Source of the DNA: Antedon mediterranea | Lineage: Eukaryota; Animalia; Echinodermata | Assembly (NCBI RefSeq): GCF_964355755.1 | Contig: NC_092670.1 | Span: forward strand, 18,276,795-18,340,794 | Direction: 5' to 3' | Length of the DNA: 64,000 bases | Shown: in pieces, positions 1 to 64,000 of the stretch | How positions within the stretch are numbered: the first letter of the stretch is position 1 | How the letters are laid out: the number at the start of each line of letters is the position of its first letter | Translations under genes and position numbers: made by a program | The notes under the pieces: generated by a model | The model's input: the letters and a program-made list of their open reading frames with translations, nothing else | Database searches by the model: none | Told to the model about the DNA's origin: nothing

Positions 1-164
1 AATTTAATCCTACTAAGTGCTGATAACTTATACTACCAATTACTATTAAATCAACTACTGGTGATATTAACTACTCTATTTTGTGATTCAGATATTCCAA
101 AGCTCTTGTTAAACAATGTTTATTTATATTATTTAAAATACACAAAATTAATTTTTTCTTGTAG

Positions 165-1158
165 TGGCCAAACCGAGAGCACGTCCTGTTACCAAAAAAC
201 GATCAGAGCTGTACAAGATACGACAACAGGAATCGCGAGTAATAAAACAACAAAGATATCGTTATTTACACCAGATACGAAGATATAATGGCGATATTCT
301 TACACCGGTAAGTTGAAATTTTGCAATTTTTGAAATACTGTATTACTTATTACTTACATGGAATTAAGGGTCACTAATTGAATTAAAAGTTTAAATATTT
401 GTCTGTAGTGTCAATAACATCTAAACATTCTTATTATGATTCTATTATGCAATTAGTATTTGTTGACAAATAGCAAAGTATTTATTTTACAGAGTTATTT
501 ACAGAGTGTTCATGATGCGATGTCTCCAGAAGTACCGGAAATAATGGGCACATACGCAAACCTACCACCTTCACCGCCCTCACCGCCACCCAAGGGTATC
601 ACAAACTTACCAGAACTGCCTGATAATTTTAGTGACTCAACCACCGATGATAATAACAGGTGCAGTGTGGGAGATTACTTCGACGATGAGAATCGCAAAA
701 GTTGGAATAGCTTCTCTTTCCCAGACAACCTGCCAGAAATCTTTAAGGAAGATCGCGACAGTGGTGGACGCTTCTCCGTACACGAGAATCTACCACAATT
801 GTTCACAGATGATCGCAAGAGTAATGTTCGAAAGAGCACTGCTCGTCAGAGCGATGCTCGGCAGAGTGGTGCTCGACAGAGTGGTGCTCGGCAGAGCGCT
901 GCTCGTCAAAGTGATGCTCGGCAGAGTGATGCTCGGCCTAGCAGTGCTCGGCAGAGTGATGCTCGGCCTAGCAGTGCTCGGCAGAGCGGTGGTCGTATTA
1001 GTGTACCATCACGAAAATTTGAGGACAGCCACAAAAGTAATAACAGTCAAAAACGTAGTAATAGTTTCCTTGGAGAGTTCACATATGTGGACGATAATGG
1101 AGATGGACTCGGACAATACACTTACGTCGATGACGGTACGATACCGATGGTGGTATGA
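165..1158 (+). CDS. 3' part (last two visible exons) of an unidentified gene; Ser/Pro/Tyr-motif-rich, probably disordered cytoplasmic region
   Basis: Exon 165-307 (ttcttgtag| ... |gtaagt) reads AKPRARPVTKKRSELYKIRQQESR...GDILTP. It splices in phase 0 to exon 493-1158 (ttttacag|SYLQSVHDAM...IPMVV-TGA). Contains YANL, TYVDD x2, PPSPPSPPP, NLPE/QL repeats and ARQS repeats. The 5' end lies outside the window. Confidence 0.75.
841..990 (+). repeat. Coding 15-bp tandem repeat (10 units, ARQS[D/G/A] / ARPSS)
   Basis: Unit gctcggcagagtgat with codon-level variants; degenerate units extend from 811 to 1005. Confidence 0.95.
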
Positions 1159-3289
1159 CAATCAGCGAATATTTATGAATTGTCTCTCCCAAATGAAGAG
1201 GAAGAATCCTTATACCAGAACGATTTAAGTTAAAATCTTAAAACTATCATGGTAGATGTTTTAGCGTTGAATCTTAGTACAATAAGTTTGTGACGGATGG
1301 GTGTGTGTACCTTAGATTCGGGATTCTTCTAGCTTCACATGAAGAAAGCCAATTTATAAATATTCATACTAGATACTGGTCTTACAGACAGACCAACGCC
1401 TATTGTATATTTTGTAGATAGTCCTCAATCATATTGTGTACAAATAACTAATATTTCTTTAATATCTGTGTTATATCTTAAATATGTAATTTTCGCTGCA
1501 TAGTGCAAAATAAGAAAGCAAATTCAACGAATACCTTGCTTGTTTGCTATGGGAACAATTTGATTGGTACTACTGAAAAATAAGAGGTAGACATCGCAAC
1601 ATTTCCCTAAATTAATTCATTTTGTCCATGTCCAGTGGTGCTCACTCCTGATGCATTTACAGCCCTAATATATGTCTGTAAATTTGTGTCCATATTTGGT
1701 CATTGTCAAATTTTAATATGTCAATATATAATAGTAATACAATACATAGGTAAACATATGGTACGACTGTACTATTTATGGAACCCAACTAAACATGCCA
1801 TTGATTAAAATTATTGTATAATGTACATGCGATACATTAGTTCTAGTGTTCATTAAATATGATCAAAAACGTTTGGTCTTATAACAGTACATTATATATA
1901 ATTTGGAGTTTGAACAAACTTAAAGATGCCTCTAATCTCCTAAACTTTTATCTCCTAGCTTAAGTTTTGTTCACATTGGATTATCAATACAATCCCTATA
2001 GGACCTGTGTTCTTTCAATTCTTGGCTATCTTATCCGTCCAGCTAATCTGTTAATACCATAGTACAAGTGTTATTATTATAGTAGAGGTTTTACTGTATC
2101 AAACAAGTTCAAATTCAGAATAACTAAGGTCGAGGATGTCAGTTTAAACGCAGCTGGTATACATAAAGTTCTAATTCGGTTTTTCTAATCAGAGTATAAG
2201 CTGTCTGGCGGGGTGCTCTATTAGTCACATTAGGGCCAGATTGGCCAGCATAATATGAATTAATATACCATGGCTAGACCAATTAAAAATTGTATAGTAG
2301 GCCTATCACATCATTTCTGATCTTGTGTGTCAACCATATTAATATTATGATCAAATCCAAAAAGTAAGTGTTAATTTAACTTTTATTTTTATATTGTCTT
2401 GTGACATGGAAATTTGTGATATGATTGATTTTGTTTGCCTTTTATTTTGCTTGATTTAATAATAAAAGTGGTTGAAATAAAAAGAAAACCTTATTAAAAC
2501 TAGGCCCTGTCAGTGTTTGTGTCGACTGTGATGTGAATATCCTGGCCCAGTACACCTACTGTATGTGTGTGATATTTCTTGTACAAATACAGAAATACAA
2601 CTTAAGTATTTTCTGACTTACAGACATAGAATTTTACAACAATTATGATTGTGAATTGAATATTTAAAGAAAAATATTCAGGAAATATAAATAGGGTGCA
2701 ACGTTGGTTGGTAACAAGATGATGTCAATGATAGTTGCCCAAATGACAATGACTTATAGGAGTATTCAACTGAGCTGTTTAAGCAGCGGATGTAGCTCCT
2801 CAAATTCCCCTGCTGTTTATGTGGGAGCAGATCACTGCAAGGTGTTTGTGGGTGACCAGTTAAATACGCCTACTGTGTCCCAAGAGGAGTATTAAAAGGG
2901 AGATTATAGGTCTGTGGAAAATATGACCGTAAAGTCTTCAACAAACACTCCCATAACCCCCACATCCACCACCCTCTTCTTCCTAATCTGGCCTACCTAC
3001 AACAAAACCCCACAACCCCATATCCTCCACCAGTAGCTGTTATTCTGAATAAAGTATAGAATTGAGCTGCAGATACCAGCAATAATACAAATCCATACCT
3101 AGTCAATGTATATTGATTGCAATGGTGTGAAATTGTCGGTAAAACAAGCCAAATGATTATTGATGACCTAAGCAGTAAACTATTACAACTCTGTGTAGCT
3201 GTATTAATGTCCTTTCATTATGTGATGCATAAAATAATTGCCTTAAAATATCATATATGTTAGATACACTAGCTAGAACAATGGAAATA

Positions 3290-3450
3290 CAGTGGAATAT
3301 CCTCCTTTGGGACACCTAATGGAATTTTCCTCTGAATGAATGAAATGAGGGGAAATATGTATTATACAGCCAACTCCTATTCAGGGAACATCCCCTACGA
3401 AGGGAACACTGTTGGGTACAGAAGGTGTCCCCATAATAGCGGTTCTACTG
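3290..3450. mobile_element. Tc1/mariner (pogo/Tigger-like) MITE
   Basis: ta|cagtggaa ... ttctactg|ta: imperfect TIRs with TA target duplication. Confidence 0.65.
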
Positions 3451-4289
3451 TAAAACAGTATACAACTTTCCCAATACTTGACACCCAAAATATATGGTGT
3501 TTATGCCATTTACATACAGTAGTAGGAAAGAATTTGGGACCCAAATATTATGATTTTTGCAGAATTCCCTGCAGTATGCAGAGAGGGCTGATTTGGCAGA
3601 GTATTATATAAAAGTGTAAAATTGTAGATATATAAAATATAGAATAATTAAAGGATAGTTAAAAAATAATATAAATAATAAAAATTAAAGATGAATGTAT
3701 GGTATATTCCCTCCCTTCCTGACCATATAGTGTAATTAAACACTTATTATTATTATTATAAAACACTCGTCTACAGCTTGCCATCCAGATTCTGTTATGA
3801 TAAAAGTTTTAATTATTTGATAACGGAAGGGCGCCTTAATGTACCATATATTATTATTGTACCAATAAATCAATCATTTTAATCATTCAAATCTGCAGGA
3901 AATGAGATATTAGGAATACATGGTATCTAATAGCATTTAATGTATAGAATCAATAAGATCATATCATGTTACATCATTACTGTATAATGTACTACATAGT
4001 GTGTACTGAACCATAGAGCTTTGCTTTTTGATTAACAATAAAAAGAGAATCGCGTTACTTGCACATCCATTGAATATAATTCAGTCACGTTACCATTCTA
4101 TTCATTTCTGCGGTTTATAAAGATTTTAAATTCTGCCAACAGTTTGGAAATTGTCCAAAAAATTGAAGCCGTTGTCATGGCTTGTCATGTGATGATATGA
4201 TGAATTGTAATCAGGTTTTTTAACAAATTTAATTTTGAGGCCCGAAGATTATGGTTTTAAAAAGTGTTATTCAATTGAAATCTGCTATA

Positions 4290-4551
4290 CAGTAGAACCT
4301 CTGCTCTGGTACATCCATATTCAGTTGATATTCCTATTAAGTGGACACCTTTCCATAAATTTAGAGGCAATACAGAAGAACTCCTACAACAGGGACAAAT
4401 TCAAAACACAACAAATTCCCCCTCATTTTTTTAATGAGAATAGTGCTTCCATTTTATTAAACACTACTACCAATCCCTATTTAGGAGACATCACTATTAA
4501 GGGAACACTTTTGTTGGATCTTGAATGTGTCCCTTAATAGGGGTCCCACTG
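4290..4551. mobile_element. Tc1/mariner (pogo/Tigger-like) MITE related to 3290-3450
   Basis: ta|cagtagaacctc ... gggtcccactg|ta; shares internal 'ggacacc/gggaacact/gtgtccc' motifs with 3290-3450. Confidence 0.65.
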
Positions 4552-5348
4552 TATTTAATATTTATAAAAAGCTTTGTATTTGAGGATTTTAATATGTAAT
4601 ATTATTGTCTTGTATAATATTTAATTTTAATGGAAAGTTTCTTACTGTATTGTACATAACTGCCACTACACACCTGTAATGGTTTAAGTAATTTGTTGTA
4701 GGATAAAGTAAATTTATTTAATTTGTAATATTAATCAAATTAGAATCATCTTCCTTTGTTTTTGTATAATTAAATCTTACTATTTATATTAAATTATGTA
4801 AAAATTGATTGATTTGAAGTTTATAATAAAATATTTGCTTTTTAGATATTATCAGCGAAGAGTGTAATTCCACTTTTTCCCTGGATATTATCAATAATGT
4901 ATGTTAGTTACATAGCAGAGTGTTACGATTGGTTGATAAAGACAGTCTTATGGGAGAACTGTAAAGTGTTTTAGCCATGTATCTCCTGTATTGGTGTCTA
5001 CGTATCCACCCAGGAGTTTAAATGGGCGCACACTGTACTGAACAATCCTTAATGTTGTATTATTAGTATAACGAGCATTCACATTGAGAATTGTATTATT
5101 GAATCATACACAGCTGTTTTTACACAACAGCAGACCAATTATGTTAACTACATTGTTACTTTCAAGTCTGTTGTACAAAGAGTTAGACAAAGGGCATTAA
5201 ATGTTACAAATAATGTATCAACAAAATATTCAATTTTGTTATATTGATCTAATAAAAATATATTATGTTTTTGTTATGTATACATTTTATTGTACTATGT
5301 ATGCAAAGATGTGATAGGTGTAAGAAGCATTTAAAGGAGAAAAATGAA

Positions 5349-5620
5349 GGGGGAGATTGAGGGGTGTATTGTGTGGGAGAGGGAGGGGTGTATTGTGGGA
5401 GAGAGGGAGGGGTGTATTGTGGGAGAGAGGAAAGGTGGATTAGGGGAGAGAGGAGGGGTGTATTGTGCTGTAAGAGAGGGGTGTAATGGGGGAGAGAATG
5501 AGGAGTATATTGGGGAGAGAGGAGGTGTGTATTGGGGAAGAGAGTGAGGTGTGTATTGGGGAAGAGAGTGAGGTGTGTATTGTGCAGTGTGGGGGGGGGG
5601 GGGGGATGTATTGTGGGGAA
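5349..5620. repeat. G/A-rich minisatellite (~21 bp, gagaggagggg-tgtattgtggg)
   Basis: Direct tandem units are visible and explain the ORFs at 5344-5698. Confidence 0.9.
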
Positions 5621-6464
5621 CAGATAGAGGGATTGTATCTCTGTACCATAAAGGCTATTACATATGGTGGTTTAAAAACTTGCATGATAGAAGGGTAATC
5701 CTATAAAGGAAATATTGAGAATGCCCTATTAGGTTTGATCATCCCAAGGGTCTGATAAGAAAGACTAATCGATGGGACATATCAAACCAACTTATGTTAC
5801 TGTTTGAGGTGGTGTTTTATTTTGTGATCTATTATTATCTATCGCAATAAAATATATTTTTGAAAGAGCAATACATTTGTTTAATTTGTTCTGTTTTGGT
5901 TTTGTGTATATTTCGTGGTATATTTGCTAACCCTGTGCGTACAATGATTGAGGAACGCAGACTAGTCTTCGTGGTGTATACTATCCTTTATATGAAACCT
6001 CTATATACTTGTATGTTATACTTGCATTTCTATTAAATTCAATTTCTTTTGTGTCTACTGCCTGCATTATTATAAAACCTCTCCAATATTTGACTATCTT
6101 GAACTCTACCAGGAATTTGATTACACAAAGAATCATGATTTTGGCTTGTGACACTCTTATTAATCATGGAGGCCTCCCTCTCGGCCAAGGATCAAAATCC
6201 CACGCATACATGTATCGTTGCCAAATAGTTAACAACCTGCAAGAATGTCATGCCATGTCATCAGGAGTTGGCATCGTTCATATGTTCCAATTTATATGGC
6301 AGATTATCTTTGGCCTTCGTTCAGTCATTTCTCTAGGTTAATAAGGGGTGTTTATTGTGTGAACTGCAACTTATCTTGAATCTAATTCTCACTCAAAATA
6401 ACTCTTGCCTTTAATGTTTACATGACTCCTTAATGGCATGTTTTCACTGCCGATCAGAGTAAAA

Positions 6465-6653
6465 CCCTGTTCACATTGCCTAGCAAGACTCCGGAGTTTA
6501 CACACACTGAGCACAACATACAAAATGATGGTGTTGAAGTCCAGGTCAGTGTGAATTCCAGGATTTTACACACACTGGGACACAAAATAAGGCCGGAGTT
6601 GATGCCCTGGCGTGTGTTAAACTCTGCAGCTACTATAGGCAATGTGAAAAGGA
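6465..6653. mobile_element. MITE, probably PIF/Harbinger-like
   Basis: Left cctgttcacattgccta versus right taggcaatgtgaaaagg; imperfect inverted repeat extends ~40 bp. Confidence 0.65.
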
Positions 6654-8096
6654 TATTATATTCTGTTTGGGCTCATGCTTATTACTTGTCGGTTAATCAG
6701 GTTTGTTGAATAAATACAATACTGTATTATCAAATCGAATCGAGCAATCAGAGAAGTTTCAGAAGTGATCTGAAAGGTCTACCTAATTTGCAGTGGGTTC
6801 TTTACATTGAGCTTGGCCTATAACTATGATGTAATTTCAACAACTGAATTGAAACAGTAAGACATGTTAAATATATAAAATTATTTTATTTATTTCCTTG
6901 AACATATCATAAATATATAATACTGTATAAAACCATTTTTTATAGTACTGATGAAGCTGAAAAAATATATATTATTATTTAAAAACTGTTAAAAATACAA
7001 ATATGAAATATACATTATTATGTAATATAAAAATACAATAGTTTTTATTGCACATATTCAAACACCTTATCTAAGTTAATTTTTTTAAAGAAAATATAAA
7101 ACAATCATAAAAACTTCATTATCATTAACAAATGCAACATTTTTAGGTATTGAGATTGCAATTTATTTAACTTGTCGAACTATTGAAGATCCCTTGAAAA
7201 GACATCTTGGTTACCTTTCTTCTCAGAATCCTCTTAAAAAATTGAAAAAACAAGAAAATGAAAGTATGTTAAAACAACTACAGTAATTATAAATTCTAGA
7301 TCGTGAGAAATTAAATAATAAAACAACTTCATTACCTATTAATCATACATACATAACATAATAAATGTGTATGAAAGAAAAGCACTAGTAATACAATATA
7401 CGTGGTTGCTTAACCCTTCTACAGAAATGAGGTATTTATTTATTTTGACGATTTATTTTTCTGAAATGGAAGAATTTTAATTAGAAGAATCAAGTTCATA
7501 GGAATTGATAAAACATTGGTGTAATTAAAATGTAAAAAAAAAATGAAGTCAAACTAAAAAATAATCCCTGCGTTTAAAAAAAGAATATAAAACATATAGT
7601 TTGTAGTGAACTGTTTAAGCGGAACTGTTGAACAATTTTCAACTAATTAAAACTGAATACAAACGCTGAAAAGGCAAAATGCTGAAAAGGTTGGTGACAG
7701 CATTGTTGTCGACTGCCTTAAAAATCTGTTATCATCACAGTTGAAATAGAGTGACGTAAATGAAGTGGAAAAAACGTTAGTTATCTATTACTGATCCCTG
7801 GAACAAGGCACAGTGTCTCCAAGTGTCTTTTACTTGAGTCAGTTTCCTCTACTCAGAGATGATATAATTAGATAGCGGTTCGATGCTATTAAGGCACGGG
7901 GGTCAATGATGCGTACATCGGCTTATAAAAAGCAACACTTTTAAAATGCAAGTTCACTTAAAATGGGTACTATGAATACTGTACACACAAGTACATGAAA
8001 ATATGAAATAAAAGTTTAGATTGAACAAAACCTGGATTTGTTAATGTTTACAATTCATAAACTTTTAAACATTGCAATAGTCACATGATATTAAAA

Positions 8097-8765
8097 TACA
8101 AGTAATGTGATCACACAACAAGTAATGTAAACACACAAGTAATGTGTACATACAAGTACTGCGAACACACAAGTAATGTGAACATACAAGTAATGTGAAC
8201 ATACAAGTAATGTGAACATACAAGTAATGTGAAAACACAAGTAATCTGAGCACACAAGTAAGGTGAACATACAAGCAATGTGAATACACAAGCAATGTGA
8301 ACACACATAAGCAATGTGAAAAAACAAGTAACGTGAACATACAAGCAATGTGAACACACAAGCAATGTGAACACCAAGGTGAAAATACAAGTAATGTGAA
8401 CACATAAGCAATGTGAGCACACAAGTAATGTGTACACACAAGCAATATGAACATACAAGTAATGTGTACACACAAGCAATGTGAACACATAAGTAATGTG
8501 TACACACACATAAATATGAACGCACAAGTAATGTGAACATACAAGTAAGGTGAACATACAAGTAATGTGAACACATAAGTAATGTGAACACACAAGTTAT
8601 GTGAACACACAAGCAATGTGAACACACAAGTAATGTGTACACACACAAATATGAATGCACAAGTAATGTGAACATACAAGTAAGGTGAACATACAAGTAA
8701 TGTGAACACACAAGTAATGTGAACACATAAGCAATGTGAGCACACAAGCAATGTGAACACACAAA
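8097..8765. repeat. 18-bp minisatellite (aagtaatgtgaacacac[a]), ~36 units
   Basis: Long degenerate tandem array; produces the three repetitive Cys/His ORFs on the minus strand. Confidence 0.97.
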
Positions 8766-9330
8766 TATGAACGCACTGTAATAAACCTGATATTAATACA
8801 TAATTTATTTATGCTTCAGTAACAAAAATTATAATACAGGAATATATTCATAAAATACGATGGAAAATTTAAGTTAAAATTATTCATCGAAACTTGAAGG
8901 TATACCGTAGAGATAAACCATTAGTAATGGATCGTCTGACTGGGTTTTAAATGCTATACAATGAAGCCTATTCTACATTCCGCAAACCTGGACGGGAGAT
9001 TGTAAAAGAGAGTTTGTTTCTAACAAAAGTAAATTACATACGAAGTAAATGCAAATTATTATATTATAGAAGTGACACAATACAACATCAAAATCCTTTT
9101 TTTTCTTCTGAAAGTGGTTCATCTTTTACGTATTAGTCTTGGTTCTAGACCGTGTTTCAAATTAATATTAGTAAAAAGATAAATTTTTGTTGGAACATAT
9201 GTATAATACTGGAGCTTTCAGACAAAAATCAAAACGTCGTTTGGTGGATTACAGTAACATAAAAAAACTACGAAGACAATAACTACAGCTAAATTCTAAT
9301 TTAAAATGACGCACTATACAATCATACTTA

Positions 9331-9492
9331 AAGTTGGTTCCCACTAGGATGTACTGCAAGGACGTAAGTGCAAGCGATGGTTTGTCAAATTACTTTTAGT
9401 CGAACCGTTGCTTCCTCGGGAACCGATGTATAAATTCTTTGGGTACGTTCATTAAAATTTTCTAGTTTAGCATTCTAGTTGGAACCAAGCTT
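9331..9492. mobile_element. MITE family B (TIR agcttggttcccactag)
   Basis: agttggttcccactag ... ctagttggaaccaagct. Related copies or fragments at ~43905-44046, ~45572-45700, ~46222-46370 and ~46985-47030. Confidence 0.65.
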
Positions 9493-9945
9493 AAATTTTC
9501 AACAATTCTTGGACATGCTCTTGGACCCTAAGCCATGCAGTTGGTACTTATTAGTGCAACATTGAATTTTTATGTTGAATTAAAAGGTTTTGCGAAACAA
9601 AATAACTGCTGTTCATTTATGGCTTGGCAGTAATACCTTCTGGAGTCATTTTTCTGGAAAAACAAAGCCGAAAAGTCCTAAGGGAATACAAAGATTACTG
9701 CTCCGTGATTATATAAATATATAATAGCAATTTAAAATTTTCTTAAAACTTTATTACAAACAAATTAGTATGTTGTATTGTAGTTGATCAGTGGTGCATG
9801 GTAATGTTCCAGTTAAATCACTGGAAAAAAAACAACAAACAAAATAAATGTGATATTGTTTGAAGGTTTGCATGGCGAAATCAAATGTTGATATAAAGTT
9901 TGTGGTACACCACGTATATCAGTTCTGAAAAGAACTGTGGAGTTT

Positions 9946-9985
9946 CTCGACATTTCAATCAATATGCTTTGATCGTCCTCAGGAG
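9946..9985 (-). ncRNA. Degenerate Penelope-type minimal hammerhead ribozyme motif
   Basis: Minus strand: ctc-CTGAGGA-c-gatca-aagcatat-tgatt-GAAA-tGTC-gag. Has a CUGANGA box, stem II, GAAA, GUC and a ctc/gag stem I. Confidence 0.5.
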
Positions 9986-11679
9986 TGAGAAATAAATGTG
10001 TTAAAAAAATTTACTACAATTAGACACCATAATAGAACTAACCAAAAATCTTCACTCTATCTACTTCTAAACCGCAAGACTAATTAATACTAGCACCGTT
10101 CGGCGGCTAAGGCAACTTTTGATTCCCCTTTATCCAGTAAGCTATGTCACAACGGAAAATGTTTGTGGGAAATGTGTATAGGCCAATTCTATACTTGTAA
10201 ATTGTACTGTACTACCATAGTTGAACCTTAAATTCAGATGGTGCCTGTCTATTGGAAGGTAACAACTAGTTAATAAAATGTATAAATTATATAGCAGTAG
10301 TTGGGAAAGCATAAATACAATCTTTAAATTTCAGTTTAGATACATATAATATAGTTTAGAAGCCAATCAATGAAAATACATAAACTATTAAAATATTATT
10401 AGTATAGTACTGTAGTACTAAAAGGTTACAAATGAAGCATACCACAAAATGCATTGTGTAAGTAAAATTTAATTGAGAGGAAGAGATGTCAATCAAACGT
10501 CTATCATAAACCTGTCACAACAATAAAACAAACATAAGCAGAGAAACTTAAAAAAGCGAAACAAAATTGTATTGTGTGTATACTGCATTAGTCATTAGTT
10601 TGTTTTCAAAATCTTAGAGTGTTTTATTTTTAACTTATTATGTCAAGACTATTTCAGGTTGATCTAAAACTAATGCAGTTTTTAAATTTAAATACTCTAA
10701 CACATTATTTGGGGGCAGTTTTATACTACCTGGTATGTTATTTAAACATAATCAGAGAATCTATTGGTTTCTGTAGCACATTAAATAAAAGTTTTTTAAT
10801 AATTTTAAGAAAAAGATTTTAGACTGAAAGTGAACTTAAGACTGGATAAAATTGAAGAATGTGTAGTATAAAATAATAAGAATTTATAAATAAAAGAAAA
10901 TCTGGCAATTAAAAATAAATAAATGAAAAAATATTTTTAAAATGTAATGGAATGGTCTGTAGTTCATAGCTAGTGTCTGTATTATTATTAGTAAAAAGAT
11001 AAACATTTTGGCGTTTCATACATTTAATACAAAAATCAAAAAGCTGACGGGTGGACCAACATAATTAAAGACAATAAATAGTTCATAACCAACGTCAAAT
11101 GTGTACATTAAATAGGTATCTTGAAAAATAAGAAATGTCATTAACATTTCTATTTCTCAAAGAAAACTATAGTCAATACGGTTAAAAATATAATATAGCT
11201 AGTATGCACATTTGTACAAGACAATTATTTCAGATAACATTACATGCAAGTGTATAAGAAAAAATTGTAAAAAAAACATTAAATTCCTGGAATGTTGTTC
11301 ATTTATGTCAAGGAGAGAAAATGTTAAAGTCAGGATGACCACGCATATCGGCAATCTGAAAGTAAAATTATATAATATAACATTGAAAAGCTTAATAAAT
11401 GGTTAAGTTATTGACACGCGTATCTAGGATAATTGTCGAGTTGAACTGAAAAGAGAGAAAAAAATAAATGGCATGTGATACGATGATGAAACTTATATCA
11501 AAGAATCTGATGTAACCTTTCTGCTGGAATATCAAGTCAATATAAATAAAAATATGCTTCTTTTATGACAAATTACATTTTTTTTTTTAAACATAGAAAA
11601 AATTGATAAATTGTACTCAGTACTATTGTAGTATGCTAAGTGTTTCCAGCATATACTTTGCAGGCAGGCAAATAGTGCA

Positions 11680-11997
11680 TATTATATAACACCTATATAA
11701 ATTCCTGTCATTTGATTGGACGAATGTGGGTCACATGGCGTGCAATAGTATGCACTATTCAACGATCGTTAAATAGTACTTTTTGAAACATTTTTGTGTA
11801 CGAAAAAAAAACGTCTAGATGTTATATAAAACAAATAATGAATGTTTTGTATTCGTGTAATGGTACAAATAATGGCACTTGGTGAATGATGAAAGGTTAT
11901 ATCAACTCGGCTTTGCCTCGTTGATATAACCTTTCATCATTCACCTCGTGCCATTATTTGTACCATTGCACTCATAAACATTCATTATTTGTATAAT
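11680..11997. mobile_element. Non-autonomous repeat ending in a ~165-bp imperfect palindrome
   Basis: Arms ~11830-11911 and ~11915-11993 around a ttt loop. The 5' part (tgtcatttgattggacgaatgtgggtcacatgg) recurs inverted at ~30410-30458. Confidence 0.75.
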
Positions 11998-12422
11998 ATG
12001 CAATATTAAAAATAGTATAAATACAGTATAGTATACATGTTACAATAATACCTATGACTATTCATACTAACATAGCACTGAGCAGTATATACTTTATGCA
12101 CTTGCTTAGGTGCCAGGTTAGTTTCACATTTAAAACACATGCAATCATGTCAAAATGTATATTTCGTATGAATGGTAAGAAACATATTTTTATCTAAACT
12201 GGCCATCTACAATTTGAACAGTTCAATTTATGTGTACAATCTCAAGTTACTCTGTCTAGCAAAAGTCTGCCAGACTTATGCAATTTCAATCCATCTTAAA
12301 TTCGAAAACTATATTGACAACAATCACAAAATACATGACATTTTTCAATTCCAGTTCCCATAAACTTATATATTAATGTTCTGCAAACGTTTTTGACTGA
12401 CAACCCTGTAAGTCAATTGATA

Positions 12423-12580
12423 GCAACACTTGGACGGAGGTTGGTGGCAACACCTAGACAGAGGTTGGTGGCAATACCCGGACGGAGGTTGGTGGCAAAA
12501 CCTGGACAGAGGTTGGTGGCAACACCTGGACAGAGGTTGGTGGCAACACCCGGACGGAGGTTGGTGGAAACACACCTGGA
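12423..12580. repeat. 24-bp GC-rich tandem repeat (ggacagaggttggtggcaacacct), ~6.5 units
   Basis: Direct repeats; account for the overlapping ORFs at 12366-12722. Confidence 0.95.
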
Positions 12581-12940
12581 TGAAGGTTGCCGTGACAGGC
12601 ACCTCAAGAGTTTTTCACATTTTTATCTGAACCAACAAAAAATGTTTGTGTACCTGAAATTACTATTTTATGTTTTTTACCACTCCCATAAGATCTTAAA
12701 ACATAAAGCCAAGACTTTTTAGCTATCCCTGGGTCACTACTGAAAATAAATATTTCCCCCCAAATTTTGTTATCCCTTGAAACTCACCTTAATTAATTTA
12801 TTTGTGAAAAAAACCTTTTATATTTTACTGAAGTTACTGCAGTTATTCAAGTTCGGTCTCCTTACCATAGCAAATAGCCTATTCATTACATTTTACAAAT
12901 GTAATAATGACCATGCATACATGGATTTTATACACATGAA

Positions 12941-13143
12941 AATACTGCAGTAACATAATATTTGATACCAATGAACCTATGATCAATACTGCAGTAACAC
13001 ATTTTATTCCAATGAACCTATAATGAATACTGCAGTAACACATTTTATCCCAATGAACCTATAATGAATACTGCAGTAACATATTTTATCCTAATGAACC
13101 TATAATAAATACTGCAGTAACATATTTTATCCTAATGAACCTG
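12941..13143. repeat. 41-bp tandem repeat (aatactgcagtaacacattttatcccaatgaacctataatg), ~5 units
   Basis: Direct repeats visible. Confidence 0.93.
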
Positions 13144-14164
13144 TAAGACTAAACTGTGAATTCTTTAATAGAACCCACTGCTCTGTACTCAAAAGTGTTA
13201 AAATACCTTCTTAATAGAATGATCACAGACAATCATACATGCATCAAAAGCTACGAACAATATCTAAAAACAACATTGCATAATATGACCTGCATGTCGT
13301 GCCAACACCTCTACAAATTTTGGTGCACGAAAGGAAGTAAATATTGTACACCGATTATATCTGCATGAAAAGAAATATAAATATAGTATATCAATATTAT
13401 TTTTACTTAGATTAAAACCCAGTTGACTTCCTCAATTAAAAACACTTTGTCTACCAAGTGGATATATTGCGAAGAAAACATATAGAATAGTACAACTTTA
13501 TAGAATTACTGTAGTATAGTAGTATAAGATATAAAAATAAATTAAGATATTTCTTGCACAGACTAAATACTAAATAAAATTGCACATTATGACAAATAAA
13601 CCTTTATACTATATAAAAATATAGAAATTTGATATCTTCATAAACAAACAAGTTATTTAAACGATAACATCCATGTCTACTTGATGGTATGCAGTGAGGC
13701 ACTATCTTGAATTAGCCTATTGTAGAAGAATGATCTTATAATATAAGTACCATACTGACAGGGCTGTCCACCCCAAATAGTTTTAAAAATTAGCTTTATA
13801 TAAAAACCAGCACAGAATTTTAAAAATTCTAATTCATTCACTCTCAGTATTTTCTTCTATGGATATAAAAATATTTACATACATTTTAAAATAATCTTTC
13901 TTCACACAACCACACTATCTCGCAATATTACCACTCAGCATCTCAATCGCCACAGTATTCTATCTATTCCGTTTCATATACGAAACTAATAGTGATACAC
14001 GCAATAAAATATTTCTAAAACAAAGATCACAAATAAAAAATCAATATAAAAATTTAGAAGTGTTCTCCCCAGGGGTGAACCATGGTGGATGTCTGCACCA
14101 TTGGAGAAAAATAAGGAAGGATACCTTCTATAAATATGGTTTGTTTGGGTGTGTATTTGGTAGA

Positions 14165-14362
14165 CAGGGCTCGATTCACACACAAATCATTCAGGACTAA
14201 CCAATCTTGCATGTACTGTACCTTGTGGGCCAGTAAAACATTAATTTACTACTACCTACTACTTCCCACCAATAAACTAATTTAACAACTTTAATCTGTA
14301 CCACAATATTATATTTCAGTTTGCAACGGCTTTTTAAAAATCAACAATTTAATCGAGCCCTG
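14165..14362. mobile_element. hAT-like MITE
   Basis: 12-bp TIR cagggctcgatt / aatcgagccctg; the 8-bp TSD is only partly preserved. Confidence 0.65.
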
Positions 14363-17351
14363 GATAGAATACAGTTAAAAGGGGATTGTTTAAACGTCAC
14401 AGATAGCGTGCGTCATATCATATCAACGTCACGGTAATTCCCCAGTGTGATGCTTTCACATTTTGAACAGCCTGGGGAGAACACTTTAGTATGGTGTACT
14501 TCAAATCAGAAATGCAACAATCTCTCAAACATATCAAATATTTTTTCGTTAATTTTATCATACTTAATTCTCAAATATTTACATTTTCATGACAAAAATA
14601 ATAATGAAAAGCCAACTCATTTCAAGCCTAATTAAACATCAATTAATAATTACATTAAATTATGATTCTATCAATTTATATATCTAAAAATAATTCAAAT
14701 CATGTTTTCTTTAATTCATATTATTAATAAAACAAATTTCCTAAAATCCTCTACATAATACAAATTATAACCAACACTAGAGTAATATTATATTAAAAAG
14801 ACAATTCAAAACTTAGTTTGTAGTAGATCTCTTTAAAATTTAAAAATTCTCATGACGACGCATAAATAATTATAATTCGCAGTTTAATTATACTGCATTA
14901 AAAACAATCAACGCCCATGTTTGACTCATATGTGATGACATCATAATATACCATGTCACAATGTTGATTTAATCTGGTTATTTGGAAATAAAGAGGTCAT
15001 TACTACTATTGAGAAGGAAATAATGGATATAAAAACATAAATTGAATTCATTTATTACAAATAAGCGCTCTTTAAAGTTTCTCAACTGACCCAAAATGTA
15101 CTAGATCTGATAAAAAAACATCTCAATGAATAAACGATATTGACCTAGTGCCGCAGATAGCCAATGATAGGCAACAGTAACAGCGCGATGGCATGAGTTT
15201 TGTTTCTCTTAAAATATAAGCTGCCATTAGAAGGATAGCAAAATGTGATAGGGGTGACAAAACGATATACAGCTCGTGACAAAGTAAGTTAAGTGGACAT
15301 GACTGTTATTTACTCACTGTACTGTATGGGTATGTGTCATTCAGACAGTGCTAACAGCATACATTTGATCTGTATTACTATTAAAATGGTTTTAATAAAA
15401 TAAAAAGTAAAATCTCATTGGTTTTAGATTTCTTCTATAACATAGATATAAGTCAATTAATAGTTTAAGCGGCCCGCGATAAATTGCAACATGCATTGCA
15501 CACGGATTGATATTTTCATTTTTCTTCTGTGATTCACCAACTTTCGATCGATCATGAAGGCCAAAACAAATGGAAGAATTGTAACTTTAAAGACCGTCAC
15601 ACAAGAGCACACAATCTACTTAGGTAGTGCATTGTTTCTCTCTTTTTATCATATTTAAATATTTAAGACAAGGAATGACCTGGTTTAATGTTTTGAAAGT
15701 AATATATTAATATGCATTACAAAACATCAAAAATTGTAGATTTGTTCAAAATCTAATCTAAAATTAAACTGAAATTACATCAAATATAAATGATATACAC
15801 TGTATGATGTATCAATCAGAAAATATAAAACAAATGGCACAGTAGCTTGGTACCTTGCTTACTTATCCTCGACCAGGGTTCAAGCCTGACTGTCCTAGTC
15901 AGTATTTGGATATTCAGTTTTTAGTAAGGTATGATTATTTTTCGCATGGATGAGGTAAAAATAGATGTATCATAAAGTGCTTACATTACAACAGTATCGC
16001 AATCTAAATTCAGACTACAATTATTGTACAGATAATAAATTTTCAGATTTAACTTTTAAATAATTGCCTATAATGCAGAAATCTTCAGTTAAGCTGAGAT
16101 GAAATTCATCAACATAAAATTTATTTTCAGACAGACGATGAGGATTTTAGAATCATAGCAGACAGTGTGCTACTTGATATTGTAGAACATAAAATTTAAA
16201 TATTTCTACTGTTTATGATTTTTTTAAACCGTGTCGTCAATTTTGAAATACATAAACTATTTGCTCAAACAAACAAGTTTTGAATTATCTTTCTTGAAAA
16301 TGTCCTAAATTACTGTACTAAACAACATAATATTCAAATGAAACCGATGAAATAGAGTGACTCATTTATCTAATTAATCACTATATGACAATGAGTCACA
16401 TAGCATAGGACAAGGTGACTTGGCTGTCATCACATTGATTGACAATGTCAAATTCAGCCAAGGGCTGAACCCAAAAAGATCTTTCTCTATAATTAGTCAA
16501 TTTGTTTAAAATAAAACCAATTATGAGGCATAAATGGTATGGTAATTGTTTTTCTTATAAGTTGAGACAGTGGTGAATATTGGTGTACATTGATTTAATG
16601 ATATTGCGCCTGCGGATTTTATACAGTACATGATCATAAATGTTAACATGTTATAGTATAGGAATGCACTAATATGTTAAGTCATATTTTTGCATTGAAC
16701 TTGATCAATTTAATTCAGGGATTTAAAAGAAGAAAAATCATGATCAAATCATCTCAAAATATTCCTGCATTTATATTTATCACATCTAAATTTTATATTA
16801 AAATCTATTTTTATTGATTGTATAATTAAATATTCATAATTAATTTGTGTCTTTAATTACATTAATTTATAAAGCCTTGTATTCACAGTAGCTTTATTAA
16901 AACTGTCATAAAACAATTATATTTCCATTTCATTATAAAATCATATTTATAAATAAAAATTTGACTTCTAAGTAAATTTTAAAGGGACAGCACACATCGT
17001 TTGTGGTTTTGTATGATCTCAAAAGAATTATGGGATAGTTAGTCATCGACGCAAAAAACAGGTTTATGCAAGCATTCTAGAAAGATCAATATTAAGCCAA
17101 TTTGGAACGTTACAAGGGGCGAGTAATGCATAAATCTTTTTAAAAAACCTGTTGGGGATATTTAGAAAGTAGTACATTTGTAATCCAGATATCTTATCGA
17201 AATAAACTCAGTATCCCATGATTGGTGAGATTAAATGTGTAACAGACGGTGTTATTAAATCAAATAAATGATTATATTCTGCTTTGGTAATGTTACTATT
17301 ATTAGTAACTTCTTGTTCTAGATTTTTCCTAAAATGATATAATGCACTAAG

Positions 17352-17533
17352 AGCTGTAGCACAATATCAAACTTTATGTGACAAAAAAATGTGATGTGCC
17401 CATATATGGACATGATGATGTCATATTACTACCATATTTGTGCATATTACTACCATATTTGTGCATATCACTACCATATTTAGGAATATCACATTATTTT
17501 TTGTCAAACTAGTTTGATAGTGTAGACACAGCA
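17352..17533. mobile_element. Harbinger-type MITE family A (degenerate copy)
   Basis: tatcaaactttatgtgac...gtgatgtgcccatatatggacatg...gtttgatagtgtagacacagc; same family as 24542-24688. Confidence 0.85.
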
Positions 17534-18021
17534 TTACAATACATTGTATTGTTTAAATTTACAACATTAAACTAAAAATATTAGCACTCACAGACTCTCG
17601 CTCACTTCTATTCTATGAATACTTCACCTATTTTAGCCCAGGCTTAAATAATTTCCAGACCCACAAATCCTACTGTACTAAATCATATTCATTTACTACA
17701 AACAAATAATTCTCAATTTGATTTTATATCTATTTTTAGTAAATTATTAAATATGTTCTTAAACCTGAGATCAATAATAATTATTCACATTGTAAATAAA
17801 TATTTCAACAAAATAATAATGGAAATTCTTCAAATCAATTTTCAGATAATTATTGCTATTGCTAATGTGCTAAGCATACATGAATTAATTTTATTAAAAT
17901 CATCTATCATCATTTATTTTTAGGAGTGTAAATGTTTAAATTTTAAATAAAATAAAATAATATATACAGTGGTAGAATAAGACTGATATTAGATTAAAAT
18001 AAAAAGAAAATTTAGTTTTAA

Positions 18022-18354
18022 AGATGTATTGTCCCCCTGAAAAAAAATTATTATTATTAAATTTTAATTTCACATAATAATTATCCACCTTGATTTGACC
18101 AAAAATTAGATCCTAAAAAAATTATTTACCGGAAAAAACTGTAATTTAAAGCAAAAAAACAGTCAAATAGGCTGCCAGCCAATGGATTTTTGGTTGAATT
18201 TAACCATTTATTTTGTCATTTTATAAGGGAAAACATAATTTGTTTTCTTTTTTTTTCTACGGAAGTGATTAACTTCATTAAAACTACAAAATAACTATTC
18301 AAAGTCTGATTTAATTAATCTTCATATTTCATGTTTTTGGGGCAAAATACATCT
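18022..18354. mobile_element. Kolobok-like non-autonomous DNA transposon
   Basis: ttaa|agatgtattgtcccc ... ggggcaaaatacatct|ttaa: TTAA TSD with AG..CT termini. An inverted partial copy ends at ~36443. Confidence 0.75.
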
Positions 18355-18400
18355 TTAAAGGTTTCAAAAGTATCTAATATAAATTTCTAATTTTAATATT

Positions 18401-18580
18401 AGGGAGTTTTCGATTTGGGACGACCAAACTACGCCATATTAGTCTATTTTGCGCATGCAGGAATATTGGGACGCTTGTCCGCACTCCCCCCAAGTTTGAT
18501 GGTTCTAGGTGGAAAACATATTGATTGACCTGATGACCTGGTCATCGGTTCTCTTGATTGTCGCAACTCGAAAACTCCTT
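18401..18580. mobile_element. MITE with AGGGAG termini (ISL2EU/Harbinger-like)
   Basis: agggagttttcgatttg ... caactcgaaaactcctt inverted termini. Confidence 0.6.
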
Positions 18581-19648
18581 ATTGAGAAAGGAACAATTAA
18601 GAAAAATATTATCAGAATTACATTTACAAGATAGAATGAGTAACTAAAATGCTAATAAGAGAGGTTATCTGCGTGATTCAGACTCCTAACATTACTCAAT
18701 ATAATAATTAGTATTACTATTACTGTATGTATTTTTGTAAATTTGTAAAAAAAAAAGTTAGGGGTGGGGAAGGGCGGGGTTAATAATTAAGTATTTAAGT
18801 GAATACTTGACAAATATATTATAATTTTTAATGGAAATAGAGAATTTCTTTATATCATGGGGATACTAAAAAAAGATGAGGTAATCTGCGCAAGTAAAAA
18901 AAAAACCAGTGTATAGCAGACAGACTCTTGAATATCCAGGGTCCTACTTATATAAAATCACCTGACCTGGATTAGATTGCAAATGACTAAGCCCCAACTC
19001 GCTAAACGAGAGCAAAGTCAGGTTTGAGATCTATGATTTAAACGGTCGTAAGAATCTCAATAACCTCAACCTACAGTAATAAATAAACTAACTATTTAAT
19101 CGCAGAATTATTGTTAAAATATAGCAAAAACTAGTTATGCAAGAATATTATTATGGTAATAAATCATAAATTATTGAGAAATGAGATCAATAAAAATTGC
19201 CTACTCAAATTGTTTAAAATCTAAATATTGAGAGAAAATTCTGCTTAAACATTGCAACAAAAAAAACTCTATAAAGAATAAGAAATATCAATTGATAAAG
19301 ATGTTGAAGAAATTTCTTAATACAAAAATCAAAATAAATAATTCCCCAACTGATAAAAAATGCTGTACAGTTAGAGATTTGATACAGCAATTAAGATTGT
19401 TGTTGAATAGCAAAAGGTCATAGGTCAAATACGTAATGTAGCTGTTGAGAATACAGTTCATACATCTATGCCAATTTATTCAATAAGTATATTTTTGTAT
19501 TTCGTTTTTTGACAAGAAGTCTAATAAATTACGTTTCTGAAAATTGATTTGAAGAACACGTCCATTTGGAAACTGAGTTATTTGTTTCATGGTAATTTAC
19601 ATAAAAAATAATTTAATTTTAAGCATTGATGCTTTTTTAAAGTAGAAA

Positions 19649-19761
19649 AGGGCTTGATTTAATATTACTAGCTCTAAGCCAACCAATTATATTTGTACTG
19701 TTAATTCGGGCTAGAACAATTTTAATGGCCCATTTGCCTAGTAAGATTTAAATCAAGCCCT
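19649..19761. mobile_element. Short MITE
   Basis: agggcttgatttaa ... ttaaatcaagccct inverted termini. Confidence 0.6.
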
Positions 19762-21600
19762 AAAAAATGTGAAAATGGTTGGCTTTTCGAATAGACAAAA
19801 AAAGTATTTAAACATATTTATTCTTTGATATTTATCATGCAGTTCTATGTTAAAACTGACAAATTATGAATGTACTAAATAGCACATAATCATAATAATA
19901 TGGTCTAAAGGAAATTGTTATCAAGATTAAATAGTTTTTGTCTTTTAGCTTATCTGCTACTTAACGGATCACTTCAGTGACTCACAGAAACATTTTGTTC
20001 TTTATTGTAGAATGTACGCAAACTGGTGTGTGTTGAGCTAGTTGAAGCAGGCTTTATATTGTAGGCTCAAACTTGCCAGCAACATTCATTAATCAACCGT
20101 TGACATTCACATTCACTTGTCAATTTATATTTTTCCGGCATCCTTGAAGTGATAATTTGTTTCCAGTTCAAAGTTGCAACATTTAAATGCTAATCTGTAG
20201 ACATTTCCTCAAGAAAATGTCATTCTTGGAATTTGAATGTCTTGTAGATGCAAAATAAATCTCTTAGTTCTTGGAATTGTTTTCTTGAACTTTTGCACTT
20301 TTTTTTACATTCTGCTTTTAGACGTTCTGCCTTTGCTTTCTGCTTTTAGACAATCTGCCTTTGCTTTCTGCCTTTATATTTTATACTTTTAGACTTTCTG
20401 CCTATAGACTTCTGCATTTATTTAAACTTTCTACCTTTAAACTTTCCACTTGACTTTTTCTTCATACATCTGACAAACCGAAAATATGATGGAAACAAAC
20501 TTTTTAAAGGGTTGCATTTCTTCACAATTGTAGAAGACTGTCTAATTGATGTATTCTTACTTCCAGAACAGATGTCAACTTAATTTGTATGAACTTTGAC
20601 CTTCCTTTCTGTATCTTTTCCCACAAAACCTATTAGATGACATATTCTTTCATGGAAGTACCTTGGCTTTACAGTTTCCGGAATACTTTCCGTTCCACTT
20701 GCTTTTATTTTCTTCTAATTTTCTTTTTTCGGTTTCACATTCCTTTTGCATTTACGCTTTCTATTTACATTACATAAAGATCTTTAAATATAAAGCATTT
20801 TACTGTTATGCAAATAACCCATCTAAATTAATACAATTCCACAATAAAAATTATATGCATTAACTCCTGAAATGTTGATTAATGAATGCCAACTTAAATA
20901 TTCCCTTTCTATTTGTGTAACCTTCGTAAGACTGCAGTCACCTTTACATGTTTCACCTAAAGTAAACTTACTGTACACCACTAAAAAAGACTCTTAAAAC
21001 CAGTTTGAGTTTTAAAATGCTACCCTCAAATGTCTTATACAAAGATAGTTTACAAAGTTGAGGGTACTTCAGAATACATGAAAAAATGTACACAATACAA
21101 AATTATTTACAATAAAATATGTAAAGAAATATTATACAACTTATCACATGTGTATATGGCCTTTCTTCTTGATACTTTGATGTAATGATGTAGTAGCACA
21201 CACAAGTAGAGATGGTCTCTGGTACCAATATTGGTCAATGGTAGCAGCAAAGATTCCTGGTAGCAACAACCCCTGGTAGCAGCAATGGTTTCTGGTAACA
21301 GCAAACCTCCCTGGGTGCAATCAACTGTACCCAGTAGAAGCAACAGTACCAAATAGCTGCAACTGCCTCTGGTAGAAACGCTCTCTGGTAGCAGAAATGG
21401 TCCTAGCTATCACCAATGGTTACCGGTAGTGTATCAATGGTTACCGGTAGTAGCAATGTACCTTGTTAGCATCAAAATTCCATAACAGCAGCAAAATTCT
21501 ATATGCTTCAGGGACTGTAGGCCTCTGACCATGACTGTATGCCTCCACTATCTGGTAGTGCATCCTTAGTTTTAAACCCATCAGAGCTAAAATGTTGCTG

Positions 21601-24600
21601 TTACGTGGCTGGTATGAGCGAGACATTAATCATAGACAGATCCACCATGTGTCTGTAATGAAAGATAAAACAATAAATGTCTCGAAGTAGAAGGGAACTG
21701 TGGAATATTATTTAGGGTATTTGTGTGCTAATTTAGGGTACTTGGAGAATTGTAGGTGTGGTAGTGGACAATAGTATATAAGAATATTTGATTATCAAAA
21801 GCTGCAGTCAAATCTTTTTAGGTATAGGAACTCCTCAGTTGTCTGCCCTGTTTTTATATACAGTATTCATATATTTTTACAATTTGGAGGAAATGAATAT
21901 ATTATTATTACTATATTATTATTACACTTTAAAATATTAAAATGTCTGTTTATAGTTTAGCTTTCATACCTGTTGTATTTCTTCTGAAACATGTATGCAT
22001 GCTGTGGGTTGTGAAATGTTACAAACGCTTTCCTCTGGTTTGGAATAAAATGACAATTCTGAAACGAAATGAGAAAAGCAAAACATGTTTGTGTGATCAG
22101 ACCTCTTATATAACTCTGATAGATCACAATTTATCTCTGATGGAGAAATGAGTGTGTAAACATAGCTTCTACCTAATATTACATTCACATGCAAGAAAAT
22201 GTAACTTATTGTAACAATTCTACAGTATCAAACTTTGTGTTTATATCCATATATGGACATGATAATGTCATATCACTACCATATTTTTGTCGCATACAAT
22301 TTGATAGTGTAGACAGAGCTTTAGTTATATTAGTAGAGTGAAAGAGAAAAGTGAAAAAAATGCACAAACCTGTACAGAACCAACTGTCTTGGCCATCTGA
22401 ATGATACCCTGAGTCACCGTGGATGCGGACAGACCTTCTATGAGCACTCGGTTTAGAATTGCTTCAGTCTGAACTAATCTAGCACCTTCCAAATGGTTTA
22501 CTTGTTGTTGTCTTTGTTGAAACTGTTCAATGTTCTGTCCAGGAGGTATAACAACCCTTTGCTGGTGGCTGGGTGGAACCTGCTGATGGATCTGGTGGTT
22601 AGGGGTTACAGCGCCCCCAAGCCTGTCTTTAACACTCTTTCGTGCCGGTGCTGGCTGGTGTTGGATATTTCCTGGAGTTTGCTGCTGGTGTGGTTGATGC
22701 AGGCCTCTTCCAGTACCAGGGAAGTTTCCTCTTCCGGCTGAGGCATTCCCTTGTCTGGCAGGTGGTTGATGGCTACTCCCTCCCCTCTGCTGTCCTCTAC
22801 CCCGGCCAGTACCTCGTACTCCCCTTCCTCGCATGTTTCCACCTCCTCTTGTCTGTTGTACTTGTTGAGGAACAATATTTTGTTGTGGGTAACCTGGGCT
22901 CTGAAATTGATTCACTGGGACCGGTTGTAGGCCAGTCTGTTGGGGTGGAAAATTCTGTTGAAATGGCTGCTGATTTTGAGTAGGGTTATTTTGATGTTGA
23001 TTTTGGTGGTGTTGAAACCCTCTTCCACGACCACGCCCTCTGCCTCTTACTGGATGACCCTAAAAAATTATAAAAGTATACAATTCTTGATTTTGCATAC
23101 TATTAATAGAAAAAAAATACTGAAAAGAACAACTTAAGGAAAGAAGCATGAAGCCATGTGGTACTGAGGGGAAAGGAGTTTATTGTTGTACTTACTCTCA
23201 TGTTGGTTGGTGGTGTATTGGTTCTTTGTGGTGTTGGCATGGGTGCAGGTTGATTACCAACAGTGGGTATGGGTCTTGGTTCATCCACTAATACCTGATA
23301 AAGACAAATATTATTGCTCAAATTATTACATTATTAATAGGAGTATGGTATATGAAATTTATGATGCAACCAAAACACTGTTCAGATAAAATTATTTATA
23401 TTTACAAATTGATTTAATATTATTACTTTGAGATTTTGCTGCTGTTTCCACACTTTAACCGAGGTGTCTTGTAGTTGATGGTGTGGTTCTAGGTAAGTGT
23501 GTGGTTGTTGGTAAACTTCAGGTTGTGGTTGCGGTTGTCGGTGCACAACCGGTTGATGTTGGTAAACATCCGGTTGATGTTGCCGGTGGCCTTCTGGTTG
23601 ATGTTGGGGCAGTTGGTAACCTTTTGGTTGATGTTGGGGTGCTTGGTAACCTTTTGGTTGTGACTGTTGGTACTCATGTTGTGCATATTGCTCTTGTTGT
23701 TGGTTTAACTTTTGTCTCATTTGTTGTTCTAACTTTTTAGTTGGTGTACCACCTCCTTGTTTCTTTCCATCTGGCGTTTTCTTTGCTTTATTTGCTGGTT
23801 GCTTCGCTGGCGGTGCTGGATCAAGACCAAGTTTTTTGGTAGCTTCTGCCACATCGTGACCTTGTTCAGCCAAGCGTTTCTTTAACGCTTCTTGACGTTT
23901 GGCAGCAAGCTGTTGCCGCCGTTCTTCTTTACGTTTCATAATCTCCTCTCGTAGTTTCTTTTGTTCTTCTATCTGGATCCTCAAACGTTTTGTTTCCGCA
24001 TCTTCGTTGGTCTCCTATTGTTCAATAAAAAATGATATATTTAGGCACACATTTTATTAATTTAGTATCATTATATATAACAGTTATGCCTACAGAAAAA
24101 AGTAAATTGTTTTTCTCCAGTGACTGTATTCAAACTAGTTTGATAAAAAAAGTGTGATATGCCCCCATATAGTAGTGTTATGACAATATACGGTTACATC
24201 ACATTTTGTTGTCACATAAAGTTTGATAGTGTAGACAGAGCTTAAAGAGTTAGCAAGGTTATATCTGACCTAAGTTAGTTTGACTCACATGAGGTACGGC
24301 TACTGAAGACTTGTTAACTGCTTCTTTGATAAGAGTTTGTGGAGGGGCTGCCAATTTAGGTGACTGCTTAGGAGAAGGAGATAGATTGGTTCGTTGAGGA
24401 GAGCCAAGATTTGGCGAAGATGAAGGAGGTGATGAATAGTTTGGAGGCGCCTTCTTTTGTGAACTGTTACATGTAAAAATAAAGAGTTGATTAATCATAA
24501 CATAGTTATACCGTTTATTTTTCATACGGCCAATTGTCTTAAGCTCTGTCTACACTATCAAAAAAGTGCGATGTGCAAAAATATGATAGTAATATGCCCA

Positions 24601-27600
24601 AATACGGTTGTGATATGACATCATTACGTCCATATATGGGCACATCAGATTTTTTTGTCACATAAAGTTTGATAGTGTAGACAGAGATTTATGATAGAAT
24701 GAGACATACATTTGAAGAGTATTGTTAGATTATGAAGCAAGAGAAAAGAATTCTGAAATACCTTGGTGTCTGGTGTCTAAATTGAGGTGACGGCTGTCTG
24801 TAATTTTGACCGGGCCCTTGAGGTGGGCCTGGGAACCTTGGTCTTGTTTGGCCTAGGTTCATTCCAGGTTGATTTAGTAAATGTGGTCTATGCTGGTTTG
24901 AATGTTGGTGTTGCTGCTGGTGCATGGGTGGAGTGGTGAACCTAGGCTGTTGTTGCTGTGGCCGGTAGTTTGGTTGTTGTTGGGGTGTATGAAACTCTGC
25001 CCTGGGTCTATGCTGTTGATTTGGGATTGGTGGTCGCATCTGGTGTGGTTGCTATTGTGTATTAAGATCAAAACAATATTTGCAATCATTTAAAAACTAA
25101 TCGATGCACTGATTATGTTTAAATAACATAACGGTATAAAACTTGTTTTAAATAATGTGTACACTGGACCTACGGTATATAATCCTTATCCGAGCAGACT
25201 TGTTCTACCACTAGAACTATGGAGTGAGTGTGAGCCTTGAACCATTGCCAATGTTATGGCTACATTCTTACGGCTACACTGTCTTAACCGCTCGGCCATT
25301 CACTCAAGTATGAATTTAACGGTTTGATATTTATTATCAGGAATTAATAAAAATCAAACTTCCCTCTAATTATTTGGCGTACATTTTATACTATGTTGTA
25401 ATGATTTATTTATTCATAGAGTAAACACAGGCTGAAATTACGTTACAGCGCTGATTGAACAAGGATATCAACATCATAAAATAATTTAAAAAACAGAAAG
25501 GTGTAGGAGAAAGTATCCTACCTGCATTCTAGGTTGAAATGAATTCTGCTGCGGCATCTGATTGTCTGGTACCCTCTGTGAAGGGGGACTAAAATGATGT
25601 GAAGGGGCATTGAAATTATGTGAAGAGGAGACTGCTGGTTGGTGGTCTCTGTAATGTTGTTGCCCTAAAGTAATAATTGAAAAAATTCAATTTGTATAAA
25701 GAGAATGTATTTTTTCAGGAAATCATATTATCAAGAATTAATTTATAAAACTGTACTGTATTGTGATATGATTGGTTCTTAAGTAAATACTTCAGATTAT
25801 TATTTTTATATATTAAATACTACTTTTAAGCAAATATATGGCAGCCATTTTAGGAAGTACCTGGCTTTTCCACATCATTTTGTTGCCTAGTTGGCTCTCT
25901 AGTACTTTAATAGTATATGTAGGATAGATTTATAAGACAACATAATATTTAATCATGTAAAAATAAGAATTGTAAGATTCAATAAAGGCTAACCTTGTTG
26001 AGGGTTTGTCCATGTTTGTGATGGGGTCAGCCTTGGAGCTTGGGTCCATGATGATACGGGCGATTCTTGCTGTCTATTAATATAATTTTCAGGTGCTCTG
26101 TTCTGATTCTGAAAAAAAAAACACAACAAAGTTATAAACTGGAAGTAAGAAATGCAAATTAAAACATAAATCAATATACAACAAACCCATACAGTTGTCA
26201 TAAACAAAATATGATATCAAATTTTACTTACTGGTAACCCAGGGACATTTGTAGTTGATGATGTCACAATGCCAGGAACTTGCTGATTTTGGTTATTCCA
26301 AGTTTGACCTGTAGAAAAGGAAAAATATTTGTCAACAATAAGGATGAATTTGGGCTCACTTGTCTAGGTTAAATCTAGCCTTTGTGCATGGGTTTGAGTC
26401 TTGCTGTTACATGCTAATAATCTGCTGTGGCGGCAAATCCGGTGCGGATGCAGCAGAACGGATCATATTTTTACTACACACCTGGTGCTGCTGACATGAG
26501 TCTTACTATAGAAGAACTTTGGAATATCAAAAGTATTTGGTACAATTATGAGAGCAGCTTAAAGAGAGCTATAAAAGTGATAACATACCTTGTGATGATA
26601 CTTGTACTGTTCCTTTAAAGTGAGGATTAATGTGAATCTTGTTAGGCTGCTGATTAGGCTCAGATTTATGAACAACAGCACTCATTGACGATGATGGTGG
26701 GTGCATTGGTAGACGCTGGTGGGGGGTAGGTTGCCTTGGTGGGGTTTGAATCAGAGGTGGGTTTTGCATCAATGGCGGCCTTGGCTGATGCATCTGTGGT
26801 CTTATATGGCGTTGTTCCTGCTGGTCAAACATCGTAGGGTTCATTCCCATAGGAACGCCCTGTGGTCCAATCTGTGGGCCACCCTGTGGTAGGTTCCGTC
26901 GTCTATCGTGATTAAGAATCGGTCTACACGGAAATCTCATGCGAGAAAGATTTCCAATATTGTCACCACCAGGACCACAAGTTTGGAAATTGTCACAACG
27001 ACCTCCACGTTGCGAGAAGCCACCACGCTGTTGGTTCCCACGCTGATGCCCATAACCACCACGGCCTCCTCGCCGGTTGCGCTTTGATTGTTTCTCTTCT
27101 TCTTTCTTTCGATTGAATTCATCTAGCTTTTCCTTTGCTTCTTGACTTAACTCTGAAAACAATAAAAAAAAATAAATAAAGTTAAAACAAAATGTCTTTA
27201 ATAGCTTAATTTTGAAACCTGAATAATAAAAATGTTCAAATTCTCAAATATACCTAATGTTTCTGGAATATCTCGTTTACTGCGAACAGATGGTTTTACT
27301 GCAACAGATGGCTGACGCTCCGACTTAAATCGTCCCCTACCAGATTCTTCTTTCTCATCCTCTTCCTCCTCCTCACTTTCACTTGATTCACTTTTATTTG
27401 CGTCATCAATATTTTCTTCTACAGGTTCTTCTTGTGTATCTACTTTGACGTTGTCATCTTCAGCAAGTTCCTTAGAAAAAAATTTAATTATTGCACATTA
27501 TTTTTATTAAATATATAATGAGGCCAAAGATTTTTTTTTTTGCCTGAGCAAAGTATAAAAAAAGGGTGAGTTTGTTTAATTGTTTGAGGGAGCAACTCTC

Positions 27601-29176
27601 AACACAAAGTAAGACTAGCTATTTACAATAAACTTACCCGAGTTTTTTCTTGAATCGGTTCTTCATATCGTTCTTGCGTTTCTTTTTCTGGTTCGCCTTT
27701 AAAATTACTCTCTGTCGTTGCGTCCAAATCCTCATCAAAGTCATCGAAAGCTTCATTAGTAATATCAATATCTAATACATCTTCTGTTCCTGAACCATTT
27801 ACAACTGAGTCAAACGTCTTATCAGCCAATTGGCTTGGCACTGTGTGATCCTTTGATGAGTCCAAAAAATCATCCACTTCCGTTTCATCATCATCATCAT
27901 TGTTAAATTTCCCTACATTGCTAATGAACTCTTCCTCTTCAGTATTTGTAAGACTGTCAATGTGGTCTGTTCCATTTCCATCTAAGGGTAGTTCATCATT
28001 GGTTGTAGTTGTATCGTCATTCCAGGCATTGTCTTCACTATCACTGAGACCTAATAGTGCTGCTTCATCTAACTCATCATCAGATTGATCTCCTTTGGTC
28101 TGGTAAAAATAATCATATATATTATTTTAATTTTCTTTTTACAGCCATTTGTCTATTTCGATACCTTTCGGGGACTAATATTGGTGAAGAGGACAAGAAT
28201 TTTTTGCCAAATTTACAGAACAAGAAAATCAAATCGAGAAAATAAAAGGTGGGAAAATTGGTGGGAAAATTGGCTGGAATTTAGGACCTCAAAAAATGGT
28301 AGTACAGTATACAATACTATAGTACTTTCAGGTAGTCAACTGTTTTGTTAAACTTTAGGCTGGGTAGAGGGCCTCAAAATAAGCTTTAGGGTCAGTAAAC
28401 GACCGACCTTGAAGGTAGAAAACATTTAAGGAAATGCCTGATTCCTTTAATTACAAGTTCAACATTGTCAATGTCAATGTTTTAAGAAAGGACGAAATTA
28501 TAGTTTCACGGTCCATTGTCAATATTCTTTTTTTTCACTATTTTTTTAACGTAGATGTGTAATTACTAATAAAAAAAAAACATGAATATAAAGTACAAAA
28601 TAATTGTTAATAATCTCAATAAAAGAAATCATTGTGTAAGTATCTATCGCCAGCAATACCTTTTTAATTAGTAAATCATCTTGGAGGAGCTCATCGTCGC
28701 TGTCCCATGAATTAAAATTTCTCTTTCGACTTCTCCTTCGTGGATCAGAATCATCTACGATGAGAAAAAGCACAAATTAATAATTTTTATAAAGATTAAA
28801 AAATTCAATTTTCAAGCTATTTTCTCCATTTTAAATTTATTCCTCGTAACCCAACTAGGCCTAGGCCTAGCCTAGCCTAGGCCCTAGCTAGGAGTATAAG
28901 TAGGTAGCTATGTATATTTATATAGGCCCTAGGAGCAACCAAATAGTTTATATGATACCAGACCTCGGCTACACAATGAAAATATAGGCCAAGTACTAGC
29001 TAGCAGTTAAAGGCTAGGCCCTTTATGCAGGTATTTAGGCCTAACAATAGACTGGACTAGATAGACAGGACAGCAGGAGGAGAGGGTACAATGTGAAGCA
29101 CGCGAACACAAAGCTGGCCTAGAAATTACACACAATTATGAAGATATAACTGGGGCTTACCATCAATTTCCGTCAT
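21601..29176 (-). CDS. RBM33: RNA-binding protein 33 (Pro/Gln-rich, coiled coil, C-terminal RRM), 15 exons, ~1223 aa
   Basis: Exons: 29176-29161, 28754-28660, 28099-27638, 27470-27254, 27152-26589, 26308-26232, 26108-25994, 25664-25522, 25051-24762, 24463-24289, 24014-23427, 23294-23196, 23059-22370, 22058-21970, 21652-21601. All GT-AG and phase-consistent (3672 nt). Motifs I recognise from RBM33: WDSDDELLQDDLL, GRFKSER...IPETLELSQEAK, IHINPHFKGTV, IEEQKKLREEIMKRKEERRQQ, and the terminal RRM VLIEGLSAST...QRKAFVTF...HMVDLSMINVSL. Confidence 0.92.
22219..22320. mobile_element. Harbinger-type MITE family A (RBM33 intron)
   Basis: Family core sequence and right TIR gtgtagacagagct. Confidence 0.85.
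24118..24242. mobile_element. Harbinger-type MITE family A (RBM33 intron)
   Basis: caaactagtttg...gtcacataaagtttgatagtgtagacagagct|taa. Confidence 0.85.
24542..24688. mobile_element. Harbinger-type MITE family A, full length
   Basis: tta|agctctgtctacactatcaaa ... tttgatagtgtagacagagat|tta: ~21-bp TIR with TTA TSD (TWA is typical of PIF/Harbinger). Confidence 0.9.
25156..25305 (-). mobile_element. tRNA-derived SINE, 5' fragment
   Basis: Reverse complement matches the head of the 33274-33595 element (gagtgaatggccgagcggttaagacagtg...ggttcaaggctcac...gataaggattatataccgtaggtcc). Confidence 0.8.
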
Positions 29177-30626
29177 TTCTGTAATCTTCAACTTTATTTT
29201 AGTGATTTTCAGCATCCATATCTGTTCAATTATATCAATTTATTAACTTAAATACGGATTATTTTTCAACAAAAACAAACCAGCAGAGATACGCGAGTTT
29301 TCGAGGTACTTACCGAGATTAAAATGCGCCACCAATAGGCCAGACTTTTTTTTCAATTTTTTTGTATTGGCGTTTTTTTAAAAACTTCATATTTTTGCGA
29401 CTCAATTTTATGTTTATCTAATTTCATTAATTTGAAAAAAAAAAAAATTTTCGTAATATGAAATTTAAGGAAACAAAAAAGAGTAGGCCTATAATATAAG
29501 TATGTCTTTACAACCATAAAATTGTGTCCTAATAATAATAAAAACAAACACAAAAATAAATTTGAGAACAGTAGTAGTTTCAAAGATGTACAGTTTAATT
29601 TTTTTTTCAATATTCTTTTCAAAATCAAATACATTGTAAAACAGACAATAATTATATTGTTGAGACCTGAAATAGTTACTTTGTTATGTATGCAACAAAT
29701 AAACCCAGTTTAAAGTAGTATTCGAGTGAACATGGCCACATAGATGGCTGCAGCCGCTTGCTCAAGTTAGTGTTTATAACGAACGACCGACCAACCGCAC
29801 ATAATGCATAATTTACATATTAAAATGTACATTCAATTACATTCAATATGTGGGCTTGTAAATGAAGGACTAGAAAATAAAATTCCCAAATAAAATATTT
29901 AACTCAAGTAAAACAAAGTAATAAATTAAAAATAAATATTCTTGAGGAATATAAATAAAATATAAAAATCATAAAAATGTAACAAACATACTTAAATGTA
30001 AAATAAATAGTAAGAAACTGATGTGTATATTTAACCCTTTCAGTGCTTATACTAAGCATTAATATTACAATACAAAAAATATAAAATTATTATCACAGTA
30101 CTGGACTGCTAGAAATTATAATTTAAATTATATTCTTTAAACATATTTATGCAAATATTTTGCACATTCTTGATCAGCTGGTTATTTATGTTTGTCCATA
30201 ATTATATATTATAAAAAAATTATCTGTCCAATTTTTGAATTTTAAAAATAATTTTTGAAAAACAAATTAAAAAATCATAAGTTGCCATCATAATAAGATA
30301 CTGTATAAGTAAATCATTGTCATTTAATTGAATATAACAAGAATGAACATGCATAGAACAAATTTGCACTGAGATATGCACTCTTGATGTCTCATGGGTT
30401 CAATGGAGTATTTATTGAATACCATGTGACCCACAATCATCCAATCAAATGACAAGGATCTATCATAACATATTTAGGTATGTAACTAGGTTAAATATGT
30501 AACATTATTAGTATCTTGTCAGTTTATTAAATATGTTTGTATAATTATTGGTCCTGTTTTTTTGGGTCCTAATAACTGTGATTTTTTTATGCAACTATAC
30601 AATGTATTTCTACAACTTGGTCTTAA

Positions 30627-30777
30627 AACTCTGTCTACACAATCAATCTTTATGTGAAAACAAAATGTGATGTGCCCATTTATGGACATGATGATGTCAT
30701 ACCACTGCCATATTTGGGCATAACACTACCATATTTGGGCACATCACACTTTTTGACAGTGTACTGTAGACAAGGCT
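30627..30777. mobile_element. Harbinger-type MITE family A in PHGDH 3'UTR
   Basis: taa|aactctgtctacac ... gtagacaaggct|taa; 35 bp downstream of the PHGDH stop. Confidence 0.88.
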
Positions 30778-30811
30778 TAAGATGGCATCACATCATTTCA
30801 TATGTTAACTG

Positions 30812-33800
30812 TTAGAGCGAGAGTTGTGTTGTAAAAGTTGTTTGTCCATTCAGGCTCTCTGGGTTTGGTAAGGGCGAGACAAGCTGTAAATAACCCCATG
30901 ATCCATCAGTCCTACCACAGGTTGATGTAAATGACAGGATTTGATTGGCTCCTGCACCTGAAAATAATAATAATAATGTTCAATTTATATAGCGTAATAT
31001 GCAGGGCGCCTCTAAGCGCTGAACAATCAACAGAAAAAAAGCACAGAATTAATTAAATGTATAAAAATAAATAACAGAATTAAAATAAACCAATTTTTAT
31101 TTAATTGAATGGTTAATACCATTTGGAATAACCAGGAGTAATAGGCTATAATTCTAAATATTGAAATTGTTCGTAAACTTTTTCAACAAAGAATTATGTA
31201 TTAATATTCATCCTTTTTTTAAAAAAACCATGCTTTTCAAGAAGTTAACTGTAAATAACACACTAGATTTGTTTTAATTATTAATACATTTTTATCATTT
31301 TATTTTCGACAAGTAAAATGTTGTTTAAATATTGTTTCATGTATATCCTCACTTCAATTGAATACAAGACTGAAGCTCTGTCTACACTATCAAACTAGTT
31401 TGACCAAAAAAGTGTGATGTGCCTAAATATGGTAGTGATATGTCAAAATATGGTAGTGATATGACATCATCATGTCCATATATGGGCACATAGCATTTTT
31501 TTGTCACATAAAGTTTGATATTGTAGACACAGCTTCAGTCAAGTTTAGAGGGTGAGCTTATAACAGAGGACCAAAATGGTTTGTTTTTTTAAGGTGTAAT
31601 TTGTTCAGTTAGAAGTTAGTTTACTTACCAGCTAAAGAAGCCAGGACCTCAGCTGGAGCTGCTTGTGTCTTGTACAGTAACAAATGCCCAGCAAGCACAG
31701 CAGGGCCTTGGAATGTTGACCCATCAATCTCACATAATACTGGTGATGTTCCCATAACAGTGCCACTCAGCTTACAACTGATTGCACCTGCGGTTGCGAC
31801 TACTGACACAGCGTTTGACAGGTTTGATGGCGCTAACTCGATGTGCTCCGTAACTGCCTATAAATATTTGTTGAAATATAAAAATAAATGAGTGTTTAAA
31901 AAAATAATAATATGTAACGCTCTGTTTACACTATCAAACTAGTTTGACAAAAAAAGTGTGATGTGCCCAAATAAGGTAGCGATATATGCAAATATGGTAG
32001 TGATATGACATTATCATGTCCATATATGGGCACATTTTTTTGTCACTTAAAGTTTGACAGAGCTTAAGAATATTATGTTATGTCTGAACTTTCCAACAAA
32101 CAATACAGGTACAAGTAATGGAACCGTAAAGTACTCCCTTAATAGGGGTGTTCCCAGTGTATGTAGACATTCCCCATTGTTTGTCTTACATTACAGTGAC
32201 TCCTTAATATGAAAGATTTTACTGTATAACAAATATAATAAAAGCAGCCAGGAAAAGATAAACAAAATAGGTATTTATCTAACTACAACAAAAACTCCAC
32301 ACAGATAGTCACGCATTAATCAGGGTTATTCCTTCTCATTTATTTAGTCAATGGCTTTACTTTACAATAAAATTTAATGAAAAAAAACAAAAAGATCGAC
32401 GTTTCGGAACCATCATGGAACCATTTTCAAGATCAAGTGATCGAATTATACAGGCCTTCTTTGATGTTAATTAACCAATTAATTAGTATTTCCTTTCACC
32501 CATTGGTGTTTTTGTATTAATTTGTAATGGCTTTCTTGCCAGGTTTAAGATCTACTAACCTGTAGGCCTATTTCTTTAGCAAGCACAGGGGCATTAACTA
32601 AGTTAACTTTGCTTGATGACTTAGATTTTACCATTCCTGATAACACTGCGGCTGATAAGTATTTCCCAGCATCCTTCAGGTTGTCACCTATCAAGGCAAT
32701 AAAGGTCAACAAGTGTAAAGCTCTGTCTACACTATCACACTTGATGTGATATGCCCATATATGGACATGATGATGTCATATCACTACCATATTGGGGCAT
32801 ATGACTATCATGGACACATCACACACTAGTTTGATGGTGTAGACAGAGTTTAAGAATAGTGAGCCAAATATTTTAAGACCTGAAAGTACATGCTTGTTAA
32901 AAATATGATTTGACCTTTGACATTACAGGGTCAAGAAATTAATTTGATATGAGACTATAAAACAAACTCTGGATAAAGTGAGGAAAGCTATTGTGATTCA
33001 ATATTTTGATGGCATATAGTTACTATTGCTTACCGTAAGTTATGATTTGCACTTTCGTATCTGCCTTCACAGATCCAACAATGGATGTTGCCAATAAGCC
33101 CAGGGCTTGTCCTAGGTTAACCAGAGGGCGTGTGTCTGGTTCTAAGGCATTACTTAGAGCCTGGGCATTAAGCTGTAGATAAAATGAACACACGAAATAT
33201 TTACAGTTAAATTAAGTAAATGAAATGTATAAGAGAGTAATTTATTAGAAAACAGAACAGTATGGGTGATAAAAGCGAGTGAGTGGCAGAGCGGTTAAGA
33301 CAGTGGAACCGTAGCCCTTAACATCAGCAAGGGTTCGAGGCTCACTCGCTCCATGGGTCTGGTGGTAGAACGAGAGTCTTTCCAGATAAGGACTATAAAC
33401 CGTAGGTCTAGTGTATACATCTAGCTCATGTGCACTTGCTGGACCTACACACCTGCCCCTAGTACCTCTTTCCAGATGAGTAGAGAGTTACCCCAGTGTA
33501 CTAGTACATCACAGCCACTGATCATAACTGGGCCCTCTGGGAGAACAGTCGTTAACTGAAGAGGTCACCCAGTATAAATAATAATAACAAACAAAGCGAT
33601 AACTGGTGATTAGGCCTATAACTAAATCTCTGCCTACACTTATCAAACTTTGTGACCAAAAAAATGTGATGTGCCCATATATGGACATGATGATGTCATA
33701 TCACTACCATATGTGAGCACATGATTTCACTTACAGCTCCAAATAGACTTTTACCATTTGAGGCATCTACAAACTGCTGGGCGATTTCTTCAGCGACCCT

Positions 33801-36800
33801 TATCTGCGCCTCTTTGGTGCTGGCACCAAGATGTGGTGTCAGGATCACATTGGGATGTTGGGTCAGAGAGGTCTTGGTAGGTGGTTCCTGAGGATGAAAA
33901 AAATTAAAACAAATTTGATAACATGTACCAATAATCATGACTGTTTTTCCATTTTGTTATTTATCTATCTATAATATTACACAAGGTGGGCAAATTAATA
34001 GTAATCAAAAAAACAAAAGAAAGTACTTGGCAAAATACGTCAGGGAAAACTATATTCGGCGAGAGAGGACTCACTACTTGATATTTCGTTCCATGTTACA
34101 GAATGCAGAGGGCGTGCTATTTAAGTCAGATTCTAATATAATATGCTTTTGTGACATGACCATATCAATTTTCTAGAAAACCAATAGGCATCTTCTGTAA
34201 GTATATACATATTTACACTGAAAAATTGAGAATGATAACTTCAAATTTGCAGCCGCTATCATGCTGATAAACAAAGCAAGTACTATACTATATAACCATA
34301 GGAGTTGGTACACACTAGAGTCTTTCTTATGTATTCAACTAAAGACGGGTTCACATATAAGCCATGACAAGTTACACTTTTTTTTTTTTTATTAATGAAA
34401 GAAACATATATGTTTGCACTTACCTCCACAAACACGTCAAGAGCAGCGCCCCCACACTGACCAGAATCTAATGCTCGTACAAGTGCATCTTCATCGTAGA
34501 TGCCACCTCGTGCTACGTTTAGAACGCGAACTCCTTTCTTACATTTAGCCAAGGACGCATCATTCAACATACCTAGTCAAGAAATTATGTTTTCACTATT
34601 AAAGATTTCTGATCTAAAATTCTGTTTACACTATCAAACTAGTTTCACAAAAAAGTGTGATATGCCAAAATATGGTAGTGATATAACATCATGTCCATAT
34701 ATGGGCACATCACATTTTGTTGTCACATAAAGTTTGATAGTGTAGACAGAGCTAACTGATATTTTTACTGCCCATTGCCCGTGTTAATTATACTCCAATT
34801 ATAGAGAAGAAGGGAACGGGGGTGGATAGAGTTAGTGGGTCCAGGATTTGTATTTATATTTAATATTTATAAAGAAAATGTACCTTTTGTTGGAGGAATA
34901 AGTGGAACATGAACTGTTATGTAATCTGCAACAGGCCAGATGTCTTCAACACTGAGCCACCTGACGTTGAACTCTGCGGCTTCCTCGGCAGACACCAGAG
35001 GATCAAATCCAATAGTCTGTAGTTAAAAAGAAAGAAATACAGAGTAGGGATCTAAGAAACATTGCTTTACATAAAACCTGACATGATACAAGTAACACAT
35101 CTTTAAAGTAATGAGTTCCCCTTTAGTTACGAAAACTATTGATTGGTACACAGATGTATTCAATTGAGAGCAATATAGATTATAGTGAACGATTATTATT
35201 TAATTAACTTTCAACATTACTCATGTATAATATACAATACAATGTGAAAAGGAGGCAAAATAATTTAAAGAGAATTATCAAAAATTATAATGCAAAGTAT
35301 GCACACATTAATAAATTACAAAATATTAAATGAAATACCTTCATGCCAAAAGACTGCATACGTGCTGCGACCTCGCGACCTATCCTTCCAAGACCGATGA
35401 TAGCCAAAGTTTTCCCGTACAACTCTGTTCCCATGTACTCCTTACGGTCCCATCTCCCTTCTCTCATCGACATGTGGGCTTGTGGTATATGTCTAGATTT
35501 ATAAATTCAAATTTTATTTTAAAGACTCCAACAATAACAGACACTCCAGGGTCTGACTTAATTCCACATTGTTTACACTGATTTGATGTGGACAAAAAGT
35601 GGCTGTGGCTCAAATGTTTACCTTTAATTTATTTAAGAATATTTTTGGTTAATCCATTAATTTGCATAATATTGTAAACTATTTCCATGGTTTAGCAAAC
35701 ATTGAAATAAACAGTAAGATTTGTAAAAAGTAGAATTTATGGCACATTAGACGAGCTGTAGCTTGCTTGCCTTCCAATCCCAAGGTCTAGGGTCCAATCA
35801 TGTCCTAGTGCTAGGGTTGTACTCTTTCTACTCCGTTCCCTAAGCCTTCAAAATGAGTCTTTAGTTTTATATTGTTTGAAGGTTTGCATGGGCGAATGAC
35901 GATATAGTTTCCTGTAAATGGCGATTGCTTGTTGAATGTGTATGAAATTTGATAAAAACCCAACTCACCTGGCAAGTGCGCATATTAATGCACAGGTGTG
36001 TTCCACCGCACTGATCGTGTTGCCACCAGGTGTACTAAAAATAAACAACAATAGTAAATAGTTATACAAATACAGACGGATTGCTACTTTTTAGAGGTTT
36101 TAAACTCTAAAATGTATTAATGTTGATAGAATTAATATTATACTAATGTAAAAAGGCAGGTCTTGCATTTAGCTCTCTCTGCAGCAGAATCTGTATACTG
36201 TAAGTAGGTAAAATAAGAATTTAAATATGGCATTTTTCACTTAAAAAAAAAAAATAATTTCACTTACAAAAAGACATGTTTATTTTAACCAAAAACCATT
36301 GTCTGACAGACAATTTAAGTTTTTTTTGCTTTAATTTTTCAGCTAAATAAGTTTTTTTTCGATCCAGTTTTTGGTCAAAGTGAATAACGGCATATTTAAA
36401 AAAAATGTGAAAAAAAAAAAAATTTTAGGGGGACAATAAATCTTTAAGTGTCTAACAATGTTCACAATTATTTTACCAGATTCAGTTAGGTAACCTTGTC
36501 TTGATTAAGGCTACATCTTTATCTGATTGATTGACATTTTTTCCAAGGCATATTGGTAAGTACACTGTACCATTTTAACAACAAGAAATTCTAAGAAGCT
36601 ATAAAAACATTATTCAACAAATTATTTAAAATCTCATAAATTAATCAGTAAAATTTGTTTTATTTGATAGGGTAATTAAACTTATGTAAGAAATATGTTT
36701 AAATATGATAAGAGTTTTTAACAATGTAAATACAGTACATAGTAGTAGTAAGTACTCGTAGGATCAAAGTATTAGGGACATATGGATGATGCAATAACAA

Positions 36801-39477
36801 CAAGGAGCTGAGCTGGCAAACATTTTGTAGAATGGATTAAAGGTCAAAAAGACATATATTTTTTCCCCACATTTGCTGAAATATTCTATTAATAGGGAGG
36901 TTTCGCAACCTTACGAATACGATAACGACAACGGATACGTCACGCACACGTATTTGTTTTTCGTAAGCCAGTAAAAATCTGTTTCGCATGGCAACGAAAT
37001 ATTGAGGGCGCCATCCAAAATATGACTGCGGTAAATTTGAGCGAAGCGCAGGTACGTGTTGCTTGGTGCTTGGCTGCCTAGGCCTAGCGTAACATCAAAG
37101 CGAGTGAAGACTTTAAAAACTGCTATTTATCAAAATTGACCTGGCATTTTAGTAAATTACTTTCAATAAAGGTATAATTATATTATAGTCATGAATCATT
37201 CCTGATTCAAATGCAAAATGTGCAAAATAGATCAAAAACTATACTCGTTTTGTAGTTACGAATATGACTGGTGATATTCGTCAACACGAATACGCTTTAC
37301 GAATATGAAATGGGGATCAGCTCAACAGTTTCACAAATGTGTGACGTATCCGTTTTCGTTATCGTATTCGTAAGGTTGCGAAACCTCCCTATTATTTATT
37401 TAGTCCCCTGAACTGAGAGACTGCCTGTATGAATGGTATTATGTATTAAAGTACAATTGCATTCATAACTTTTTATACACTAAGAGTGTTAAATAAACAA
37501 ATATTTATGATCTAGCGTCATAAAGCATATGGTGACAGGTCCCATTTTCATCATAATTGTTTATTCTGAAAATGAAATTAACAGAGGATAGAGTATACTA
37601 TGTGTTTAAGAACATACACAACAACCAATTGATAAATATTAACGCTGAAATATTTTATAATTATTTATCTAGTCCCTGAGAGACAATGAATGGTATTATG
37701 AATGCATTAATATGACATTTTATACTACTGACAAAGAGTGTTACAATAGTTATGATCAGAGCAGTGTCATGTGGTGACAGGTTACATTTTTATCCTGAAT
37801 GATCTTTGAAAAAAAAGAAATTAACAGAGCATATATATGTGTTAAAGAACTTACTAGTTACTAAATATTTAAGAATCTGAAAATATTTATACAATTAAAA
37901 ATAAATATATGCTACAACAATTTGGTAACTTAGTATGATTTACATGAAATTTTAAAATTTGTGGGTTAAATTGTAATAAATGTTTGAGGTTAAATTGTAA
38001 TAAATGTTTGAGGTTAAATTGTAATAAATGTTTGAGGTTAAATTGTAATAAATGTTTGAGGTTAAATTGTAATAAATGTTTGAGGTTAAATTTGAATAAA
38101 TGTTTGGGGTTAAATTGTAAAAAAGTATTATTACAGTCATATAAATACAGTTTTTGATTAATATTATTTAAATATATTATTCTTTTTTTTTGCGTTAGTA
38201 CTTCATGATTCTACTATTTTGTTTGCTTTTATAACTTTTTTTTTCTGTAGACTATTGTACTAACTGATGGAAATTTTACTTTTTGAATAATTTATTTTAA
38301 TTTTATATTATTTATTAATAGGTAATAAGCTATACTGTAAGATGTGTTGTATGTATTATTATTATGCTAGTAAAAAAAATAAACAAAACTATATCAATCG
38401 ATGGCATACGGCTAGACTTACTTCATAACAATGACTCCCTTTCTCGAGGCAGCAGGAATATCAATGTTGTCGACACCCGTTCCAGCTCGTCCTATTATCT
38501 TCAAGTTAGTAGCAGCATTAATAACGTCTGCTGTAACCTTTGTAGCTGACCGCACAACAAGCCCATCATAGTTCTTTAAAACAATATTTCTTTTTATTTT
38601 ATATCATTCCTTTTTTTCGAAGTCTACTACTAGTTTTATTATATCTCAATTCTCATACAATTTATTTTCAGTATAAAAATAACATTTTATGATTTAAAAA
38701 GTGTGTTGGGGAGTGAATAATAATAATCAATGTACTCTGTTGGTTGGTGTCTTGTCATAGAATGACGTTCTGATATCTGATTGGCCAGTTATGGCTGTTT
38801 CAAGTTACCCCCTGGAGAAATATTGCCACTGTACGTAGTGAATAGCTTAATAATAACTTATTGACAGAAATTTAAACTCTAACATGTCAACATTAATTAA
38901 AAATTGGCAAAACTATGAATACATTCATGGGCTACTACTTTTAAGTTTCACTCCAGTCAGAGGGAGTAAGTATGTCATATTCAACCATCCCTGACCAACA
39001 GAATAATTAATATGCTAAAAATAGGGTTATACTATAGCATTATAAATTAGGCTAGTAATAGTATTCTAAAGAATACTTACAAAATAATAATTTACTTTTA
39101 GGACTAGGCCTAGGCTAACTTATAGTTGTATACAAGGTTTATTATACTTTTAATATTTCATATTTTCAAATAACTATATATCTGACTTAGTTTTAGAGGC
39201 CTTTTGGGTCAAGATCTAGGCCCTATGCCTTAATAATATTAATGAACCCCGGGCAGAACACAGAGCATGTTTCCCTGCTAGACACTTGTCAGAGGAAGTG
39301 TCATCATGCTCAGACAGCTTGTCACTTTAAAAAAAAACTCACCGGTATCTGACCGATTAACTCTTCTTTCGTCAGCTTAGTTTTTGTTTCAACGACAATA
39401 CCATTTGCTTGTAAGACTTCAGCACAAAGTGGCGACATTGCATCACTAATGAGCACTTTTTTCAAAGATAAAGCCAT
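30812..39477 (-). CDS. PHGDH: D-3-phosphoglycerate dehydrogenase, 11 exons, ~527 aa
   Basis: Exons: 39477-39343, 38573-38422, 36034-35969, 35492-35339, 35016-34884, 34572-34424, 33887-33735, 33172-33034, 32687-32560, 31857-31629, 30957-30812 (1584 nt, GT-AG, phase-consistent). Motifs: [56 protein letters not shown]. An in-frame upstream ATG exists at 39483. Confidence 0.97.
31374..31534. mobile_element. Harbinger-type MITE family A (PHGDH intron 10)
   Basis: agctctgtctacactatcaaactagtttg ... gtagacacagct. Confidence 0.9.
31918..32064. mobile_element. Harbinger-type MITE family A (PHGDH intron 9)
   Basis: taa|cgctctgtttacac ... gacagagct|taa. Confidence 0.88.
32394..32434 (-). ncRNA. Penelope-type minimal hammerhead-like motif (variant core)
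   Basis: Minus strand: gatc-TTGAAAA-t-ggttccatgatggttcc-GAAACGTC-gatc. Has a gatc/gatc stem I and the GAAACGTC signature; the first box deviates from CUGANGA. Confidence 0.45.
32719..32850. mobile_element. Harbinger-type MITE family A (PHGDH intron 8)
   Basis: taa|agctctgtctacac ... gtgtagacagagtt|taa. Confidence 0.9.
33274..33595 (+). mobile_element. tRNA-derived SINE with Deu/Nin-like central domain
   Basis: A-box tggcagagcgg, B-box ggttcgaggc, self-complementary head (agcgagtgag/ctcactcgct), central gataaggactataaaccgtaggtc, A-rich tail. Second copy at 25156-25305. Confidence 0.8.
33626..33722. mobile_element. Harbinger-type MITE family A, truncated, next to the PHGDH exon 7 donor
   Basis: atctctgcctacacttatcaaactttgtgac...cactaccatatg; the exon ends at 33735. 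Confidence 0.85.
34618..34753. mobile_element. Harbinger-type MITE family A (PHGDH intron 5)
   Basis: Both TIRs and the family core are present. Confidence 0.88.
36894..37390. mobile_element. Non-autonomous DNA transposon with ~55-bp TIRs (ISL2EU-like), probably young
   Basis: at|agggaggtttcgcaaccttacgaatacgataacga ... tcgttatcgtattcgtaaggttgcgaaacctccct|at. Near-perfect TIRs, AT flanks, CpG-rich. Confidence 0.88.
37400..37855. repeat. Old degenerate tandem duplication (~270-bp period) in PHGDH intron 2
   Basis: Blocks tagtccc, atgaatggtattatg, aagagtgtta, tggtgacaggt and gaaattaacagag each occur twice in the same order. Confidence 0.75.
37961..38119. repeat. 24-bp tandem repeat (tgaggttaaattgtaataaatgtt), ~6.5 units
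   Basis: Near-identical direct repeats. Confidence 0.95.
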
Positions 39478-39483
39478 TTTCAT

Positions 39484-40031
39484 TGATGGTAACCGTTTTC
39501 TTGGATAGAACACTGTCTGCCTCCTCAAGTCGAACAGCCGATGAAGACAAAACAACGGCGGAATCCTCCAAGTTGTTGTTATCATGCGTGACACGTGTGG
39601 TAAGTTTAAAGGTCAAACAATTACTTTACGCTTGAATGATCCTCCAATACTTTAAAAACTATAGAGGGGGACATACATAAAATAAACATTAAAAGTCATG
39701 TACAAATTATTATTTTATTAATATAACCGAATGATAACTGTATTAAGAACTAAGTTTATTTAAAAGTAGTTGTTCAACTTCAAAAATCTAAAAAATACAT
39801 TTATTTTATTTCATTGATACTATGTATTTTCATTATGACTAATACCAATAGTTGTTTTAGTTAATTCCTAAATTTATGCTCATAATATTAATCAATATTC
39901 AATCTATTATTTCGCCAATTATTGTTTTGTTCGCCCTTTTTAGAACTTGTCAAAATCAATCGCTCTAGGATTAGGTGTACTAGGATTTATCTAAACACTC
40001 ATACATTGTAGTTAGTAGTTCATATAAAAAA
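39484..40031. promoter_or_regulatory. Short intergenic region between head-to-head PHGDH and the MAM gene (likely promoters)
   Basis: Start codons at 39477 (-) and 40032 (+) are ~550 bp apart; CpG-containing 5' region with an E-box cacgtg at ~39592. Confidence 0.6.
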
Positions 40032-43000
40032 ATGATTGAAAGTGTCCAACAAATTTATTCACGAAAACATCTAGTTATTTATGTTTGTTGTATTTTCTGG
40101 TTACAATGTATTTCAGGTATGTGGATTACTTATTACTTTATTCAATATTCAAGTTAATTAAACTACAGAAACATTAGTATTAAGCATTTGTTATATAGTT
40201 TTTAAGTCCAAGTAGTACGTTTCGTTAGTGAACGGCCAGGGTACCTAGATAGAGAAACAATGATTTACGCGCGCGTTCAAATGTTGATAATTTGTACGTA
40301 CGCGCGCGTTCAAATGTTGATAATTTATACGTACGCGCGCGTCAATTTCGTGTTTCATTTTATCAATTTTTTTACGTAATTAGGTGACACAGACGTTTGT
40401 GATTTTGAGACAAATCAGTGTGGGTACACTCGAGACGACACCGGCTTCGCCAAGTGGTTCAGGAATTATGGTCCGTCCTGGTTGAGGAGTACAATGGGGA
40501 CGACTGGACCCGCAACTGACCACACTGAAGGGGCTGGTAAGTTTGTATAGAGCCCACACTATCATTTTTTGAATGAAGAGGAGTGGTGGTAGAATGAAAG
40601 TCCGTAATATGGACACTCGAAAAAAACAAAACTATAAATTGTTTTCCCTTTAATCTTTTGTTTTGTTTCCTCGAAATGATTATCGAAACTAAAATTGTCA
40701 GAAACAATGATACACTTATAATTTATTTCGATTTTTTATGGATTACCAACATGGTTTTAGCGGATTTTTATACAATAACGCATATTCATTTTTCATTATT
40801 TACTGAATATTAATTTAAAGAAACACTTTGACCAAATCACATTTATTTTTACAGAAACCGGTTTTTATATGGTGATGTTGAACATCCCCAACCTTTATGT
40901 ATACGACCCGGGGGACAAAGCACGTATTGTGTCACAATGCTACCCAGGAAGTCGCACAGTTGACGTCTCATTTTACTACCACATGTACGGGGACGGTATC
41001 GGACAACTGAACGTCTTCCTTGTTGACTGCAGCCTTGCATCGTCTCTCGGACTATCGGTAATTAGTCTATCTGGTGATCAAGGTGACGAATGGAAGTTGG
41101 CTGGATTCTCACAGGCTAATGTAGGAGAATTCAGGGTAAATAATTATAAAGCTTTTAGGCCTACACGAAAGATTTCTATCATTGTATTCTCCTTGTTGAT
41201 CATGTAACATCAGCTTATAATTGTAATCAAAAATAGCAGGGCTTCCCTGGTAATAATATAGATCATCTGTATGATTCGAGATTTTTTTAACGGGGAAGCG
41301 CCGAAAGCGTACTATCAAATAGTCTGTCAAAAATAGATATTAAAAAGTGACGTCATTTTAGCTGTGAAACAGGAGGGGCACGGTCAATGGTTAACCCCCT
41401 CCCCCAATATGTTAAGCCTATATAAATAGCCCGATATTATTTATTTTTTAAAGGTTTTGTTTGAGGCAGTTCGTGGGCCAACTAACAACAGCGATATTGC
41501 CATTGATGACATAACTGTAGAAAGTGAGTTGGAATTGATTTTCGCTTTGAGTAGTACAAGATTTTAATATAAAGTACGGTAATTAAAAGCTTTGTTATAA
41601 AGATGTAGAACCTGCAATTATTTCTTTTCTTTTAAACCAGGAACAGAGACAAATGCAGTCACAAACCCACAGGATTATTTAGATGAAGGTAAGTATGTAG
41701 GCCTATTAAAATAATTGTTGTCGCCACCTAACGCTATGTTAAATTTGTATCCATTTTGTGTCCATAAATAATCTTAAATGTTGATTTACTATGAAATAAA
41801 AACGAATTACGTCGAAAAAACAGTTTAATTCCCAATTAAGCCTGTTACAAGGTGAATGTAGGCCTATATTACGTGAATTGAAACGTCAGCATGCGAATCT
41901 TTTATTTCAATCTCTTTTTTGCGATGAGAAAAAATGCGCAACCAAAGTTTTAAAATAGGTTTTTGTCTTGAGTAAATACTATTTTATTAAACTAAATTGT
42001 TAACAATCGTGTTTGGCCATTTTTACTTGTTTGTAGCTTCTGTAGTATGCACGTTTGAAATAGATCCATGTGGGTACGTACAAGACAAAACAGACGACAC
42101 TGATATGATATACAACCACGGGACATCATGGCTTCGGCAAGTGGACGGGTCAACTGGTCCCACAAGTGACCACACCAATGGGATAGGTAAGAAGAGCGTG
42201 GCATCGGAAGGTAGAAATGTTCGAAAAAATCGGATCGAATTATTAAGCTTTGTTTCTGCTTAGACCACATCGGATATTTTGACCCATCATAACGCATGCG
42301 TTGCGCCTACGACATTGCGCTCGTCCAAAGGTGGAAACGAAGCTTTAGAAATGAAGGGCGTTGGTCTTTTTTAAATGCAAAACGCGGTGCGCGCGGCACA
42401 TACGTTAATCGAGCAACGTTTTAACGTCATTAGCGTGCCATAGCCCAACAGTTTTAATATTTTCATCTTTCATTTCCAGAAACAAACTTCTATATGATCT
42501 TAATGAATGTTCCCGGCCTGATAGACTTACAGCCTGAGGACAAAGCTCGTCTTATATCACCGTGTTACACAATTTCGTCATGGGTGCGAATTCAATTTTT
42601 CTACCACATGTACGGAGTGGGAATGGGGACGTTAAATGTGTATTCGTCAAATTGTGAGCAATTTTCGGAGAAAAGAATTTTAATCAGTATATCTGGTAAT
42701 CAAGGCGATGAATGGAGAGAAGGTAGTAGAACCGCACATGCGGAAGGTGGAGTTCAGGTAAAAATAAGATCACTTTTATCACATAATAAAGTTTCAGAAG
42801 CATAAAAGAGAACAGCCGGACCTTATAACCCTCTGCTTAACAGTTTTTTAAAAATCTTTAATTGTTTTAGTTCACATTTGAAGCTGTACGTGGATCAGAT
42901 TATACCAGCGATATTGCAATAGATGACATCGCCCTCTACGGTAGGTTAAACACGAACTTTTTTTAGTTAAGTGTGCCACAAGGCAATCTAACAGGACACT

Positions 43001-45109
43001 GAGCTCGCCTTGCTTTTGATCTCACGTCTGGTCGCGACAAATACCAACAGTACAGTACTATTTTATTCTTGCGCGGTGTCAGTTACGGGTTTGATCGTGT
43101 CGCAGCCACAGAAAAACCCTTTGATCTTCAGAGCTCAGCATCCTGTTAGATTGCCCTGAGTGTACACATCTACTACTCTAAAATAAAATAAAATATAGTT
43201 CAGTAACCCACTAAAAGTCTTTATCTAGTATTTCCATGGACCAAATAAAATCCATTAAACAAACATTTAAATAATTTTTTAATAATTAATGTTTTCTTGC
43301 ATTTAGCTCTCAACGAAGAAGATATAACCACCACCACAGAAAAAGTGACTACAATAAGAATAGTGACAACAGATGAAGGTAGATACACATTACTTGAGCT
43401 CTGTCTACACTATCAAACTGTGACAAAACAAATGTGTTGTGCCCATATATGGATACGATGACGTCATATCACTACCATATTAGGCACATCACACTTTTTT
43501 TTGTAAAAAAGACAGAGCTTTATTTATATTACTTTGTATAAATGAGAGCATTTCGTGTTTATTAATACTTTTTTTTATTTACAGCTCCTCTTGAACCGAC
43601 TCAAACTATTCCAGAAGTACCGGAAGTAGAAACCACTATGGGTAAGCAACTCACTATATCTTTCCTTTTCTTTAATATTTATTGTAGCATCATAAATAAA
43701 TAAAGCCATAGAGTTAAATATTTGCAGTTTGTGTTTTTATATAATATGGTAAATTTTTCAGTGGAACCAACAACACAGCAAAAGGTCACGACATCAGAGG
43801 TCATTGAGGCAACCGAAGGTAAATTAAATGTTTGTCACGTGAATATTTAATACTTTAGCAAAATAATATTGGGAAAACTTTAAAATGGCATATATTTTAC
43901 AAAAATTCCTTGACGCAATGCAAGAAGTAAGCGCAACGCAAGTTATTCGACCAATCACGACGCGATGGATCACCGAACTGTCGTTTCTGATTGATCAACT
44001 AACTTGCGTTGGATAGAGGAACTTGTGTCCAAGTGGGAATCAAGCTGTACGTAGAGAACAAAGGAAGATAAGTTTTATCGAATTTATTTTTGTTACTCTT
44101 TAGAAGTTACGACGACGGAAGCCCAAGTAGACCCATGTGATCCCAATCCGTGTCAGAATGGGGGTGAATGTTCAGTCGACAGTTCAAATTCTTACGCATG
44201 CGTATGCATGACACAGTGGACTGGGGACAATTGTGAGTCTGAAGGTACGTAAGATTTTAATAAATCTCATTTTCCTAAATAATGTACTGTCAAAGCAAAG
44301 TTTGTTCATTTGCTAAGAGCATGGTTAGTCGTACTCACTTTCTTCAAAAAACTTATTTATAATTCAATCCTAACAACGATGACCTGCTAACAAGTACATA
44401 TACTGATTCACCAGTACACCACTAATAAACAATGGATACCTATAACTGTAGTTTGCTTCGTATTTATATCATGTATTACGTCATTCTATGAATCATATTC
44501 ACTTCACACATTTTTAAAATAAAATGTATAATTGTTTTTTCAGCGCAAACTGGCCTTTCTGCTACTACTGAAGAAGACAGTTCTGGCCTGACGGCTATTA
44601 ACATTGTTGCCATTGTCATCGCCTGCATCACGGTAATTGTCCTTCTAGGATGTTTCCTTATTTTCGGGTACAGAGGACGAAACAACACACAGGATACAAA
44701 ACAGCGAAAACTACAATCACAACCGTCTTACGAACGCGCAAGGCAGCTACAAGAACAGTTACAAGGAAGGCAGATGCATTTACCGAAGACAAAACAGACG
44801 TACCAACAGAAACAGCAACTGTTAGAGGAGGAAAAAAGGCGGCAACGAGAAGAGCAGCAGAGACATGAAGAAGCAGAGCGGTTAAGAAGGGAGCGGCTTA
44901 GAGAGCTACATTTAGAACGTGAACGTCAGTTGCAAGAGCAGCTAGAAAAAGAAGAAGACGAAGATCCGGAGCTTTATACAATTAAAAATCAGATATCAAC
45001 AGACAGTATTGAGGAAGATGATCCCACGAGAGTGCGTCCTCCATTACGAAAACAACAGTCGAGCGGAAGACGATTACCAAAACTTCCCAACAATCAGAAT
45101 TTCGTGTAA
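40032..45109 (+). CDS. Type I membrane protein: signal peptide, 2 MAM domains, Thr/Glu-rich stalk, EGF domain, TM, Gln/Glu/Arg-rich cytoplasmic tail; 13 exons, ~675 aa
   Basis: Exons: 40032-40116, 40384-40536, 40855-41135, 41454-41523, 41641-41688, 42037-42186, 42480-42757, 42871-42940, 43307-43378, 43585-43641, 43762-43818, 44104-44244, 44544-45109 (2028 nt, phase-consistent). MAM hallmarks occur twice: CxFE..CGY, TGPxxDHT, FxYHMYG..G.LNV, GxQGDEW, FEAVRG...DIAIDD. EGF: CDPNPCQNGGEC...CVC...WTGDNC. TM: IVAIVIACITVIVLLGCFLIFGY. Confidence 0.9.
40255..40356. repeat. Small CpG-rich palindromic/tandem element (33-bp unit tacgcgcgcgttcaaatgttgataatt) in intron 1 of the MAM gene
   Basis: ~2.5 direct units bounded by inverted gaaac..acgcgcgcgt / acgcgcgcgt..gtttc. 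Confidence 0.7.
42979..43158. mobile_element. hAT-like MITE
   Basis: caaggcaatctaacagga ... tcctgttagattgccctg; flanks agtgtgcca / agtgtaca resemble a decayed 8-bp TSD. Confidence 0.7.
43397..43519. mobile_element. Harbinger-type MITE family A (MAM gene intron 9)
   Basis: agctctgtctacactatcaaac ... gacagagct. Confidence 0.88.
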
Positions 45110-47808
45110 AGATGTACAATGTAGGTCCTGGTAGAGAGATTATTTTAAAGAATTTATAGTGTATAATACTATAGTCTAGATATAGTGTGTAAATTAAAAT
45201 ATTAGAGTATTATTAAATGTCTGTCATGGTATAGGTAATGTATATAGGCCTAAATTTGTTTTTAATGAACCGTAATTTTCATTTAGGCCTACAAAATGGC
45301 AATAGTTTTTTAATAAATTAGAATAATTGAAATTTGATTAAAAACCAACCTTTTATGTTTTAACAAATTATCACGGTGCATTTTACTACATTCCATTACA
45401 GTTATTACAAATTCTTATAACACTATGATATGAAGATATTTCGTAAAAACTGAGTTATCTTTTACTAAAGTCACGTCAGTCTTTTTTCAAAGTGTTTGTA
45501 TAGAGTGTATAATCCACGTTTTTAAGTTATGATGAGTGTATAATTTTGGTTATGATTCTATTCTATGTTCATGCTTGGTTCCTTCCCACTAGAACGAACG
45601 CAATGACGCAATTGATATTTCGGTTTAATGTGATTGGTCAAATTATTATGATGCGTGTACGTCGTCCTCGCGCTGCATCCTTCTAGTTGGAAAACTTTGC
45701 AACAATATGTGGATGGGCTTAAACGCTTTGTTCTCGGCGTTGCAAGTGCTGCACGCCGCGTGCGCACTGAAACCGTGATGGAATGCAGCGCTAGTACCAT
45801 TTTATTCTCGTATGCGTCGGAAATGACCTTGGTTTGGGAACATTTTATTATTAACCACCAAACTACCCTTTTCTAAAAATTGTAGTAAATTAATCAAAAC
45901 CATCCGATGTCTGAAGTCGTGATGAAAACTTAATTAGAATCGTATTAGTATCTTTGCTCAAGATTGAACTGTCTAAAAGTGCAAACACGTGACATCGAAA
46001 AGTCTGTTGTGTACAGAATCGTGGTACTTTTTGTGTATGCCAAGACAAGAGGTATACGGTAACCGATTTCTCAGTTCAGTGCTGTATCTATTTATTTAAA
46101 ACCTTATCAGGAGAAAATATTAGAAGTAGCACCTGTTTATATGGTCCTCCTGTTATCCTATATCGCCACATACTACATTATTTTGCCCAGTGTATCATAG
46201 GGACAATTCGGTATTATATACAGCCTTTGGTTCCACTAGGATGTAACGCAAGAACGTAAGGGAAATCACAGGCGGGTGGACCAATGGCAAGCGATAGTTT
46301 GGATATAGTCCATCGCGTGTGATTGGTCAAATGTCTTACGTTGCGCTGCATCCTAGTGGGAACGAAACTTTTAAGATACAGGCACATTTTTTAAATTTTG
46401 TTGTAAGACTTTTGTTTATTCGTTTATTGTTTCACATAAAAAATATAAAGAAATCACTTAGAATTAGCATCATAATTATTTCACTAATTTGTGTTTATTG
46501 TGTGAAGACTCAAATATGTTACAGAAGTATTAAATTAATCTTACTTCTGTGTAGAAAACTAGTGCTCCTCTCCTCTAGCAGGTACTGCTAGCCGGCGGTA
46601 CGGCGATTCCCAGCCGACCATAGGGGTCACCGGGATTAACTGCACGTGCTTGATGACAGCTGATATTTTGATTTTTCCAAGGATATTTCCCTAGAGTAGC
46701 GGCCGGATACCCTGGAAATTGCTAGCGATAATTTCCGTAAGATTATAAATTGATACTTCGCGTTTTCGGTTGATCCTTTATGATCACGTGAACAAATGAT
46801 AAAGCTACGGCCTGTTGTATTATAAAACTGTATCCTTTTAAGTTTTATGGTTGTGGAGAGGGTCTATTGCAAGCTGCTTCCGAAGTAGGCCTAGTGGATG
46901 CATTAGACGGGTCGGATCTTTCGTATAGCAAGCAATTTTTTAGCACTACAACTGATTATAACTTGCATTCACACGACCAGATCGCTTGGTCCACTAGAGA
47001 CGCAACGCAATGACGTAAGCGCGACGTAGGTGGTTTGAAATATGTGTTCTTTCATTTTGTCGAGCATCACACGAAAATAAATTGAGGTGGAAGTGTGAAC
47101 GCCCGTATAGGTCCACGTCTTCGGACGAAATCTATTTGTTGTTTTATTTCGACTAGGCCTACAGTTCTAGTGTGAACTTGTATATATTTAGAAGGTCTGT
47201 GCGTTGAATGGTGTCGGGAAGGAGAATGAGGAAGCCTATACTTACAGTATTAAAATACGTTAGACGAAAAAGGTAAACTACTGTACATGCAGAATGGGTG
47301 ACTTAATCGGCAACATTGATGTGGTCAAAAGGAATTTGCATTTAAATAGCAAATAATGTATCAAAATTTGATTTATGGCTATGGGACGCTCATTATTAAG
47401 CAATGTGTACTCATTGAAAACGCAAATTACCCTTCTGCGCATACGGTACTAATAATAAAATAATACAGAAAGAATGTTAACCCTGGATATCAATAAATAT
47501 TAATAAACAGGCTTATAAGAAGTATTATTTAAAAATCATTATTTGTCAAGTTTAATGCAGTCATTAACTGTACCATTATTAATGTTAAGTCCAAAGAGGG
47601 GAGCTGACTAAGCTGAATTATCTCCTTCGTGGATTGGATAACTCGATTCCGACTTAAAACGAATATTTCCCCCCAGGTTTTGTTTCGCGTAGTTAGTGTA
47701 CTTTGAAATGGTGGCCTCCGAATTTACCCTAACCCTCTCTTCCACCTTCTACGCATTGTATACGCGTTGGTGTCAAATTCATATATATATATCTGATGTA
47801 CAGAATAA

Positions 47809-47936
47809 AGCTCTGTCTAAACTTTATGTGACACAAATTTTGGTATGCCCATATATGGAAATGATGACGTCATGTCACTACCATAATTGGGCACATCACA
47901 CTTTTTTAAAACTTGTTTGATAGTGTAGACAGAGCT
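47809..47936. mobile_element. Harbinger-type MITE family A (intergenic)
   Basis: taa|agctctgtct ... gtttgatagtgtagacagagct. Confidence 0.88.
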
Positions 47937-61300: not shown

Positions 61301-64000
61301 TATTTCAAAATAAAAAGGAGCCTCAAGCGCTGACTTTACCCTGATCAACAACTGGCATTTATGGGATACGTTTTGACAGTGCGTTTGGTAGCTAATGCTA
61401 CAATTATACCCGGGTGATTTATAATACAGTACGTTACGCCACATCTGCCGGTATAACTCACCCCTGACGACGTCATCATAAGTTAATCAACTTCATAGTT
61501 AATTGGAAACACCCAGTAAACCGAACGTTATTAATAATCATGATTAAATTGGTCAAGGCTTCCAAATAAATCGCTGAATACCATTACAATCAAGTCGGAT
61601 TAACTCGGATCAATTCGGAAAAGTATGAAATATTTGTCATGATTTTTAAATTATTTTAAGATCATGGCAAAAACAATACATGCTATATTTAGAATTAAAT
61701 GGAAACTATTGACGTGTAATACCGTATAGGTAGAAACGATATAAATGAATAAATTGACCAACTTAGATTCGAACTCGGAATTTTCTACTTTTTATCCTTA
61801 CTATTAAATGATGGTTTTATTTTAATATCCATCCAAGTCATATTGGATATCAATTATTGCCACATACAACAGTAATATTATTTAGTTTGAGTAACATTGC
61901 GTCATTAACCTGATTACTGCAATACATTATACCGGCGGTAACGTAACGGTTTTCTTGTAAAGTTAATGTTCTACGAAAAACAGAAAACCATATTAATACC
62001 ACCCACAAAAGGCGGATTTAGTTAAGACCCCTGTCGCTTTGTGCATGCTGTCGTGGGTATGGTGGTGAGCATGTAATCTGAATTGAAGATATATATAGGG
62101 GCGATTAATGTGCACATCTATGTAAAAGTTCAGGTTTCTAATTTTCTTATTTGTATGTATTATTTCTATTTGAAGTAAAATCTTAAGACTCCCATTTTAG
62201 TCAAGGCTTATCACACTTTCATGTGGACATTCTGCCACCATTTTATTATCCTTACTGGCTATTAATAAACAATAATTACAATTTATAACGAGGAAGTCAC
62301 GTGTATAAATGTACATTTGGCTTAGCTAATCTAGTCGTCTTATAAAAACACGCCAAATATTCGAGTAAAAAGCTCGTCACCGGCTCCATCAACTCCCAAA
62401 CGTTTAATCATTATAAACCATCAGAGCGATCTAATCAACAAGGTATTATTACCATGCAGAAATGAGTGGCATGTACAAGTGTTGCAAATTATCATGATTA
62501 TTGATAAAAATGTACTATGATGGCACCAAACATTACAATAAAGACGTCTTTATACCGAATGCAGCTTCTATAACGTGACTCCACACGTCACTCGTTTGGT
62601 TATAGCATGGAGAAATCTCTATTTTCTTGTCTCAGTGAGGCGCAGGTCCAAATTTCTGATATAATCGGCACAGTTTTTGTACGCTATAGATTTGCTTAGC
62701 ATTTAGGTTCAGTAAAAATAAAACAGAATATAACAACTTTTAAAAAAAAGATGCAATGGACATGCAATACGGTAGGTCAACACTGACGCAATCGATACGA
62801 AACGTGAAGATTTCTTCACAGTGAAAATACATTTTAAAGTTTGAATACATTCAGGCCTGTCTTGTAATAATACCTAAATAAACCTATTTATATATAATAT
62901 TTGTTCTAAAAAAAGCAAAATAATTAGATTAGGCTATAAGTCATCCGAATCAAGTCTAAGATGAGGTACAATAATGTAATGCGCATGCCTCAAATTCTAT
63001 AATATTAAACAATGAAAAGGTTATACATTTAAAAGTACCATCCTCCATTTTAAAAAATGTATTGATATTACAGGCCGACCAGAGGCATTGCACCATAGTT
63101 ATGATAGGCCTATATACACATTATTATTTGGTTTTATACCGTCCATATGAAATTCAAATTAGCGTACAATTTTTTAGTTTAGTTTACGCTGCACGCGGTC
63201 GATTTTTAAGTAATTTGTCAGCAAATTCGCAAAGCACTTAACGATAAACAGTTGATGAAGTGCTCGATCTCTGTAAACGCAATTAATGTGTAGTTAACGT
63301 TTTAAACGAATTCGCAGACGATAACGAAAAATGTATGCGATAGGTTTGATGAATTTTACAGCGATACTTTTACGTTATGAAATTGACGAGGTATATCTTT
63401 CTCTATGGATGAATAATTAAGTGCGAATAATGGTGTGGTATTAATAATTAATAACTAATCACTTTGTTTTGATCGTTATTGCCGACAGACACTTAAATAT
63501 TATTTTTCCTTCATTTATTATTTACGTACGTATCCCATCCCGCTTTTCGTTTGCACGTGTGTTCTTCATCAGTTGCACTCAGTCTTTTAAAAATGAATTT
63601 ACTTGTTGTTTTGCTTCCTATGCGTTTCTTTGTTTAATCCTCAATTCTTTCAATCAATTATCTGTTTATTTTTTTATTTTTTTTATTCGTTTCTTTTTTA
63701 AAGTAGGCCTAAAGATCGGATTAATTTTAAAGACTACATCACCACTTGAAATGATTATAGATTACAATATAAGTTTATAACTGTTATGTATTATATACAA
63801 CTGTAATTTTAACGTTGACTCCAAAAATAGAATCACATTATTTTCATATTTTCGAAGAATTTTTTTTCTTTATAACAGGACTGGAGTGTACATTGGGTTT
63901 ATATATAATTGCCTGGAATTGGTAATAACGGAATTAGTCGTCTCCAGTTTTGTATAATACTGATATCCATTTATAAATGTACCATGTATACGGTATTCAT

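Follow-up and report, generated by a model that had tools for sequence, protein, structure and literature searches.

The open reading frame at 457-1158 of the window, by which we mean the whole 64,000-nucleotide stretch of DNA analysed, is part of a spliced eukaryotic gene. Judged by sequence, this frame, with its candidate readthrough stop, forms the final exon of a gene orthologous to TMEM198. The exon at 165-307 gave a single match, from two candidates in the protein search, to a TMEM198-like protein of Anneissia japonica (P0001, 425 aa, PF13886; accession XP_033106243.1; 85% identity, E 4e-14), and this one match points to a crinoid as the probable bearer of the gene. The last exon aligns to the tail of P0001, and both window exons thus align to a PF13886-bearing protein; membership of the TMEM198 family is indirect, via P0001, the membrane-domain exons lying outside the window. 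A splice joint at 306/492 with GT..AG ends is present in contigs of the sequencing runs X5 and X9 and defines the exons 165-307 and 493 onward. An additional exon lies upstream of 165-307, beyond the window (loose contig end at 163). The features of the locus are as follows.

165..307 (+): last but one coding exon of the TMEM198 orthologue, encoding a basic juxtamembrane segment (P0001 match; 306/492 joint)
493..1155 (+): last coding exon to the first stop, low-complexity cytoplasmic tail (likely), ending ...IPMVV (alignment to P0001)
1156..1158 (+): first stop UGA, candidate readthrough codon (same in X1, X5, X6, X8 and X9; P0001 ends at the aligned residue)
1159..1166 (+): CARYYA hexamer (CAATCA, 1159-1164) inside an 8-nt spacer ahead of the predicted stem (no pairing of the spacer in the 1156-1380 fold)
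1159..1230 (+): extension in the same frame, 24 codons long (25 residues counting one read at UGA), acidic, with two tyrosines, QSANIYELSLPNEEEESLYQNDLS (open frame)
1167..1210 (+): 5' arm of the predicted duplex, with helices at 1167-1182 (16 bp), 1194-1198 (5 bp) and 1200-1210 (11 bp) (prediction)
1231..1233 (+): second stop UAA, followed by A (sequence)
1320..1365 (+): 3' arm of the duplex, past the second stop in the 3' UTR (prediction; on one contig with the stop in X5 and X9)

Several other features occupy the window. At 40500-45109 (+) there is a single-pass membrane protein gene with at least two MAM-like exons (PF00629 match for 40779-41204), an EGF-like exon near 44105-44245 and a cytoplasmic tail that is coiled and rich in Glu/Arg; it ends TAA-A. 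A bHLH gene at 54117-54698 (+; PF00010, E 2e-19) presumably resembles paraxis/scleraxis, and the multi-exon gene at 21000-28800 (-), with acidic N-terminal exons and Gln/Pro/RG-rich exons, is one that we take to resemble RBM33. A tRNA-Phe (GAA) gene lies at 58151-58223 (+). Minisatellites are found at 5359-5584 (units of 23-24 nt), 8098-8764 (17 nt) and 12423-12580 (24 nt).

The hydrophobic segments of P0001 end at about residue 237 and give way to a basic stretch (15 K/R in residues 236-290), a layout that makes a cytoplasmic location likely for the present tail. The available text of PMC8473786 and PMC8494741 describes vertebrate TMEM198 as a scaffold for CK1 and LRP6 that crosses the membrane seven times and has a cytoplasmic tail. 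The likeness of the window protein to it consists of orthology via P0001 (TMEM198-like, PF13886) and a cytoplasmic-tail-like layout. The vertebrate tail has about 110 residues, whereas that of Anneissia has about 190 and that of the window protein is longer still; the crinoid tail is also rich in tyrosine motifs, unlike that of vertebrate TMEM198. Six tyrosines of the tail (493-1155) are common to the window protein and Anneissia, with diverged spacers between them. A 15-nt tandem repeat at 840-995, in frame and encoding about 10 copies of A-R-Q-S-x, is absent from Anneissia; in organism B it is 30 nt shorter, with the frame kept.

Re-reading the sequence reproduced the layout given in the earlier note: an ORF ending ...IPMVV, TGA at 1156-1158, then CAATCA (1159-1164) and a frame open for 24 codons until TAA at 1231-1233. 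Over 1141-1235 all five runs examined (X1, X5, X6, X8 and X9, from a list of nine) carry one identical sequence; these runs cover two species and three studies and were examined as contigs, a form in which rare variants or forms may be lost. X5 represents a further sample and study of organism A, and X9 represents organism B; X1, possibly the source of the window, has no differences from it. The three differences between X5 and the window all fall outside 1141-1235, as do the 9/9 listed for X8 and X9, and X6 has none in this stretch among 8 of 10 listed (differences near contig ends omitted). In X5 and X9 the stop is found in spliced contigs, and hence in two species. The Anneissia protein, whose end is known from the protein and not from the codon, finishes ...STLPMPV, in exact alignment with the window end ...GTIPMVV; identity is 67% over the last 48 query residues, the tail having diverged yet the end residue being the same. 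From these sequences, UGA 1156-1158 is a genuine, conserved end of the main protein.

These data bear on two explanations other than readthrough. The earlier note had proposed looking for the TGA in orthologues and other haplotypes, in view of a base-call error or a recent CGA>TGA nonsense allele that would have truncated the true C-terminus. Such an origin would suit a tail that resembles the upstream protein in composition; however, the TGA recurs in 5/5 runs, which represent two species and three studies, and in the distant Anneissia the protein has the same end point. We therefore rejected both variants of this explanation, which now have a negligible probability. Alternatively, splicing could skip the stop by using either of two dinucleotides that are present, a GT resembling a donor at 1153 and an AG lying in frame at 1199-1200; part of the tail would then be ordinary coding sequence. 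Against this, 306/492 is the sole joint in the five runs, with neither a joint nor a loose end near 1150-1235, and the two real acceptors are richer in pyrimidines than the candidates, so that we regard splicing around the stop as highly improbable.

The claim that a tobamovirus-type CARYYA context follows the TGA was borne out, and this context is rare: it follows 3/2413 TGA triplets and 16/8470 stop triplets (0.19%) in the window. As set out by Firth et al. 2011 (PMC3159437), the tobamovirus motif reads xxA-UAG-CAA-UUA-xxG. The sequence GTA-TGA-CAA-TCA-GCG fits this pattern including the A at -1 and the G at +9, with UGA replacing UAG, and is the sole match to the full pattern in the 64-kb window, where 0.36 would be expected anywhere. 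The site thus resembles tobamovirus-type readthrough (e.g. of the TMV replicase) in having CARYYA immediately downstream of the stop, with A at -1 and with G at +9, and differs in having UGA with CAAUCA rather than UAG with CAAUUA; tobamoviruses are also without extended 3' conservation, according to the available text of PMC3159437. In an OPRL1 reporter context CARYYA gave about 15% readthrough, with UGA and UAG alike (Loughran et al. 2014, PMC4132726), a value that, as given there, belongs to another gene's context and to the CAAUUA form of the motif. A cellular instance of tobamovirus-type readthrough is reported for Arabidopsis eRF1-1 (PMC5397192).

A predicted long-range stem is new here and goes beyond the earlier note. 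Pairing is predicted to be collinear, joining 1167-1182 with 1350-1365 (16 unbroken pairs, one of them G-U), 1194-1198 with 1333-1337 and 1200-1210 with 1320-1330; the first predicted pair lies exactly 8 nt after UGA and the arms of the basal helix are 167 nt apart. The fold of 1156-1455 has a z of -3.87, with 0/200 shuffles as stable, and pair probabilities were 0.99-1.0 in 5/5 context lengths, the longest being 1 kb. When stretches of 75-145 nt were folded, no structure emerged (z -1.85 to 0.54); the stem forms once 1320-1365 is included. The 3' arm and the stop lie on one continuous contig in X5 and X9, the runs showing splicing. A helix of at least 16 bp at +4..+14 follows 4/1400 sampled stop triplets, three of these being clustered at 11943-12008, and the duplex energy of -40.3 kcal/mol was matched by 20/3000 other sampled stop triplets and by 0/1000 shuffles of the partner region. 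In a blastn search the hairpin was not repeated in the window (best other match 20 nt, E 0.039). Long inverted repeats at about 11800-12020, 31350-31570 and 42960-43180, possibly miniature transposons, were the strongest null matches in the duplex tests.

A duplex of this kind, long, AU-rich, near-perfect as predicted and adjoining the stop, could also guide A-to-I editing that makes the UGA encode tryptophan in part of the transcripts. However, the main duplex does not include the UGA, and in the contigs of the spliced runs X5 and X9, a form of data that drops rare variants, neither position 1158 nor the arms show A>G. Editing is, in our view, very unlikely.

The in-frame extension is, as far as its sequence goes, an open, coding-like frame up to the UAA, with a modest coding score. 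Open frames of at least 24 codons follow 466/2413 TGA triplets in the window (19%), and the open frame alone is therefore weak evidence. Under a codon model trained on 1285 codons from three other window genes, the score of the tail was reached by 43/1037 open non-coding frames and stands at the 23rd percentile of held-out coding windows, for a coding/non-coding likelihood ratio of 3.4. The 1037 null frames were drawn from unmasked sequence after known genes and simple repeats had been masked, and they still include some genuine coding or tRNA sequence. Codon and residue comparison upheld the view that the extension resembles the upstream protein in composition. In motif tests made post hoc, six or more acidic residues occurred in 0.2% of null frames and an acidic-context YxN, which the extension contributes as EEESLYQN, in 0/1037. 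The EEEE run of the tail is encoded by the purine-rich arm of the predicted RNA stem, so the codon score is not independent of the stem, and the acidic run may reflect RNA structure rather than selection on the peptide.

Protein searches for a protein carrying the tail found none (81 candidates led to P0001 alone, another search gave no candidate, and 0/4 were exact), as would be expected if annotation stops at the first stop. Nine protein matches comprised P0001 and eight repeat proteins; these eight were rejected as sums of weak repeats, on alignments for P0003, P0001 and P0004 and on domain counts for the rest. Two loci from a metagenome scan, both matching the 15-nt repeat alone, were likewise rejected, and an ESM Atlas query with the P0001 tail gave no usable match.

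Decoding of the UGA as selenocysteine, which the earlier note had raised while seeing no clear SECIS, would accord with the identity of the codon and with a long 3' UTR (about 2 kb or more; the X5 contig covers 2303 nt from 957). The observation about SECIS stood and the alternative did not: an Rfam scan of 1100-5300 returned three weak matches and no SECIS family, a pattern scan returned eight candidates with a best fold of -8.5 kcal/mol, and the site closes a low-complexity tail that has no redox motif. We attach next to no weight to this explanation.

Twelve coding differences from the window are listed, 11 from organism B and one from X5, and all 12 are synonymous. The synonymous rate among the differences listed is about 9 per 100 synonymous sites, taken from the unique coding parts with the repeat at 841-1005 left out. 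At that rate the absence of changes in the 78 nt of the stop-to-stop stretch has P 6e-4, and the absence of changes in the 90 arm nt has P 2e-4. Five A/B differences fall in 1159-1510, none of them in the arm nt, and the earliest indel beyond the first stop falls at 1236, shortly past the second one. The remaining proximal 3' UTR carries 5 changes in 277 nt (Fisher P 0.59 vs the tail). Since the proximal UTR is nearly as conserved, the A/B data do not separate coding from RNA-level constraint or single out the tail; organism B is a close species in which the tail is invariant and so without synonymous changes, and the invariance of the arms there means that there are no compensatory changes and no covariation. 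As support for a readthrough tail this conservation is suggestive only.

Considering the position of the stop, its context and the predicted stem, we propose that the TMEM198 UGA is probably a site of programmed readthrough, giving a minor isoform extended by 25 residues. The earlier note had put forward readthrough as a functional C-terminal switch. The readthrough part gained from the shared stop position, the spliced contigs of two species and the predicted stem at +8 nt; the functional switch is a more tentative proposal. In the proposed mechanism the CARYYA hexamer and the stem would together weaken recognition of the UGA by the release factor, the 16-bp helix 8 nt downstream being expected to sit at the mRNA entrance of the ribosome when UGA is in the A site. 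Most ribosomes would terminate at the UGA, yielding a major short form that ends M-V-V. In a minority, a near-cognate tRNA (for UGA: Trp, Cys or Arg) would decode it, and the ribosome would then unwind the stem and halt at UAA-A after adding 25 residues, so that the minor long form would end with an acidic tail containing two tyrosines.

The mechanism of readthrough is itself already known. In the cassette of Firth et al. 2011 a stem of at least 10 bp starts 7-12 nt after the stop, and the predicted helix falls within this description. According to the available text of that article (PMC3159437), an 8-nt spacer precedes the MuLV pseudoknot, the tobravirus stem (at least 12 bp) and the stem of Drosophila kelch (14 bp, 268-nt loop), VEEV has a spacer of 8-9 nt and a 101-nt loop, and stem mutation revealed up to tenfold stimulation. 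The TMEM198 site shares with the kelch, tobravirus and VEEV/Sindbis cassettes the UGA, the 8-nt spacer, and a stem (10-14 bp or more) with its 3' arm at a distance of 100-270 nt, here as predicted 16 bp and 167 nt. Those cassettes combine UGA-CUA, UGA-CGG or UGA-AUG with long ORFs, in contrast to CARYYA with 24 codons here, and the 3' arm of the stem predicted here lies past the second stop in non-coding UTR, unlike theirs. Joint action of a +4..+9 motif and a proximal stem is described for Drosophila drifter/vvl (dfr), with about 18% readthrough in S2 cells and with the motif, stem stability and stem distance all setting efficiency (PMC13170385, available text); the benyvirus UAG-CAA-UUA with its local stem is alike in the same two respects (PMC3159437). 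In both, as far as the available texts describe them, local hairpins follow UAG and the extensions are long, whereas here a long-range duplex is predicted after UGA.

How often such a site would arise by chance depends on which features are counted. Multiplying four feature rates gave about 1e-7 per stop, or 0.002 per 25,000 genes, and the hexamer and duplex alone would occur by chance about 0.3 times per 25,000 genes; both products assume independence and the number of genes, and the features were chosen after being seen. Predicted structures accompany 9-10% of insect readthrough candidates vs <1% of other transcripts, in the available literature. Abundant readthrough was reported in Pancrustacea only, among 52 species, in an article whose main text does not contain the word 'urchin' (PMC5100048), and the prior for readthrough here is therefore low. 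This low prior, the roughly 0.3 coincidences expected per genome, the equally long open frames after 19% of TGA triplets and the constraint on the entire proximal 3' UTR between A and B would all suit an ordinary stop, with the duplex acting as a 3' UTR element (localisation, stability or dsRNA binding) and the hexamer and open frame coincidental. We consider this explanation unlikely, as it leaves unexplained the stem at an 8-nt spacer together with the full tobamovirus-type context and the coding-like frame.

If the UGA is read through, what the longer form does is a separate matter. A class II PDZ ligand is a hydrophobic-x-hydrophobic C-terminus, and a Grb2-SH2 ligand is YxN. The hydrophobic M-x-V end that the earlier note assigned to the short form is a pattern common to Anneissia (MVV / MPV), with M at -2 and V at 0 kept. 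Its two proposed SH2 docking sites come down to one, YQN being a YxN and YEL not; one upstream tail tyrosine is a YxN in both species (YAN / YTN). Both the putative PDZ-type end and the YxN site are pattern matches. Given readthrough, we would assign roughly a third of its probability to loss of the PDZ end with gain of YxN, and roughly two thirds to effects on mRNA or protein turnover with an incidental peptide. Readthrough might shield a transcript with a long 3' UTR from decay, or alter protein turnover; for plant eRF1-1, protection of the transcript from decay has been proposed (PMC5397192, available text). Among the titles and beginnings of abstracts covered by a literature search, with subscription journals mostly outside it, there was no case of readthrough in an echinoderm nuclear gene or in TMEM198. 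Tentatively, and with some doubt, we suggest that a doubled signal, a tobamovirus-type hexamer joined to a kelch/alphavirus-type long-range stem that reaches past the second stop, may switch the C-terminus of a crinoid Wnt-pathway scaffold from an end that binds PDZ domains to an acidic tail bearing phosphotyrosine and back; if so, this would be the first functional readthrough described for an echinoderm nuclear gene.

According to the available text of PMC5100048, insects and crustaceans show abundant readthrough, and elsewhere it is rare. By joining both known classes of 3' signal, the candidate TMEM198 site offers a compact, testable model, and the combination of a stop, CARYYA and a stem at +8 provides a search pattern for the genomes of invertebrate deuterostomes. 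If the tail is functional, translation would tune the partners of a regulator of LRP6 phosphorylation.
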